This document shows, piece after piece, positions 1 through 52,849 of a stretch of DNA of 52,849 bases; the first letter of the stretch is position 1; every line of letters starts with the position of its first letter. The position numbers were made by a program, and so were the translations under genes. Source of the DNA: Candidatus Hermodarchaeota archaeon (GTDB lineage: Archaea; Asgardarchaeota; Hermodarchaeia; Hermodarchaeales; Hermodarchaeaceae). Below the pieces are notes generated by a model, which was not told the origin of the DNA, did no database searches, and was given only the letters and a program-made list of their open reading frames with translations. The stretch covers positions 1 through 52,849 of the forward strand of contig JAEOTB010000032.1 of NCBI GenBank assembly GCA_016840065.1, read 5' to 3'.

Positions 1-2
1 AA

Positions 3-2765
3 CAACGCCAACGCCTTGGTGATGATGACCCTAGAGCGATCTTTCCCGTGCAGGATTGGGTTGACAACCAACAAGAAACAAGGACATCGTTTGTAGTTTA
101 CGGGTCGGTGGGTTTGATAGATGTTGACGGAAATGATCGAGATAATTACAACTTGCCGTATTTGCCTTTTGCCTATGGAAATGGGATAAAGGATTGTCAA
201 ACGCTTTTCGTAGGTAATGAATTCCTAGACCATGCAGAGTCGGTATTTCAGGTATCCTCTGGGAATCTAGACCTTGATACCAACGAGGTGTTAGTAAGTC
301 AGCGTGTTGTCGACGATGCCCTAGAAGTCCTCGGTCTGGGCATAGGAGTTGGTAGCACTTTAACGGTAGCTGTAGCCACAACCTACAACTATAACTTCAA
401 TTTTGCACTAGTCGGGGGCATTGCCCCAATTACCTTCTATGACCTTAGAGTGGCAGGTATCTACGAAATCGAAGCAGAATACGACGCAATGCAGATTGCG
501 TTCCCCACCTATGCTCGCGTGAATTACTTCATGCAAGGAGCCGAGGTTGTATTAGGGTGGACTGACAGCATTATTCTACATGAGGACCTCCTCCTCAATG
601 ATGTTACTCACCCCGAAGATGTAATGGCACTGCAAGTAATGTACCCCCGTCTTCTAGTGGGTGTGGATTCTGAAGGTGTTTACTCGCAAGGCATCGACCG
701 AACTTCCGAAATCCTTGAATCGCTCTTTGCCCGATTAGACTCCCAGTTCGATGTTTTCATCGGGGGTCGGAATAGCATAACCGACCTGGTTAACTATATT
801 GCTGCCTACAAGGAACGATTATCTATGGTCGTTCTGGTTACACCAATTATTCTTCTTTCAGTTTTACTAACGACCTTTACATCGAATCTGTTCCTATCTG
901 GTCGTGGCGCAGAAGCTGCGATACTGCGAGCAAGAGGAACTAGTTATCGACAGCTATATGCCGTTTTCCTCTTCGAGTTCTTGGTAATTGCTATTGTGGG
1001 GCTCGCTCTTGGGACATTATTAGGTGGTCTGGTAGGTTGTCTCCTCCCCTCTGCCACAGGTTTTCTTCTATTTGACTTTAACGTGTTCTTTCGTTTTCTC
1101 TCCTTCGCAACAATTCAGCCTATAGCTTGGATTACAGCAGCTGTCATATGCATTCTTCCTGCTACAATATTCACAATAATTACAACCAGATCATTTCTTA
1201 ACGCTGAAGTTTACGAGACACTCAGAGGAGAGACACCACGTCAAGTATTCACTTCGAGATTACAGTCCCTCTATGTCATCCTCGTCATCCTTGGGGTTTT
1301 AGGCTATGCATTCTTGATTTTCGTCTGGATGCCTACTGTGCCCTATAGCTTCAGGTTAGACTCAGCGTTTGTAATGTTTGCTCTAGGAATTGGTCTTTGG
1401 ATAGCACTTTGTGATGCTGGCGCACGAATCCTCCGCCCTACTGTCGCTAAACTCTCCACCCTCTTCCGTCCGATATTCGGTCAAAAGAGTGCACTCTTCG
1501 CAAGAAGCGTACGTGTTCGACGAAGCCGAATTCTCCCCCTGCTCATTATACTTACCTTGACTTTCTCCTTGACAATATTTACTGCAGCTGAGGCACAGAC
1601 CTACCATGAACATCACCAAGAGCAAATCGATTACTATATAGGGGGAGATGTCCGTATTTTCAGCCCCCTAACTCCAGCAATTCGAGTACAAGAAGTTGTA
1701 AATATTCAAGGTGTAGCAAGGGCAACCTCCTTCATCGAAGTTCGTGCAAGATACCCAGGTCCTGATGGCGTTGAATTTCACCTATTTGGAATAGACCCTG
1801 AAGCCTATGCTGAAGTTGGATACTGGGACGAAACAAGTTTCCCCAACGGTGACGCCCAATCAGTAATGGCTGCGCTGGCTGCTGATCACTACAACATTAT
1901 TATGCCTGAACATCTCGCCAACCAGTTCGATAGGCATACTGGAGATGTGATAAACCTTACCGTCTACAACCAAGACATCATCGAACTACATCACAGTATC
2001 CCACAGAATTTTACTGTTGTCGGTGAATTTCATTCAGCTCCAGGGTTTGGTTACGCTGACCCAGCTGCTCCTGGGGCAACAGTAGCAAACCCTCCAGGCT
2101 TTGGCTTCCAAGAGGGTGTTGCGTACGCCTTCGTGCATATGGATTATTTCTTATGGGAAGTACCTCAGCACTACCTAGTTCATGCCTCCTGCAATATGAC
2201 TCAGACCTTTATCGCTAGTCTTGAACCTGGTGCTGATGTCAATGAAGTAATTGACGAGATTGATAACCTGGACTTCGCTGCAATCGTTTGGTCAGCTTAT
2301 ACTTTCAATCTAGATGAAGTGTACCCGAGTGGCTATCTATTTAGCCAAGGTGTCGTCAGCTTGCTCTCTGTTGGCTTCTATGCATCTCTAGCAATAAGCG
2401 TAATAGCCCTAGTTGTTTTTGTCAGCACGATAGTTGCTGAGCGAAAAGTCGAGTACGCCATTATGCGGGCAATAGGAGGTACTAGGAGACAGGTCACAGC
2501 GATTGTAATCGGCGAATTCAGTGGTCTCATACTCTCTTCATTTCTGTTCAGCCTCGTACTCGGAGCAGGCTTCTCTGTGCTATTGATATACACCCTCATC
2601 AACCTCTATCCCCAACCGTTCATCCTTCCATTTAAGATGGTTTGGCCTATCGCGCTGTTACTAGTTGTACTTGGAGTTGTGATTCTTGGGATGTTGATAG
2701 GGGCCTATTTACCAGCTCGCAGAGCGGGTTCTGTTCAAGTAAGTCGCCTTCTCCGCAACTTGTAA
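3..2765 (+). CDS. FtsX/MacB-type ABC transporter permease (5'-truncated by window edge)
   Basis: Frame is open from base 3. Two FtsX-like TM blocks (EAAILRARGTS, ERKVEYAIMRAIGGTRRQV) with large extracellular domains and a C-terminal YLPARRA motif. Confidence 0.85.
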   Translation, partial: QRQRLGDDDPRAIFPVQDWVDNQQETRTSFVVYGSVGLIDVDGNDRDNYNLPYLPFAYGNGIKDCQTLFVGNEFLDHAESVFQVSSGNLDLDTNEVLVSQRVVDDALEVLGLGIGVGSTLTVAVATTYNYNFNFALVGGIAPITFYDLRVAGIYEIEAEYDAMQIAFPTYARVNYFMQGAEVVLGWTDSIILHEDLLLNDVTHPEDVMALQVMYPRLLVGVDSEGVYSQGIDRTSEILESLFARLDSQFDVFIGGRNSITDLVNYIAAYKERLSMVVLVTPIILLSVLLTTFTSNLFLSGRGAEAAILRARGTSYRQLYAVFLFEFLVIAIVGLALGTLLGGLVGCLLPSATGFLLFDFNVFFRFLSFATIQPIAWITAAVICILPATIFTIITTRSFLNAEVYETLRGETPRQVFTSRLQSLYVILVILGVLGYAFLIFVWMPTVPYSFRLDSAFVMFALGIGLWIALCDAGARILRPTVAKLSTLFRPIFGQKSALFARSVRVRRSRILPLLIILTLTFSLTIFTAAEAQTYHEHHQEQIDYYIGGDVRIFSPLTPAIRVQEVVNIQGVARATSFIEVRARYPGPDGVEFHLFGIDPEAYAEVGYWDETSFPNGDAQSVMAALAADHYNIIMPEHLANQFDRHTGDVINLTVYNQDIIELHHSIPQNFTVVGEFHSAPGFGYADPAAPGATVANPPGFGFQEGVAYAFVHMDYFLWEVPQHYLVHASCNMTQTFIASLEPGADVNEVIDEIDNLDFAAIVWSAYTFNLDEVYPSGYLFSQGVVSLLSVGFYASLAISVIALVVFVSTIVAERKVEYAIMRAIGGTRRQVTAIVIGEFSGLILSSFLFSLVLGAGFSVLLIYTLINLYPQPFILPFKMVWPIALLLVVLGVVILGMLIGAYLPARRAGSVQVSRLLRNL

Positions 2766-2905
2766 GCTAGCCTTCAACTAGACAGAAATCGGAAAGGTAG
2801 TTTCCGAAATCCATAACAGCACTAAATCAGCTGGTAGAGGAAGTAAGACTCTATTATTAATACGAGAAGCCTCTGAATGAAGAGGTAGATAGTGGAGATG
2901 ATACG

Positions 2906-4123
2906 TTGAGTTTAACTGGATTTGAAAGAGTTAGCCAACAACGTCGGCAAAGCCTTAAACGAGCTGCTGATGAAGGGCATCGCATCATCGGTTGTGTTTA
3001 TCCCTCATTTCCAATAGAACTCTTTCTAGCTCACAACCTGTTACCTACCTTGCTCTGGGCAAATCCCAGTGTTCCCTCTGCTTCTGAGGCGAGTCTACAG
3101 ACCTTTTGTTGCGGTTTCGCACGGAATCTCTTCAGCCAGCGAGCAAAAAATCTACTGACACCCCTTTCAGCTATATTCTTTCCCGGAAACAGATGTGACT
3201 CTCTACAGAATCTTTGCGATGTTTGGCGTTTCCGGTTCCCCGACGATAAGGTTCTCCGATTGAACTATCCTTCCACCAAGGAAAGCGAAGCGACAACAAA
3301 GTATCTCGCCGAGGAGTTGCAGTCAATGAGTCGCACCGTCGAAGAATCCTTTGGACTTCCGTTCTCACAGAAGGAGTTTAGCCGTGCTGTTGGTCTTACT
3401 GCTCAATTTCGCGCATCCTCTCAGTTCATTTCGGCAGCTAGGCTCCTCCAGCCTCAAATCCTCACCTACGCTGAATATGCTGAGCTGATATGCCGCTTTC
3501 TTACCTTACCAAATTCGGAATCGTTGAATCAAATTGAAAACAAAGCTTCGGCAATCCGTCAAATTCTCGAGAAAAACAAGCAGGTCATTAACACCGAAGC
3601 ATTGAGCTACACCCTACTTCACCAAGAAATCGGTGAGGTAACGATTTCCCCTGATACTTCCAACCCGCGTATCGCAGTGATTGGGGGGATGGTTGACCCA
3701 GAAGGTTTTGCCACAATGTTCAACAATGCCGCCTCAGAAACTAGCCCAAAAGCTGAAATCGTTCTAGACCTACTTTCCTTTGGCTTACGGACCACATTCA
3801 CCAAACCCCCACGACTCCAAGGTAACCCCTTTGAAGAAATTGCACTAAGCTTACTTGGTCACTCTACTGAGCCAACACAAGAAGGACTACCTGAACGGCT
3901 TGGACTTCTTAAGAAATCACTAACAATGTTCGCTATTGATGGATTGATTATATGCGAGCAATCCTTCTGTGACCCTGACGGGTTTGAAGCACCTGAAGTA
4001 ATCTCAGCTGCAGCAGAAGAGAGAGTTCCCACGGTTCGACTAAATCTAGATGCTGAACTCTCTGATAGAGCAAGATTAGAGAGTAAAATCCAAAGCTTTC
4101 TTGAAACACTAACAATGAGATGA
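2906..4123 (+). CDS. 2-hydroxyacyl-CoA dehydratase beta subunit (HgdB/HadC/FldC family)
   Basis: IGCVYPSFPIEL, TFCCGF, RCDSL, SFCDP and ARLESKIQSFLE motifs; three Fe-S cysteines; stop overlaps the next start (ATGA). Confidence 0.85.
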   Translation: MSLTGFERVSQQRRQSLKRAADEGHRIIGCVYPSFPIELFLAHNLLPTLLWANPSVPSASEASLQTFCCGFARNLFSQRAKNLLTPLSAIFFPGNRCDSLQNLCDVWRFRFPDDKVLRLNYPSTKESEATTKYLAEELQSMSRTVEESFGLPFSQKEFSRAVGLTAQFRASSQFISAARLLQPQILTYAEYAELICRFLTLPNSESLNQIENKASAIRQILEKNKQVINTEALSYTLLHQEIGEVTISPDTSNPRIAVIGGMVDPEGFATMFNNAASETSPKAEIVLDLLSFGLRTTFTKPPRLQGNPFEEIALSLLGHSTEPTQEGLPERLGLLKKSLTMFAIDGLIICEQSFCDPDGFEAPEVISAAAEERVPTVRLNLDAELSDRARLESKIQSFLETLTMR

Positions 4124-5364
4124 TAAAGATGGCGCACAACTCGACCGTAGAGGCTTCACAGGAGGATCAAAAAGCCTACAGAAAACTCCATACACGTGTA
4201 CAGCACCGCGAAATAATGACACTCCACTACTTTGGTGCCAAAACAGCACAACAAGAAGGGCGCTTAGCATGGGTGACCTCGGGGTTCCCTGTTGAAATAC
4301 CAGTAAGTATGGGAGTCTATCCTGTATACCCTGAACAGTATGGGGCCATTGTTGGCTCCGAGAAAGTTGGTCCTAAGGTGTGTGGTTTCGCTGAAGATCT
4401 AGGCTTCTCCCAAGAACTCTGCTCGTATGCAAGATGCAGTATCGGATCAGTCCAAAAACCTGATCAGAGCCCCATGTTTGGTCTCCCCACTCCTCAAGCA
4501 CTCCTCACATGCAACAACATCTGTGGCACGGTTCTACGATGGTACGAGGCCGTCTCCCAAATGACCGGAGCGCCCGTGTACGCTCTTGATACGCCTCCCC
4601 TTGAAGAAACCCAACCTGCCCATCACCTTGTATATGTACGGAGTGGTCTTGAAGGACTAATCGCCTTTCTGAGCCAACACTTCCATCGACCTTTTGATGA
4701 AGCCGCATTGGAAAAGACCGCGTACCTCTCAAACGATGCGATAGATCTGTGGGTCAAAATCCTCAATGCTTGCAAAAATAAACCGACACCATTGAATTGT
4801 GCAGACCGCTTCATCGCCATGGCGCCAATCGTATCAATGCGCGGAACCCAAGAAATCCTACAATATTATCAAGCACTACTCCAAGAAGTCGAAAACCGTA
4901 TAAAACAAGGGGTTGGAGCGATTAGAGAGGAACGGGTACGTCTGCTCTGGGACAATATTCCGCCCTGGTATGTCATATTTAGGCTCTTTAATGGCCTCGC
5001 TGAACGTGGGGTTGTGTTTCCTGCAGACACCTATACTCATGCATGGAGTGGTGGTATCGAGCGTGGGGATGTGCTTGAGAGCATAGCCCGGACCTATTCG
5101 AATGTTTACCTCAATAAAGGACTTTCCGCAAAGATTGACATCATGTGCCGCCTCATAAAGGAGTTCTCCCTTGAAGGCTTCGTCCTCTTCTCTGTCCGTT
5201 CCTGTAAGCGGTACTCCATTGGACAGATGATTGCGAAAGAACAGATTACTGAGCGAACTGGTGTCCCTGGTGTAATTATAGAGGGTGATATGGTGGATAG
5301 TCGACTTTTAAACGAGGCACAGATACAGACGCGTATCGATGCGCTCCTTGAAATGATTCTCTGA
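4120..5364 (+). CDS. 2-hydroxyacyl-CoA dehydratase alpha subunit (HgdA/HadB/FldB family)
   Basis: AWVTSGFPVE, YPEQ (catalytic Glu position), ELCSYAR, CNNIC, RSCK, and GDMVD...QTRIDAL. Confidence 0.9.
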   Translation: MIKMAHNSTVEASQEDQKAYRKLHTRVQHREIMTLHYFGAKTAQQEGRLAWVTSGFPVEIPVSMGVYPVYPEQYGAIVGSEKVGPKVCGFAEDLGFSQELCSYARCSIGSVQKPDQSPMFGLPTPQALLTCNNICGTVLRWYEAVSQMTGAPVYALDTPPLEETQPAHHLVYVRSGLEGLIAFLSQHFHRPFDEAALEKTAYLSNDAIDLWVKILNACKNKPTPLNCADRFIAMAPIVSMRGTQEILQYYQALLQEVENRIKQGVGAIREERVRLLWDNIPPWYVIFRLFNGLAERGVVFPADTYTHAWSGGIERGDVLESIARTYSNVYLNKGLSAKIDIMCRLIKEFSLEGFVLFSVRSCKRYSIGQMIAKEQITERTGVPGVIIEGDMVDSRLLNEAQIQTRIDALLEMIL

Positions 5365-5377
5365 GGCTACGATCAAC

Positions 5378-6166
5378 TTGCCGGATAAACAGAAAATGGG
5401 TATCGGTATTGATGTAGGCTCTACAACAACGAAGGGTGTTGTAGTAGATGCTTCAGGTGCAATTCTTGCCATCTTCCTACTATCTACTGGAGCCTCTGCA
5501 CAGAAAGCAGCCCAGCGCTGCCTTGCCGAAATTTCCACCGCATTAGGACAAGAACTCGATGATGTATCTACTGTGAGCACAGGATATGGACGAAAGCAGG
5601 TAGTGTTTGCACAACAGTCGATAACAGAAATCACCTGCCACTGTGTTGGTGTACACCACCTAAACTCAGATATCCAAACGATTATTGATATTGGTGGACA
5701 GGATTCCAAAGTAATACGTGTTGGCTCCAAAGGTCGTCCTTCAGACTTTGAACTGAATGACAAATGTAGCGCTGGCACTGGTCGATTTCTCGAGGTGATG
5801 GCAAGAGTTCTTGAAGTTTCACTTGAGGAGCTGGGCCAGATGGCGCTACGGGCAAAGACACCCTCCACGATTAGCAGCACATGTACCGTTTTTGCCGAGA
5901 GCGAGGTTATAGGCAGAATTGGTGCAGGTGACAACCCTGACGATATTGCTGCAGGAATCCACCAGTCGATGGCAGCAAAAATCGCTGCACTTTCAAGGCG
6001 AGTAGGAGTTGCATCCCCAGTTTGTGTTACTGGTGGTGTTGCCCTCAACCCTGCTCTTCGGACCTTCTTGGCGCAACACCTTGAAACCGAGCTTTGGGTA
6101 CCTGATAAACCTCAATTCACTGGAGCGCTTGGAGCTGCACTCCTTGCCCTTGAACTAGTTTCATAA
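5378..6166 (+). CDS. ATP-dependent dehydratase activator (HgdC/HadI family, ASKHA ATPase with [4Fe-4S])
   Basis: GIDVGSTTTK, TGYGR, IDIGGQDSK, NDKCSAGTGRFLE, STCTVFAESE, TGGVA and GALGAA motifs. Confidence 0.95.
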   Translation: MPDKQKMGIGIDVGSTTTKGVVVDASGAILAIFLLSTGASAQKAAQRCLAEISTALGQELDDVSTVSTGYGRKQVVFAQQSITEITCHCVGVHHLNSDIQTIIDIGGQDSKVIRVGSKGRPSDFELNDKCSAGTGRFLEVMARVLEVSLEELGQMALRAKTPSTISSTCTVFAESEVIGRIGAGDNPDDIAAGIHQSMAAKIAALSRRVGVASPVCVTGGVALNPALRTFLAQHLETELWVPDKPQFTGALGAALLALELVS

Positions 6167-6233
6167 GATAGGTATCTTCGAAAAGATTAAGACTCCAACG
6201 AAGAAACAATTCAAAGAATAGGAGAGTAAAATC

Positions 6234-6755
6234 ATGGTTATCTTAGCCTACAAGGATAAGACGCCTGTAATCGCTGAGGACGCCTACATCTCTGAACGGG
6301 CATCGGTTATTGGCGCTGCTACAATCGGTACCCGGGCAAGTGTCTGGGAATACGCAGTAATAAGAGCGGACACTAACACAATAACTATTGGAGAGGAGAC
6401 CAGTATTCAAGATAACTGTACCGTCCACGGTGATGCGCGGTTCGCTGTTGAAATCGGTAACCGTGTGACGCTAGGGCATAATGCTGTAGTCCACGGCGCT
6501 AGCGTTGAGAACAATGTGATTGTCGGGATTGGGGCTATTATTCTTAATGGTGCACATATTGGTCACCATTCAATAGTTGGCGCAGGCTGTGTTGTGACTC
6601 CTGGTACAAAGATTCCACCAAAGAGCCTTGTCGTAGGAATACCTGGAAAGGTGATTCGCCCACTAAATGAATCCGATCTCTTTGAAGTGGAACACAGTTG
6701 GCAGGTCTACGTCGGTATGAGCCGCCAATATCTCTCTCAACAAAGTAAGGAGTAG
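6234..6755 (+). CDS. gamma-carbonic anhydrase family / hexapeptide-repeat protein
   Basis: IRAD, IQDNCTVH and GHNAVVHG (three Zn-binding His); left-handed beta-helix repeats. Confidence 0.92.
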   Translation: MVILAYKDKTPVIAEDAYISERASVIGAATIGTRASVWEYAVIRADTNTITIGEETSIQDNCTVHGDARFAVEIGNRVTLGHNAVVHGASVENNVIVGIGAIILNGAHIGHHSIVGAGCVVTPGTKIPPKSLVVGIPGKVIRPLNESDLFEVEHSWQVYVGMSRQYLSQQSKE

Positions 6756-6802
6756 CTCAGGGCGCAGTTAGTTTCTTGATGCGAGTAATATACTTTATGA
6801 TG

Positions 6803-6817
6803 AGAAAGTATTTAATA
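6803..6817 (+). promoter_or_regulatory. BRE-TATA promoter of fbp
   Basis: Purine-rich AGAAAG followed by ATTTAATA, ~60 bp upstream of the start. Confidence 0.55.
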
Positions 6818-6873
6818 GACCCACCTCTAAATGCGATGACGATACTCCTCCTTCAATATTGGACAACTTGTAG

Positions 6874-7983
6874 GTGACAAAATTGAAGATTACAACTTCA
6901 CTAATCAAAGCCGATATCGGCTCAATTGGCGGTCACGTCCGAACCTGCGACGTGACAACCGATGTTGTATGCAAAGTCATTGCAAAAGCCAAAGAATCAG
7001 GATTAATAATCGACTATAAGATATGGAACGCCGGAGACGACACTGAGATATTTATGACCCACACCCGAGGCGTTGACGATGCGAAAATCCACGAGGTTGC
7101 CTTCAAGGCACTAAAGAAAGGTGCTGATAACGCACGAGAACGTGGCCTCTATGGGGCAGGACAGGACTTGTTGAAGGATGCCTTCAGCGGTAATGTCCGA
7201 GGTATGGGCCCAGGGGTCGCTGAAATGGAATTTGAGGAACGCCCCTCTGACCCCATATTGGTGTTCACAGCCGATAAGACCGCACCTGGTGCTTTTAACT
7301 ACCCGATTTGTAAAATATTCGCTGATCCCTTCAACACTGCTGGTCTAGTCATTGACCCCAAACTCCACGACGGTTTCATCTTCGATATCTATGATATCAA
7401 AGGCGACCAGATGGTTACGCTGAAAGCCCCCGAAGAATACTACGATATGCTTGCACTCATAGGGTCCACGGAACACTATGTCATCAAGCGCGTCTTCTCG
7501 AAGAATAAGAAACTAGGTCAGGGCGCAGTTATCTCAACAGAGAAGCTCTATGCAGTTGCCGGTAAATACGTCGGAAAAGATGATCCTGCAGCAATACTCC
7601 GAGCTCAAAGCGGATTCCCAGCGACTGGTGAAGCACTGGAAGGTTTCGCCCTTGGTCATTTAGTAACTGGCTGGATGCGCGGTAGTCACAATGGCCCACT
7701 TATGCCAGTTCCGCTTCGCTACTCTCAGTGTACCCGTTTTGATGGTCCACCAAGAATCACAGGCCTAGCCTTCAGTATGAAGGAAGGGCGACTTACAGAG
7801 CCACTTGATGTCTTCGATGATCCCGCCTGGGACTTCACACGAGATCAATGCATGCGCGTCTCTGATTACCTACGAAGACATGGACCATTCGAACCTCATC
7901 GACTACCCCCAGATGCCATGGAGTACACTACTCTTCCTAAAGTCTTTGAGAAGCTGAAAGATCGATTCAAAACAATCGCGTAG
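6874..7983 (+). CDS. fbp: bifunctional fructose-1,6-bisphosphate aldolase/phosphatase (class V)
   Basis: KADIGSIGGH, GDD, LYGAGQDLLKDAFSGNVRGMGP, DKT, GKYVGKDDP and GWMRGSH motifs. Confidence 0.97.
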   Translation: MTKLKITTSLIKADIGSIGGHVRTCDVTTDVVCKVIAKAKESGLIIDYKIWNAGDDTEIFMTHTRGVDDAKIHEVAFKALKKGADNARERGLYGAGQDLLKDAFSGNVRGMGPGVAEMEFEERPSDPILVFTADKTAPGAFNYPICKIFADPFNTAGLVIDPKLHDGFIFDIYDIKGDQMVTLKAPEEYYDMLALIGSTEHYVIKRVFSKNKKLGQGAVISTEKLYAVAGKYVGKDDPAAILRAQSGFPATGEALEGFALGHLVTGWMRGSHNGPLMPVPLRYSQCTRFDGPPRITGLAFSMKEGRLTEPLDVFDDPAWDFTRDQCMRVSDYLRRHGPFEPHRLPPDAMEYTTLPKVFEKLKDRFKTIA

Positions 7984-8124
7984 AGAAAACCAAGTCCACT
8001 GAAAAGGCTTGCAGCTTTGTATGAGCAGAAAGCGAGATATTTGGCTAGTGGATTGTGGAATTTATCCATGGGAAAACGAAAGCCTTAATTCAGTTCCCTG
8101 TGAGGCTGCAACGAGTGGGTAGCT

Positions 8125-9288
8125 ATGCGTAGTGTTATTGAATGGCTACGAAGCCAGATACAGAACGCAATGGCTGGAATCCGCTCATGTCAGTGGGAGG
8201 CACTCCTTGGTCTCCGAGTTCACATCTTCTTCCTGTTTATCTACGCGTTTGGGGCATTAACCACACCCGGTTTCCCAGATTATTATGATATGTCAGAGTT
8301 GGTTTTTCTTGGAGTTATGAACCTTGGACAGGGAATCAACCCCTACGGACAGGTTTATCCTGTGGGCGTCACTCATCTTGGAGAACCGCGATTTATTTAC
8401 CCTGCACATGGATATTGGTATGGTCCCTTCTCTCTAATCGCCCATCTTCCTGTCCTTCTATTCCCATTCAGGTTTGATGGTGCAGGGTTTGCTGATTTCA
8501 TTCCCTCATTTGTTATTCTCCAAGTGTTCTTTGTCTTCGTAATCTTTTATCGTCTAGTGAGAATGGGGCATCGAACAATAGGCCTCCTAGTATGGGCGAA
8601 TCCTCTCGTAACTGCCTTCGAGATTGGAACCCTTTTCCCCCTTGTAATGATGCTGCTTATGCTAGGTATAGAGCAGATTGAGAACCCTCAGTGGTGTATG
8701 CTCTGGTTTTCACTTGCAACAGCAACATATCTCATCACCGCCCCCTTCGCAATATTCGCATTGTGCTACCATCGCTCAAAAATAAAATCAGCACTTCGAG
8801 GATTAGCTCCAGCGGCTACTGTTACGGCGTTCTTTTTCTTATGGTCAGCCCTAGAAGGAAAGCCTTTGGCACCCTTTCAAGATATGTTTCTTGTACAACT
8901 CAGTAGAGTCTACACAGACTGGAGTTCAGTAACCCCCCTAGCCGCAGCAATGACAATGGGGTCAATTCCCAACGTTCTCTACAACCTCCTTGGTACAGAT
9001 CCCATCAGTCTCTGGACAGGAGGGGTGCTGAGTATGTCTGGAGTCATGATCATATTTACATTAGCCTTGATGGTGCTCTTCCTGTTTCGGCTTGTGCTCT
9101 ACCCTAACCTCAGAAATAGTATCATCTACAGCGTGGTAATCACGGGTCTTCTTATTGCATCCAACCCAAAGGGTGGCACTCACTATTACGTTCTTCTTTA
9201 TTTGCCCATATTGTTCCTTCTATTACAATCAGGAATATTGAACCAGCTCAGCACTAAACTCAAAGGCTCAAACACCCGAACCGAGTGA
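8125..9288 (+). CDS. polytopic membrane protein, probable GT-C fold glycosyltransferase (GT87-like)
   Basis: ~10 TM segments; first loop has D..GINPY and YWYGP, resembling GT87 G-NPY / Y-YPP; late HYY motif. Confidence 0.55.
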   Translation: MRSVIEWLRSQIQNAMAGIRSCQWEALLGLRVHIFFLFIYAFGALTTPGFPDYYDMSELVFLGVMNLGQGINPYGQVYPVGVTHLGEPRFIYPAHGYWYGPFSLIAHLPVLLFPFRFDGAGFADFIPSFVILQVFFVFVIFYRLVRMGHRTIGLLVWANPLVTAFEIGTLFPLVMMLLMLGIEQIENPQWCMLWFSLATATYLITAPFAIFALCYHRSKIKSALRGLAPAATVTAFFFLWSALEGKPLAPFQDMFLVQLSRVYTDWSSVTPLAAAMTMGSIPNVLYNLLGTDPISLWTGGVLSMSGVMIIFTLALMVLFLFRLVLYPNLRNSIIYSVVITGLLIASNPKGGTHYYVLLYLPILFLLLQSGILNQLSTKLKGSNTRTE

Positions 9289-9394
9289 AAATATCACCAA
9301 GACTGAATCAAGAATGCCAGTGTTGAAAAGGAGGTTACTTCCTAATCGAAAACCTTAAGCTTGGCTTTCTACAGGTCAAGTGATGTGAGAAATC

Positions 9395-10240
9395 ATGAAG
9401 GCGTTTATTTCTATCGATCTTGAAGGTATGCCCTTTGTTGTGATACCGGGTCATTTAGGATTGAAAGGTTCCCTCTATAAAGAGGCGAGAGAAATAGCCA
9501 CTAATGTCACCCTTCCCGTGGCTGAGGAATTACATAATAACGGTTTTGAGGAGGTTGTAATCGCGGACAGTCACGGTCCGATGGTTAATCTTCTTGTGGA
9601 TAATCTCCCAGAGTACATTGAACTTGTCCGTGGCTATCCACGTCCTGTGAGTATGGTTGCAGGAGTAGAGGATTGTGATGTCGCGATGTTTCTGGGTTAT
9701 CACGCACGGGCAGGAACAGCCTACGCCACCTTTGATCACACTTACAGTGGCAGAGCTATCCATCGTGTTATAGTAAATGGTGAGGAAGCTAGTGAATTTT
9801 TATTAAACGCCTATGTTGCAGGCGATTCAAAGATACCCGTTATACTCGTCGCTGGTGATTTACGTTTACTTGAAGATGACGTGAGGCAACATGCTCCTTG
9901 GGCAGAACGTGTGGTGCTGAAGAAATCCCTAGGTCGTGGCGCTGCGAGAAGTTACGGGATGGGAAGAATTGAGAAAGAGCTAAGAAATGGGGTTAAACAG
10001 GCTCTAGCCACATTTAAACAGAACAAGGCGAAACCACTGATTGCGAAACCCCCTGTAGAAATGCAAGTCACATTCAATTCAACTTATTTCGCGGATGCAG
10101 CTGAACTCTTACCAATAGTCAAACGTGTTAGTGGATTGGATATCGAATACACTGCAAAAAATATGGTCGAGGCCTACAAGATATTCGAATTACTAAGTCT
10201 GGCAGCAAGTGGTGTCTGGGCAATCAAACAGAACCAATAG
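9395..10240 (+). CDS. dppA: D-aminopeptidase DppA (peptidase M55)
   Basis: ISIDLEG, DSHG, GYHARAG, DHT and SEF..N motifs. Confidence 0.95.
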   Translation: MKAFISIDLEGMPFVVIPGHLGLKGSLYKEAREIATNVTLPVAEELHNNGFEEVVIADSHGPMVNLLVDNLPEYIELVRGYPRPVSMVAGVEDCDVAMFLGYHARAGTAYATFDHTYSGRAIHRVIVNGEEASEFLLNAYVAGDSKIPVILVAGDLRLLEDDVRQHAPWAERVVLKKSLGRGAARSYGMGRIEKELRNGVKQALATFKQNKAKPLIAKPPVEMQVTFNSTYFADAAELLPIVKRVSGLDIEYTAKNMVEAYKIFELLSLAASGVWAIKQNQ

Positions 10241-10261
10241 CCTAGAATAATAGGAGACGGA

Positions 10262-10337
10262 TGGCGGGCCCGCAGGGACTTGAACCCCGGATCTGCAGCT
10301 CCGAAGGCTGCCGCCTAAACCACTCGGCCACGGGCCC
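10262..10337 (-). tRNA. tRNA-Arg(UCG), intron-less, CCA encoded
   Basis: Reverse complement folds as a cloverleaf: GGGCCCG acceptor stem, GCAGC-CTTCGGA-GCTGC anticodon arm, CGGGG-TTCAAGT-CCCTG T arm, ending G-CCA. Confidence 0.97.
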
Positions 10338-10465
10338 TGATTGTATGCCGTAAGGAGAATAATCGCATCCTTTAACCGTTTCGTTTTTGACGCCCATTTT
10401 TTCCTTGAAAATCCTTTCGTCGAAAAAGAGAAAAAGAGAGGATTCGGGTTTGTTGAGGAAGCAGA

Positions 10466-12340
10466 ATGACGAAGCCCGTTTTAAACCCTTGGAAGCAATT
10501 TCGGCAGCAAGTAGTGCAGGCCTTACTTGAGGGCAGTGGCAAGGATTTGAGCGGGTTTCTAGAAAGACCTGCGAAGCCAGAGCACGGCGATCTTGGTTGC
10601 ACTGCAGCTTTTTCTATGGCGAAGGAACAACGACGTAACCCAGCAGAGATTGCAAAGGAACTGGCCAAGATCGATTCCTCTCGGTTTCCGCTCATTGAGA
10701 AAGTGGTTACTCAGGGTCCCTACGTGAATTTCTATATCAGTATCAAACCCTACCGCCAACTCGTTATTGATACACTCCAACGACTTGGCGACCAATACGG
10801 AAAATCAGACACCTTTCAAGGCATTCACGCTGTAGTCGAGTCCCCTGCAGTGAATCCGAACAACCCATGGCACATTGGTCACGCCCGTAACGCAGTATTA
10901 GGTGACACGATAGCACGAGTACTCGGAAAGGTAGGATATGACGTAACTAGGATGGATTACATCAATGATCTCGGATTACAAATCGCGGTGGTTTATTGGG
11001 GACTCAAACATCTTACAAAAGAGCCTCTAAAGGGGAAATATGATCAAGCGTTAGGACGGGTTTATGTCGAAGCCCATGAAAAACACGATAAGGCAGAAGT
11101 TGAACGATATTTACAACTCATGGAGAAGGGGAACAACGAGGTTGCTCGTGAGGTACGGGAGATGTCAGAGCGCTGCTTACGGGCCCATCACAAGACAGCT
11201 TCTAGACTCGGCGTACAACATGATTTGCTTGTCTGGGAAAGTGATATTGCTCATTCCGGCCTCTTTGCTGAAGCACTAGAGAAGATTCTTGAAAGCCCAA
11301 ATATCAAACGACTATCAGAAGGAGAAAAAGCCGGATGCCTTGTTGTAGATCTCAGTGCCTATGAGGAGTTCAGGCAACTCAAGGACACTGAAAAGATACT
11401 AATTCGTTCCAATGGTGTAGCAACCTATGTGGCAAAAGATGTGGCATTTCACTTATGGAAGTTTGGTATCATAAAAGATCCCTTCAAGTACCGACAATTC
11501 CGGAGAAAGAGAGGCTCGACGGAACCTCTTTGGACTACAACCCAGAAAGGCAAACCCGGTCGTTTCAAACCTGCTAACGTTATCTTCAATGTTATAGGTA
11601 TGCCTCAGAGTTTTCCTCAGAGAACTGTTTATCTAGTCTTGGAAACTCTCGGCTATCATAAGGCTTCAGAGGGCTACTATCATCTAGCCTACGAGTTTGT
11701 AACCTTGCCAGACAAACGTTTCTCAGGGCGTAGAGGTACATGGATAGGATTCAGTACAGACGCAGTTGTCCGTGAAGCGACACGTCGAGCACGTCGCGAA
11801 GTAAAGGCAAGAAACCCCAATGAAAGCAACAGATTCTACCGACGAGTAGCAGAAGCAATAGGAGCAGCGTCAGTACGCTACTCCCTACTAAAGGTAGCCG
11901 TGGAAAAACAAATCACATTTAGATGGGACGAGATACTGAACTTCGATGGCAACGCTGCACCCTATCTGATGTACACACATGCTAGGGCATCCTCAATACT
12001 TAGAAAACAAGCAGCCCCAGAAAGAGCTAATCTAGATGTCTTGAGCGCCCCCCGCGAGGCTGAACTAGTCAAGTTAATCGGGCGTTTCCCTGATATGCTT
12101 CTCCGCATCGTAGAAGGCATTCAGAGAGAAAAATGGGGTACTCGAATCGAACTCTTTAAACTCGCCGAGTACACATACAAGTTATCAGTGGCTTTCAACT
12201 CATTCTATAACCACTGTCCTGTTCTAAAAGCTGAGTCGAAGGACCTGATAGCAGCACGTCTACTCCTTGTTGACGCCTGTCAACAAGTGCTACGGAATGC
12301 TCTTACTCTACTCGGGATTCATCCTCTTGAGCGAATCTAG
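10466..12340 (+). CDS. argS: arginine--tRNA ligase
   Basis: HGDL, GPYVNF, NPNNPWHIGHARN (HIGH), NDLGLQ, FSGRRG and YLMYTHARASSIL; DALR-type C-terminus. Confidence 0.97.
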   Translation: MTKPVLNPWKQFRQQVVQALLEGSGKDLSGFLERPAKPEHGDLGCTAAFSMAKEQRRNPAEIAKELAKIDSSRFPLIEKVVTQGPYVNFYISIKPYRQLVIDTLQRLGDQYGKSDTFQGIHAVVESPAVNPNNPWHIGHARNAVLGDTIARVLGKVGYDVTRMDYINDLGLQIAVVYWGLKHLTKEPLKGKYDQALGRVYVEAHEKHDKAEVERYLQLMEKGNNEVAREVREMSERCLRAHHKTASRLGVQHDLLVWESDIAHSGLFAEALEKILESPNIKRLSEGEKAGCLVVDLSAYEEFRQLKDTEKILIRSNGVATYVAKDVAFHLWKFGIIKDPFKYRQFRRKRGSTEPLWTTTQKGKPGRFKPANVIFNVIGMPQSFPQRTVYLVLETLGYHKASEGYYHLAYEFVTLPDKRFSGRRGTWIGFSTDAVVREATRRARREVKARNPNESNRFYRRVAEAIGAASVRYSLLKVAVEKQITFRWDEILNFDGNAAPYLMYTHARASSILRKQAAPERANLDVLSAPREAELVKLIGRFPDMLLRIVEGIQREKWGTRIELFKLAEYTYKLSVAFNSFYNHCPVLKAESKDLIAARLLLVDACQQVLRNALTLLGIHPLERI

Positions 12341-12343
12341 ATG

Positions 12344-13660
12344 CTACTTCGGGAAATCACGTAGAACATCATCTAGCGTGGGAACACCAATTTCCTGAAG
12401 CTCGTAGCGCACCCTTACCGCAGGTTTATTGATTTTCACTATGCGCTCTAAGTTTATCGGAGTCCCAATCACGACCGCATCGCAGTCAACCGAATTTATG
12501 GTCTTCTCCAGGTCTCTAATCTGCTCATCACCGTACCCCATCGCTGGAAGAATCTGACTTATGTGAGTGTATTTCTCGAATGTCTCACGAATGGTACCAA
12601 CTGCAGCGCTGCGGGGGTCTACGATTTCACTCACACCGAACTTCCTAGCTGCTAGCCAACCAGCACCATATTGCATATCACCGTGTGTGAGTGTTGGTCC
12701 GTCTTCTACGACTAGCACGCGTTTTCCTCTAATAACACTGGGGTCATCAACGAAGAGGGGTGAAACAGCATCAACAACAATTGCATTCGGGTTCACTCGA
12801 GCGATATTGTCACGAACTTGATCTACATTATCTGGTTTCGCGGTTGCTATCTTGTTGATAATCACAACATCAGCCAAGCGTAGGTTAGTCTCACCAGGAT
12901 GATAAGACAACTCGTGACCTGGACGATGAGGATCGACAATCACCATAAGCAAATCTGAATGATAGAAGGGGAAGTCGTTGTTGCCGCCATCCCATAGAAT
13001 AACATCTGCTTCCTTTTCTGCCTCTTCAAGAATCTTGCCATAATCAACGCCAGCATAAAGAATAGCGCCCCGAGTTATATGAGGCTCGTACTCCTCCATT
13101 TCTTCAATAGTACACTTATGCCGCTTCATATCCTCGATGGTCTCGAAACGCTGGCATGCTTGTTCTGCAAGATCCCCGTAAGGCATGGGGTGCCTAATTA
13201 CTACAACACGTAGTCCTTTATCTCGGAGGATTTGGACGACACGGCGGCTTGTTTGACTTTTTCCGCAGCCAGTGCGTACTGCACATATAGAAACCACTGG
13301 TTTCTTACTTTTGAGCATCGTTGTGTTTGGACCCATGAGCCTGAAGTCTGCACCTGCTGCATGAACTAAAGATGCTTTATGCATTACGTAGTTGTGCGAT
13401 AGGTCACTGTACGCGAGGATGACTTGTTCGACTTTATGCTTCTTTATAAGCTCCTCGAGTTGTTCTTCTGGGAGAATCGGGATGCCCTTTGGGTAAAGCT
13501 TCCCCGATAGTTCGGGTGGGTATACTCGTCCTTCTATTCCTGGAATCTGGGTCGCTGTGAACGCGACCACATCGTAAAGCTCGTTGTCTCTGAAAAAGAC
13601 ATTGAAGTTGTGGTAGTCTCTACCAGCAGCTCCCATAATAATGACTGGTATTCTTGCCAT
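12344..13660 (-). CDS. arcE: COG2403 P-loop protein (cDPG synthetase-like), probable arginine synthetase ArcE
   Basis: GAAGRDYHNFN, AFTATQIP, AVRTGCGKS, RHPMPYG, CTIEEMEEYEP, WDGGNND, EDGPTLTHG and PAMGY match the family characterised as arginine synthetase in Thermococcus kodakarensis. ATG at 13660. Confidence 0.8.
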   Translation of the reverse strand: MARIPVIIMGAAGRDYHNFNVFFRDNELYDVVAFTATQIPGIEGRVYPPELSGKLYPKGIPILPEEQLEELIKKHKVEQVILAYSDLSHNYVMHKASLVHAAGADFRLMGPNTTMLKSKKPVVSICAVRTGCGKSQTSRRVVQILRDKGLRVVVIRHPMPYGDLAEQACQRFETIEDMKRHKCTIEEMEEYEPHITRGAILYAGVDYGKILEEAEKEADVILWDGGNNDFPFYHSDLLMVIVDPHRPGHELSYHPGETNLRLADVVIINKIATAKPDNVDQVRDNIARVNPNAIVVDAVSPLFVDDPSVIRGKRVLVVEDGPTLTHGDMQYGAGWLAARKFGVSEIVDPRSAAVGTIRETFEKYTHISQILPAMGYGDEQIRDLEKTINSVDCDAVVIGTPINLERIVKINKPAVRVRYELQEIGVPTLDDVLRDFPK

Positions 13661-13701
13661 AGTCAACCACATCAAGTGTGAGGACGCTACATTGAATCAT
13701 T

Positions 13702-13750
13702 GTATAAGCCTTCCGTTTACATAGTAGCACCATAGACAAACTTTTATAAT
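13702..13750. promoter_or_regulatory. back-to-back archaeal promoters for arcE (-) and psmA (+)
   Basis: Minus strand CGGAAG-GCTTATAC; plus strand GACAAA-CTTTTATA. Confidence 0.55.
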
Positions 13751-13790
13751 TGGGAGAGTTGAACGTGGAAGAACTCGGGGTGAAAAAATA

Positions 13791-14498
13791 ATGATGGAAC
13801 GAAGCGTTGCATACGACCGAGCTATTACAATCTTTAGCCCAGAAGGCCGATTATACCAAGTTGAGTATGCCCTAGAGGCAGTGCGCCGTGGTAAAACAGC
13901 CATCGGCGTCAAGGCCACTGATGGTGTGGCGCTCATTGTTCATAAGGAAGCGACTTCACCGCTAATGGACCTTGAACAGATTCAGAAGATATACGTAATA
14001 GATAAACACATTGGGGCAGCGATTGCAGGCCTCCACGCTGACGCTCGTGTTCTAGTTGATTTCGCGCGCGTGCAATGCCAGATAAACCGTATTACATATG
14101 GTGAGGAAATCGACGTTGAAGTTCTAACCAAAAAGGTCTGCGACCTCAAGCAGAATTATACTCAGGTTGGTGGAATCCGACCTTTTGGTGTGTCACTACT
14201 TATTGCTGGTGCAGATGCTCAGGGTCCCCAGGTTTTCACTACAGACCCCTCTGGATCTTACTGGAGCTGGCGAGCTACAGCGATTGGTTTTAACTCCGAG
14301 GCTGCACGTGATTATCTATCAAAGCAGTACAAGCCAACAATCAAGCTATTCCCCGAGGCAGTGAAGCTCTGCATCGATACCATGCAAAAGGTTGTAGAAG
14401 ACAAGATGGATGAAACCGCAATGGAGATTTCGGTTGCGGAGAAAGATAAGCGCGAGTTTAGAAGCCTAACAAAGGAACAAATTCGCGAGCATATGTGA
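13791..14498 (+). CDS. psmA: 20S proteasome alpha subunit
   Basis: YDRAITIFSPEGRLYQVEYA, GLHADAR, RPFGVSLL and TDPSG motifs. Confidence 0.97.
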   Translation: MMERSVAYDRAITIFSPEGRLYQVEYALEAVRRGKTAIGVKATDGVALIVHKEATSPLMDLEQIQKIYVIDKHIGAAIAGLHADARVLVDFARVQCQINRITYGEEIDVEVLTKKVCDLKQNYTQVGGIRPFGVSLLIAGADAQGPQVFTTDPSGSYWSWRATAIGFNSEAARDYLSKQYKPTIKLFPEAVKLCIDTMQKVVEDKMDETAMEISVAEKDKREFRSLTKEQIREHM

Positions 14499-14540
14499 TT
14501 AGTATCATCATCCTTACTCGCTTTAGAGAAGTTTGATTAG

Positions 14541-15083
14541 CTAAGTTATATCCTCTTCTAGCTCTTCTTTCCTTCTCTCTTTCCCCTTTCTATCTTTCAA
14601 TATCGCAAGTTGTTTTGGAATAGGTAAATCGAGTCGGAGGACGTTATCTGCAGCGTTTTGGGCTGCCACACTGAAACCAGGTTCAAATCCGATAGCCAAG
14701 GTGTTAATGCCATGTTCTCGAGCCCGTCGTAAAATTGGGGCTGTTCGGGCGTGGCGACTGAATATTGCTAATAGATTGGTTGTAGAACCAAGGATAAGGT
14801 CCATAGCATCGATGGTCATACAGAGATGGACATCATGGGGCGTGACTACTGAAGTGAAACCACTATTTGATATCGCCTCAAGAAGTTTACGAGAAGCATG
14901 TTCATCCAAGTAAACCTTTGCGATCCCGATTTTTCCCAGCTCTTCTACTATATCTTTTAAGTCATCAAGCCGAATCTCAAACTGTCGCCGGAGAACATTC
15001 GGTCCATCAATAAGCAGAGCTACCCTGCCTGAACGTCCTAAACCACGAACTAATCGAATGAGACTGCTTATTCTTGACGCCAA
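14541..15083 (-). CDS. NYN/PIN-domain protein (TIGR00288-like), active site degenerate
   Basis: LIDGPNVLRRQF, AKVYL..HAS.KL.EA and EPGFSVAAQNAAD present; DVD->DVH and RDADF->RHART. Confidence 0.8.
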   Translation of the reverse strand: MASRISSLIRLVRGLGRSGRVALLIDGPNVLRRQFEIRLDDLKDIVEELGKIGIAKVYLDEHASRKLLEAISNSGFTSVVTPHDVHLCMTIDAMDLILGSTTNLLAIFSRHARTAPILRRAREHGINTLAIGFEPGFSVAAQNAADNVLRLDLPIPKQLAILKDRKGKERRKEELEEDIT

Positions 15084-15254
15084 TATTCATTCACTACTAA
15101 AGAGCGAAAGTTGCTTAATCCACATCTCCCTCTATTCGACTTAAAGTCTTTACCTTGAATATGAGTGTGTCACTTTCTTGAACTCGAGAGGGTTCCGTAA
15201 CTTTTAATCAGACGCTTCTGTATAGGTGATGGTATAGTTTCGAGGTCGAGTAAC

Positions 15255-15944
15255 ATGAAGGAGTTCATGACTGAACAGAAAGCATGGGAAATCGTACGTG
15301 GAGCCGATGCAGCTAAAGGAAAAATAGTTTCTGCTACCGTTCACATTCGGTTAGATGAAAGAGAAGGAGGTTCTGGTTTCTTTAAGACTCTGCGTGAAGT
15401 GTTAGGTGAAGGTTTCAACCAACCCCGAGGGAGGGTTGTTGTGGTTTGGGGAGAACGCGAAATGGATATAGAAACCACTGCAAACCTTTGGCTTTATTAT
15501 GGAATAGTAGATGCGGCACATCTTTTGGCAATATGCCGCAACCTCGCCAGTAAAACCGGGTTTGGTGAGGAGGGGAGATTACAAGTTACTTGTATGTTAG
15601 AGTATGCCGCAAAAAACCAACTCGTAACTATTAACGATATGAGCTATCCTGCACGGGGCGTTGAATGCCTAGTTGAAATGACAGCGCTAAAACCATTCAA
15701 GGCCGTAAGTACTACGGGCGAGTATACATTTCGCTCTGCCCACGAGTTGAGGGAATTCCTGAAAACCGTAACGGGAGCGGAGACTTATGTCTTTGAAGAA
15801 AAGACTGGAAAGTGGATTCGATGGGTTGAGGTCGAGCAACTGGAAAATGAGTTAGTCATAAGCATCCCAACACCAACCGGTTCCCGAAAACTCGTTATCG
15901 ATCTTGCCTCAGGGAAAATCAAAGAAAAGGACAAACCAAGCTAG
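15255..15944 (+). CDS. hypothetical soluble protein
   Basis: 229-aa ORF with GAGGT RBS and an upstream TTTTAAT box; family not recognised. Confidence 0.75.
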   Translation: MKEFMTEQKAWEIVRGADAAKGKIVSATVHIRLDEREGGSGFFKTLREVLGEGFNQPRGRVVVVWGEREMDIETTANLWLYYGIVDAAHLLAICRNLASKTGFGEEGRLQVTCMLEYAAKNQLVTINDMSYPARGVECLVEMTALKPFKAVSTTGEYTFRSAHELREFLKTVTGAETYVFEEKTGKWIRWVEVEQLENELVISIPTPTGSRKLVIDLASGKIKEKDKPS

Positions 15945-16032
15945 AAGATTATAAACAGGAGCTAGGCTTAAAGCTTGAACCTACCTTAAAATAGCTAATT
16001 GAGCGTTTCCAACAGAATAAGAGGTGTCTTTA

Positions 16033-16686
16033 ATGACTGGTGATGAAGAAGAAACTCCCGAAGAAGTTGAAGCTGAATGGCGAGCATCAAAGGAAGAAAG
16101 GAGTAACGTTGCTCGTGAAATAGCAGAGTCATTGCCAAAGTTCTTCCTCAACGCAATTGTCACTGTACTTATTGCACTATTCTATTTCTTCGTAATACCA
16201 ATTTTCTTGGTGTTGCACTTCTATCCGTTGCTCAATATGACCCTTGGTACTCCTACGCCAATTACAATTATGATTTCTGGTTACAATTTACTTCAGTTAG
16301 GAGTCTTGTTAGTCATCATCTACTTCGGAGTTGAGGCAGTTATTCAATTTGCCAAGTTTGCCAATGCGATGGTCGATTTTGTTGTAAGCAGATTTCCTGG
16401 GATGAAGTCAAGGGAGCGCGCTACAATCCGTCGAATTCCACTAGACCTCATCTACATACTCTTCGTACTTGTCATCTTCATTTTGATACGGCCCGCACTT
16501 GACATTGTAACATTTCCCATCACAGCACTGCAGCCATTCTTCGAATTGCTGGCGGTAAGCATTGTCCTTTACCTTGTCTTGACATTGATGTTCGATTTAG
16601 CGAAGTCCATCCAAAAATCTGCTAAACGCGGCATCGACAAATGGAGTAAGCGACTTGCTAATCGGGTCTCTGATGAAGAAACATAG
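16033..16686 (+). CDS. hypothetical membrane protein (~4 TM)
   Basis: GAGGTG RBS before ATG 16033; acidic N-terminus and four hydrophobic helices. Confidence 0.75.
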   Translation: MTGDEEETPEEVEAEWRASKEERSNVAREIAESLPKFFLNAIVTVLIALFYFFVIPIFLVLHFYPLLNMTLGTPTPITIMISGYNLLQLGVLLVIIYFGVEAVIQFAKFANAMVDFVVSRFPGMKSRERATIRRIPLDLIYILFVLVIFILIRPALDIVTFPITALQPFFELLAVSIVLYLVLTLMFDLAKSIQKSAKRGIDKWSKRLANRVSDEET

Positions 16687-16737
16687 AATAACAACCCCTA
16701 CTCACAAACCTTCTCGAGAATGAGATGATTTCCTATC

Positions 16738-17571
16738 TTAAGATGCAGCTTTTGCTATATCGGCGAGAAGGTGGATTGTTTCACGTAGAGTGCGTAATCG
16801 CGTCACTTTGTTTGGTGCAGGATCGAGACCAATAAGTATCTGCATTTCTCGTTTTGTGATACGCACCCTAACATACGCCCAGTCCGCTTTTATTGTCTCT
16901 ACTCGATGATTAACCGCTTTTGCCATCATGGCCTCCCCCATTGAGGGACAAGTAAAGCGAAGGTACCATGTTCCGTCCATATCCTTCAGAATCTCCGCGT
17001 TAACTCCGTGCATCTGGACTAGGAATGTTATCAGAGGTTCAAGGGCAGGGCGTAAGACAGTATCTCCGTCGGGGTCTAAACTTACTATTTGGTGTTCTAG
17101 ATTGACAATGAAGATTCCATTTCCTACTCCAAAATACCAAACATTTTCCAGCGTATATGAATGAACCTTTGAACCGGTTTCCTTCTCAAGATAAGCAGCA
17201 AAGGATTCTAGTTTCAACTCAGACTCGCCTGTCTTTCGGATTAGACTCTGGAAATATCTTAGGGGATAACGCGGCTCAAGAGGATGGTTCCTCAACGCCC
17301 CAGACTGAAAATACGACTTGAGATTCCGAAGATGTACTTGGTAGCAGAAGGCAGGTAAATCGGATGTAGCAGCCCCTAATGCTATGAGAATATTCAGAAA
17401 GATACGGTCTGGGCAAAGAGGACGCAGCGTACATCGCATCCTATCTCTCATACACTGTTGGCATGTACCAGCCATCTTTGTTAAAACTTCACGGAGCATA
17501 AATCGCCCCATACTTACGTTCCCTAAAGCCTCGATTTCCTCGAAACGATCCTGGTACTTCAGATAAGTCAT
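16738..17571 (-). CDS. hypothetical protein with N-terminal Cys cluster
   Basis: GGTGA RBS before ATG 17571; CQQC-x6-C-x5-C followed by PAFCY. Confidence 0.75.
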   Translation of the reverse strand: MTYLKYQDRFEEIEALGNVSMGRFMLREVLTKMAGTCQQCMRDRMRCTLRPLCPDRIFLNILIALGAATSDLPAFCYQVHLRNLKSYFQSGALRNHPLEPRYPLRYFQSLIRKTGESELKLESFAAYLEKETGSKVHSYTLENVWYFGVGNGIFIVNLEHQIVSLDPDGDTVLRPALEPLITFLVQMHGVNAEILKDMDGTWYLRFTCPSMGEAMMAKAVNHRVETIKADWAYVRVRITKREMQILIGLDPAPNKVTRLRTLRETIHLLADIAKAAS

Positions 17572-17744
17572 GGGAGTCACCAACAACCACGTGTTATTTT
17601 GAACACGAATGCTAGCAGATCCTGTTTTGAATCCTAGTTGGTAGAACCGAACAAGGCGTTTGGAACTTCTAAAGCTTTCGGTTTCTAAATACTAAACAAA
17701 AGCGAAAAACAGGAATTGAATACAAAATATGGGATTTTGACTGA

Positions 17745-17759
17745 GGAGAGACTTTAATA
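17745..17759 (+). promoter_or_regulatory. BRE-TATA promoter of por operon
   Basis: GGAGAGA-CTTTAATA upstream of porC. Confidence 0.5.
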
Positions 17760-17826
17760 AATACCAATAAATCAGTAGTTGCCTGCCCTAGCTATTAATA
17801 AAGTTCAAGAAAAACCCCTATAGCTA

Positions 17827-18405
17827 ATGGAGAAACGTGAAATGACATTACGAGAGTTCCGATTCCACGGAAGAGGAGGTCAAGGCGCATGGAGTGCGTC
17901 GATTTTGTTGGCTCGTGCCGCTATTGTTGAGGGAAAACATGCTCAGTCGTTTCCCTTCTTTGGCCCGGAGCGGAGCGGCGCGCCTGTTGAATCCTTCGCT
18001 CGAATAAGCGATGGCGAAATCGAGCTTCACTCGAAGGTCTATGAACCTGATTATGTGTTGGTGTTGGACCCTTCGCTGCTTGTGCAAGTTCCTGACTCGA
18101 TTAAAGATGGTGTTTCCAAGGAGACACTCCTCTTTGTGAATACACGGGAAGATGGAGCGACTATTGCAAAGCAACTCGGTTTTAAGGGACAGATTTGGAC
18201 TATTCCCGCAACGGATCTAGCGATGAAAACCTTAGGAAGACCCATCTCGAACACTGCTATGCTTGGTGCATTGATTCGCGCTACAGACATCATAAAACTC
18301 GATAGTTTGTACACCGAAGTACAAAATCAATTTGGGGAGCGAATCGGAGAAAAGAACGTTACTCTAATCAAACAAGCCTATGAAAAGGTGGAGAAACATG
18401 GCTAA
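17827..18405 (+). CDS. porC: pyruvate/2-oxoacid:ferredoxin oxidoreductase gamma subunit
   Basis: [21 protein letters not shown] and NTAMLGA motifs. Confidence 0.95.
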
Positions 18406-18673
18406 ACCAAAACCAAGCTACAAGGAGATCCCACCCGCAGCTGTCGCCTGGAAACCTGCAACTGATTACAAGACAGGTGACTGGCGAAGCAAACGACCAA
18501 TCAGAGACACCGAAAAATGCACAAGATGCCTGATTTGTTGGATTTTCTGCCCAGATGGTGCAATCAAATGGGACGGAAAAGACATCACCTTTAACCTCGA
18601 TTATTGCAAGGGCTGCGGCATCTGTGCCCACGAGTGCCCCGTTGAATGCATCAAAATGGAAACGGAGGAATGA
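18398..18673 (+). CDS. porD: 2-oxoacid:ferredoxin oxidoreductase delta subunit (2x[4Fe-4S])
   Basis: [18 protein letters not shown] and [12 protein letters not shown]; ATG at 18398 overlaps the porC end. Confidence 0.95.
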
Positions 18674-18679
18674 GCAGAA

Positions 18680-19909
18680 ATGGTAGTGAGTAAACAGACC
18701 CTGATGGGTATAAACGGTGACGAAGCAGTCGCCTACGCTGCTAAACAAGCCCTCGTAGATGTCTGCGCTGTCTACCCAATAACTCCGCAGACGATTATTG
18801 TTGAGAAATATGCCGAGTTCGTGGCGGATGGCGAAGTACACACCGAGTTCGTACGGGTTGAATCAGAGCACAGTGCAATGAGTGCCTGTGTTGGTGCAGC
18901 AGCAGCCGGGGCGCGAACTTTTACTGCAAGCGCAGCTAACGGTATTGAACTTATGAATGAGGTAATATTTCTTGCCTCGTCCCTTCGTATGCCAATTGTT
19001 TTGGCGGTTGCTGATAGGTCACCCAGCGGCCCAATCAATATTCACTGTGATCAGACGGTTTCCCTCGCTCAAAGAGATACTGGCTGGATTATGATCTACT
19101 GTGAGAACGCACAGGAGGCATATGACACTACTCTGCAGGCATTCCGGATTGGAGAACACGCTGATGTGCAGCTTCCAGTAATGGTGATGCTCGATGGTTT
19201 TGTGTTGACACATACTCTGGAAAACGTGTATTTGCTAGAGGATAAAGTGGCACACAAGTTTGTGGGAACACGGATACCGATGGAAATCGAAATTGGGGGA
19301 CAGAAGATGCCCCTGAAGCTTGACCCGAAGACTCCACTAACATTCGGTCCCTTGGCTCTCTTTGACTATTATCTGGAGACAAAGATTCAACACCATGAAG
19401 CAATGGAGCGCGCACGTCCAGTGATATCAGAGATAAACGACGAGTGGGCAAAGCTGTCTGGTCGCAAGTATGGTGACGGTTTCCTTCAACCCTTTGAGGT
19501 TGATGACGCGGATGCTGTCATTGTTACCAGCGGTAGCACTGCAGGCACTGTTCGTTTCGTTGCCCGTCAGTTGCGCGCACAAGGCAAGAAAGTTGGATTA
19601 CTAAAGGTTCGAACCTTCCGCCCCTTCCCCTCGGAGAAGATTGCTGAAGCTCTAGAAGGAGTGCCGGCAGTGGGCGTTTTCGAGAGAACCCACTCCATTG
19701 GAAGCCTTGGTGGACCCCTCTTCAATGAGGTGCGCAGCGCCCTCTATGACCGCGACAAACGACCATCAGTACTGGGATACTATGGAGGTTTAGGAGGACG
19801 TGACCTTCACCAAGATTACTTTGAAACCATCTACAAGGAGCTCCTCAAAGTTAAGCAAACCGGCAAGGTACCACCTCGACCGGTCAAATACATTAGTCAC
19901 CGTGAGTAG
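18680..19909 (+). CDS. porA: 2-oxoacid:ferredoxin oxidoreductase alpha subunit
   Basis: YPITPQT, VESEHSAMS, PINIHCD and GLGGRD motifs. Confidence 0.95.
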   Translation: MVVSKQTLMGINGDEAVAYAAKQALVDVCAVYPITPQTIIVEKYAEFVADGEVHTEFVRVESEHSAMSACVGAAAAGARTFTASAANGIELMNEVIFLASSLRMPIVLAVADRSPSGPINIHCDQTVSLAQRDTGWIMIYCENAQEAYDTTLQAFRIGEHADVQLPVMVMLDGFVLTHTLENVYLLEDKVAHKFVGTRIPMEIEIGGQKMPLKLDPKTPLTFGPLALFDYYLETKIQHHEAMERARPVISEINDEWAKLSGRKYGDGFLQPFEVDDADAVIVTSGSTAGTVRFVARQLRAQGKKVGLLKVRTFRPFPSEKIAEALEGVPAVGVFERTHSIGSLGGPLFNEVRSALYDRDKRPSVLGYYGGLGGRDLHQDYFETIYKELLKVKQTGKVPPRPVKYISHRE

Positions 19910-19921
19910 GAGAAAAGGAAA

Positions 19922-20902
19922 ATGACAACTGCAAAAACGAAATGGCGTCCAAAGATTAAGGAAATCGCAGAGCAGAAAGAATACTTCACTAGCGGACAAC
20001 GCCTCTGCGCAGGTTGCCCCGCAGGCACCGTAGCACGGCTAGTCATGCATGCCCTCCCCCGACCTGAGAACACAATAGTCTCCAATGCAACTGGCTGTCT
20101 TGAAGTAGCATCGACAATTTATCCATACACTGCATGGCGTGTTCCCTGGATGCATTCACTCTTCGAAAACGCCCCCGCTAATGCTTCTGGAATTGAAGCG
20201 GCCTATAAGGCCCGAATTCGCCGAGGACTCGAAAAAGAAATGCCCGACCTCCTTGTCTTTAGTGGCGACGGAAGCGGATTCGACATAGGGGTCCAAGCTG
20301 CCAGCGGTGCAATCGAACGCCGCCACAACTTCCTATACGTAATCTATGATAATGGTGCTTACAGTAACACTGGCATCCAGCGATCAGGCGCGACCCCCAT
20401 GTATGCGTGGTCAACAACCAGCGAGGTTGGTAAGGCTGAGCCTGGGAAGCCCGTTTGGCGGAAGCCCATTGCGTTAATCTATGCAGCTCATAACCCAGCT
20501 TTTGTTGCAACAGCGTCAATCTTTCATTGGAACGATTTCATGCAGAAAGTTCGGAAAGGAATGGAGGCTGAAGGACCAGCTGTCATTCATGTTATGGCAC
20601 CATGTCATCGCAGCTGGAGGTACAAAGAGGAGCTTGGAATGGAAATGTCGAAGCTAGCGGTTGAGACCTGCTATCATCCTCTTTGGGAGTATGATGGCGA
20701 GACACGCACATACATGTTATCCTCAGCGTCTAAAGTCATTGAAAAGAAGCCCGAAAGGAAGAAGCCCATTGAAGAATGGCTGGAACCACAAGGTCGATTC
20801 CGCCACCTATTCCGACCCAAGCGGCGAGACAAGCTCCTAAAGGAGTTCCAGAGGCGTACAGACGAAGATTGGGAACACATCCTCAGAATCACGAAACAAT
20901 AA
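19922..20902 (+). CDS. porB: 2-oxoacid:ferredoxin oxidoreductase beta subunit (TPP-binding)
   Basis: CAGC, ATGCLEV, GDG...YDNGAYSNTGIQRS and APC motifs. Confidence 0.95.
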   Translation: MTTAKTKWRPKIKEIAEQKEYFTSGQRLCAGCPAGTVARLVMHALPRPENTIVSNATGCLEVASTIYPYTAWRVPWMHSLFENAPANASGIEAAYKARIRRGLEKEMPDLLVFSGDGSGFDIGVQAASGAIERRHNFLYVIYDNGAYSNTGIQRSGATPMYAWSTTSEVGKAEPGKPVWRKPIALIYAAHNPAFVATASIFHWNDFMQKVRKGMEAEGPAVIHVMAPCHRSWRYKEELGMEMSKLAVETCYHPLWEYDGETRTYMLSSASKVIEKKPERKKPIEEWLEPQGRFRHLFRPKRRDKLLKEFQRRTDEDWEHILRITKQ

Positions 20903-20985
20903 GCTGCTCCCAAGGAATCAAAGAGAAAGGGAGAACCGAACGCTGAACCATTATCCTAGTGGATAGTAACAAATTGTGTGTGCGA

Positions 20986-20993
20986 TTTATAAG
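20986..20993 (+). promoter_or_regulatory. TATA box of tldD-pmbA
   Basis: TTTATAAG ~55 bp upstream of ATG; GAGGTG RBS follows. Confidence 0.55.
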
Positions 20994-21047
20994 GAATGAC
21001 TTCCTTCCGATTCGCTGTTAGGACATTACTGAGGTGTGTTCTAGTTA

Positions 21048-22472
21048 ATGATAGATAAATTACAAACTTGTGTAACCTCTGGTGAGAAGCTAGGTGCCCA
21101 ATTCGTTGAGGCGCGGTTCGACAATCTCACCTTACGAACGCTTAACCGTACAAATGATGTCTGGAAGGATATCATCTTGCGGTCCCGAGCAGGTGTTGGC
21201 ATCACTTGTTATCATGATGGCGTTTCTGGATATTCCTTTACAGCTAGTACCTCTAAAGGAGATTTGGAGGAGGCAGCGAAGCGTGCTTTCAAGATGGCGA
21301 AATCCGCTTCACCTGCAGCCTCGTTAAAATTAGATTTTGATCGACGACCAGCAATTAAAAGCAAAGCCTCTGACACCTTCAGAGTAAAGGTTCACCCCAG
21401 AACCAAAGACCTAGAGTACAAGACTCAGCTAGTGAACCGGGCTATCGAGGCGGCTCGAGGAACCGGAAAAGAAATCCAAACCGTAATCAGCGCATATGGG
21501 GAGTTGTACGGTCAGAAACTCCTCACGAATAGTGATGGAGCAACCCTAGACTGGGAATTCTTAGTAGTTGACTTGTACTGTCGCGTTACCTCCAAGACAG
21601 ACGATGGTAACTTGGTGAATGGTGTTGAGCGTGCAAACGGGACCAAAGGAATGGAACTGTTTAGTACGAAGGGGTCCACACCTGAGGATGTTGGCAGAGC
21701 CGCTGGCGCAAACGCAACAGAACAGCTCAAGGCGAAAGCCTGCCCAGCAGGTGAATTTCGAGCTTTGGTAGAAAACAGGCTAGCTGGAGTGTTAGCACAC
21801 GAATCCTTTGGACACCTGAGTGAGGCAGATTTTATCGTAACAGGTATGTCCCCAATCTCTGGAAAAATCGGCGAACGCCTCGGAACAGAGCACGCCACGA
21901 TCATTGATGGAGGAACCCCTGATATCGCAAAGTATGGTGGCTTGTGGATTCCCTATGATGATCAAGGTACTCCAGCTAGTGAAACAGTAGTTCTCGACAA
22001 AGGAATTCTCAAGCACTACCTACATAATCGAGGAACCGCCAAATACCTAAAATCGAAGCCAACAGGTAACAGCCGAGCAGTGCACTACGCCTTTGTGCCT
22101 ATTCCACGAATGACTAATACCTATTTCAAGGCAGGCGATTTGACTGAAGAAGAAGCACTGGAAAACCTCGGAACAGGCGTCTACGCTATCCAAACCGCAG
22201 GCGGCCAAGTACAAGGCGACGGTAGTTTCTTGTTTAAAGCCATTCGCGGCTACTGGGTTGAAGGCGGCGAAATAAAATACCCGCTCAGAGAGGTCTCCCT
22301 ATCAGGGAATATCCTAGAATTCCTCAATAAAGTCGAAGGGTGTACAAAGGACCTGTTGTTAATGGGCGGCTATTTTGGGGGATGCGGTAAAGAGGGACAA
22401 GCTCCACTGCCCTGTGGGCTAGGTGGTCCCAAGATGGTAGTCGCGGATGTTAGATTTGGAGGAAAAGCATAA
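21048..22472 (+). CDS. tldD: TldD metalloprotease subunit
   Basis: LAHESFGHLSEAD (HExxGH), YDDQG, PRMTNT and GCGK.GQ motifs. Confidence 0.92.
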   Translation: MIDKLQTCVTSGEKLGAQFVEARFDNLTLRTLNRTNDVWKDIILRSRAGVGITCYHDGVSGYSFTASTSKGDLEEAAKRAFKMAKSASPAASLKLDFDRRPAIKSKASDTFRVKVHPRTKDLEYKTQLVNRAIEAARGTGKEIQTVISAYGELYGQKLLTNSDGATLDWEFLVVDLYCRVTSKTDDGNLVNGVERANGTKGMELFSTKGSTPEDVGRAAGANATEQLKAKACPAGEFRALVENRLAGVLAHESFGHLSEADFIVTGMSPISGKIGERLGTEHATIIDGGTPDIAKYGGLWIPYDDQGTPASETVVLDKGILKHYLHNRGTAKYLKSKPTGNSRAVHYAFVPIPRMTNTYFKAGDLTEEEALENLGTGVYAIQTAGGQVQGDGSFLFKAIRGYWVEGGEIKYPLREVSLSGNILEFLNKVEGCTKDLLLMGGYFGGCGKEGQAPLPCGLGGPKMVVADVRFGGKA

Positions 22473-22490
22473 TCCGATACGAGGTGGTTT

Positions 22491-23885
22491 ATGATGGAAT
22501 ATGAAAAACTCAAGGACACTTTACTAGCAGAGGTGGATTCGGGACTCAAGTTTGCCCGTTCACTAGATTCCACTGCAGAAGTAGAAATCTATCTACTCTT
22601 CCGAAACCAATCCAGTATTAAAATAAGTCAAGGAACAGTTGAGGCCAACGATGGAATTGTAGCAGGAACAGCAGTACGGGTAGCAAAAGACCAGTGCGTC
22701 AGTTTCTCTTCTTCAAGTGGAGTCTCAGCTGACCGAATTAAATTAAGCATACAGGAAGCGCTTTCAAGTTTGAAGGCCGTCTCTGTCAAGGATGAACGGT
22801 TTCAAGGGTTCCTAGACCCAATGCGACAGGGACGAGAGGGAGCTTTTTCGGCAGACATCCTGAGTGTGAGCACAGATGATTTGATTCGCGCTTCACAACA
22901 ATTAGCAAAGGACGCTACAAGTGCTGAAGAAAAAATCATGGCACAATCGGAATGTGGAGTTGACTGGGGCGGGTTTGCCATAGGAAATTCCCGAGGCGTT
23001 CAGAAAGCATCAACTTCTGCTTCAAACTATTGTCAAGTATATTCGATGGTTGTCAAAGGTGATGAGCGGAGAGCAGCATATACCTACGATGTTACTAGAG
23101 AACGATTGTTTGACACTAAGGGGTTAGGTGAGCAGGCTACTAAGGAGGCTATTAGCCTTCTCGGCGCAGAGAAGTTGGATATAACAGCAGAGATGCCTAC
23201 TCTTTGGGTTCCCAAAGCAGCCGCCTCCTATGTCTTGTCCAGTCTAGCCCAATCAGCGAACGGTCGAGCAGTTGTAGAAGGACTCTCCCCCATCTCAGAG
23301 CGCGTAGGAGAGAAAATCGCTGATAAGCAGTTCACAATACTTGATGATGGCCAAAATCCAGCGAGCCTTGGAACACAAGCTGTTGACCATGAGGGGCATC
23401 CACAAGGAAAAACACCGATAATCCAGAAAGGTGAACTCAAGAGCTTCTTATTCGATAGCTATTACTCTAGAGCCTTCAAAACAGATTCAACAGGTAATTG
23501 CTCAAGGGGTGGCGGACCATTTGGAGCGACCTTGCCCTTCGAATCATCACCAGGAATCTCCTCGACATCCCTCGAGGTTGCCCCAGGTAGCAAAAGTGAA
23601 GACAAGCTAATCACCTCAATTGATGGAAAAGCCGTAATGATTGTAGATATGCCAGCAGGCATCTTCCATAGTAGTGTAGCTACCGGCGAGTTTTCAGCGG
23701 TAGCAGCCAGTGTCTTCCTTATAGAGAATGGAGAGAAGATAGGTTCGATTAAACCAGTCGCTGTTTCAGGCAGCTTCTACAAAGGTTTCGAGCAGCTCCG
23801 CGAAGTGGGAAGCGACATTGAAAGAACCCCCTGGGGCGTAACAATTCCGAGCCTAGTCTTTGATGGGTTCACAATAGTCGGTTAA
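22491..23885 (+). CDS. pmbA: PmbA/TldE subunit
   Basis: TldD/PmbA fold features (DHEG, STGN, TGEFS) without HExxH; directly follows tldD. Confidence 0.88.
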   Translation: MMEYEKLKDTLLAEVDSGLKFARSLDSTAEVEIYLLFRNQSSIKISQGTVEANDGIVAGTAVRVAKDQCVSFSSSSGVSADRIKLSIQEALSSLKAVSVKDERFQGFLDPMRQGREGAFSADILSVSTDDLIRASQQLAKDATSAEEKIMAQSECGVDWGGFAIGNSRGVQKASTSASNYCQVYSMVVKGDERRAAYTYDVTRERLFDTKGLGEQATKEAISLLGAEKLDITAEMPTLWVPKAAASYVLSSLAQSANGRAVVEGLSPISERVGEKIADKQFTILDDGQNPASLGTQAVDHEGHPQGKTPIIQKGELKSFLFDSYYSRAFKTDSTGNCSRGGGPFGATLPFESSPGISSTSLEVAPGSKSEDKLITSIDGKAVMIVDMPAGIFHSSVATGEFSAVAASVFLIENGEKIGSIKPVAVSGSFYKGFEQLREVGSDIERTPWGVTIPSLVFDGFTIVG

Positions 23886-23986
23886 GTGGACCAGAAGAGA
23901 GTAAACACAGGACGCAGAAACCTGTGGTAAGCGTAAAGCTTTATCGCTAGGTTTTGCTCCATCTCCTTAGCGGAGCAGAATATCTG

Positions 23987-25009
23987 ATGTCAGGTAAATT
24001 GAAGCATCTTGTGACAGAGATTCGCGACTATTGGGGTCTACGTCGTAAGCAACCCATTGGAAAACTTGTGACGATTCTTCGAAAGGAGGGGTTCCAGTGC
24101 CCGCATGTTCTCTCTGGGATTGGAGAGGACGCAGCAGCAATTGATCTTGGTGGCGATAACATCGTTTTACTTACCACCGATGCCATTGTACCTGAGCTAG
24201 CTTCATCAAACCCCTTTGTGGCTGGGTACGCTTCCATTCTTGTGAACGTGAATGACATTTACGCAGCTGGAGGTCGACCCATTGCAGCGATGGTTAATGT
24301 GGCTTTCTCCAAGATGGAGGTTGGTGCTCAGTTCATGCGAGGTATCTGCGAGGCAGGACAGAAGTTCCGCGTGGAAGTAGTTCGAGGTCACACCACACCA
24401 GATGCTACAGCCGATGCGGTGAGTGCCTCGATTTGTGGGGTCGTTCAGCGAAACTCCTACATCAGTGCTGGAGGCGCACAAACAGGGGATAACTTGGTTC
24501 TAGCAGTCGATTTAGAGGGACGGATTTCGCCAAATTACCCTCTAGGTTGGGATACGACAACACAGAAAGATACGGAGAAACTGCTACACCGATATGAAGT
24601 GATGAGGAGATTAGGGCAGCAGAGGCTTCTAAATGCTTCAAAGGATCTCAGTAATGGGGGTATCATCGGCACATCGCTATTGCTCCTTGAGTATGCTAGA
24701 AAGGGTGCCGTTATCGACTTGGCAGCGATTCCCTATCCTCAAGAGATTGAACTCAAGGACTGGCTAAAGATGTATATCTCGACTGGTTTTGTTGTTACAA
24801 CAATACCTAGAAGGACTGAAGCAGTTTTGGCAATGTTTCACGAACACGGATTCGCTGCTACCAGTATAGGTACAATCAATGACGATCAGAAGCTTCGACT
24901 AAAATTCGGGAGCGAAGAGGAGACCGTGTTTGATTTCACACGGGAATCCATCGTAGCTCCACCAAAACCACCCCAAATCCGCAGCCTTGATTCGGAGAGC
25001 CGCCGATAA
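23987..25009 (+). CDS. AIR-synthase (PurM-like) family protein, methanogenesis-marker-2-like
   Basis: RK..I, GEDAAAI, NVNDIYAAGGRP, GHT and KDLSNGG motifs. Confidence 0.8.
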   Translation: MSGKLKHLVTEIRDYWGLRRKQPIGKLVTILRKEGFQCPHVLSGIGEDAAAIDLGGDNIVLLTTDAIVPELASSNPFVAGYASILVNVNDIYAAGGRPIAAMVNVAFSKMEVGAQFMRGICEAGQKFRVEVVRGHTTPDATADAVSASICGVVQRNSYISAGGAQTGDNLVLAVDLEGRISPNYPLGWDTTTQKDTEKLLHRYEVMRRLGQQRLLNASKDLSNGGIIGTSLLLLEYARKGAVIDLAAIPYPQEIELKDWLKMYISTGFVVTTIPRRTEAVLAMFHEHGFAATSIGTINDDQKLRLKFGSEEETVFDFTRESIVAPPKPPQIRSLDSESRR

Positions 25010-25089
25010 TCTTGGTTCTCAACATTGGTTCACGATTCTCTAGGCTTAAAATAGGAGATGTTTCTTAATATGATAGAAAGGTGAACCAA

Positions 25090-25635
25090 ATGGCTGACCG
25101 AGATTACACTTCTGAGGCTTCAACCCTCGCTTCGAATCTAAAGAGTCTAATCAAAGATATTGTGGCTGATCTTCAAGCTAAGGATGAAACCATTGAACAG
25201 TTAAAGATAACAATAGAACAGCATAAAGCCACAATCGAAGAGCTGAAAGGGGCGACATCCAGTGTTGATGAGCTGAGGAGCAAGAATAAGGCTCTCCAAG
25301 AAGACCTTGATGGTATCCGAGAGCAGCTGGAGAAGATGTCTGCCACCTACCGAGAACTTGTATCGGTGGAGGAGGGCATAGAAATTCCCGTTCAGGAGCT
25401 GCTTGCATTGTATCTATCCCTCCTAGAGGAAGTTTTTGGAGCACAACCACACGCGAAAGCGTTGTTCATGTTGCATGGTCAAAAAGCAGAGATGAGTCGA
25501 ACTGATATAGTTAAAGCAGCGGGTCATGAGGCTGCGGCGATACGGAAGGCCCTTGGAGACCTGGCACGGGCTGGCCTTATCGAATACGATGTGGAAAGAG
25601 ATACAGCTCGATTAGTTAAGCGGATATATCGCTAA
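25090..25635 (+). CDS. coiled-coil plus C-terminal winged-helix protein
   Basis: AGGTGA RBS; ~85 aa of heptad repeats, then MSRTDIVKAAG...IRKALGDLARAGLIEYD, a wHTH signature. Confidence 0.7.
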   Translation: MADRDYTSEASTLASNLKSLIKDIVADLQAKDETIEQLKITIEQHKATIEELKGATSSVDELRSKNKALQEDLDGIREQLEKMSATYRELVSVEEGIEIPVQELLALYLSLLEEVFGAQPHAKALFMLHGQKAEMSRTDIVKAAGHEAAAIRKALGDLARAGLIEYDVERDTARLVKRIYR

Positions 25636-25680
25636 CTGGCTTTTCGTTTACGAAGGAAAGACACTACTGCTTAAACTAGG

Positions 25681-26616
25681 ATGTCCGATTCTGAAATGAG
25701 TGAAGCTGTACAAGAGAGATTTCTTAAAGCAGGTCAAATAGCTTATCAAGCCATTGACTACACATGCCAGAGGGTAAAGGCTCACACTTCACTTCTTGAT
25801 ATTGCTGAGACAGGCGAGAGAAAAATCTTCGAGCTTGGAGGCAAACCAGCCTTCCCCATCAACATTTCTGTAAACCACCACGCTGCTCATTACACCCCGA
25901 GCTACGGAGATTCTGCTAAGGTCCCAAAGAAAGCATTGGTAAAGATAGACTTAGGAGTGCATGTTGATGGTTACATAGCTGATACTGCCCGAACAGTAAT
26001 CATTGGTGGAGACGCGGAAATGGAGCGTCTTAGAGAGGCAGCAGAGGCGGGATTAAGAGCTGCCATTGAAACAATACGTTCTAGGATTCGTGTTTGGGAA
26101 GTTTCAAAGGAGATACACAAGGCAATTAGTGGCTTCGGTGTGCGACCCATTGAGAACCTTACTGGACACACAATTGAACGATTCAATCTTCATGCAGGAA
26201 TATCAGTTCCTGCGATAGCACCTACCTCAGAGCGTGTTCTTTCACCAAGACTAAAGGAGGATATGGTAATAGCTATCGAACCTTTCACCACCTATAGCCC
26301 TACTCCGCGAATATCTAATATTGGAGAAGCTCAAATTTTCGGATTTGCTCAACATAAGAATCCTAAGGATCCGAATCTACGTCATCTTTATAGTCAAATG
26401 AAGCTTAGTTTTGCCCAGCTTCCTTTTGCTGCACGTTGGCTGTCAGAGTTTGTTCCACCAGAAGAAATCAATAGCACCCTTTCATCTCTCATGGGAGAAC
26501 GATGCATACATGGCTATGCAGTTCTTGGATTGCACGACAGACACTTTGTAGCTCAAGCTGAACATACGGTCATTGTCACAAAGGATGGCTGTATAGTTAC
26601 CACTGTGAATCAATAA
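25681..26616 (+). CDS. map: methionine aminopeptidase type II
   Basis: AFP.N.S.N..AAHY, KIDLGVHVDGYIAD, NLTGH, AIEPF and AQAEHT; type II insert present. Confidence 0.95.
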   Translation: MSDSEMSEAVQERFLKAGQIAYQAIDYTCQRVKAHTSLLDIAETGERKIFELGGKPAFPINISVNHHAAHYTPSYGDSAKVPKKALVKIDLGVHVDGYIADTARTVIIGGDAEMERLREAAEAGLRAAIETIRSRIRVWEVSKEIHKAISGFGVRPIENLTGHTIERFNLHAGISVPAIAPTSERVLSPRLKEDMVIAIEPFTTYSPTPRISNIGEAQIFGFAQHKNPKDPNLRHLYSQMKLSFAQLPFAARWLSEFVPPEEINSTLSSLMGERCIHGYAVLGLHDRHFVAQAEHTVIVTKDGCIVTTVNQ

Positions 26617-26630
26617 TCGGATGGAGCGAA

Positions 26631-27965
26631 ATGGAACATATCGATCTACTTCGAGACATTATTGCAATTGACACTGTAAATGACCGCATACAAGGGCATC
26701 ACCCTTCACGCGAGTGCCCAGAGTATCTACAAAATCATCTCAATGAATCAGGTCTTGTTACAGAGATTATCGAACAGAATGGCTACTTCTCTGTACTTGG
26801 GATTCTTGGGAAAACGCGCCCTATCACATGCTTCATCGCTCATTTCGATGTTGTACCAACAGGTCCAGGATGGAAAAGCAATCCATTTGAATTGACCATC
26901 AAGAACGGATTGGGATATGGTCGAGGAACAGCGGATGATAAAGGGAATGTAGTAGCGCTCCTACTTACAGTCAAAACCCTTGCTGCTCAACCACCCCCAG
27001 GAACCGTTGTGTTTGCAATGACAGGCGACGAGGAGCTTGGTGGCAACAACGGAGCAGTATCCATAAGGCACCAGCTTGAGCAGATAGGCAGTTTCCCCGA
27101 CTACCTCGTGACTGCTGATGGTTTGGATATGAAGCTCATCACCCGACGACGAAACACCTGCGGGTTTACAATCACATTACCCAAAGAGCCCAAACAAATT
27201 CAGGGGAGGCTTGTGAAACACCGCTTCACCACAGAGTTTCTCGGTCGAGAAACAAGACATTCGGCGTACTTCCACCCAGGAGTGGATTGCCATGCTCTGC
27301 TTGCAGCCTCTAGCTTTCTCCGACTGCATCCTCAACTTCAAGTCGTAAAGGTTGATGGAGGTTTTCTGAAAAGCAACGTTGTTCCCGACTGGGTGGAACT
27401 ATACTGCGTCGACTCCCAAGAGCAGACCTCATTACCAAAAGAGGTCGATTACGATGAGAACTTGACACGTTTGTTAAGTGCGCTTCTTCCCCTGTCACGT
27501 GTTCACTTCCCTGCCCACACCAGCGACTATGGGATCACGTTGTGCCCGAACCTACTACATAGCAAAGCAGATACTTGGGAGGTATATTTCGACGGTCGAG
27601 CGATGACCACCGACACCAAGTCCGAAGAAGCTGCCCTTCGTATGGTTCTAGATGAGCAGCTAGTTGGTATTGACTACAAGTTGACTGTTCATATGGGAAA
27701 GGCGTTCATGAATACTCCCTCTTCAGCACACATTGTGAAGACTGCACAAGATATCGCTAGCGCAATGAAGCTTGATAGCACCCCTGTCGAGATGGGTGGA
27801 GCATCTGATAACCGGCATTTTACTGACCGCCCTGTTGAGGCAATCGACTTTGGGCCCATTGGAGATAATATTCATGGTCCAAATGAGTATGTCCTTTTGG
27901 AAAGTATCCCAACTGTAGCTACCTTTTACACCCGCCTCGTTAGGGCTTTGCATGGTCAGTCTTGA
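26631..27965 (+). CDS. M20 family metallopeptidase/deacylase
   Basis: HFDVVP, GRGTADDKG, DEE, GGASD and HGPNE motifs. Confidence 0.9.
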   Translation: MEHIDLLRDIIAIDTVNDRIQGHHPSRECPEYLQNHLNESGLVTEIIEQNGYFSVLGILGKTRPITCFIAHFDVVPTGPGWKSNPFELTIKNGLGYGRGTADDKGNVVALLLTVKTLAAQPPPGTVVFAMTGDEELGGNNGAVSIRHQLEQIGSFPDYLVTADGLDMKLITRRRNTCGFTITLPKEPKQIQGRLVKHRFTTEFLGRETRHSAYFHPGVDCHALLAASSFLRLHPQLQVVKVDGGFLKSNVVPDWVELYCVDSQEQTSLPKEVDYDENLTRLLSALLPLSRVHFPAHTSDYGITLCPNLLHSKADTWEVYFDGRAMTTDTKSEEAALRMVLDEQLVGIDYKLTVHMGKAFMNTPSSAHIVKTAQDIASAMKLDSTPVEMGGASDNRHFTDRPVEAIDFGPIGDNIHGPNEYVLLESIPTVATFYTRLVRALHGQS

Positions 27966-29220
27966 CACTAAGTGCTTTCACAAACCAAGGAATGTTTGTA
28001 CGCTTAGGAAGTGTTTCGCTTACAGCGATATATCCTGTGGAGGTTATGATGCGGATTACGACAATCGTGAGCATCATCATTATCAACACGACTTTCTTAT
28101 CCCAATACAGCACAAGCCAGTCGAGAACAAGCCCAGCAATCATTGCGCCGACAAAGCTTGTTACACCTGTCACTAGATTGAAGAGAGCTGTAACACTGGC
28201 GCGGTCTTTCACAGGCGAAGAGTCCAATAACCAAGCTGTCGAAGAAACGATGAATAGCCCCGTGAGACCGCCCCCAAACACTTGGCTTGGAACTAGGAGC
28301 CAGACATTATTGGTGATAGCAGTAAAAGCATGTGATAGAGGAGCGAGAAATATGAAGAATCGACTGATGAAGAGGATTCCTTTACGCCCATGGCGGTCAA
28401 TAAGTACACCCCCAAGTATCTGTGTTACGCCAGAACAGAGACTGAAGAGTGCAGTCAGAAGCAGTACTTGAAATACATTCGCATAGAGATTTGTAATCTT
28501 CGGGAAGAGTGGCCAAGCGGCACCCATCGCGCAGAAAAATATCGCATTAATCAAGAGAAACGGGAGGAATCGTGGTGTACCTCTGACGGATGCGCGAAAA
28601 TTGAAGAGACTGCGTTTTGTACGTTGCATCGTTTCGCTAACGCACAGAACGCAGAACAAAGCGATTACTGTGATTACTGCTGAAGTGTAGAGGGGGATGT
28701 AGTATTGGCTTGCACCAGATAAACCAAGAGAGACGGTATAATATCCTACCAGGAAAAGAGCTACAGCAGAAGCAACAGTTCCTATCGCAGTGATTATACC
28801 GATAAATCTGCCCCTCTTTTCCAGACGCGTGATATCACCCAGTAGGCCATTCCAGGCGGGAATAGCGGCACTACCTACTACTGTTGGGACGAGAAGAAGG
28901 AGAATTAGTTCAAATGCTGTCGTGGCGAGAGGCATTAATGCAGCGGTCATCCCCACAGCGAGCAATCCGATGAATAGAAATGGGCGCCGACCATAGCGAT
29001 CAGACAGACTTCCCCAAACGCCTTGAAGCGATGCGTTTCCGAGAGTTCTAGTACCAGTCACCAATGATTGTTCAACACCGGTGGCTCCAAGAGTGTCAGC
29101 TAGAACCCCAGTACAAGACCAAACCAAGTTCGCGCCTACCTGCCAACTCGACCAGAGTGCCGCCAGTCGAACCTTCTGTTGATTGGAGGGTTCTATTGTT
29201 TCAGGCTGGTCGTCTTCCAT
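27940..29220 (-). CDS. MFS transporter
   Basis: ~12 TM segments; motif A twice (GSLSDRYGRR, GVLIDRHGRK). Confidence 0.92.
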   Translation of the reverse strand: MEDDQPETIEPSNQQKVRLAALWSSWQVGANLVWSCTGVLADTLGATGVEQSLVTGTRTLGNASLQGVWGSLSDRYGRRPFLFIGLLAVGMTAALMPLATTAFELILLLLVPTVVGSAAIPAWNGLLGDITRLEKRGRFIGIITAIGTVASAVALFLVGYYTVSLGLSGASQYYIPLYTSAVITVIALFCVLCVSETMQRTKRSLFNFRASVRGTPRFLPFLLINAIFFCAMGAAWPLFPKITNLYANVFQVLLLTALFSLCSGVTQILGGVLIDRHGRKGILFISRFFIFLAPLSHAFTAITNNVWLLVPSQVFGGGLTGLFIVSSTAWLLDSSPVKDRASVTALFNLVTGVTSFVGAMIAGLVLDWLVLYWDKKVVLIMMMLTIVVIRIITSTGYIAVSETLPKRTNIPWFVKALSVKTDHAKP

Positions 29221-29316
29221 TGGATTTACCACCTCTACTGAAGGGCATGCTAACGCGTAAAGTAGAAAAGCCTTCGTATGGAGTTACAAATACTTCTAAC
29301 TGGAGGTTGTGTTGAA

Positions 29317-30513
29317 TTGGGTACAAAGTTCGCCCAAAAAATTAACGAAGCATTCGTTGAGCATGAGAAGTGGCGGCGACGCTGTTTGAATCTTATTCCC
29401 TCTGAAAACGTGACCAGCCCATTGGTACGGAGGATGCTTGCGTCTGATTTTGGTCACCGCTACTATTGGGATGAACCATGGTATGGCGGGCAGAAATTTT
29501 CTGAACAAATTGAACAACTGGCTGTAGAGGCTGCAAAGCAACTCTACGGTGCCAAGTATGCCAATGTTCGAGCGCTATCAGGGCATATGTCACTAATGGC
29601 TGCACTGATGGGTCTTTTAGAGCCAGGTGACACTGTGGTGATTTCTGACACAGAAAATGGGGGTTATCCTCTCAATCTACAAGCGCGCTTCCCACTGAAT
29701 ATTCACTATTTCCCATACCTTAAGGAAAGATATGTAATGGACAAGGATGGTGCGGTAGAGCTTATTGAGAGGGTGAAACCACGATTGGTGGTTCTCGGTG
29801 CCAGTCTCTTTCCTTTCCCCCATCCTGTTCAAGAGGTAGCCAAAGCGGCGCGTAGCGTAGGAGCTATTCCTATCTTTGATGGATCACATGTGTTGGGTCT
29901 CATCGCAGGGCGCCAGTTCCAAGACCCCTTTGGTGAGGGAGCGGAAATCATGTTGGGAAGTACCCATAAGACACTCTTTGGCCCGCAAGGGGGGATTGTG
30001 CTGGTGAAAGATAATATGGAACTCGCAGAGAAGATTGATTTGACTCTTCGAGCACCGCCAGTGTTAGTGGATAATTTCCATATGAACCGAGTTGCTGGGC
30101 TGGGAGTTGCGCTAGCTGAATTACTCTCTTTTGGTGAGGAGTATGCGCGGCAGGTAGTACTCAACGCCCAAACACTCGCCAAATCCTTACATGAAAACGG
30201 AATTAGTGTTGTTGGGGAAAAGAGGGGATTCACCAAGTCTCATCAAGTTCTCCTTCACGTGGAAAACAGTGATGAAGGTCTACGCATCCGAGACCAGTTG
30301 GAGGCTGCAGATATTATCGCTGATGTTGGTGTAAGGCTGGGTTCTCAAGAACTAACAAGATTGGGTATGAAAGAACCCGAGATGGTTGAAGTAGCCAGAC
30401 TAGTTAGTGCTATACTAATCGACAAAGAACCCACCGAGCAGGTGAAAACCCGCGTGCATAGACTAATTGATCAATTCCAAGAAGTCACATTCCATTTCAA
30501 GGAATTAGGCTAG
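29317..30513 (+). CDS. glyA: serine hydroxymethyltransferase-family PLP enzyme (divergent)
   Basis: NLIPSEN, DGSHVLGL, GSTHKTLFGPQGG and GVRLGSQELTRLG; YAEG and GGH motifs altered. Confidence 0.75.
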   Translation: MGTKFAQKINEAFVEHEKWRRRCLNLIPSENVTSPLVRRMLASDFGHRYYWDEPWYGGQKFSEQIEQLAVEAAKQLYGAKYANVRALSGHMSLMAALMGLLEPGDTVVISDTENGGYPLNLQARFPLNIHYFPYLKERYVMDKDGAVELIERVKPRLVVLGASLFPFPHPVQEVAKAARSVGAIPIFDGSHVLGLIAGRQFQDPFGEGAEIMLGSTHKTLFGPQGGIVLVKDNMELAEKIDLTLRAPPVLVDNFHMNRVAGLGVALAELLSFGEEYARQVVLNAQTLAKSLHENGISVVGEKRGFTKSHQVLLHVENSDEGLRIRDQLEAADIIADVGVRLGSQELTRLGMKEPEMVEVARLVSAILIDKEPTEQVKTRVHRLIDQFQEVTFHFKELG

Positions 30514-30606
30514 ACACAAGACTTTATAGAAGAGCACCTAGAATCCCTGAAAAGGATAAGATATTACAAGGGTGCTATGCTTTCAAGGAGATAGAGGTAC
30601 CGTTTT

Positions 30607-31644
30607 ATGATTCGAATTTTCATGGTTGACCAAGGTGAATGCAACAGAGTCGCTCGGTTGGAAGAGCTAGCGGAATATTCTACGCAGCCAGATCTACTTT
30701 GGATAACTGTGATGACACCAACTGACACCGAGTTATCTTCGTTATGTCATTATCTTTCTGCGGTCACCTCCAAGAACATTGATGACAAGAGTCTAACTGC
30801 AGTAATGCAACATGTCCCCCATGTGTCAACAAAGTATCACAGGTTCTTCGTGTTTTCAGCTCTGCACCTACCGTTGATGGTTGCCCAGCCCAATATATCG
30901 TATAAACCATACCTGATTCTCTTGGGCGACCGTGTAGTAATCACTATTGGTGATCATCTTCCACTAGGATCATTGAATGAAGTTGAAGAAACTATAAGGA
31001 ACTTCACCAGAGCTGGACGCCAGGTCACGGCATCAACAGTTACTGTTCGGATTCTACAAGAAATCGTGGAAATGAACTCTGAGGCAATAAGGGGGATTGT
31101 CTCGAAAGCCACAGAACTCTCAGGGCGGTTCACTGAAGTTGATATCAATGAACTGCTATCAGAGATAACAAGGCTTCGGAAAGTCCTTGGAGAGGCTTAC
31201 AACCACCTTCTAGACCAGCGGGGGATTGTCGACATCATCCTGCAACATGTTCCCCGGCATCTTGATCTCTCAGACCGGCGATTATTAGCACTCATACAAG
31301 CATCTCAAACTGAACTGGAACGCCAACAGCAGACACTAGAAATTCAGTCCAGGGCTATGTCGGATCTTGTTTCCTTGCATAGTGTCCTTCTTTCAAACCG
31401 GTTGAACAAGGTTATCTTGACGCTTACATCGATTACTGTTCTTACTGCATTCATCACAGTAGTTACCAATGTTTTCGGAATGAATGCTAATCTTTTCAAT
31501 CCCCTGCCTTCAATTCTCTTCTTCGGGGTACCTATACCTGTTTGGCAGATAGAATTCATCTTGATAATAATCTCATTCCTTATTGGGCTAATTTGGCTAG
31601 TAAGGAAAGGATGGATTCGAATCCGATTGCCCTTTGAATCATAA
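30607..31644 (+). CDS. CorA-family Mg2+/divalent cation transporter
   Basis: Long stalk helix, NRLNKVI, FGMN motif and two C-terminal TM helices. Confidence 0.9.
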   Translation: MIRIFMVDQGECNRVARLEELAEYSTQPDLLWITVMTPTDTELSSLCHYLSAVTSKNIDDKSLTAVMQHVPHVSTKYHRFFVFSALHLPLMVAQPNISYKPYLILLGDRVVITIGDHLPLGSLNEVEETIRNFTRAGRQVTASTVTVRILQEIVEMNSEAIRGIVSKATELSGRFTEVDINELLSEITRLRKVLGEAYNHLLDQRGIVDIILQHVPRHLDLSDRRLLALIQASQTELERQQQTLEIQSRAMSDLVSLHSVLLSNRLNKVILTLTSITVLTAFITVVTNVFGMNANLFNPLPSILFFGVPIPVWQIEFILIIISFLIGLIWLVRKGWIRIRLPFES

Positions 31645-31681
31645 CTATTACTTTTCAGTAAACACAGCGAGTGTGACTTAC

Positions 31682-32569
31682 ATGATAGGCTCAGGAAAAG
31701 TAGTGACATTAGACCAAGCTATACAGCAACTAGTTCCAGATGGGAGTCAGATATACCTTGAGGGAATATTAGCAAACAGAGCACCAATGGCTGCAATTCA
31801 CGAGATAATAAGAGCGCGGCGACGTGGGCTTCGACTGGTTTCTGCTCCTAATGGTTTAGCCATCGACCAGTTGATTGGAGCTGGTTGTGCAGACGAAATC
31901 GAATTCTATTTTCTTGGTTTCATGAATATAGATGGTTTTCAAACTATGCGCCAGTTTCGTTCAGCAGTTGAAACAGGTGCAATTAAAACAAAGGAAAGCA
32001 TGGGTTACGCTGTCTGCATGGCATTACGGGCAGGGGCTTACGGAATCCCCTTTATACCGATTCCAGATTTCCAAGGGTCCGACCTCCTCAAAGTCAGAGA
32101 AGATTACAGGATTATGCCTTCTCCATACAATTCAACTGAAATCACCGTGATTGTTCCTGCATTACAACCTGACGTTCTCCTTCTTCACGCCCACATCGCA
32201 GATGAACAAGGTAATGTTGTCTTAGATGAGCCTTGGCCAATGTTTACCCTAACTACAGCTCAAGCTTGCCAGAAAGTTTTGGTGACTGTAGAGGAAGTAG
32301 TAGAAGCTGATACTCTAGAGCCCAACCGAATTATTATTCCTCACTTCCTCGTTGACGCGGTGGTTCAGGTTCCCTTCGGTGCGGCACCCACAGCTCTGAA
32401 CAAAAGGTATGAAGTAGATAATAATCACATTGCACTATACCAGCAGTCAGCAAAATCCACTGAAGGATTCGCACAATACCTCGACGAATACATCTTTGGT
32501 TGCTCCAATCACGAGGCATTCATAGAAAAGATTGGTGAACCTCGAGAGTGGATTCGGGGGCTTGACTAG
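31682..32569 (+). CDS. CoA-transferase family I fold, subunit A (GctA/AibA-like)
   Basis: RAPMA, LIGAGC, LRAGAYGIPFIP, PDVLLLHA..AD..GN and VTVEEVV motifs. Confidence 0.88.
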   Translation: MIGSGKVVTLDQAIQQLVPDGSQIYLEGILANRAPMAAIHEIIRARRRGLRLVSAPNGLAIDQLIGAGCADEIEFYFLGFMNIDGFQTMRQFRSAVETGAIKTKESMGYAVCMALRAGAYGIPFIPIPDFQGSDLLKVREDYRIMPSPYNSTEITVIVPALQPDVLLLHAHIADEQGNVVLDEPWPMFTLTTAQACQKVLVTVEEVVEADTLEPNRIIIPHFLVDAVVQVPFGAAPTALNKRYEVDNNHIALYQQSAKSTEGFAQYLDEYIFGCSNHEAFIEKIGEPREWIRGLD

Positions 32570-32570
32570 G

Positions 32571-33347
32571 ATGGCATTCACTTTCCCTGAGTTAATTATT
32601 ACTACCCTGTCCCGTCAGCTTAAGGATGGAGAGCGAGTATTCACGGGAGTAGCAAGTCCGGTTCAGATGATGGCTACTTTGCTTGCAAAGGCTACACATG
32701 CCCCCAATCTCCTCTATTTCACTATTCTAGGAACGATAAACCCTCAGCCCCATAGGTTGCCGTATTCCACTGGAGATCCTCATCTCTTTGACCGCTGCTC
32801 TAATGCAATAACCTTCCCTGAGATTTTTGATTTAGCGAATCGTGGTCGCATGGATGTTGCCTTTCTTGGTGGCACGCAAATTGACAAGTTTGGCAGCCTG
32901 AATATGAGCATAATAGGGAAAGACCCCTCTCGCCCGAAGGTTCGCTTACCTGGAGGAGCTGGAGGGCCTTTGATGATTCGAAGCTTCAAACGAGTTATTT
33001 CTTGGAGGTCGCGCCATAGTCAGCGATGCCTTGTAGAACAATTACCATTCACCACAAGTCCAGGGTGGGTTCCACATATGAAAGGACAGAGGCGTGGGGG
33101 TCCAGATGTCGTGGTTACTGATCTCTGTGTCTTCAAGTTTAACAAACAAACCAGACAAGTCTACTTGGATTCCCTTCATCCAGAGGTTCGCTTTGAAACT
33201 GTTAAGGCAAAAACGGGATTTGGCTTTGATGTCCCCAAGCAGCCAAAGATAACACCCGAACCTTCAGAGGACGAACTCTTAATCCTTCGAAAAGTCATCG
33301 ACCCTGAGAAGATTAGGAATAGATTGATAAAACCTCCAGAGGTCTAG
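32571..33347 (+). CDS. CoA-transferase family I fold, subunit B lacking catalytic Glu (AibB-like)
   Basis: TGVASP, ATHAP, FLGGTQID..G..N, RLPGGAG and VTDLCVF; the ESG position reads ILG. Confidence 0.85.
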   Translation: MAFTFPELIITTLSRQLKDGERVFTGVASPVQMMATLLAKATHAPNLLYFTILGTINPQPHRLPYSTGDPHLFDRCSNAITFPEIFDLANRGRMDVAFLGGTQIDKFGSLNMSIIGKDPSRPKVRLPGGAGGPLMIRSFKRVISWRSRHSQRCLVEQLPFTTSPGWVPHMKGQRRGGPDVVVTDLCVFKFNKQTRQVYLDSLHPEVRFETVKAKTGFGFDVPKQPKITPEPSEDELLILRKVIDPEKIRNRLIKPPEV

Positions 33348-33395
33348 AAAGGAATGGTGTATAGTCAGCAGTATTGGACTCAAAATGTCGTAATG

Positions 33396-33403
33396 TTTAT
33401 AAG
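33396..33403 (+). promoter_or_regulatory. TATA box of rpo5
   Basis: TTTATAAG ~60 bp upstream of the start. Confidence 0.55.
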
Positions 33404-33461
33404 CGGATTTCAGCACTGTCGCCGAAACGAGGTTGCGGGTGCATAGCCTTTTCTAATAAAT

Positions 33462-34028
33462 TTGGGTGATCTTGTGGAATTAACTGGAAGACAAATGGCC
33501 TTCATTGAAAAACTTCTTGAAAGGCGTGGATTCGAAAAGACCGGAGAAGACGAGGAACATGAGGACTATCATGACATCTATTCAAAATCGACTAAACCGA
33601 GATCGAAAGAGACGCTCCTACTCAGAGTTTTTCTTGGAAAGGATGTTATAGGTGTCGAAATCCTCCGAAATTTGGTGAAAGCACAGGAGGAAGACGAATA
33701 CACTAGGGCAGTCCTCATTGGCGGCGAAAGATACACCTATGCAGCTCGCCGCGAAGCAAAGGAAAAGAATGTTGAACTGCTTCATCGGAGATTTCTTTCA
33801 ATAGACCTTTTCATGCACATTATCGTACCAGAGCATGATGTTATACCTGAAGATGAAGTCGAAGAAGTCGAAGCAAAGTATGGCATCAACCGCAGTCAGT
33901 TACCAAAGATAAAAGCAGGTGATCCTGCCGCAAAGGCTATAGGCGCACGTCCAGGTGATGTCATTCGGATTATAAGGGAATCCCCGACTGCCGGGCGCCA
34001 TGTAATCTACCGATACTGCATTCCCTAG
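33462..34028 (+). CDS. rpoH: RNA polymerase subunit Rpo5/H with N-terminal RPB5-like domain
   Basis: C-terminal HIIVPEH...QLPKI...DP...GARPGDVIRIIRESPTAG...YR, plus a ~110-aa N-terminal extension. Alternative GTG start at 33474. Confidence 0.92.
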   Translation: MGDLVELTGRQMAFIEKLLERRGFEKTGEDEEHEDYHDIYSKSTKPRSKETLLLRVFLGKDVIGVEILRNLVKAQEEDEYTRAVLIGGERYTYAARREAKEKNVELLHRRFLSIDLFMHIIVPEHDVIPEDEVEEVEAKYGINRSQLPKIKAGDPAAKAIGARPGDVIRIIRESPTAGRHVIYRYCIP

Positions 34029-34035
34029 CTTAGGG

Positions 34036-35028
34036 CTAGTGGCCTGTATAGAAATCTTCTACCTGACGATGAGAAGGAAGGCTTGTCATTGCACCTTTTT
34101 TTGTGATAGCAAGAGCGGCGACTGCGCTACCTTGCTTTACTGCTCTTTTCAATGGGAGCCCTTCAACAAGCCCTGCGATTAACCCTGCGTTGAACGCGTC
34201 CCCTGCACCAGTCGTATCCACTACTTCAACAGGAAAGGCAGTCTGCTGAAATTCTTCGACGGTGCCATCTGAAGAGACTTTCACCACATGTACACCATCA
34301 GATCCCTGTTTTATGCAAATTACCCGTGGACCTTGTTCCAGAATCTTGTGAATGGCTTCTTGGAGATCTTGAGTTTCTGTGAGTAGAAGTAACTCTTCGG
34401 TTGACGGCAGGAAGAAATCGGTAAGAGGTAAGATACGTATGACTTCTTGTCTGCACTCACCGATACCTTCCCTCCATAGGTCCAGGCGGAGGTTTGGATC
34501 GAAGGTCACAGTGGCACCACTTTCTTTTACAATTTCAGCTGCTCGTCTTGTAGCCTGTCGAGCTGGTTCACGTGTAAGGCTCACTGAGCCAATATGAAGG
34601 AAATTCGCCTGCATTAGCCATTTACGAGGTAATTCCTCCTGAGCGAGTAGGAGGTCAGCACATGGATCTCGGTAGAAGAAGAAGTCAGGCTTTCCAGTGG
34701 AGGAGAGAGCTACGAAGGCGATTGCTGTGGGTGCTTCTGATGTCGTGAGTAGGCTCTGTGTATTAACACCATTTGATTGAAGTGTCTCTCTGAGGAATCT
34801 ACCGAATTGGTCGTTACCAACTTTGCCGATAAATCCACAGGATATACCTAAGCGAGCCAAGCCCACTGCTACATTAGCTGGCGCACCGCCAGGACATTTA
34901 CGGAAACTTGGAACAGTCGTTAATGACCCCTGTGTATCAGCTATAAAATCTATCAGCACTTCGCCAAGGCAGAGAACACTCGGTGATGATGAATCATTTG
35001 GTGCCAAAGACAATGTAATTTCAACCAT
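34036..35028 (-). CDS. PfkB-family carbohydrate kinase (fructokinase-like)
   Basis: GEVLID, PGGAPANVA, VG.D.FG, FDPNLR and VDTTGAGDAF motifs. Confidence 0.95.
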   Translation of the reverse strand: MVEITLSLAPNDSSSPSVLCLGEVLIDFIADTQGSLTTVPSFRKCPGGAPANVAVGLARLGISCGFIGKVGNDQFGRFLRETLQSNGVNTQSLLTTSEAPTAIAFVALSSTGKPDFFFYRDPCADLLLAQEELPRKWLMQANFLHIGSVSLTREPARQATRRAAEIVKESGATVTFDPNLRLDLWREGIGECRQEVIRILPLTDFFLPSTEELLLLTETQDLQEAIHKILEQGPRVICIKQGSDGVHVVKVSSDGTVEEFQQTAFPVEVVDTTGAGDAFNAGLIAGLVEGLPLKRAVKQGSAVAALAITKKGAMTSLPSHRQVEDFYTGH

Positions 35029-35043
35029 TAGATTTTGTTCGAC

Positions 35044-35823
35044 CTAGAAGTTAAACGTCATATTATCTTTGGCAATGAAAAGCTTGCCGCTAAAGTGAAG
35101 ACGTACAGCAGCCCTAATTGCTCGGGAATTCCGGAGACGAATACCAGAGAGATGAATAAGAATCAAGGCGTCTACGTTAGCACGGGCGGCATCAGCACCA
35201 GCATTTTGTGGCGTCGAATGACCTTTTCGAATAGACAGTAATCGACCAGTAGCAAACGTAGAATCATGAAACCATGCGTTGGCATCTTGGGCCATAGTTA
35301 GTAGTGTAGGACACCTTGGGCCAGTATCTGGAGTAATTATCACACGTTTATCACCCTGGCAGAAGGCATAGCCTGCCGTTAGCGTAGTATGACATGCGGC
35401 TGCTGCTCTTACCTCGGTTCTTGAAGCCGAGAGCCAATCGATGACACATGGTATATCTGGCGTAAAGGGTTGAATCTGGACAAAAGAGGGAATCTTGTTA
35501 TGATTGAATATGCGTATAATTTGGTGGATGATTTGAACTGTGTTTACTGGACAGACTATTTTGAGAGGATGGGTTCGCCTCATACGGCGCATCCGTCGGA
35601 TAAGGGCACCAATGAATCCGACATGATCGGGGTGGTTATGTGTTATGTAAATTCGTTTGGTGTAGAGAACGTCTTTTCGAAAGCCCATTATTCTCCAAGA
35701 GCCTGCGTCAACAAGTACTGCATCACCTCCCCCGAGATTTAGGAATAGACTTGTCCAACTGCGGCGGAGGGTTGGAAGGAAAGATGAACTACCAAGAACA
35801 GTAACCTGCAATTTATTAAACAT
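35044..35823 (-). CDS. RNase Z-like MBL-fold hydrolase
   Basis: VLGS, VDAG, THNHPDH, PDT, HDSTF, GHST and IHLS motifs. Confidence 0.82.
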   Translation of the reverse strand: MFNKLQVTVLGSSSFLPTLRRSWTSLFLNLGGGDAVLVDAGSWRIMGFRKDVLYTKRIYITHNHPDHVGFIGALIRRMRRMRRTHPLKIVCPVNTVQIIHQIIRIFNHNKIPSFVQIQPFTPDIPCVIDWLSASRTEVRAAAACHTTLTAGYAFCQGDKRVIITPDTGPRCPTLLTMAQDANAWFHDSTFATGRLLSIRKGHSTPQNAGADAARANVDALILIHLSGIRLRNSRAIRAAVRLHFSGKLFIAKDNMTFNF

Positions 35824-35865
35824 CTCAAGTTGATGGTTTTTCTTTGCCCCAGAAGAAGATTAGGA

Positions 35866-36462
35866 TTATTTGGTGGTCTTGGGTTCCTCTCCAGTAGAAG
35901 CCGACGCAATTACTGAAACAACCTCGATTAAGCTAATGCTATACAGTAGGGAAGCAAGAAGCCATTGTTTGCCCTCAGCAACTCTGCATAAGATTCGATA
36001 ATAGATTGGAGGTGGATATTTTCTGAACTGAATACGAGCAACTACAGAGGCGGGAGTGCGAAGAAAAGCCTCAGTTGGTGTTACGTGAATGAAATGAGCG
36101 ATTGTTTTTCGTTGAGCGTCTCGAAGAGGAAAAACACCCTGAGAAGAGTGTAGAAGAGAAAGGATTTCCACATCCTCTTCATACAACCTGTAAATCCTTG
36201 AAGAACCTATAGGGACAATTTTCACCACGAGTTGCCTTTCCTCATTGGCCTCGATCTTATAAACGAGGTAGCGGATTTTTGGTGGCAAACGCTGGACAAT
36301 CCGAAAAACGAGGTCTCCTTTCTCGTCGGTGACTCGCAGAAACCCTCCAATAGGATGAGGTCTGGGCTCGATTGTATAGTGCTTTAAACTGGACTGCTGT
36401 GGTTCAGGTACACTAGCAGGATTGGATGAAGCCATTGGTTCTGTGATTTCCTCCTTTTCCAT
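35866..36462 (-). CDS. hypothetical protein, possible LURP-one/scramblase (Tubby-C) fold
   Basis: Series of short beta-strands (FLRVTDEKGDLVFRI, FPLRDAQRKTIAHF) ending in a hydrophobic helix LLASLLYSI. Confidence 0.5.
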   Translation of the reverse strand: MEKEEITEPMASSNPASVPEPQQSSLKHYTIEPRPHPIGGFLRVTDEKGDLVFRIVQRLPPKIRYLVYKIEANEERQLVVKIVPIGSSRIYRLYEEDVEILSLLHSSQGVFPLRDAQRKTIAHFIHVTPTEAFLRTPASVVARIQFRKYPPPIYYRILCRVAEGKQWLLASLLYSISLIEVVSVIASASTGEEPKTTK

Positions 36463-38085
36463 CTAGGGTAATGGAGGTACAATTCGTGTACCCCGCGGGA
36501 ACTCGACATCAAATCGGTAGGTGATTTTCTCTTCACCCTCAGCTGGAATCTCAAGTTCCCAAGTGAGAACTCCTAATTGATCCTTGTTGGGTTTGGGAGT
36601 GATTTTCCTGTCACCTACTTTTATTATTTCTGAGTCACTGTGAGGTATCCTGTCCATTATCTTGATTGGGCTCAGTTTCTTCCTGAAACTCTTGATGACT
36701 AGCTCGTAGCGATATTCTCGTGACACCTTTCCGCGAGTCAATCCGCTCTTCTCAGCACCCTTCCCAACCAACTTCTTCTCAACCTTGAGATCATAAGTGA
36801 ACCGCGTACCCACATCGACTTTCTCGTGAGGCGCAATGACTTTGAGAACTGTTTCCCCGAGGTAGTCGTCACCACTATAGACCTTTGCTTTGCCTGGGAG
36901 CATTATCGAGTCGCCGTTCTCTACTGTAGTAACTTCTATAGCTTCCGCAAAGTCTGTTGCATTCCAGAAGTATCTGCGTTCAGCGGAGAGTTTAGTGTGA
37001 CTGGTCCGGAACTGGTGGGGTTCCCCGTCGGCAGGAATCTTTACTGGCTCTGGTAGTACAAAGACAAAGACCCCTCCCACCTCAACAGCTGTTGCAGTTG
37101 CTTGGTCCATCTCTGGTGGCGGCGCAGTAGGAGCTAGTGCTGGCCGATCTCCCATCCCAGCAAGGAGTTCTTCACCTTCGTCCGCTGCACCACTTTCCGC
37201 CTTTTCCTTTGCCAGCCTTCTTCTTACACGAGTAGCTCCTGCTGCAGGAGTAGGTGGTGGGGGAACATACTCCCTTAGAAGGTAGGGGTGTGGCTCAGTA
37301 ATTGTGGCTGGTCGACTAGAAGCAGTAGAAACTGTGAGCCGGACATCGTTCCAATCCTCAAGAGTATTATTCCTTACCACTGAATACATCGTGATTTCGG
37401 CTTCTTCCTCTTTCAGATCAATGTCATACGACGGAACCCATAACGCCCTTCTGACGAAATAGGTGATGTTGAACTCGCACTTACCAGCCTTTTCTGCCTC
37501 TACATTCAATAGAATAGTGTTTGTGACCTCGTATTGTTGTACCGTGCGGCGGAACTTGGTTATCTCCCTGTTGATGATAGCTAATTCCTTCTGTGTGGCC
37601 TCTAATTTATCCTGAACCTGTAACCGGGTATTCGCCAGTTTCTCAAGTTGAGTAGTTGTGAGCGTTTCCAGTGTAGATATTTGAGCTGTATCGCTTTCAC
37701 CAGCGGGAATCCACCTAGAAAACTCGGCAGCCGACTTTTCCAGTACTTGAGCGAAAAATTTCTCACGGTTTGATATTCGAGAAAGTTCTCGCTCAATTTG
37801 TTGTTTCTGAGTTTCTAGTTCTTCTTTCTGCTTGACAAGCTTGTCTAGTTTGGCAAAGCCAGTAGTCTCCACGGTAGTGTCCACTGTATCGAAGCTGATT
37901 ATTGAGGCGTACCCTCTTCCCTTAACTCGTACACTTTCCTTATCAAGAAATTGTGTAAGCTTCGGAACACCAAGTTTGTGTACGCCAGGTTGTAGGGTGA
38001 TTGAACCGCTGCGTTCGACGCGGGCACCATCGCGGTAAACTGTGACCGCGGTAATTTTTGTCTTGATTTCTGGTAATTTCTCCAT
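36463..38085 (-). CDS. DUF4140/DUF4139 (MuiA-family) protein, copy 2
   Basis: ITAVTVYRDGARVER, SVRV, coiled coil, W.P.YD, NNTLEDW.DV.L.VST and DRIP.S motifs. Confidence 0.88.
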   Translation of the reverse strand: MEKLPEIKTKITAVTVYRDGARVERSGSITLQPGVHKLGVPKLTQFLDKESVRVKGRGYASIISFDTVDTTVETTGFAKLDKLVKQKEELETQKQQIERELSRISNREKFFAQVLEKSAAEFSRWIPAGESDTAQISTLETLTTTQLEKLANTRLQVQDKLEATQKELAIINREITKFRRTVQQYEVTNTILLNVEAEKAGKCEFNITYFVRRALWVPSYDIDLKEEEAEITMYSVVRNNTLEDWNDVRLTVSTASSRPATITEPHPYLLREYVPPPPTPAAGATRVRRRLAKEKAESGAADEGEELLAGMGDRPALAPTAPPPEMDQATATAVEVGGVFVFVLPEPVKIPADGEPHQFRTSHTKLSAERRYFWNATDFAEAIEVTTVENGDSIMLPGKAKVYSGDDYLGETVLKVIAPHEKVDVGTRFTYDLKVEKKLVGKGAEKSGLTRGKVSREYRYELVIKSFRKKLSPIKIMDRIPHSDSEIIKVGDRKITPKPNKDQLGVLTWELEIPAEGEEKITYRFDVEFPRGTRIVPPLP

Positions 38086-38111
38086 AATTATCACCTTTCC
38101 TTTCTACTCCA

Positions 38112-39737
38112 CTACGGTAACGGGGGTGTAATCTGTATTTCTTTGGGATACTCGACCTCAAACTCGTAGGTGATTTTCGTTTCTCCTCCTGCGGGTATGT
38201 CAAGTTCCCATGTTAAGATTCCGAGTCGTGTTTCAGAGGGTTTGGGAGACATTCTCTTATCATCCACTTTGATTTTCTCTGAATCGCTGTGGGGGATTCG
38301 GTCCATCACCTTGATGGAGCTCGCTTTCTTTCGGAAGCTTTTGATTGCGAGTTCGTAGGTGTATTCTCTTGAGACCTTCCCTCCGGTGAAGCCGCTCTTC
38401 TCTGCGCTCTTTTCCACTAGCTTCTTCTCCACTTTGAGGTCATAGGTGAATCGGATTCCGGTATCAAACTTTTCACGGGGTGCAACGACTTTCAGTACAG
38501 ACTCCCCTAGGTAGTCCTCTCCAGAATAGACTTTGGCTCTTCCTGGCAGTAATACTGTATCACCGTTCTTGATCTGAGTGGTTTCGATGACCTCGGCAAA
38601 GTCCACCGCGTTCCAGAAGTACTTGCGCTCTGCGGAGAGCTTTGTTTGGCTGATGCGGAAAGCGTGGGGTTCTCCGTCTGCTGGGACATTTACCATCTCA
38701 GGCAGAACGAAAACGTGTACTCCTCCTGTCTCTACTGCGGTCGCTGTTGCTAGCTTCATATCTGGTGCGGGAGCCGCTGGCTGTTCCATTGCGGTTGTTG
38801 CTATTAAATCATCTATGCCGTCCATTTCGGTTCTTTCCTCTTCTGGGCGTCTACTATCCCTCTTGGCTCTTGCCGCTCCTGTTCTTCTAGGTCTACCTTT
38901 TGGACGGGGTTTGTAAACCCGGAGGAGAAGAGGGTTAGGTTCAGTGACAACAGCAGGGCGGCTACTAGCTGTTGAAACGGTGAGCTTGACGTTCTCCCAA
39001 TCTTCAAGAGTATTGTTAATTACAACAGTGAAGGTGGTGATTTCTGCTGCTTCTTCTTTCAAGTCGATGTCGTAATTTGGCGCCCAAGCTGCACGACGAA
39101 CAAAGTATGTTATGTTGAATTCGCACTTGCCCGCTTTTTGGGCATCGATGTTGAGGATTATGGTGTTTGTCACTTCGTATTGTTGAACACTTCGTCGGAA
39201 TTTTTCGATTTCTCGTATAACAATCGCTAGTTCTTTCTCCAGCGCTTTTAATTCGGTTTGAGCTTTAGCTCGCTCCTTTTCTAGTTTCTCGAGATTAGTA
39301 GTTGTTAGAGTATCAATACTAGTGAGTTGGGCTACATCACACTCACCAGCGGGTATCCATCTAGAAAATTCAGTTGCCGAATTTGATAAAATTTGAGTGA
39401 AGAATTGCTCTCGTATAGTTATTCTTGCCAGCGTTTGATTGATTCTAGCCTTCTTCTTTTCAAAATCCTTTTGTTGCTTCACTAGTTTGTCAAGTTTGGC
39501 ATAGCCGCTGGCTTCAACGGTAGAGTCGACTGTGTCAAAGCTCAAGATTGAAGCATGTCCTCGACCCGACACTCGTACGCTCTCTTTGTCGAGAAAGCGT
39601 GTAAGATCAGGGATTCGTAGTTTGTGAGCGCCAGGCTTCAAAGTAATGGCGCCGCTACGTTCTATACGCGCGCCATCGCGGTAGACTGTGACCGCGGTGA
39701 TTTTTGTGTCGATTTTTGCCAGATCTTCCGTCGCCAT
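38112..39737 (-). CDS. DUF4140/DUF4139 (MuiA-family) protein, copy 1
   Basis: Same motifs; colinear paralogue of the downstream gene. Confidence 0.88.
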   Translation of the reverse strand: MATEDLAKIDTKITAVTVYRDGARIERSGAITLKPGAHKLRIPDLTRFLDKESVRVSGRGHASILSFDTVDSTVEASGYAKLDKLVKQQKDFEKKKARINQTLARITIREQFFTQILSNSATEFSRWIPAGECDVAQLTSIDTLTTTNLEKLEKERAKAQTELKALEKELAIVIREIEKFRRSVQQYEVTNTIILNIDAQKAGKCEFNITYFVRRAAWAPNYDIDLKEEAAEITTFTVVINNTLEDWENVKLTVSTASSRPAVVTEPNPLLLRVYKPRPKGRPRRTGAARAKRDSRRPEEERTEMDGIDDLIATTAMEQPAAPAPDMKLATATAVETGGVHVFVLPEMVNVPADGEPHAFRISQTKLSAERKYFWNAVDFAEVIETTQIKNGDTVLLPGRAKVYSGEDYLGESVLKVVAPREKFDTGIRFTYDLKVEKKLVEKSAEKSGFTGGKVSREYTYELAIKSFRKKASSIKVMDRIPHSDSEKIKVDDKRMSPKPSETRLGILTWELDIPAGGETKITYEFEVEYPKEIQITPPLP

Positions 39738-39830
39738 TATTTTTCACCAACAATTATTGAAACAGAGAAGAATCTAGTAAGCCTAAGTAAAAAGTTTCTG
39801 TAACTCCTATGAGAAGGAGAAAGGAAGCGA

Positions 39831-42254
39831 TTAGAGCAGGATACTGAGTTCTATTCGAGTTCGGGAATCAGGAAATTTGACGAGGAGGGTAAGGTCGTTT
39901 TCACGCCAATACCAGCCTAGATCTCCATCGTCTAGTTGGGTTGCATCCTTGTTCTGGGGAAGTGTAACATTGTTTAGAAGAACACGCGTTGGGCTTTTTT
40001 CAAGAGTAGGAATTGTGACCAAGTAATGGCGACTATCGGGAGCGTAGGAGCCTTCGCTTGGAAGGATTTCTAGACGAATTTCATCTTCTTCTGTGTAGCA
40101 CCAGTATTGAGTTATCGCCGATTTACCCAGTTGGTAGCCAAGAGTTTCACCGTCGTCATCATAATGCGGATATTCAAATGAACCATCGTGTGATGGAAAA
40201 ACGCAGAGGTGCAACGAGTCAACAGCTTCGCCTGTGTGTTGTACTACTGGCTGGAGTGGAATTATACTACCTTGGCGTACAAAAATTGGGCATTGATTCA
40301 TTGGTGCTGAAACGGTGATTGTGGAGGGACCAGTGTAGCGTTGGTTTGTGTGATAATCAATCCAGTGACCTGAAGGCAGGTAGACCTCTCGTTTTTCTTC
40401 ACCTTTGGTCAGAATAGGTGCTACAAGCAAGGATGGCCCAAGGAGGAACTCGTCATCTACCGAGTGACACTGTTCATCTGCTGGGAACTCGAGTATTAAT
40501 GGACGGATAATTGGAGTTCCTGTGAGCGAGGCTTCATGAAAGAGATCATAGAGGTAGGGGAGGAGCTTGTACCGCCACTCAATGAAGCGGCGACTGATTG
40601 CTTCCACCTCTTCATTAAACGCCCAGGGCTCCTGGTCCACTGTGTCCTTGTATGTGTGGTTGCGGCAGAATGGAGTAAATACTGCCATCTGTATCCAGCG
40701 CGTAAACAGTTCAGGTGTACAATCGTTGAAGAAACCACCTACATCTGCTCCTACAAAGGGAATTCCAGCCATTCCCAGATTGAGCAGCATCGGTATTGTG
40801 ACACGAAGATGATCCCATTTACTACTATTATCGGAGGTCCATAAAGCTGCATGGCGCTGAACGCCAGCCCACCCAGCTCTTGTAAGGACCCAGGGGCGCA
40901 TGTTGGGACGTAGTCGAAGCAACGCTTCAAAGGTCGATTGATTCATTAAATTAGGATAGATATTGTGGACAAGGGTGTGTGGATAACTTTGCCGCCCATC
41001 AGAGTGGACCACTTTTGCAAGCTCGTCATATTCTTGGTAGAGAAAGAGCTGCGGTTCATTCATATCATTCCAAATAGCATCAACACCCTGCTCAACAAGA
41101 GATTTGTGAAGATTTCCCCACCAACGCCTTACTTTGGGTTGCATGAAGTCAGGGAGTACAACAGCCCCTGGCCAAACTGTACCCACAAAGAGGTCACCAT
41201 CTCCTTTGCGTAAGAAGTAGTCATAAGCGAGTCCGTCTCTGTAGACAGGATAGTCTTCCTCCTGTTTGACACCGGGATCAATGATAACAACGCTGCGAAA
41301 TCCTTGTGAAGATAAATCAGATATTAGATTAGATGGGTTCGGGAAGGCATTCTTATCCCATGTGAAGACACGGTAGCCGTCCAGATAGTGAATGTCAAAC
41401 CAGATAGAGTCACATGGTATGCGGCGTTTTCTTAGCTCCTTGGCTATTTCTCGGATTCGCTTCTCATTGGGGTAGCTGTACCTACATTGATGATATCCGA
41501 GTGTCCAACGAGGTGGAAGAGGCATCCTTCCTGTTAGTTGGCTATAACTATAGAGCACCTGTTTTGGTGCTGGTCCGCAAATGAAGTAATAATCTAACTC
41601 GGTCTCATCGATGGTGATAGTGTATACTTCGGGGTCAGTGGCACCCATATCGAAAACACACTTGGCAGTTGTGTCAAAAAAGAGCCCGTAGGCTAACCCT
41701 TGACGAATAGCTACGAAGAAGGGAATGTTCACTGAGAGCGGATCTGTATCTGGTTGATAGGGGAAATACTGGTTCCACATTGTCATTTTAGAGCCGCGCT
41801 TGTCTAGTTGACCTCCCTTGTGTCCGAAGCCGTAGAAGTGCTCATTCACTGGTAGAACTTTGCCGCATTGAACCTGGACATTGTTTCCCCTCATCCCTAC
41901 TGGTAGTGAATCTTTGGTAAGCTGCTGGTCTTGAGCGTCATAGAATGTAAGGCGGCAGGGAGACCGGTTGATATAAACCTGTACTGCGGAGGTCTTGAGA
42001 CGCCAACCGGCTCCGTCTTCAAAGAACTCGATTGAACCAGTGCCGCGACGTAGCGATGGAAGAACTAGAAAAGATGAATCCTTAGGGAAAGTCTCTTCGA
42101 ACACTAGCCGAACGCGGATTATACCTTCTTGACGGACAGAAAGGCAGAGTATGGCATTCGTGCATCGGAATGTTACTGATTCACTCGCTACTTCAACGTT
42201 GAGAACGTCACCGATTTCAATGAAGGTTTGTGAAGTGGGTTCTTTTTCTGACAT
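39831..42254 (-). CDS. glycoside hydrolase family 31 (alpha-glucosidase-like)
   Basis: GYHQCRYSY, WFDIHY, IWNDMNEP (nucleophile), WTSDN (acid/base) and GADVGGF motifs. Confidence 0.95.
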   Translation of the reverse strand: MSEKEPTSQTFIEIGDVLNVEVASESVTFRCTNAILCLSVRQEGIIRVRLVFEETFPKDSSFLVLPSLRRGTGSIEFFEDGAGWRLKTSAVQVYINRSPCRLTFYDAQDQQLTKDSLPVGMRGNNVQVQCGKVLPVNEHFYGFGHKGGQLDKRGSKMTMWNQYFPYQPDTDPLSVNIPFFVAIRQGLAYGLFFDTTAKCVFDMGATDPEVYTITIDETELDYYFICGPAPKQVLYSYSQLTGRMPLPPRWTLGYHQCRYSYPNEKRIREIAKELRKRRIPCDSIWFDIHYLDGYRVFTWDKNAFPNPSNLISDLSSQGFRSVVIIDPGVKQEEDYPVYRDGLAYDYFLRKGDGDLFVGTVWPGAVVLPDFMQPKVRRWWGNLHKSLVEQGVDAIWNDMNEPQLFLYQEYDELAKVVHSDGRQSYPHTLVHNIYPNLMNQSTFEALLRLRPNMRPWVLTRAGWAGVQRHAALWTSDNSSKWDHLRVTIPMLLNLGMAGIPFVGADVGGFFNDCTPELFTRWIQMAVFTPFCRNHTYKDTVDQEPWAFNEEVEAISRRFIEWRYKLLPYLYDLFHEASLTGTPIIRPLILEFPADEQCHSVDDEFLLGPSLLVAPILTKGEEKREVYLPSGHWIDYHTNQRYTGPSTITVSAPMNQCPIFVRQGSIIPLQPVVQHTGEAVDSLHLCVFPSHDGSFEYPHYDDDGETLGYQLGKSAITQYWCYTEEDEIRLEILPSEGSYAPDSRHYLVTIPTLEKSPTRVLLNNVTLPQNKDATQLDDGDLGWYWRENDLTLLVKFPDSRTRIELSILL

Positions 42255-42289
42255 GCGTTCTCAACTGGAGTGTGGTGTTCAATTCCCTT

Positions 42290-43036
42290 TTAGCTTTCAT
42301 GTTCTTTGTTGAGGGGGACACCAATATGAGGAAGAAGCTGAAGTAATGAAAGCCCAACGGTGATTGTCATTATAGCCCCAAGGGTAACTTTGGTGGCAGT
42401 GATGACACCGGCTGTTAGCCACATGTATTGTAGTGCGTCGATTGTCAGTCCATAAAACACCCAGTAGGTTTGGCCTGGGATGAGGATGAAGATGCGTAGT
42501 AGGATGTCAGCTTCAAGCCCAATGAGCGCAGTGAAAAGGAGTAAGAGCAACTGGGACCGCTTCTCCGAAGTGGGCGACCACCCGAGATTTGTACAAAGGG
42601 TGAAAAGGAGAACCACTGCGAATCCCATCAGGCAATCCCAAATGCCTACGAGCGGAAGCGCCCAAGACACAGGCGATAAGAAGTAACCTACTAGTAGGAA
42701 TGAGTAGATTCCCAAGACTGGTCGCCATCGCCGTTGATAGACAAAGGCTGCCATTGCTGCACCTAATGGAGCACCTAGCATGAATATGAACTCGTAGGGG
42801 TCGCGGAAATAGATGAAATGCCCAAGGAGGGTGCCAAGCCCTACACTGTATGCACCAATGAAGGGACCTAATATAACGCCGACAATCGGGCTTATGAGGA
42901 AAACCCAAGAGTCCCAGATACCAGCATAAGGTAAAATCCCTATTGAAGGCATAATATCGAATACTGCAACTAAAGCTGTTGCAACACCAAGGAATGCGAC
43001 TAAGATGCTACGGTTCCTTGTAATTGCTAGCGCCAT
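42290..43036 (-). CDS. membrane protein, possible ECF transporter S-component
   Basis: ~7 TM segments; PIVGVILGP..GA pattern typical of S-components. Confidence 0.5.
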   Translation of the reverse strand: MALAITRNRSILVAFLGVATALVAVFDIMPSIGILPYAGIWDSWVFLISPIVGVILGPFIGAYSVGLGTLLGHFIYFRDPYEFIFMLGAPLGAAMAAFVYQRRWRPVLGIYSFLLVGYFLSPVSWALPLVGIWDCLMGFAVVLLFTLCTNLGWSPTSEKRSQLLLLLFTALIGLEADILLRIFILIPGQTYWVFYGLTIDALQYMWLTAGVITATKVTLGAIMTITVGLSLLQLLPHIGVPLNKEHES

Positions 43037-43118
43037 GCCCCGAATACAAATGGGTCATAATTTAAACTCTGTTCTCACACCGAAATCAGTGATTGGTTAG
43101 AATTATGGTGTACCTAGG

Positions 43119-43814
43119 TTAGAAGATTTGTTTGGCATATTGTAAAGAGAGCTGGATTTCTGATTGACCATTACTTGTAGCGATATTCATATGACCTGGT
43201 AGTAGAATCTCGACTGGTAGTTGAGCTAGCCTTGTGATGGAGGCTACGAGTTGTTGGGGGTTACCGGTTGGGAGATCGACTCGACCAAATGACCCTTGAC
43301 GAAATACAACATCCCCTGTGATGAGTATCTTATGGTTTGGCTCGAAGAAGCAGAGGCTCCCAATACTGTGCCCTGGTGTATGGAGCACCTGGAAGGTGAA
43401 GTCGCCAGCCTTGATTACTTCCCCCTCTTCGAGTTTTCGCCCCACGGGAATAGGTTCTAGTCGTTGCCCAAGTAGGCGGGCGTAAACAACTGAATCATCG
43501 CCTTTTTCTAGGTATTCACCTTCCTGCCTTGAAACCCAAAGCTCAGTATCCTTCACTTCCTTCAGAAAGAGAGGTACTGAACCTGAATGGTCTAGATGGG
43601 AATGTGTAAGGATAATCCGATTCAGTTGAGATATGCTAAAGCCTAGTTCCTCGATGGCAGCTGTTGTATGCTTGAAGTAGGTGGGGATTCCCGCGTCGAA
43701 TATGGTAAATCGCTCGCCCTCTTTAACAAGGTAGATGTTACTGTCTGGTAACATGCCTTCGCGGGCGACAATCCAGTAAAGCCCGTCCATGATTTTCCGG
43801 ACTGTTTTTGCCAT
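43119..43814 (-). CDS. MBL-fold metallo-hydrolase (glyoxalase II-like)
   Basis: SNIYL, FDAG, THSHLDHSG, HTPGH, TGD and PGH motifs. Confidence 0.92.
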   Translation of the reverse strand: MAKTVRKIMDGLYWIVAREGMLPDSNIYLVKEGERFTIFDAGIPTYFKHTTAAIEELGFSISQLNRIILTHSHLDHSGSVPLFLKEVKDTELWVSRQEGEYLEKGDDSVVYARLLGQRLEPIPVGRKLEEGEVIKAGDFTFQVLHTPGHSIGSLCFFEPNHKILITGDVVFRQGSFGRVDLPTGNPQQLVASITRLAQLPVEILLPGHMNIATSNGQSEIQLSLQYAKQIF

Positions 43815-43873
43815 GGTAATCCACGTCTTTGTTCAGGGTGAACTATATTCGTATCATCTAACCTGTTTTCGTG

Positions 43874-44983
43874 TTAGCCGATGACTTTCATTAGGAACTT
43901 ACCGTTTTTATAGAATAGTTCACCGTCTGCGTAAATTTCACCATTGTGAGTCATGTCTGCTAGCAGATCCCAATGGATGGCGGATTCGTTTTTCGATAGC
44001 GAGTCTTTGAAACCGTTTCCTAGAGCACAGTGTATGGTTCCTGTCATTTTTTCATCAAAGAGGATATTCTTCGTGAATTTTGTGATGCCAGGGTTGGTGC
44101 CGATAGCAATCTCACCAAGCCTTTGGGCTCCTTCGTCAATTTGTAGAATTCTATCCAGCAGGTCTTGACCCTTCTCTGCGGTCGCCTTCACGACCTTCCC
44201 CTTCGCAAAGGTCAAAGATACATCCACTACTTCTTTTCCTTGGAATATTCCAGGATAGGAGAAGCGAATCGTTCCATCTACGCTATCCTCAATCGGAGAG
44301 GTAAAGACCTCACCATCGGGCATATTGATGTGCCCGTCACAGTTTATCCATTTCCTGCCTTTGACGCGCGCAGTGAGATCGACATCCTTGCTTGTGAAAT
44401 GGATTGTTTCCTTTGCGTCGAGGTAAGCAACGATTTTCGCTTGGGTTTGGCTTATTTTTTGCCAGGCTTTTATTGGATCTTTTTGATCTAATAGGCAAGC
44501 CCCATAAACGAAATCCTCGTATTCTTCTGTTCCCATTCCAGCCTCTTGTGCCAGACTAGCTGATGGGAAGGGAATCAGGGAATACCAACCTTCTGTTAAG
44601 CGGCTCATGAAGAGTTTGTTAACTTCTGTCTGAGCCTTGGCAGACCGTGCTTGTTTGGCTGGATCAACATTGGTGAGTGCCTTCCGGTTTTCACTCGAGT
44701 AGACGACTATGTAGCCGTCCACCTTTTCCAAGGCATAGAGCGTGATTGGATTCACATAGTCAAGCTGGTGATCTTGGGCGTATCTGTAGAAGATTTCTTG
44801 ACCGCGGGGAAGGCTAACTCTGGTGTAGGGATGAGCACCGACCTTGAGGATTTCACGAACAAGTTCACGGATTAAAGGCTCAGCAATAAATGGTGCACCA
44901 ATACCGATTAATTGTCCCTTCTGGACACCAAGCGAGTATTCGACAGTGAGTTTGGCTAAGCGACTGATACGTTCATCGACCAT
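43874..44983 (-). CDS. aminopeptidase, peptidase M29 (AmpS/AmpT)
   Basis: NMPDGEVF, GEIAIGTN, FDEK..GT.H.ALG and SAIHWD motifs. Confidence 0.95.
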   Translation of the reverse strand: MVDERISRLAKLTVEYSLGVQKGQLIGIGAPFIAEPLIRELVREILKVGAHPYTRVSLPRGQEIFYRYAQDHQLDYVNPITLYALEKVDGYIVVYSSENRKALTNVDPAKQARSAKAQTEVNKLFMSRLTEGWYSLIPFPSASLAQEAGMGTEEYEDFVYGACLLDQKDPIKAWQKISQTQAKIVAYLDAKETIHFTSKDVDLTARVKGRKWINCDGHINMPDGEVFTSPIEDSVDGTIRFSYPGIFQGKEVVDVSLTFAKGKVVKATAEKGQDLLDRILQIDEGAQRLGEIAIGTNPGITKFTKNILFDEKMTGTIHCALGNGFKDSLSKNESAIHWDLLADMTHNGEIYADGELFYKNGKFLMKVIG

Positions 44984-45111
44984 TATTGTTCACCCAGAAC
45001 AACTTTCCATTGTTAAACGTTAGGATAAGGGTTTGGCTTGATTAATATGTGGGAACTGGGTCAGTTGTATCAGCAGTTTAAGTAAAAAAATTCTGCCGTC
45101 TAGTTCAAAGA

Positions 45112-45726
45112 CTAGACGGTTAGGAGGGTGTTTACGACGACGAGCCAGGTGAAGAGGAAGACAATGCCAGCGATACCAGCGTAGCGCCAACGTGTTTTAT
45201 GATAAGCTATGGCCCAATAGCAGAAGAGGAAGACCCCGACAGTCATTGCCCATCCACCAAGAGTCAGTATGGGAAGACCTTCAGGACCCCCAAAGAAGAC
45301 CACTTGAGCCGGGTCGAAATTCCATTCCCACCAAAGCGCCGCAACAGCAGGCATTTCGATGATTAGGCTAATTGTGGCAGAGATAAGACCCGCTAGGGTC
45401 GCAACGACTGGCATACGGCTGCGTAGGGGCTTGTCTATACCAGTAATCATACTGGCTAGGTACCAACTAGTGTAAGCAGAGAAGGTCCAGCCTACAGGAA
45501 CTACTAGCGGTGCAAAACCAATCCAGATATCAACAGGAAACACAAAGCCATACAAGTTGTAAGCGGGATTGAGGAAGAAGAGTACATTTTCGCGGATAAT
45601 CCCGTAGACGAGGGCGAATCCAAAGAAGCCAAGGGTTGGCTTCAAGCCACCACGGTACCTGTAGTGATGATAAACTAGGAAAACAAAGGCAATGTAGGCG
45701 GGAATGCTAAGCCAGAGACCACTCAT
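45112..45726 (-). CDS. CruF / carotenoid-biosynthesis (1,2-hydratase) family membrane protein
   Basis: GIIRE, APLVVPVGW, WWEW and GLP..TLGGW patterns; ~6 TM segments. Confidence 0.6.
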   Translation of the reverse strand: MSGLWLSIPAYIAFVFLVYHHYRYRGGLKPTLGFFGFALVYGIIRENVLFFLNPAYNLYGFVFPVDIWIGFAPLVVPVGWTFSAYTSWYLASMITGIDKPLRSRMPVVATLAGLISATISLIIEMPAVAALWWEWNFDPAQVVFFGGPEGLPILTLGGWAMTVGVFLFCYWAIAYHKTRWRYAGIAGIVFLFTWLVVVNTLLTV

Positions 45727-45932
45727 GCAACAGGACCCTCCTTTAAGTGGTGATGGTTTCGTACAATAGCTATAACCACTGCGATGACGATGACGATAAG
45801 AATAGGAACAGCTGAAATAAGGAAGTGAAGGCGAGCCAGAAGTACAACATCAACGAAAACCATTACGCCAATCATGAAGAGGGTTGCCCACAGAGGGATA
45901 TATTGGAGAAGTCGTTCTTTCCAGGTTGTCAT
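45723..45932 (-). CDS. small 2-TM membrane protein
   Basis: GGTGA RBS; two hydrophobic helices; stop overlaps the CruF-like start (ATGA). Confidence 0.7.
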   Translation of the reverse strand: MTTWKERLLQYIPLWATLFMIGVMVFVDVVLLARLHFLISAVPILIVIVIAVVIAIVRNHHHLKEGPVA

Positions 45933-46013
45933 TTTACTCACCAAGGTATAGGGAACTCGTGAGTTTTAGACAGATTGGAAGGTCTTTCTATTTAGCCTTT
46001 AAGGGAAAGGGGC

Positions 46014-48881
46014 TTAGTAGGTTATTCCTCGTTTTCGGCTGCCCCATTTCACAATCTCCATACCCACAATTGCAGGGAGAGCCAGTGAGAATGCAATAAG
46101 CCAATCAAATGCCATCAGCGGTATGTACTCGAAGAGTCCAAGGATGTATCCGAAAAGCCCACCAGCACTAGCAGCCAGTATGTCAGGATACAGTATTGGA
46201 ACATACATCAGCCCCCAGTGCATCAAGAAAACAAAGCCTATCATGGCATAGATGAACCAGTAGCTTTCCCGTCTTATCGAGCGGGTTAAGGGCTGGTTTA
46301 TACGGCGGATGCTAAGAATCATGAATGATTCAGCGAAAAGAAGAACCGTAATGGAAATCATTTGCGCCTTTTGAAGCGCTTCAGCCGCATATGGTGTCAG
46401 ATGCGTGCTACCAGGTAGAATCGCACCCCATGTGAAGAAGTATGCTATCGCAACCCCTATGGAAATTAGGACCGCGTTAAGAACTAGATAGACGGCTAGT
46501 TGATGATTGATTATTGATTCTGTGTTGCGAGGAGTTTCTTGCATTGCATCCTTTGCTGGTCGGTCAAAAACTAATGCGAGCCCAGGCCATGTGTGGCTAG
46601 AGATTGTAAGAAAGATATGTTGCCAGTAGGTGAGAAAGGTAATACGGAAAAGGAATGTCCCAAAGAAGAGGACAGATTCAGCCAAGTTAATGGCAACATA
46701 GAAGAAAATCATCATCCGGATCTTGTTGAAGAGGCTTCGCCCCTGCTTGATTCCTTCGACGATGGAGGTGAAACTATCATCGGTGATTATCATATCGGAA
46801 GCTTCTTTCGCGACGTCAGTTCCTGTGACGCCCATGGCGATTCCGACATCGCTAATACTTAGGGCGAGTGCGTCGTTCACTCCGTCGCCTGTTACTGCAA
46901 CAGCTCTGTCTGTATCTTTATACCGTTGTACGATTACTTGTTTGTCGTCAGGGTCTACTCGGGCAAACACGCTTGTTCTTTGGAATTTGTCATCACTAAG
47001 TTCTGTGGCTTCTTTCCCTTCAAAGACGAGGTCATCATCACTGACGATTTCTAGCTGGCGTCCAACTGTTCGAGCGGTTGCAGCGCTATCGCCAGTCACC
47101 ATCACTGTTTTGATTCCTGCACTAGTGCATTCCTGAACGGCTTCCCGAACCCCTTCCCGTGGAGGGTCAAGGATGCAGACAAAACCTACAAAGGTGAGAT
47201 TCTCCTCAACTTTTTCCCTTTCGTTTTCTCCACCTGTCTTGGGGAGCTTGGGTAGCCGTTTGAAAGCTAGGGAGAGGACTCGATACCCGCCAGCAGCGAA
47301 TTCGCCAGCGTATTTGGAGATCACCTTTGCACGCTTGGGAGTCATTTTCTGGCTATTCTTCTCATCCCCTATCCTCGTACATCTTGAAAGCAGGATATCA
47401 GTTGCCCCTTTAACAAAAACGATGTATCCGCCCTCAGGGTATGTAAAAATGCGAGTCATACGTTTTAGCCGAGAGTCAAAGGGATAATTCCGTACCATCT
47501 GGAAATCAAGAAGGGAACGCTCGGAGATACCGCTTTTTCGGTATAATGCAAGCAACGCTGCTTCGGTGGGGTTTCCTACCGCTTTCCATCGAATCTCTCC
47601 ATCATCAGATTTCTCTGTCTGTATCTCGGCGTCGTTGTTCAATCCGCCAATCCTTATGAGAAGCGCAAGCCTACTATCTGCTTTGAGCTTCACAGGAGTT
47701 TTAGAAACGTGCATTACATTCTCATCTACGCTTTCAACGGCGTAGATTTTCCCTTCGGGTTTGTATCCCTTGCCAGTGACCTTGTATAGATGCTCTCCGT
47801 CCCATACAAGATCAGTGACCATCTCGCTACGAGTTAGAGTGCCAGTCTTGTCAGTGCATATGACGCTTACTCTCCCAAGGCTTTCCACAGCCGACAAATC
47901 ACGGACAACCACTCCGTAACGTGCCATTGCTAAAACACCAGTGATAAGTGTGATCGTAGTCAACAAGGGTATGTTAATCGGCATCACGGTCATCGCGTTT
48001 GTGATTGCCTCTGCAGCCAAATCTGGAAGCGTCGAAGTATCTAAGGGGTGCGGGAATAGGAGTCGGACCGCCAGCGAGACAACTAACAGTATGACAGCAG
48101 CTGTACCAAGCACGAGTGCAAGTCGGTTGACCTTTTGACGAAGAGGAATATCACTGGTGCTCAAGGTTTCGAGGCCCTGGCTGATTTTTCCAATCTCTGT
48201 GTTTTCTCCAGTTTCTGTTACTAGACACATGGCAGAACCTGTGGCTACAAAGGTTCCTCGGTACACCATGTTGGAACGAGCATGGAGGGGGGTTTCAACG
48301 GGTAGGGGCTCCTCTGTTACATCCTTCTCCACAGGCGCGCTTTCACCAGTTAATGATGCTTCACCAGCTGTGAGGTTACTAGCTTTAACTATTCTACCAT
48401 CAGCAGGTATGAGGTCGCCCTGAGTGAGGGCAAGGAGATCGCCTGGGACTACTAGCGTTGTGTCTATCTCCTGTTTTATGCCTTCACGGACCGCGATAAT
48501 AGTGTCGGCTGAAAGAGCTTGGAGTGCTTCTAATTTCTTCTCTGCCCTATATTGTTGAATAATAGCTAGCAACGCATTAAACAGAATAATGGAGAACCAG
48601 ATGGATGCCTGACCGAAATTCCCAAGGAGAAAAAGGGCAGCAGTACTTATTATGTAGATTAAGATTAGACCGTTGAGTATTGGGGCAAGGTAGACACGCC
48701 AAAAGGAGGAACGAATTCGAGGGAGCGAGTTAGGACCAAAGGATTCTAACCGAGTCTCCGCTTTCTGGCTTGATATGCCACTTGTAGAATCCGTTCCTAA
48801 ATCGGAAATAATGTCTGAAAGTGGTCTGCTATGGGGTAGAAGTTCCTCTTGTGGGGGTGTAGCATCGCTTTTTGGTGACAT
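46014..48881 (-). CDS. P-type ATPase, P2-like scaffold with non-canonical ion-binding residues
   Basis: ASLTGES, DKTGTLT, KGA, DPPR, MVTGD and TGDGVND motifs; ~10 TM; M4 reads PINIP. Confidence 0.93.
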   Translation of the reverse strand: MSPKSDATPPQEELLPHSRPLSDIISDLGTDSTSGISSQKAETRLESFGPNSLPRIRSSFWRVYLAPILNGLILIYIISTAALFLLGNFGQASIWFSIILFNALLAIIQQYRAEKKLEALQALSADTIIAVREGIKQEIDTTLVVPGDLLALTQGDLIPADGRIVKASNLTAGEASLTGESAPVEKDVTEEPLPVETPLHARSNMVYRGTFVATGSAMCLVTETGENTEIGKISQGLETLSTSDIPLRQKVNRLALVLGTAAVILLVVSLAVRLLFPHPLDTSTLPDLAAEAITNAMTVMPINIPLLTTITLITGVLAMARYGVVVRDLSAVESLGRVSVICTDKTGTLTRSEMVTDLVWDGEHLYKVTGKGYKPEGKIYAVESVDENVMHVSKTPVKLKADSRLALLIRIGGLNNDAEIQTEKSDDGEIRWKAVGNPTEAALLALYRKSGISERSLLDFQMVRNYPFDSRLKRMTRIFTYPEGGYIVFVKGATDILLSRCTRIGDEKNSQKMTPKRAKVISKYAGEFAAGGYRVLSLAFKRLPKLPKTGGENEREKVEENLTFVGFVCILDPPREGVREAVQECTSAGIKTVMVTGDSAATARTVGRQLEIVSDDDLVFEGKEATELSDDKFQRTSVFARVDPDDKQVIVQRYKDTDRAVAVTGDGVNDALALSISDVGIAMGVTGTDVAKEASDMIITDDSFTSIVEGIKQGRSLFNKIRMMIFFYVAINLAESVLFFGTFLFRITFLTYWQHIFLTISSHTWPGLALVFDRPAKDAMQETPRNTESIINHQLAVYLVLNAVLISIGVAIAYFFTWGAILPGSTHLTPYAAEALQKAQMISITVLLFAESFMILSIRRINQPLTRSIRRESYWFIYAMIGFVFLMHWGLMYVPILYPDILAASAGGLFGYILGLFEYIPLMAFDWLIAFSLALPAIVGMEIVKWGSRKRGITY

Positions 48882-48946
48882 CCCAATTTCCCGTTAAGGG
48901 GTGTTCTTTTTCCTTAAAGTCATTGTGGCACTAGTCGCTTAACCAG

Positions 48947-51313
48947 TTATTTCGGTGGTGTACTGAATTCTCGCATGACATTTGCCATTTCTTGTAATCG
49001 TTTATCGGCTAATTTGTTGATTTCACTAGCTGGTCTTCCGGTTAGTAATTCAATCCCTTCATCGATTGTATCAACGGCGAAGATATGGAATTTACCCGCT
49101 TCCACTGCCTTTACAATTTCCTCCTTCAGCATGAGGTTCTGGATGTTTGCCTTGGGAATAAGAACTCCTTGGTCACCTGTTAGACCCGTTACCTTACATA
49201 CTGCGAAATAGCCCTCGATTTTCTCGTTGACCCCACCAATGGCTTGAATCTCACCATGTTGGTTGACCGAACCGGTTACTGCGAAGCGCTGCTGGATGGG
49301 TACACCAGACAAGGCAGAGAGGAGAGCGTATAGTTCAGTGCTGCTGGCGCTATCTCCTTCGACTCCTGAGTAGCTTTGCTCGAAGACAAGGCGAGCTGAA
49401 AGGCTTAGAGGTTTATCCCGCCCAAATTTCTCCGAGAGGTACCCGCTGAGTATGTGGACGCCTTTGTGATGAATACTACCACCTAATCCTGCTTCGCGTT
49501 CAATGTCGATAACGCGACCACGTCCAGGTGCTACACTTGCGGTAACCCGAGAAGGTCGCCCGAAAGCAAAGTCACCAAGAGAAAGGACAGAAAGGCCATT
49601 AATCTGACCAACTACCTCACCCTTCGTGGTGATGAGAATTACCTCTTTTTCTATGAGTTCGCGTATCTTCTCCTCCAACAAATTAGAGCGATAAAGGCGC
49701 GCCTCTAAAGCCTTAATGATGTGTTTTCGTTCGATGAGGCGTTTACGGTCTTCTTTAGCATAATGATTAGCCTCCCGTATGATGTCAGCGATGACACCGA
49801 AATGAACCGATAGTTTGGCCTGGTTCTCAGCAAGGCGAGAACTATAGTCAACAACTTCCGCAATAGCCTCTGCTGCTAGTTCACGTAATTCTTCCTTCTG
49901 TGTGAGAGACCGGATAAATTGGCAATAGAGGCGGATGTTCTTTTCAGTGCGATCCATGCTTGTATCAAAATCTGCTTTGACCTTGAAGAGCTCGCGGAAA
50001 TCTGGGTCCAGAATATAGAGTTGTTGATAAATGAAGGGATCACCTATTATGACCACCTTGATTTTAAGCGGAATCGATTCTGGACGCAAGGTTTTCATTG
50101 ATAGGAAACCGACCTGCTCCGCTGGCTCTTCAATGACGACATGATTATTTTGTAAGGCTCTCTTAAGAGCTGGGTAAGAAAGAGGTGAAGTGAGAAGCTC
50201 TCGAACGGGAACCACCAAGTAGCCACCATTCACCTTGTGAAGGGCTCCTGGACGAATCATTGAATAGTCCGTAAAGAGGGTTCCAAATCGCGGCTCTTTT
50301 TCAATACGACCAAAAAGGTTTGAATAAGTTGGATTAGTGATTATCATGACTGGAGCGCCTTCTTGTTCGGAGTTGTCAACAATGAGGTTCGCCTTGTACC
50401 GTTTTGAGAACTCCTCAGGAGAAATCCTCCTTGACTGTTGTTGAGGAGGAAGTGTAACATTGCCTTCTTGCCGCCCCATGAAAATACTGAGATTTTCTGT
50501 GATATCCTTGGCGATATCATGAATGAACTCGCTAACCTCGGGGTAATTAGTATACTCATCCAAGAAATCATCAATAATCGGATTCAGAGTAAAGCGTACA
50601 GCATCTTCCTCCATCTTTTTTAGCGCGGCTACAAGTTCACGCTCCAGAGTCTGAAGCGCCCTGAAAAGCTTACGTAGCTCAGTTTCAAGGACTTCGCGTC
50701 GGTTCTCAATGCTCTCCCTTTCCTCTGCAGACATCTTGGCTACTTGTGAGCGCTTTACCTCCTCACCCTCCACTACAGGAACAATGACAAGCCCAGTCTG
50801 CGTGCCTCGAAGAGCGAAACCTGCTTTTTGAGCCTTCTCCTGCATTTTCGTAAGAATATCATTCCGCACCCGCTCATACTGACTACGCCTATCCTCGCGT
50901 GAAGTTACAAACTCTTCACTTTCCAGCATCTTCGTAATCGAGTTCCGCGCAGCCTCAACGAAGTTGTCAAGGTCAACAACAAGAGCCTTACCCTTCCCCG
51001 CGGACAACATCAAAGCCCGAGGCTGATACGGGTCACTGAAATTTGACACATACAGAACATCAGACGGAACAGGCTCCTTAGAGGCGATCTCATTGAGATA
51101 CGTGGTAACAGCCGTCGTACGACCTGTACCATGCCCTCCACTAACATAGATGTTGAAACCATGGTCACTAATCTCCAAGCCAAAAGACAAAGCCTGCAAA
51201 GCCCGCTTCTGCCCCACAATATCCTTCAAAGGTGTGAAATCAGCACTTGATTTACATTTCAAACCCTTGACACTACACACAGCACGAAGTTGTTTAGGCG
51301 TGAGTTCCTTCAA
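48947..51313 (-). CDS. Lon-like protease, LonC/AAA_32 type
   Basis: GQKRA, long coiled-coil insert, PGALHKVNGGYL and VEGDSAS/GGVNEKIEG Ser-Lys dyad; no TM segment. Confidence 0.92.
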   Translation of the reverse strand: MKELTPKQLRAVCSVKGLKCKSSADFTPLKDIVGQKRALQALSFGLEISDHGFNIYVSGGHGTGRTTAVTTYLNEIASKEPVPSDVLYVSNFSDPYQPRALMLSAGKGKALVVDLDNFVEAARNSITKMLESEEFVTSREDRRSQYERVRNDILTKMQEKAQKAGFALRGTQTGLVIVPVVEGEEVKRSQVAKMSAEERESIENRREVLETELRKLFRALQTLERELVAALKKMEEDAVRFTLNPIIDDFLDEYTNYPEVSEFIHDIAKDITENLSIFMGRQEGNVTLPPQQQSRRISPEEFSKRYKANLIVDNSEQEGAPVMIITNPTYSNLFGRIEKEPRFGTLFTDYSMIRPGALHKVNGGYLVVPVRELLTSPLSYPALKRALQNNHVVIEEPAEQVGFLSMKTLRPESIPLKIKVVIIGDPFIYQQLYILDPDFRELFKVKADFDTSMDRTEKNIRLYCQFIRSLTQKEELRELAAEAIAEVVDYSSRLAENQAKLSVHFGVIADIIREANHYAKEDRKRLIERKHIIKALEARLYRSNLLEEKIRELIEKEVILITTKGEVVGQINGLSVLSLGDFAFGRPSRVTASVAPGRGRVIDIEREAGLGGSIHHKGVHILSGYLSEKFGRDKPLSLSARLVFEQSYSGVEGDSASSTELYALLSALSGVPIQQRFAVTGSVNQHGEIQAIGGVNEKIEGYFAVCKVTGLTGDQGVLIPKANIQNLMLKEEIVKAVEAGKFHIFAVDTIDEGIELLTGRPASEINKLADKRLQEMANVMREFSTPPK

Positions 51314-51478
51314 AATAACAACCCTCAGTTATAACTCGTCTATCAAGCTCTCCTAATTTTAAGCTTTACCAGAAGAATAACATTTCGAAAATACTAGTAT
51401 GAAAACACAAATCAGAAGAAAGAAAAGAAAAATTATACCAAACACAAAGCACCCCAAGAATTTGATAAAAGCAAAATC

Positions 51479-51486
51479 TCTTAAGG
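51479..51486 (+). promoter_or_regulatory. putative TATA box of hydrogenase gene
   Basis: GCAAAA-TC-TCTTAAGG ~55 bp upstream of ATG. Confidence 0.4.
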
Positions 51487-51538
51487 GCAAGAGAACAGAG
51501 GAAGGGCATTCTATGGAATCCTGTGTGGGAACCCCGCC

Positions 51539-52729
51539 ATGACGGAAAAAACATTAACAATCCCCCTTGGCCCACAGCACCCGGCCCTCAAAGAACCCGA
51601 AAGCTTCATGATCACCGTTGACGGCGAAATCGTAACCGACGTCGACTTCCGAATAGGATATGTTCACCGAGGCATCGAAAAAGCCTTCGAAAGCCGCAGC
51701 TACATCCAAAACATCTACCTGGCAGAACGAATCTGCGGCATCTGCAGCCAATCACACACCACCTGCTACATCCAGGCTGTCGAAGAACTACTCGACCTCG
51801 ACGTACCAAAACGCGGACTCTACATCCGAGGAATCGTAAACGAACTCAACCGCATCCACAGCCACATCCTCTGGCTCGGCGTAGCAGGCCACGAAATCGG
51901 ATGGGACACCCTCTTCCACTACTCCTGGCGAGACCGCGAACTCTGCATGGACATCATCGAAGAAATCACCGGCAACCGGGTCAACTACGCCAACAACATC
52001 ATAGGCGGAGTACGCCACGACATACCCAAAGACTGGCACCCAGGCATACACAAACGACTCGACAAAATCGAAGAACGAGTCGGCGCCTACGTCAAAACAA
52101 TACTCAACGAAAAAACCATCCTCGACCGCGCCCTCGGCGTCGGCATCCTCAAACCAGACATCGCCAAAAAACTCTGCGCCACAGGACCCACCATCCGAGC
52201 CAGCGGCATCCCCTGGGACGTCCGAGAAACCGAACCCAGAGTCCCCTACATCGGCGCACCCTGGAAAACCCAAACCAGCGACCTCTGCGACGTCGCAGGA
52301 CGAGTCATAGTACGAATGAACGAAACCATCGACTCCATCAAATGCATCCGCCAATGGCTCAAAAAACTACCCAAAGGCGACATCAAAATCCGAGCCCCAA
52401 GAAGAGTACCCGAAGGACAAGCCATCAGCCGATTCGAAGCCCCCCGAGGCGAAGTCGTCCACTACGTGGTATCCAACGGCACCGACAAACCCTACCGCCA
52501 CAAAGCCCGAGCACCAACACTAGCCAACATACCCTGCCTACCCAGCATGCTCATCGGCGGATACATTGCGGACTTGCCTATAGTTTTGGCTTCAATAGAC
52601 CCTTGTTTTAGTTGTACGGATAGAATAATAATTAAACATTCGGATAACCAAACAGAAGAGGTTAGTTGGGAGAAGTTTACGGCGCAGGCTCGTGAGCGGC
52701 GGTTTGCTGAGAAGACTTGGCGTCGTTAG
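51539..52729 (+). CDS. group 4 (energy-converting) [NiFe]-hydrogenase large subunit
   Basis: GPQHP.LKEP, GYVHRGIEK, L1 ERICGIC, EAPRGE and L2 DPCFSCTDR, followed by a C-terminal tail. Confidence 0.93.
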   Translation: MTEKTLTIPLGPQHPALKEPESFMITVDGEIVTDVDFRIGYVHRGIEKAFESRSYIQNIYLAERICGICSQSHTTCYIQAVEELLDLDVPKRGLYIRGIVNELNRIHSHILWLGVAGHEIGWDTLFHYSWRDRELCMDIIEEITGNRVNYANNIIGGVRHDIPKDWHPGIHKRLDKIEERVGAYVKTILNEKTILDRALGVGILKPDIAKKLCATGPTIRASGIPWDVRETEPRVPYIGAPWKTQTSDLCDVAGRVIVRMNETIDSIKCIRQWLKKLPKGDIKIRAPRRVPEGQAISRFEAPRGEVVHYVVSNGTDKPYRHKARAPTLANIPCLPSMLIGGYIADLPIVLASIDPCFSCTDRIIIKHSDNQTEEVSWEKFTAQARERRFAEKTWRR

Positions 52730-52748
52730 CTCGTTTGTTTTATTTGTT

Positions 52749-52786
52749 GGACAGGGTTTTCTCTGTCCTTTTTTCTTTCTTTTTTT
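52749..52786 (+). terminator. hairpin plus poly-T terminator downstream of the hydrogenase gene
   Basis: GGACAGGG-TTTT-CTCTGTCC stem-loop (one G-T pair) followed by TTTTTTCTTTCTTTTTTT. Confidence 0.65.
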
Positions 52787-52849
52787 ATGCAGTGGATTTT
52801 GGGAATGGGGGTTGTCGTTCCTTTTCTTTTGGTTGTGTTAGCCATTGCT

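Follow-up and report, generated by a model that had tools for sequence, protein, structure and literature searches.

An isoleucine-type CoA-transferase-fold gene pair of an Asgard archaeon with an AibA/AibB-like active site

Results

Two adjacent genes of an Asgard archaeon encode a protein pair of the family I CoA-transferase fold in which isoleucine occupies the position of the nucleophilic glutamate. The pair lies in the window, that is, the whole stretch of 52,849 nucleotides analysed (contig JAEOTB010000032.1 of Candidatus Hermodarchaeota archaeon). Given the similarity of its active site to that of AibA/AibB, we tentatively favor, as the most likely function, cofactor-free decarboxylation of an acyl-CoA.

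A coupled gene pair of the GctAB/AibAB/IpdAB subgroup

Subunit A (31682–32569, 295 aa) and subunit B (32571–33347, 258 aa) are both encoded on the forward strand, in open reading frames with exactly the boundaries given in the first-pass annotation. The start of subunit A at 31682 is consistent with the lengths of its orthologues (288–304 aa). A single base separates the TAG stop codon of subunit A from the ATG of subunit B, and the two subunits are translationally coupled. Both match Pfam CoA_trans (PF01144), with 84 bits for subunit A and 56 bits for subunit B (cut-off 23).

In HMMER searches against the PDB, subunit A matched AibA best (5mzw_A; E 4.8e-39, 137 bits), followed by GctA (9e-31, 110 bits) and IpdA (2e-24); for subunit B, the corresponding matches were AibB (1.8e-33, 119 bits), GctB (2e-29, 106 bits) and IpdB (3e-13). 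The fold of subunit B was examined in an alignment-based AF2 model (pLDDT 96), and a single-sequence AF2 model (pLDDT 31) was discarded. The top Foldseek match of the retained model was AibB (TM 0.87/0.93), with GctB at TM 0.84 and the IpdAB structures at 0.83–0.84 (IpdB 0.84). With two CoA_trans subunits encoded by adjacent genes, the pair belongs to the GctAB/AibAB/IpdAB subgroup of the family I fold, and of all solved structures, AibA and AibB come nearest to its two subunits in both sequence and fold.

The catalytic glutamate is replaced

Subunit B reads KATHAPNLLYFTILGTINP. In the HMMER alignment, Ile52(B) (codon 32724–32726, forward strand, checked at the codon level) is aligned with Cys56 of AibB; via the Glu-bearing paralogue encoded in the same genome, it is aligned with the glutamate of the GctB V-E-S-G motif. 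Thus, where GctB has the nucleophilic Glu54 of E-S-G, subunit B has isoleucine. Among the orthologous B subunits, which are 63–81% identical, this position is Ile in 41 of 47 and Leu in the other 6, and because all 47 have one of these two residues, the missing glutamate is not a sequencing accident. The first-pass annotation had noted the lack of the essential glutamate and considered ping-pong CoA transfer unlikely. The orthologues bear out the former point, and the latter can be put more strongly: with Ile52 in place of Glu, ping-pong transfer via the canonical glutamate is impossible for this pair.

Members of the query clade were found in 18/18 genomes of a single Asgard family and also in a sister family. 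The genome in question, that of a marine-sediment archaeon, also encodes a GctAB-like pair (P0122/P0123, contig C118) with a glutamate aligned to the E-S-G of GctB, and the best PDB match of P0123 is GctB itself (1poi_B, 190 bits). The Glu-less and Glu-bearing pairs coexist across the query family. Given the Glu-bearing pair, the transferase role is already covered in the genome.

It is exceedingly unlikely that the Glu-less pair has kept CoA-transferase activity by means of a different carboxylate nucleophile. Three conserved acidic residues, Asp69(B), Glu84(B) and Glu105(A), do lie near pocket positions, but Glu-type proteins are also acidic at the Asp69 and Glu84 positions, so these are no replacements for the lost glutamate. 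Furthermore, none of the 19 AibAB pocket-lining positions is acidic in the query, the Glu-bearing paralogue is kept alongside, and IpdAB, likewise devoid of the glutamate, has no transferase activity (PMC5380842).

Pairs 42% identical to the query in other families, such as f14, are of the Glu type (IIYESG, IIFEAG) and were ruled out as evidence on the Glu-less clade. One of these Glu-type pairs adjoins genes for a thiolase, HMG-CoA synthase and a DUF35 protein.

The active site resembles that of AibA/AibB

The motifs on which the first-pass annotation had based a likeness to AibA/AibB all match in the HMMER alignments: TGVASP, ATHAP[ND]L.Y and IT.P..FD.A.RGR in subunit B, and RAPMA, S.PN, GY.V...LRA and PFIP.PD in subunit A. 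The pocket of AibAB is formed by residues 27, 28, 53–55 and 75 of AibA and 30, 32, 33, 71, 86, 89, 90, 132–135 and 138 of AibB (SI of PMC7756340). Of the 19 published pocket residues, 8 are identical in the query, 8 are replaced by hydrophobic or otherwise conservative residues, 3 are replaced by Gly and none is charged; the Gly replacements would enlarge the pocket.

In subunit B, the G-V-A-S-P loop (32646–32660, forward strand), which corresponds to the pocket residues Gly30, Ala32 and Ser33 of AibB, is invariant in 44/44 orthologues. Its Ala-Ser is common to the AibB clade and to a bacterial clade with the same isoleucine, whereas Glu-type transferases have Gly-[LIMV]. In the P-G-G-A-G-G loop (32949–32966, forward strand; Val132–Ala135 of AibB), Ala130 and Gly131 are invariant, and the position of AibB residue 133 is Ala in all Glu-less clades examined and Gly in Glu-type proteins. 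In AibAB, the thioester oxygen is contacted by the amide of AibB Gly134 (PMC7756340). Overall, the query clade has Ala32, Ser33, Ser/Thr71 and Ala133 (AibB numbering) in common with both the AibB clade and the bacterial Ile clade, and 43 Glu-type proteins have other residues at these four positions. In subunit A, the A-P-N element (31844–31852, forward strand) corresponds to the pocket residues Leu53-Pro54-Asn55 of AibA; its Pro-Asn was found only in an AibA-like protein, the query family and the sister family, and is absent from the A subunits of the bacterial Ile clade and of Glu-type pairs.

Such constancy bears on the notion that the pair binds acyl-CoA or CoA without catalysis, as a sensor or pseudoenzyme, which we regard as hardly credible. 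Such a protein would suit the loss of the catalytic nucleophile and the lack of an identifiable pathway partner, but the active-site loops are invariant in 44–47 orthologues that are only 63–81% identical overall, both the division into two subunits and their translational coupling are retained, and the studied Glu-less related clades are enzymes.

The query and AibA/AibB of Myxococcus xanthus (PDB 5MZW-5N03), the decarboxylase of 3-methylglutaconyl-CoA, share the two-subunit GctAB-type fold, the lack of the catalytic glutamate and an uncharged pocket with the common residues Pro54, Asn55 and Phe75 of A and Gly30, Ala32, Ser33, Phe90, Ala133 and Gly134 of B. The query differs in having Ile for Cys56, Gly68 for Glu72, Gly for both Val132 and Ala135, and Phe for Ile86. 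The first four replacements imply a pocket shape different from that of AibAB, which we count against the decarboxylase reading. Cys56 and Glu72 are the proposed proton donors of AibB. Given that Cys56 variants of AibB remain active and that the Glu72 position varies within the Cys clade (Val in 6, Glu in 4, Thr in 1), both residues may not be essential. Isoleucine at the catalytic position is compatible with AibAB-type chemistry.

Relationships among Glu-less families

Despite these likenesses, the pair is not an AibAB orthologue, judging by the sequence comparisons. In the tree, the Cys-type/AibB clade (SH-aLRT 98) leaves out the query clade (100), and the query has no equivalent of Cys56 or Glu72. 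Subunit B is approximately 33% identical to an AibB-like protein (118 bits) compared with 38% to the Glu-type paralogue of its own genome (154 bits), another point against the decarboxylase reading. An AU test with the query clade as sister of the AibB clade gave p 0.39, so that this sister relationship, and with it the deep branching order, is neither supported nor rejected. The initial assignment of the pair as AibA/AibB-like is thus retained as regards the best solved relatives and the AibAB-type active-site residues, and has to be given up where it would imply orthology.

GctAB of Acidaminococcus fermentans (glutaconate CoA-transferase, PDB 1POI), the second-best solved match, has the same fold, subunit arrangement and ATHAP motif. 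Unlike the query, GctB possesses the nucleophilic Glu in E-S-G, and Gly-[LIMV] and Gly at AibB positions 32, 33 and 133, respectively. IpdAB of Mycobacterium tuberculosis and Rhodococcus jostii (PDB 6CO6, 6CO9, 6CON), the COCHEA-CoA ring-cleaving hydrolase, has the same fold and has also lost the glutamate. Its beta subunit has Gly57 at the Glu position, and it is a hydrolase that lacks transferase activity (PMC5380842).

Bacterial Ile-type pairs, found mainly in Chloroflexota and also in Clostridia, Nitrospinota and others, have B subunits 47–49% identical to the query with the same isoleucine and the same signature (GVASP, S-T-x-D-P, PGGAG); their A subunits have Thr-Ala-Gly instead of the Ala-Pro-Asn of the query. 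In the better tree, no direct grouping unites these pairs with the query clade. They adjoin a gene for an AMP-forming acyl-CoA ligase in 23/56 loci, and sometimes a class II aldolase gene; the ligase fits an enzyme that uses an acyl-CoA made by another enzyme. In a representative search, one Glu-bearing clade was surrounded by many clades without the glutamate, of the Ile, Val, Leu, Gly, Cys and other types. To our knowledge, only two such Glu-less offshoots have been characterized, the decarboxylase AibAB and the hydrolase IpdAB. A literature search found neither a paper on AibAB-like enzymes of archaea nor one on glutaconyl-CoA decarboxylases that work without biotin.

An active site of this kind could support other reactions through a thioester enolate, such as an IpdAB-like retro-aldol or retro-Claisen C-C hydrolysis or a double-bond or positional isomerization of an amino-acid-derived acyl-CoA, an alternative that we consider plausible if rather doubtful. 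The Glu105(A) codon (31994–31996, forward strand) lies in K-E-S-M-G-Y, and the residue corresponds to AibA Glu103. It is Glu in 5/5 A subunits of the query family, 3/3 of the sister family, the AibA-like protein and 32/33 of the bacterial Ile clade, and is variable in Glu-type proteins. Conserved in all Glu-less clades examined, Glu105(A) could be a general base; it may align with Glu105 of IpdA, a putative catalytic residue. In AibA, the equivalent residue is outside the published pocket model. IpdB is structurally nearly as close to the query as GctB, and IpdAB, the other characterized Glu-less relative, hydrolyses C-C bonds rather than decarboxylating its substrate, which we again count against the decarboxylase reading (PMC5380842). 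In the sister family, the pair lies in an apparent operon with genes for a CxxCxxCC protein, an indolepyruvate-type 2-oxoacid:ferredoxin oxidoreductase and a DUF362 protein, and the acyl-CoAs that these genes make need carry no carboxyl group; the product of the oxidoreductase is the best clue to the substrate of the pair. On the other hand, IpdAB is far more distant in sequence than AibAB (for subunit B, E 3e-13 vs 1.8e-33), IpdB has Gly rather than Ile at the catalytic position, the pocket signature of the query is common with AibB, and neither steroid or ring-degradation genes nor a KstR2-type steroid-catabolic context were seen.

Gene neighborhoods and pathway context

At all loci of the query family, the pair is accompanied by genes for CorA, Rpb5, SHMT, an MFS transporter and peptidases, and the order CorA-A-B-Rpb5 is kept in five further loci within a long syntenic block. 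Because the block as a whole is syntenic, these neighbors are uninformative on function, which also weighs against the decarboxylase reading.

The first-pass annotation had suggested that the pair might link HMG-CoA to isovaleryl-CoA. This would make it a true AibAB equivalent, acting on a route from mevalonate-pathway HMG-CoA through 3-methylglutaconyl-CoA and 3-methylcrotonyl-CoA to isovaleryl-CoA. AibAB is the nearest characterized enzyme, and the genome encodes two crotonase-family hydratases and a zinc-ADH-family protein. Nevertheless, the crotonases match generic enoyl-CoA hydratase models only, the archaeal query has no counterpart of the aibR/aibC/mvaS operon, and no aibC, mvaS or liuC-type gene adjoins the pair in the seven loci examined in the query and sister families; the operon set of AibAB (aibR, the aibC reductase, mvaS and the liuC hydratase) was not found at the query-family loci. 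The sole thiolase/HMG-CoA-synthase neighborhood found is that of a Glu-type pair of another family, and five pocket positions differ from AibAB. LeuA_dimer was found in 0/19 genomes of the query family, 0/3 of the sister family and 21/101 Asgard genomes overall; its absence, a possible hint of a need for isovaleryl-CoA as a route to leucine, is equally seen in approximately 80% of Asgard genomes and is uninformative. Without aib-like neighbors, this link was dropped, and equivalence to AibAB appears very unlikely.

The other placement proposed at first was completion of a hydroxyglutarate pathway, with the pair as a biotin-independent glutaconyl-CoA decarboxylase finishing 2-hydroxyglutarate fermentation together with the HGD-D dehydratase pair and activase encoded at 2906–6166. 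Besides these genes in the window, the Glu-bearing GctAB-like transferase on contig C118 and the thiolase and crotonase genes for crotonyl-CoA use would suit such a pathway. In the 84%-complete genome, neither OAD_beta (the GcdB-type pump subunit) nor biotin carboxylase was found. Two carboxyltransferases (contigs C63 and C120), considered as GcdA candidates, are grouped with genes for a 5S-type subunit, methylmalonyl-CoA epimerase and mutase-like proteins and more likely belong to a methylmalonyl or transcarboxylase system. Both observations also speak for the decarboxylase reading in general. Against the glutaconyl-CoA role, the dehydratase genes are 25 kb from the pair, in a block with synteny throughout. 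HGD-D was found in 251/301 Asgard genomes, the majority without the pair, which is confined to the query and sister families, and in 0/3 pair-bearing genomes of the sister family, so that its co-occurrence is non-specific and was rejected as pathway evidence. Moreover, the best named match of the dehydratase, scoring far below the cut-off, is the leucine-pathway 2-hydroxyisocaproyl-CoA dehydratase HadBC, not a glutarate enzyme. The proposed pathway completion is not supported by these observations, and we consider the glutaconyl-CoA role distinctly unlikely.

Discussion

The loss of the glutamate, the kept thioester-binding loops and the uncharged AibA/AibB-like pocket together make decarboxylation the most likely reaction of the pair. 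It would be an enzyme with alpha and beta subunits in the family I (glutaconate-CoA-transferase) fold that has presumably retained acyl-CoA binding. With Ile in place of the nucleophilic Glu, no enzyme-CoA thioester would be formed. The G-V-A-S-P and P-G-G-A-G-G loops, kept around a mostly hydrophobic or Gly-lined pocket, would instead hold the thioester for a cofactor-free decarboxylation, possibly with a thioester enolate or dienolate as intermediate. The substrate may be a carboxylated acyl-CoA, with candidates such as glutaconyl-CoA, 3-methylglutaconyl-CoA or a substituted malonyl-CoA.

A more far-reaching proposal, which we put forward as speculation and think unlikely to be right, is that the Ile-type pair constitutes a third functional class of Glu-less CoA-transferase-fold enzymes, limited to a small number of Asgard lineages. 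The pair would then be a soluble decarboxylase that needs no cofactor, acts on glutaconyl-CoA or on a different carboxy-acyl-CoA derived from an amino acid, and stands in for the biotin- and membrane-dependent decarboxylases not found in the genome.

The practical gain will be modest until the substrate is found. Should a member with this AibAB-like pocket decarboxylate, cofactor-free acyl-CoA decarboxylation would reach the Asgard archaea. The finding would also correct the routine annotation as 'glutaconate CoA-transferase' in Asgard metabolic reconstructions, which otherwise count two transferases where there are probably one transferase and one lyase.

Genes and nearest solved structures

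The source genome of the window, G000, is that of an Asgard archaeon from marine sediment (2.59 Mb, 84% complete). Two plus-strand ORFs, encoding subunit A (31682–32569) and subunit B (32571–33347), both match Pfam CoA_trans, and the TAG of A ends one base ahead of the ATG of B. The sole NCBIfam matches of A and B were to 3-oxoacid CoA-transferase subunits, weak and far below threshold.

Among solved structures, each subunit was most similar to its counterpart in AibA/AibB, the 3-methylglutaconyl-CoA decarboxylase of Myxococcus xanthus. Subunit A scored 137 bits with AibA, 110 with GctA of glutaconate CoA-transferase and 90 with IpdA of the ring-cleaving hydrolase; the corresponding scores of subunit B were 119, 106 and 53 bits. 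Every AibAB motif named in the first-pass annotation was found in these alignments. With an AlphaFold model of B built from 72 homologues (pLDDT 96), Foldseek returned AibB first (TM 0.87/0.93, rmsd 2.4 Å, 32% identity), followed by GctB (TM 0.84) and IpdB (0.83–0.84). The main rival to a decarboxylase, an IpdAB-like hydrolase or isomerase, would agree with this overlay and less well with the bit scores; we consider it rather unlikely.

Loss of the catalytic glutamate

The proposal that B lacks the catalytic Glu was borne out. In the HMMER alignment to solved structures, K-A-T-H-A-P-N-L-L-Y-F-T-I-L-G of B lies against R-A-T-H-A-P-D-L-T-Y-L-A-C-V-G of AibB, placing Ile52 on Cys56, the residue that in AibB replaces the catalytic Glu of glutaconate CoA-transferases (PMC7756340). 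In a joint alignment, the Glu of a paralogue on contig C118 of the same genome also falls on Ile52, and all 47 orthologues in public data (63–81% identical) have Ile (41/47) or Leu (6/47) there; the loss is therefore real and conserved. Across relatives, this position is highly variable (Glu, Ile, Gly, Leu, Cys, Val and others).

The B subunit of the C118 pair (L003:1408–3158; L022) reads I-I-Y-E-G-G, with Glu present; among solved structures it is most similar to GctB (190 bits), whose V-E-S-G aligns with this Glu. Such a Glu-type paralogue is retained across genomes of the window's family, and the C118 pair is probably the real CoA-transferase of the genome. In another Asgard family (L028:335–4745), an archaeal thiolase/HMG-CoA synthase/DUF35 trio has a Glu-type GctAB-like pair immediately upstream, suggestive of a CoA-transferase with a role in acetoacetyl- or HMG-CoA metabolism.

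Comparison with the AibAB active site

The AibAB pocket residues listed in the supplement of PMC7756340 were transferred to the query through sequence alignments (AibAB numbering). Pro54, Asn55 and Phe75 of A and Gly30, Ala32, Ser33, Phe90, Gly134 and also Ala133 of B are identical. Conservative or hydrophobic replacements are, in A, Phe27→Ile, Met28→Leu and Leu53→Ala and, in B, Cys56→Ile, Ser71→Thr, Ile86→Phe, Leu89→Ile and Leu138→Met; Glu72, Val132 and Ala135 of B become Gly. None of the query pocket positions is charged. All Glu-less clades compared (query family, 47 sequences; sister, 3; bacterial Ile-type, 62; Cys-type, 11) share Ala32/Ser33/Ser-Thr71/Ala133, whereas 43 Glu-type B proteins have Gly/[LIMV]/[VI]/Gly, and Pro54-Asn55 of A is common only to the AibA-like protein, the query family and the sister family. 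The shared pocket residues, the four-position signature in B and Pro54-Asn55 in A together mark the active site as AibAB-type. Since AibB remains active when Ala, Ser, Asn or Val takes the place of Cys56 (PMC7756340), and the Glu72 position is variable within the Cys clade, the absence of both residues is not decisive.

Phylogenetic position

From 1.84 billion representatives searched, 2246 relatives were recovered. A tree of 74 B subunits (IQ-TREE, PMSF) placed the query clade (SH-aLRT 100) with a sister Ile-type clade of another Asgard family (100), to which a Val-type sequence (92) and next a Leu-type pair (93) are joined. The Cys-type clade, which includes the AibB proxy P0240 (294 bits), stands apart (98), and the Glu-type proteins all group together (99), the genome's own paralogue among them. 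The tree leaves the branching order of these groups loose; a sister relationship between the query group and the AibB clade was not rejected by the AU test (p 0.39). By BLAST, the Glu-type paralogue of the same genome matches B slightly better (38%, 154 bits) than the AibB-like protein does (33%, 118 bits). Beyond the single Glu clade, the GctB-like family comprises numerous distinct clades whose catalytic position holds Ile, Val, Leu, Gly, Cys, Ser, Tyr, Phe or Trp; most of these appear unstudied, and the representative search also recovered A-B fusions of ~550 aa.

Judged by its sequence, the pair is thus not an AibAB orthologue, although its active site is AibAB-type. The original reading as an AibAB-like decarboxylase holds as to the missing Glu and the AibAB likeness and fails as to orthology, given the separate clade and ~33% identity. 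The pair is Glu-less and AibAB-like, and the enzyme is probably not a transferase; decarboxylation is our tentative best guess for the reaction.

Proposed pathways

A 2-hydroxyacyl-CoA dehydratase system, with two HGD-D subunits and a BcrAD/BadFG-type activase, is indeed encoded at 2906–6166 (plus strand), but the glutaconyl-CoA route proposed to link it to the pair is not supported: the dehydratase genes lie 25 kb away, the HGD-D family occurs in 251 of the 301 Asgard genomes sampled, and no member of it was found in any of the three genomes of the sister family that carry the pair. The best NCBIfam matches of the dehydratase, far below cut-off, are HadB/HadC of (R)-2-hydroxyisocaproyl-CoA dehydratase (leucine pathway). 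For the alternative route from HMG-CoA to isovaleryl-CoA, no aibC, mvaS or liuC-type neighbour of the pair was found, and the genome's two crotonases match generic models only. As far as homology and gene context indicate, neither idea has support beyond the enzyme's resemblance to AibAB. Of 101 Asgard genomes that were at least 85% complete, only 21 gave a match to LeuA_dimer, a domain of isopropylmalate/citramalate synthases, suggesting widespread leucine auxotrophy or a different route.

Neither OAD_beta nor biotin carboxylase was found in the 84%-complete genome, and its two carboxyltransferases sit with methylmalonyl-pathway genes, which favours a soluble decarboxylase. A 12S-type carboxyltransferase, a 5S/HMGL-like subunit and a rubrerythrin-like gene occur as near-duplicate sets on contigs C63 (263–4838) and C120 (1–4236), which may stem from real duplication or from strain heterogeneity (estimated contamination 5%); methylmalonyl-CoA epimerase and mutase-like genes also lie on C63.

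Distribution and gene neighbourhoods

In a set of 300 Asgard genomes, all 18 from the window's family, and no others, carry orthologues (at least 380 bits). The Ile-type sister form, 47–51% identical, is present in 3/3 genomes of one other family; no remaining match exceeds 42% identity, and the ones inspected belong to the Glu type. The order peptidase M24, peptidase M20, MFS, SHMT, CorA, A, B, full-length Rpb5, PfkB kinase recurs in the window and five other loci. This is general synteny, uninformative on function.

The RNA polymerase subunit Rpb5 gene just downstream of the pair (33462–34028, plus strand) encodes 188 aa, in which an Rpb5 domain at the C terminus (E 1e-26) follows a PD-(D/E)xK / Mrr_cat-like domain at the N terminus (E 5e-8): a long, eukaryote-like architecture, not the short archaeal RpoH. 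The two-domain product is also called in relatives L009, L011 and L013, and only the 87-aa C-terminal part in L014 and L015.

In the bacterial Ile clade (80 loci, mostly Chloroflexota, 56 parsed), the gene most often found beside the pair encodes an AMP-forming acyl-CoA synthetase (23/56), and a class II aldolase-family gene follows in 8 loci. An adjoining ligase is consistent with an enzyme that acts on an acyl-CoA and does not itself produce it.

In the sister family, the pair heads an apparent operon (L025:8663–14832, L026:8839–14971, L016:7106–13101); closely spaced behind it, and in the same orientation, come a CxxCxxCC protein (PF03692), the IorA-like and IorB-like subunits of an indolepyruvate-type 2-oxoacid:ferredoxin oxidoreductase, and DUF362. 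Nearby are an FAD-linked 2-hydroxyacid-dehydrogenase-like pair, an acyl-CoA dehydrogenase and a zinc ADH. These neighbours point to amino-acid-derived acyl-CoAs, and the operon is the best lead at hand to the substrate class.

Follow-up and report, generated by a model that had tools for sequence, protein, structure and literature searches.

A complete P-type ATPase gene in a Hermodarchaeota contig

The window, that is, the whole stretch of 52,849 nucleotides of Candidatus Hermodarchaeota DNA analyzed here, carries on its minus strand an open reading frame (46014-48881) that is free of internal stops and has a 955-residue translation. The product contains the Pfam domains E1-E2_ATPase, Cation_ATPase, Hydrolase, Cation_ATPase_N, and Cation_ATPase_C, and the gene is separated from a LonB-like gene upstream by a short spacer.

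46014..48881, minus strand: complete P-type ATPase gene (P0001), stop codon included, 955 aa, from Pfam and AlphaFold2
48882..48946, minus strand: spacer of 65 bp that separates the ATPase start codon from the LonB-like gene upstream, from reading of the sequence

An A/T-rich TTTAAGGAAAAA stretch in the spacer, located ~30 to 40 nt before the ATG, may be an archaeal promoter for the ATPase gene. Across the 21 loci compared, synteny was confined to taxonomic families, with the LonB-like gene upstream in one (f1), other genes in a second (f31), and tandem duplicates in a third (f20). No neighboring gene was conserved across lineages in these 21 loci, and the sole cluster common to two lineages, a molybdopterin-oxidoreductase-like protein, shows no evident connection; an operon or a partner subunit was rejected on this basis. 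Without a neighbor conserved across lineages, gene context also offered no hint of the substrate. The 204-aa membrane protein encoded downstream had no CruF/carotenoid or other family match in Pfam or NCBIfam, even at E ≤ 1, and was absent from the equivalent position in the sister genus, and it was likewise rejected as part of a module. Model PF03381, for the Cdc50 beta subunit of P4A/P4C flippases, had no match in the 84%-complete host genome, although this model matched no control genome either.

The AlphaFold2 model of the 955-residue protein (pLDDT 86.1, pTM 0.81) is a confident 10-helix P2-type structure, in which helices M4 and M6 are unwound exactly at Asn303 and His763 (breaks at residues 300-303 and 761-764, respectively). 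Structure comparison gave SPCA1, SERCA, and Na,K-ATPase as the best fold matches, with TM-scores of 0.63-0.79 for the P2A pumps.

Catalytic core

The cytoplasmic motifs that define P-type ATPases were all recovered from the translation, and they are shared by the group of homologs to which the protein belongs (here, the family).

48339..48350, minus strand: A-domain phosphatase motif TGES, residues 178-181; G179 and E180 invariant in the family
47832..47852, minus strand: phosphorylation motif DKTGTLT, residues 344-350, with Asp344; D344, K345, G347, T348, and T350 invariant
46872..46889, minus strand: P-domain hinge GDGVND, residues 665-670, with Leu672 after it in place of the Pro of canonical pumps

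The Asp of DKTGT, together with TGES, TGD, and GDGVND, was invariant throughout the family, in agreement with the original prediction of an intact catalytic core; KGA and DPPR motifs were also present, and the N-domain Lys491 was invariant across the family. Judged from its sequence, the gene encodes an intact ATP-driven membrane pump. The original term P2-like, used of the motifs, holds only in a loose sense. The P2 architecture is present (10 membrane helices, Cation_ATPase_N and Cation_ATPase_C); taken by itself, the M5-M10 membrane domain scored no more than 23 bits with the best-matching P2A pump of solved structure.

A predicted rebuilt transport site in the membrane

The departures from known pumps are concentrated in the membrane helices.

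48672..48686, minus strand: M1 APILN, residues 66-70; Pro67 is a family signature (P in 90% of the family, Q in 94% of canonical pumps), and N70 is conserved at 93%
47967..47981, minus strand: M4 PINIP, residues 301-305; Ile302 and Asn303 occupy the positions of SERCA Glu309 and Gly310, respectively (P301 100%, I302 88%, N303 96%)
46677..46688, minus strand: M5 NLAE, residues 732-735; Asn732 at the SERCA Asn768 position and Glu735 at the Glu771 position (E735 invariant, N732 95%)
46584..46622, minus strand: M6 QHIFLTISSHTWP, residues 754-766; Thr759, Ser762, and His763 align with SERCA Asn796, Thr799, and Asp800, respectively (H763 99%, position 759 variable as V/T/Y)
46326..46337, minus strand: M8 FAES, residues 849-852; Glu851 at the SERCA Glu908 position (97%)

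The PINIP coordinates coincide exactly with those given originally. HMMER alignment to Listeria LMCA1 paired Ile302 with the Glu of PE(A/G)L and, in M6, Thr759 with the Asn and His763 with the Asp, and MAFFT alignments with ~110 canonical PEGLP pumps yielded the same register, bearing out the original reading that the SERCA site-II ligands have become Ile, Thr, and His. The M6 Asp was present in 97% of the canonical set. The acids of M5 and M8 were retained, as had also been proposed, and oxygen ligands were kept at four of the five SERCA site-I positions.

Conservation of the transport site

PINIP and the (S/T)(S/T)H(S/T)(W/F)PG motif containing the M6 His were each found in 119/119 full homologs (47-91% identity), answering positively the question, raised with the prediction, of whether they are conserved in the clade. 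The P-x-N-x-P / N..E / His / Glu signature was kept in ~45 half-identity cluster representatives, and the residue frequencies given above came from a family alignment of 75 sequences extending down to 32% identity, in which P301 and E735 were the invariant members of the site. In one subclade Asn303 was replaced by Thr or Met, and it is therefore not indispensable. At the sequence level, conservation of both motifs is far beyond chance.

These data bear directly on whether the encoded ATPase is decaying or does not transport, with relaxed selection as the source of its odd membrane residues. Such decay would be compatible with the finding of just two P-type ATPase genes, this one included, in the 84%-complete host genome, and with the loss of the His or the M8 Glu from a few family representatives (P0144, P0128). 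However, the frame is open, every catalytic motif is invariant, and the odd residues are among the best-conserved positions of the protein across hundreds of genomes. Because both motifs are conserved across the clade, a degenerating gene is effectively refuted, and we give this explanation practically no weight.

Distribution and phylogeny

Of 400 Asgard genomes, about three quarters contained the family, and no member was detected in two other archaeal phyla (802 genomes); it is apparently almost restricted to Asgard archaea. A contig scan with universal DKTGT and GDGVND peptides returned at least 80 canonical bacterial or archaeal pumps and no family member among the matches listed, which is uninformative on distribution, and an ESM Atlas search with the M5-M10 domain returned generic Cation_ATPase_C clusters only. 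Single-contig Asgard genomes encoded 1-4 family paralogs together with 1-3 canonical PEGLP pumps, a coexistence that argues for a different job.

In the phylogeny, all 31 family representatives fell on one side of a branch (SH-aLRT 80-94), and in this tree the family forms a separate branch adjoining canonical P2A and P3-like pumps. How deep it lies depends on the long branch of the CopA outgroup and on a rapid tree search. For eukaryotic P2C, P2D, P3A, P4, and P5 pumps, profile scores served as a proxy.

None of the seven family members tested reached an NCBIfam subfamily cut-off, whereas of two canonical controls one (P0173) clearly passed its cut-off and the other just met that for PMCA. 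Literature on the motif, on Asgard P-type ATPases, and on FUPA families yielded no description of the family. Taken with the separate branch and the lack of fit to the P1-P6 families listed in PMC10654040, this favors the original suggestion of an undescribed subclass, and the family is apparently both large and undescribed.

Comparison with P2A pumps and the calcium annotation

The closest known relatives are the P2A Ca2+-ATPases, which gave the best sequence matches (Listeria LMCA1 9euq/6zhf, human SPCA1 8iwt/7yag, SERCA1a/2; E ~1e-116) and the best profile (PMR1-type, SERCA-type) and fold matches, with an identical Pfam architecture. The protein shares with them 10 membrane helices, the TGES, KGA, DPPR, TGD, and GDGVND motifs, and the M5 N..E and M8 Glu of SERCA site I. 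It differs in the M4 Glu (Ile302, in PINIP rather than PEGL(P) with its gating Glu), the M4 Gly (Asn303), the M6 N-x-x-(T)-D ligands (variable position 759, here Thr, and His763), the M1 Gln (Pro67), and the M2 Glu (Gln110). Its P2A equivalog scores were about half the cut-offs (SERCA-type TIGR01116, 413 bits versus 703; PMR1-type TIGR01522, 430 versus 798), and six further family members likewise fell below these cut-offs, which the canonical control P0173 passed.

Annotation pipelines label family proteins 'Ca2+-transporting ATPase', and a Ca2+ (or Mg2+) pump with a site-I-only pocket and an unusual ligand set would account for the PMR1/SPCA, SERCA, and LMCA1 matches, for the retained site-I oxygens, and for the naming of relatives as Ca2+-ATPases in the sources. 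Nevertheless, the profile scores fall far short, canonical PEGLP pumps are present in the same genomes, and neither the M4 Glu nor the M6 Asp is present, His being a poor Ca2+ ligand. To our knowledge, no characterized Ca2+ P-type pump lacks both of these acids, and the single-site Ca2+ pumps (LMCA1, SPCA, PMCA) retain site II, not site I. We therefore regard transport of Ca2+ or Mg2+ as unlikely.

Comparison with other P-type classes

Like the P3A H+-ATPases (AHA2, Pma1, and the archaeal MJ1226-type), the family has a hydrophobic residue after the M4 Pro, as seen at the Glu309 position in an archaeal P3A pump (PVAQP). Eukaryotic P3A pumps carry PIAMP or PVGLP in M4. A single protonatable residue at the key M6 position and the lack of a beta subunit are further similarities. 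The P3A mechanism is defined by an Asp in M6 that accepts H+ and an Arg in M5 that controls it (PMC10654040). The family has His763 in place of this Asp and no Arg in M5, and P3A model TIGR01647 scored 312 bits against a cut-off of 615; P3A membership was rejected on these grounds.

The fungal and moss P2D pumps (ENA-type Na+/K+ efflux ATPases) were compared by profile, and TIGR01523 scored nearly as high as the Ca2+ pump models while remaining below its cut-off (401 bits versus 645; 366-445 bits in family members). ENA pumps, with PSSL in M4, are likewise not known to carry an M4 Glu or an M6 Asp. They differ from the family in being known only from eukaryotes.

The P6 pumps (Mycobacterium CtpE), a family of prokaryotic neighbors of the Ca2+ pumps, have lost the Asp of M6, with Ile at that position, keep PEGL in M4, and lack the N-domain Lys (PMC10654040). 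Relative to that published description, PINIP, His763, and the invariant Lys491 set the present family apart, and P6 membership was rejected because PEGL, the M6 Ile, and the missing Lys are all contradicted. In P1B-4 pumps (sCoaT type), a membrane His acts as an internal counter-ion (PMC10654040); their topology and family are different and their M4 motif is SPC, such that the likeness is a mechanistic analogy only.

It had also been proposed that the protein could be an intermediate toward flippases. In its broadest form, this reading makes the family a lipid flippase, another large-substrate transporter, or an evolutionary step toward eukaryotic P4 (or P5) pumps, and it draws on the Ile after the M4 Pro (PISL in P4, PINIP here), on the Asgard host, a member of the archaeal relatives of eukaryotes, and on the lack of a known prokaryotic ancestor of P4 pumps (PMC10654040). 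The evidence runs against it: the A domain carries TGES where P4 pumps have DGET, and the scores were 86 bits against a cut-off of 431 for P4 (TIGR01652) and 239 against 618 for P5. The two buried Glu, the His, and the two Asn are strictly kept in a polar, site-I-like shell, which fits an ion site. The fold is nearest SPCA1, SERCA, and Na,K-ATPase, the family branch adjoins P2A/P3 pumps, and there is no conserved partner gene, the downstream membrane protein having neither a family match nor a counterpart in the sister genus. The intermediate is thus disfavored, and flippase identity was rejected on the A-domain motif and the P4 score; we consider the reading as a whole very improbable.

Putative mechanism and substrate

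The interpretation that we favor, and hold to be reasonably probable, is that the protein is a functional E1/E2 (Post-Albers) pump with a single site for a small cation other than Ca2+. On the cytoplasmic side, it has the machinery of a standard P2/P3 pump. The SERCA site II position would be plugged, with Ile302 in place of the gating Glu and a variable residue at position 759, leaving a single pocket at the site I position formed by Asn303 (M4), Asn732 and Glu735 (M5), Ser/Thr761-764 and His763 (M6), and Glu851 (M8). By homology to SERCA site I, the side chains of Asn303, Asn732, Glu735, His763, and Glu851 are likely to share one cavity. We infer that this pocket would occlude one small non-Ca2+ cation and that each ATP would drive one such transfer across the membrane. 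His763, predicted to lie in unwound M6 where other pumps carry a key Asp, could act either as a protonatable acceptor/donor or as a built-in counter-ion.

Regarding the transported ion, H+ or another monovalent cation (Na+/K+) ranks first, as a leading candidate that is still somewhat short of probable. Against a proton, M5 has no counterpart of the P3A Arg, and a shell of six ligands exceeds what H+ would require. A borderline divalent metal, for example, Mn2+, Fe2+, or Zn2+, ranks second and would be a distinctly weaker possibility; the protein has no metal-binding tail and no Cys/Met, and no metal regulator lies nearby. Any substrate outside these groups would be about as doubtful as Ca2+ or Mg2+.

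Implications of an Asgard P-type ATPase family

P-type ATPases have been sorted into P1-P6, with further families expected only in prokaryotes (Palmgren 2023 review, PMC10654040). The family is a concrete candidate for such an addition: its branch is deep and has many members, and the chemistry of its transport site is distinctive and strictly conserved. Most Asgard archaea, the archaea most closely related to eukaryotes, carry it, with as many as four copies in a genome. A survey of Asgard transporters found putative Ca2+-ATPases in all five Asgard proteomes, which were cited as support for Ca2+ signaling (PMC7997004). If those proteins belong to the family, the case for Ca2+ signaling should rest on the canonical PEGLP paralogs only.

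The origin of eukaryotic plasma-membrane H+ pumps has been raised as a question (PMC10654040), and the substrate of the family, once identified, would either provide a new ion-site design for the superfamily or bear on that origin. A more speculative proposal, which we consider a long shot, is that family members act throughout Asgard archaea as primary pumps for H+ (or Na+), energizing the cell membrane or setting ion balance and the pH of the cytosol in the way that eukaryotic P3A and P2C/P2D pumps do. If true, eukaryote-style membrane energization by P-type pumps would predate eukaryogenesis, and a His-centered transport site not seen in any characterized P-type ATPase would merit its own family number. 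Family genes are apparently present in single-contig Asgard genomes, which makes them open to expression and assay.

Transport site of the pump

The open reading frame at 46014-48881 (-) is open throughout and encodes a 955-aa P-type ATPase with the full P2/P3-type set of Pfam domains (Cation_ATPase_N, E1-E2_ATPase, Cation_ATPase, Hydrolase, and Cation_ATPase_C). Translation placed the following motifs where the original prediction had put them, and the machinery of the catalytic cycle is intact.

Residues 178-181 (-), TGES
Residues 301-305, 47967-47981 (-), PINIP in M4
Residues 344-350 (-), DKTGTLT
Residues 665-670 (-), GDGVND
Residues 732-735 (-), NLAE in M5
Residues 754-766 (-), QHIFLTISSHTWP in M6
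Residues 849-852 (-), FAES in M8

The proposal of a rebuilt M4/M6 site was borne out by alignment. Against the Listeria Ca2+ pump LMCA1 (HMMER), Ile302 occupies the position of the M4 Glu, Thr759 that of the M6 Asn, and His763 that of the M6 Asp, and the same M4/M6 register was recovered in MAFFT alignments with approximately 110 canonical pumps (P2A Ca2+-pump-like sequences with PEGLP in M4 and Asp in M6). In the latter, Asn732 and Glu735 matched the N..E of canonical M5, and Glu851 the canonical M8 Glu/Gln. Read from these alignments, site II has lost two of its three side chains, and a polar shell is strictly conserved where SERCA has site I.

An AlphaFold2 model computed with the family alignment was confident (pLDDT 86.1, pTM 0.81) and predicts a P2-type fold with ten membrane helices; the best Foldseek matches were SPCA1, SERCA, and Na,K-ATPase, to which the model is closest (TM-scores 0.63-0.79). 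Helix breaks were modeled in M4 at 300-303 (Asn303) and in M6 at 761-764 (His763), as would be expected for ion-coordinating unwound segments.

Conservation of the site

The 120 best database matches to the pump (47-91% identity) were, where named, Asgard MAGs (Promethearchaeota, Thor-, and Hodarchaeota). Of these, 119 span the phosphorylation site, and every one has PINIP and the M6 segment (S/T)(S/T)H(S/T)(W/F)PG. When 1.84 billion cluster representatives were searched exhaustively with HMMER, approximately 45 family representatives emerged (480-1317 bits). Their M4 reads P-[IVFW]-N-[ILF]-[PV], M5 has N..E, M6 has His, and M8 has Glu; just below them the list changed to canonical PEGLP / N..D pumps. 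Named cluster members came from Promethearchaeota and Thor-, Hod-, Hel-, and Odinarchaeota.

In the family alignment of 75 sequences, with identities down to 32%, P301 and E735 were invariant and H763 (99%), E851 (97%), N303 (96%), and N732 (95%) nearly so; residues 761, 762, and 764 were Ser/Thr, and position 759, the SERCA Asn796 equivalent, varied. Asp344, Lys491, DPPR, TGD, and GDGVND were likewise invariant. The motifs are thus clade-conserved, and the idea of a degenerating gene fails on the same sequences: the pump gene is not decaying.

Signature positions were defined as having one residue in at least 80% of the family and another conserved residue in the canonical set. These were N303 (canonical Gly), H763 (Asp), P67 in M1 (Gln), Q110 in M2 (Glu), L672 (the Pro of NDAPAL), G710 (Ala), R337, N415, and R860. 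We take P67 and Q110 to correspond to SERCA Gln56 and Glu109 in the polar cytoplasmic ion-entry region; on that mapping, the family appears to have changed its entry path in step with its site.

One subclade, comprising locus L131 and protein P0130, has the M4 Asn replaced (PITIP, PIMIP). In P0130 the M6 His is, in addition, now followed immediately by an Asp (VHDIPP), and this gain may compensate within the site.

Distribution across archaea

Within the phylum of the window, 372 of 400 genomes had a match at E <= 1e-100, and every inspected copy among matches of ~750 bits and above carried the signature. The best match fell below 1e-160 in roughly 290 of the 400 (counted from the table), a figure that is approximate because family representatives at the divergent extreme fall in the same score range (1e-126 to 1e-152) as five Asgard families with canonical PEGLP-type pumps only. 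With those five lacking it, the family is widespread in the phylum but not universal. In a sample of 802 genomes from two further archaeal phyla, no best match exceeded 497 bits, and the 14 matches that were inspected all had PEGLP, PSSLP, or PNSLP in M4 and N..TD in M6.

Family pumps coexist with canonical pumps: five single-contig genomes held one to four family paralogues each, and four of the five also held one to three canonical PEGLP pumps. In the window genome (84% complete), only the pump and a CopA-type CPC pump were seen. The largest expansion was in the 4.4-Mb single-contig genome G134, with four family paralogues (L187, L191, L194, and L197; PVNIP, PINLP, PLNFP, and PINIP) beside one canonical PEGLP pump. 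Tandem head-to-tail paralogues of PINLP and PINIP types, both keeping the Asn/Glu/His signature, were found at loci L128 (8595-14455) and L132 (8561-15217).

The family representative P0127 is labeled 'Candidatus Korarchaeota archaeon' at NCBI, and the copy most similar to it among the compared loci (55% identity) comes from the window's own phylum; misbinning or misnaming may explain the label, or it may mark a rare occurrence beyond Asgard. In ~1-Mb genomes of another archaeal phylum, P2-type pumps (L156, L160, L161, L164, and L165) have PSSLP/PNSLP, presumably an ENA-like motif, for PEGLP and keep the M6 N..TD ligands; these may be another unstudied variant.

Place in the P-type ATPase superfamily

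The pump scored below the curated cut-off of every NCBIfam subfamily model: PMR1-type (430 bits, cut-off 798), SERCA-type (413, 703), P2D (401, 645), PMCA (378, 507), and P3A (312, 615), with P2C at 317 bits, P3B at 279, and P5 at 239. Six more family members also fell below the cut-offs, almost equidistant from the IIA and IID models, and a canonical control (P0173) lay above the IIA cut-offs. Taken by itself, the M5-M10 membrane domain matched the best solved structure at only 23 bits (E = 4e-4), so similarity to P2A pumps lies mostly in the cytoplasmic domains.

A quick-search IQ-TREE phylogeny (LG+C20) covered 31 family representatives and 31 canonical pumps, together with four P3-like pumps from archaea and the window genome's CopA. 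In it, a branch with SH-aLRT 80-94 separated the whole family from the canonical P2A and P3-like pumps; the root, a very long CopA branch, is not to be trusted. No description of the family turned up in the literature searched. Together with the scores and the separate branch, this supports the original prediction of an undescribed subclass with a new substrate. Its alternative, an intermediate toward flippases, was not supported by the P4 model (86 bits, cut-off 431).

Families P1-P6 are recognized, and further prokaryotic ones are expected (2023 review, PMC10654040). Membership in P6 (CtpE) was ruled out because P6 pumps retain PEGL, carry Ile in M6, and have no N-domain Lys (PMC10654040), whereas the pump has PINIP, His763, and an invariant Lys491.

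Candidate mechanism and ion

We suggest that one small cation would be occluded between M4, M5, M6, and M8, with Ile302 plugging the former site II and His763 acting as a protonatable centre or built-in counter-ion. P1B-4 pumps, in which a His serves as built-in counter-ion (PMC10654040), offer the analogue proposed for His763. In two respects the pump resembles P3A proton pumps, in which the M6 Asp accepts the H+ (PMC10654040): it has a hydrophobic residue where SERCA has Glu309 and a lone protonatable residue where SERCA has Asp800. It is, however, missing their M5 Arg.

From the residues of the site, a monovalent cation, H+ first, is our tentative leading candidate, at somewhat under even odds; Na+ is retained as a candidate, since the ENA model scores nearly as high as the Ca2+-pump models and the setting is marine. 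A site made of two carboxylates with one imidazole and two amides would be suitable for Mn2+, Fe2+, or Zn2+ as well, and a transition metal is a less likely second choice. Some other substrate is improbable, and Ca2+ or Mg2+ slightly more so. A phylum-wide pump family with this new site chemistry is directly testable.

Gene neighborhood

Comparison of 21 loci revealed no neighbor gene conserved beyond the taxonomic-family level, and no sign of a beta subunit, metal regulator, or lipid-handling module in the gene context. A Cdc50 search of the window genome (84% complete), run without a positive control, gave no match. The co-oriented neighbors are:

48947-51313 (-), LonB-like/LonC-like AAA protease, 788 aa, 65 bp upstream of the pump
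45723-45944 (-), small membrane protein, 73 aa, with an HHH run, just downstream
45112-45726 (-), small membrane protein, 204 aa, downstream

Within taxonomic family f1 all six loci keep the LonB-like gene next to the pump; other Asgard families do not. The two membrane-protein genes overlap by 4 nt, and the sister genus lacks them at that position. Their products matched nothing in Pfam or NCBIfam at a threshold as loose as E <= 1.

Elsewhere in the window, tandem DUF4140/DUF4139 paralogues (543 and 541 aa; 36463-39737, -) have an arrangement conserved in related loci as neighbor-gene cluster c18. A 396-aa protein (51539-52729, +), encoded divergently from the Lon-pump pair, matches the NiFe-hydrogenase large subunit and the Complex I 49-kDa subunit.

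Follow-up and report, generated by a model that had tools for sequence, protein, structure and literature searches.

A strand-composition switch inside a hydrogenase gene

The window is the whole 52,849-nucleotide stretch analysed here, contig JAEOTB010000032.1 (C4) of a Candidatus Hermodarchaeota genome (G000; assembled as contigs, 84% complete; "Hermod" stands for Hermodarchaeota below). Near its right end, a plus-strand gene (51539–52729) encodes an intact, 396-residue large subunit of a group-4 (Ech/Mbh/NuoD-like) [NiFe]-hydrogenase, with NuoD/FpoD-like matches in NCBIfam scoring under the family cut-offs, both nickel-binding CxxC motifs and orthologues across Asgard archaea. This gene hosts a focus at which the composition of the two strands is inverted. 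In its saturated left arm (51779–52564, plus strand), third positions are nearly all A or C (C 162, A 88, G 12 and T 0 in 262 codons): the 12 G-ending codons are seven Trp, three Met, one CGG (51977) and one GTG (52466), Leu is written only as CTC (17) or CTA (4), and optional codons end in G/T in 2 of 252 cases, against 118 expected from the codon usage of the genome (P about 2e-65). A mixed central zone (52565–52657), centred near 52611, has 18 of 31 codons ending in G/T and shows no synonymous conservation among orthologues. All 24 codons opening the right arm (52658–52849, plus strand) end in G/T (52658–52729), including 21 of 21 optional ones against 9.3 expected from the same usage (P about 4e-8), and the arm runs on as a G/T-rich tail to the end of the contig (T 64, G 29, C 17 and A 10 downstream of the gene). 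On the other side, a fading outer left arm (50400–51538) comprises an A-rich intergenic region (51314–51538: A 96, C 46, G 36, T 47) and the 5' part of an opposite-strand Lon-like gene, in which the share of G/T-ending codons is 0.76 over the first 150 codons and falls to about 0.45 near 50.4 kb.

The codon counts given for the three zones by a first-pass annotation of this DNA were reproduced exactly. Its view of a strand-specific process that saturates silent sites and radiates from a fixed point, whatever the orientation of the gene, was also confirmed, since the opposite-strand Lon gene prefers G/T-ending codons, fading leftwards, and the arms flip with the strand in plus- and minus-strand genes alike. 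An AT-rich tract is present in the mixed zone, as had been described, but is not conserved in orthologues. The switch lies close to the contig end and, among the matches listed, no Logan unitig of run X2 (possibly the source sample itself) bridges 52563–52577, while both arms are matched there with 0–1 differences. A chimeric assembly or a codon-usage artefact nevertheless has a negligible chance of explaining the data: the reading frame is continuous and homologous across the switch and independently assembled relatives carry the same one, so that it is not chimeric, and the flipping of the arms with strand also argues against an artefact. Fifteen further Hermod orthologues share the A/C arm; over codons 260–342, the G/T share is 0.00–0.10 in 15 of 16 Hermod sequences (0.22 in the other) and 0.34–0.58 in six non-Hermod hydrogenase orthologues.

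An insertion site with displaced gene ends and a LAGLIDADG element

Two features had escaped the first-pass annotation, namely that the centre of the switch is an insertion site and that the G/T-rich 3' end is an exchangeable module. The site is fixed at the codons of the DPCxxC nickel-binding motif (52598–52615, plus strand), which the mixed zone overlaps. Seven genomes together hold eleven displaced copies of the gene's 3' end, each starting at the first Cys of this motif or no more than about two codons from it, which places the putative endonuclease cut and insertion site at about 52601–52610. A focus and a displaced copy are likewise found at the DPCxxC of the group-3 hydrogenase gene, and unitig depth in run X2 halves near the motif, a weak signal. 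The insertion point is fixed within a conserved coding motif, where the gene end is replaced and the native end displaced.

The module, made of the gene 3' end and its G/T-rich tail (52604–52849, plus strand), recurs as a displaced copy on contig C15 of the same genome (about 21630–21823, minus strand) and in relatives, with up to five displaced copies. The contig stops at 52849, with at least one unit lacking between it and C15, on which the right arm probably continues through a HEAT gene, the displaced copy, a saturated GH3 gene and then NuoH; a NuoH-like gene lies directly 3' of the large subunit in four non-Hermod loci. The repeats in the array are protein-coding gene ends and are limited to this short module: the last 400 bp of the A/C arm, which were searched, had no second copy, and no Rfam family matched at three repeat-bearing loci. 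An integron, Xer-dif or tyrosine-recombinase cassette array was rejected, as three of the four genomes of the genus (G000, 84% complete, G002 and G003) contained no PF00589 match.

In relatives, the site is occupied by a mobile element that combines a substitute 3' end with a double-motif LAGLIDADG gene and cargo. The LAGLIDADG gene is directly downstream of the hydrogenase gene in seven of them (G004, G005, G006, G008, G012, G015 and G017). Its presence is patchy: the element is absent from the site in G007, G011 and G003 (whose ORF following the hydrogenase has no LAGLIDADG homology). Counting against an endonuclease at work in G000, no such gene is assembled there at the hydrogenase site. 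The predicted fold matches I-Tsp061I, TliVMA, PI-SceI and I-DmoI (pLDDT 86, best E 1.7e-7), with WhiA also among the matches and a helix-turn-helix (HTH) present; the motif-1 Asp is invariant in 18 sequences and the motif-2 acidic pair is largely kept. According to this model, the ORF adjoining the hydrogenase encodes a double-motif LAGLIDADG fold with catalytic acidic residues. The family occurs in 15 of 19 Hermod genomes versus 0 of 12 other Asgard genomes, though kin are not independent samples in these and other comparisons. In the tree, hydrogenase-site copies group together (100/99), separately from the paralogues that these genomes also carry, aglB-site copies form a clade of their own (100/99), and two group-3 hydrogenase copies are ungrouped. 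The paralogues adjoin other focus-bearing genes (group-3 hydrogenase, MTHFR and aglB), and 4 of 15 host genes score above 0.5 versus a base rate of 3.3% (P = 0.001, including the ascertained gene).

Foci across the genome and at intein sites

The genome contains about 40 foci with a single polarity (A/C left, G/T right), 35 of 41 of them inside genes, and the mean skew profile is back at background by about 1.5 kb, with no replichore-scale skew. A genome-wide scan had been proposed to look for similar foci and a shared central motif; the foci were found, but no k-mer is common to their centres (of about 8,000 7-mers tested, the best had P = 2e-4, which is not significant), nor is there any inverted repeat or cruciform beyond chance between the arms. 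At the hydrogenase focus, GC and TA skew in coding DNA are correlated and intense. The bias reaches amino acids: T, P, Q, H, K and N make up 46% of a LAGLIDADG protein encoded in an A/C arm versus 24% of its paralogue. The idea that foci are centred on the most conserved motif is only partly true, as DPCxxC stands at the 85th percentile of the hydrogenase protein; at generic Walker A, CxxC and GxGxxG motifs, the jump is slight or absent.

Other foci fall on intein sites, their arms running right up to the junctions of the intein. In DP2, the G/T share is 0.00–0.18 over the last 40 N-extein codons of eight intein alleles and 0.92–0.95 over the first 40 C-extein codons of four; empty Hermod alleles jump at the same codon in four of five cases, and none of 12 empty non-Hermod alleles has a jump above 0.15. 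Some DP2 inteins carry an internal A/C stretch. In atpA of the closed Asgard genome G029, the share is 0.10 before a neutral, 1.6-kb intein (0.42–0.48) and 0.81 after it, and in G000 the A/C arms of MCM and RNR end at resident inteins. Among ten intein-type motif sites that had not been used in forming the idea, five had a jump above 0.2, against a 5% background. Conversely, about 30 of the 41 foci have no assigned element, which counts against an endonuclease-based reading, and some inteins lack arms (Hel308 in G000, atpA in G007 and G022, and most inteins of G021).

Probable cut-and-repair and competing explanations

Since relatives carry selfish DNA-cutting elements at this very site, the flip is most likely a scar of cutting and repair and not an origin; we put at roughly 0.6 the probability that the site was repeatedly cut by a LAGLIDADG homing endonuclease and scarred by strand-biased, error-prone repair. 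The endonuclease would cut the DPCxxC site over and over, and at each break the 5' ends would be resected and refilled, so that the newly made strand would be the plus strand rightwards and the minus strand leftwards, matching on either side the strand that is rich in G/T. If the fill-in polymerase is error-prone, it may place dG opposite T and dT opposite G, giving A>G and C>T changes, and many rounds of cutting, repair and homing would saturate silent sites over a resection range of 0.3–3 kb while selection preserves the protein. An insertion at the break would persist only if a copy of the gene end came with it, and arrays in which displaced 3' ends and cargo pile up might be built in this way. 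Of 19 Hermod genomes, 16 have a Y-family polymerase; its presence also in lineages without strong foci counts against this scheme, as does that of NucS, which cleaves G:T mismatches and whose loss was thus rejected as a cause. The gene's 3' end is nearly neutral (mostly 0.33–0.67) in the second Hermod genus, where the G/T arm peaks 1–1.8 kb downstream, unlike what simple decay from a cut predicts.

The same endonuclease-defined sites could be scarred by deamination (C>T, A>G) if the G/T-rich strand were left single-stranded during long repair delays, either because 3'→5' trimming produced 5' overhangs or through nick-primed strand displacement. This would fit all the positional evidence (intein sites, LAGLIDADG insertions and the fixed breakpoint), and mitochondrial DNA strands that are displaced and single-stranded bear this C>T plus A>G signature. 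We consider it unlikely, since it is the A/C-rich strand that ordinary 5'→3' resection lays bare, and single strands resected in the conventional way should, if deaminated, acquire the opposite polarity. Moreover, cytosine deaminates much faster than adenine, whereas the shift on the G/T strand is larger for A>G (1.3–1.5 log-odds) than for C>T (0.75–0.85), and that of A>G reaches further, a comparison of equilibria that is not decisive against deamination.

The first-pass annotation had offered a fixed initiation or strand-opening site and a localised strand-specific mutator as options; its interpretation is partly supported as a whole, the mutator having been a sound suggestion and the initiation reading finding no support. 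That the foci are fixed initiation sites with low-fidelity leading-strand starts, perhaps opened by domesticated LAGLIDADG-HTH proteins and secondarily invaded by inteins and elements, seems improbable to us. The polarity is that of bacterial origins, the LAGLIDADG protein has an HTH and WhiA among its fold matches, and one focus lies within the cdc6-GINS-MCM cluster; however, nothing switches upstream of cdc6 and the focus nearby stops exactly at the MCM intein. The number, intragenic position and rapid decay of the foci, together with their lack of a common k-mer, also argue against initiation, as do the retained LAGLIDADG catalytic acidic residues, the neutral 1.6-kb intein lying between two arms, and the centring of several foci on intein sites and free-standing LAGLIDADG insertions. 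VMA-b and MCM-a intein sites are common across archaea (PMC10643990) and were thus not chosen by a Hermod hotspot. An ORB/cdc6 origin at the hydrogenase gene was rejected: its centre is coding, the AT tract is unconserved, cdc6 is on another contig (C61) and, in keeping with the first-pass annotation, a strict ORB-like pattern had no match near the site. Hermod foci have the same polarity as the skew at bacterial oriC and archaeal ORB-cdc6 origins, whatever the gene strand; unlike it, they are far stronger and local, and lie in conserved coding motifs.

GRINS, which are tied to gene conversion (2021, PMC8256042), show a similarly intense, correlated GC/TA skew that recodes protein genes, and error-prone synthesis that gives the daughter strand C>T and A>G changes has likewise been proposed for them (PMC8256042). 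Skewed tracts of whatever route might be spread by gene conversion, or structure-free single strands be selected, with endonucleases as passengers. Tract size also resembles GRINS (PMC8256042), but GRINS lack a known anchor and are repeated among paralogous PKS modules, whereas Hermod arms are single-copy, centred on endonuclease sites and without inverted repeats beyond chance, the 3'-end module alone being repeated; as such recoding would leave the alignment with intein junctions unexplained, we give it very little weight.

Fungal mitochondria offer a precedent for the element: in Allomyces atp6 and Glomus atp6, atp9, cox2 and nad3, mobile endonuclease ORFs occur with a duplicated C-terminus and, as in Hermod, a LAGLIDADG ORF in the 3' part of the gene supplies a new C-terminus and pushes the native one downstream (PMC3630166). 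The Hermod element differs in its archaeal chromosome, convergent endonuclease gene, cargo genes and multiple displaced copies, and its site in having kilobase, strand-asymmetric arms, such skew not being reported in the accessible portion of that source (PMC3630166). At homing sites of yeast mitochondrial introns, clustered exonic changes have similarly been ascribed to cycles of gain and loss accompanied by error-prone repair or co-conversion (Repar and Warnecke 2017, PMC5378118). There, SNP density is raised within about 70 nt and the accessible text reports no strand-specific composition (PMC5378118), unlike the directional, mirror-polarity foci of Hermod, which saturate over 0.3–3 kb. Our literature search, with most subscription journals outside its reach, found no description of such a mirror-image switch.

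An extreme and so far unexplained compositional signal is thereby tied to a concrete, testable cause, and local skew inversions in Asgard genomes should not be called origins. The arms affect core markers (DP2, atpA, MCM and RpoB) and can shift amino-acid composition, which makes them relevant to Asgard phylogenomics. We see about even odds for a broader picture in which, in Hermod and some other Asgard archaea, strand-biased error-prone break repair turns homing-endonuclease targets into saturated mirror-image scars, the foci of each genome form a readable map of past and present targets and resection lengths, free-standing LAGLIDADG elements swap gene ends and gather arrays of cargo with no need of an integrase, and the same chemistry could provide a mechanism for the skew of bacterial GRINS. 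If so, sequence alone would disclose, for a lineage that is uncultured and lies near the eukaryotic root, where its DNA is cut, how long its repair tracts are and which spectrum of errors its repair synthesis makes.

The strand switch and its recurrence

The switch from A/C-rich to G/T-rich sequence on the + strand lies within the intact gene for a group-4 [NiFe]-hydrogenase large subunit (51539-52729, + strand), and a recount of third positions reproduced all the codon numbers of the first-pass annotation: the 262 codons at 51779-52564 include no T-ending and only two optional G-ending codons, a mixed zone follows (52565-52657), and to its right 24/24 codons end in G/T, followed by a G/T-rich tail. 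With the genome's own codon usage as reference, the left arm had 2 G/T endings versus 118 expected. The Lon-like gene upstream, on the opposite strand, showed the mirror bias, fading out by ~50.4 kb; its protease product (48947-51313, - strand) has an atypical Walker A motif, with Arg replacing Lys. Both arms were matched by public unitigs and, among the unitigs listed, none bridged the centre. The switch is a real feature and no artefact.

In an orthologue comparison the A/C arm came up again in other Hermodarchaeota (Hermod) sequences, so the switch is not unique to the genome with the window (G000), in which the window makes up all of contig C4. Codons 260-342 were 0.00-0.10 G/T-ending in 15 of 16 Hermod sequences (0.22 in the remaining one) versus 0.34-0.58 in six non-Hermod Asgard orthologues, and the final long stretch of A/C endings stops at codons 342-353 in most of the Hermod set. 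In another Asgard lineage, a paralogous hydrogenase operon (L136, G020:C5) has A/C arms and a switch at a different codon (~130).

We then scanned G000 for change points, correcting for gene orientation before scoring. Above 0.7, 14 ran from A/C to G/T and none in the opposite sense, and above 0.6 the numbers were 37 and 6, with the hydrogenase locus ranking sixth. Most refined centres (35/41) lay within genes, on either strand, and the mean profile over foci rose from 0.26 to 0.76 G/T-ending at the centre and returned to background within ~1.5 kb. No k-mer common to the G000 focus centres was found. Origins usually lie upstream of cdc6, and no switch was seen there in G000.

Displaced gene ends

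The focus centre is an insertion site. A unit made of the hydrogenase gene's final ~40 codons and a short tail recurs as displaced copies: one on contig C15 of G000, four in tandem in G001 (C119) with unrelated cargo genes between them, and further copies in G003-G009. Eleven aligned copies from seven genomes start at the first Cys of the nickel-binding DPCxxC motif or within about two codons of it, corresponding to approximately 52601-52610, within the mixed zone. C15 likely continues the window's right arm across an inferred join; along it the tail is followed by a HEAT-repeat gene, a displaced copy, a GH3 gene in which the right-arm bias is saturated, and then NuoH. In four non-Hermod loci NuoH is the gene immediately 3' of the large subunit. 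Between the window end and C15, at least one unit is absent from the assembly. A focus with a duplicated gene end was also found at MTHFR (C69), inositol-phosphate synthase (C65) and one gene on C51. A search of G000 for a tyrosine recombinase found none.

The cargo between the G001 copies (L027) includes a nuclease gene with a PLD domain (NgoFVII-like) and several ORFs that matched no Pfam family, which suggests defence cargo. Six copies of a ~60-bp repeat encoding a Cys-containing protein C-terminus, with cargo ORFs between them, lie at G000:C88:232-4346 (L203) and C112:10575-10637, and are probably another displaced-gene-end array, its host gene not assembled beside it. A dispersed ~145-bp repeat (G000:C60:5281-5426, L031; copies on C17, C27, C32, C69 and C110, 80-87% identity) has one copy to the right of a focus, and the family had no Rfam match.

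LAGLIDADG proteins and inteins at the foci

Directly after the hydrogenase, seven relatives carry a convergent gene for a 650-740 aa protein, whose C-terminal half has a predicted fold (pLDDT 86) like that of double-motif LAGLIDADG homing endonucleases, matching I-Tsp061I (E 1.7e-7), TliVMA, PI-SceI and I-DmoI, with the acidic motif residues retained. The family was found in 15/19 Hermod genomes (maximum nine matches per genome) and in 0/12 other Asgard genomes. In the tree, hydrogenase-site copies form a single clade, separate from same-genome paralogues; paralogues adjoin other genes having foci in G000 (group-3 hydrogenase, MTHFR and aglB), and the group-3 hydrogenase shows a focus and a displaced copy at its own DPCxxC. 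The G000 assembly has no endonuclease gene at the hydrogenase site.

Upstream of aglB, an element that combines a HerA-like ATPase gene with a LAGLIDADG gene (G000:C78:112293-117717, L028) lies inside an A/C arm of 5 kb; G001:C51 has a related pair, and C78:103938-104210 is a 3' relic of this LAGLIDADG gene. A divergent LAGLIDADG and HTH gene adjoining rps19 (G000:C78:2822-4669, L029) aligns with the family at both motif Asp positions and is itself half saturated with + strand A/C. In G006:C32 (L085), a family member is inserted directly upstream of cdc6.

Several G000 centres are intein sites: atpA after the Walker A lysine, the position of the VMA-b and MCM-a inteins (PMC10643990), a DP2 motif, and the resident inteins of MCM and ribonucleotide reductase. 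In Hermod intein-containing DP2 alleles, the last 40 N-extein codons were 0.00-0.18 G/T (eight alleles) and the first 40 C-extein codons 0.92-0.95 (four alleles); empty alleles jumped at the same codon in 4/5 Hermod cases and in none of twelve non-Hermod ones. In G029, an Asgard genome closed at 2.81 Mb, atpA passes from 0.10 through a neutral intein to 0.81, and MCM has saturated arms outside its inteins. Among ten intein-type motif sites left out when the homing idea was formed, five showed a jump >0.2, versus 5% background. Since the intein sites described above are in use across archaea, a lineage-specific hotspot cannot have picked them, and causation from endonuclease to skew is the likelier direction. 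The Hel308 intein of G000 and the atpA inteins of G007 and G022 had no arms, and G021 inteins little skew; the scar thus depends on lineage and history.

Inside several Hermod DP2 inteins (L162-L171) a stretch is itself saturated with A/C, which may reflect a further target site within the intein or two adjacent inteins. G000 has two DP2 copies (C93 and C36:13107-14696; 90% protein, 82% DNA identity), possibly through bin contamination; both jump at the intein site.

Source of the bias and known counterparts

We consider it probable (roughly 0.8) that the foci are anchored on homing-endonuclease sites and, with rather less assurance, we favour the full mechanism of error-prone resynthesis at these sites. 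Once a double-strand break has formed, 5'->3' resection would strip the + strand to the right of the cut and the - strand to its left; the resynthesised strands would be the G/T-rich ones, and wobble misinsertion in the new strand (dG opposite T, dT opposite G) would give the observed polarity, whereas deamination of the exposed template predicts the opposite one. Along the G/T strand, A>G was the larger shift, ahead of C>T at almost all distances, so that polymerase error fits better than cytosine deamination, though the values are equilibrium ones. The bias is mutational: a weakly constrained LAGLIDADG protein encoded in an A/C arm has 46% T/P/Q/H/K/N, versus 24% both genome-wide and in its paralogue. 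For the resynthesis, a Y-family polymerase is at hand as a candidate; NucS, also present, counts against easy escape of errors from repair. The proposed mechanism does not account for the G/T arm of a second Hermod genus, maximal 1-1.8 kb downstream, and ~30 foci have no assigned element. A replication origin, one reading offered in the first-pass annotation, and an integron were also considered, and the focus failed the tests for both.

The hydrogenase element works in a similar way to fungal mitochondrial endonuclease elements that replace a C-terminus (PMC3630166), and the foci resemble the footprints of homing described by Repar and Warnecke (PMC5378118); compared with both systems as reported there, the Hermod signature is directional, saturating and kilobase-scale. 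GRINS share the skew, but the foci fail the GRINS repeat criterion (PMC8256042), and the Asgard skew literature covers genome-scale patterns only (PMC11291895).
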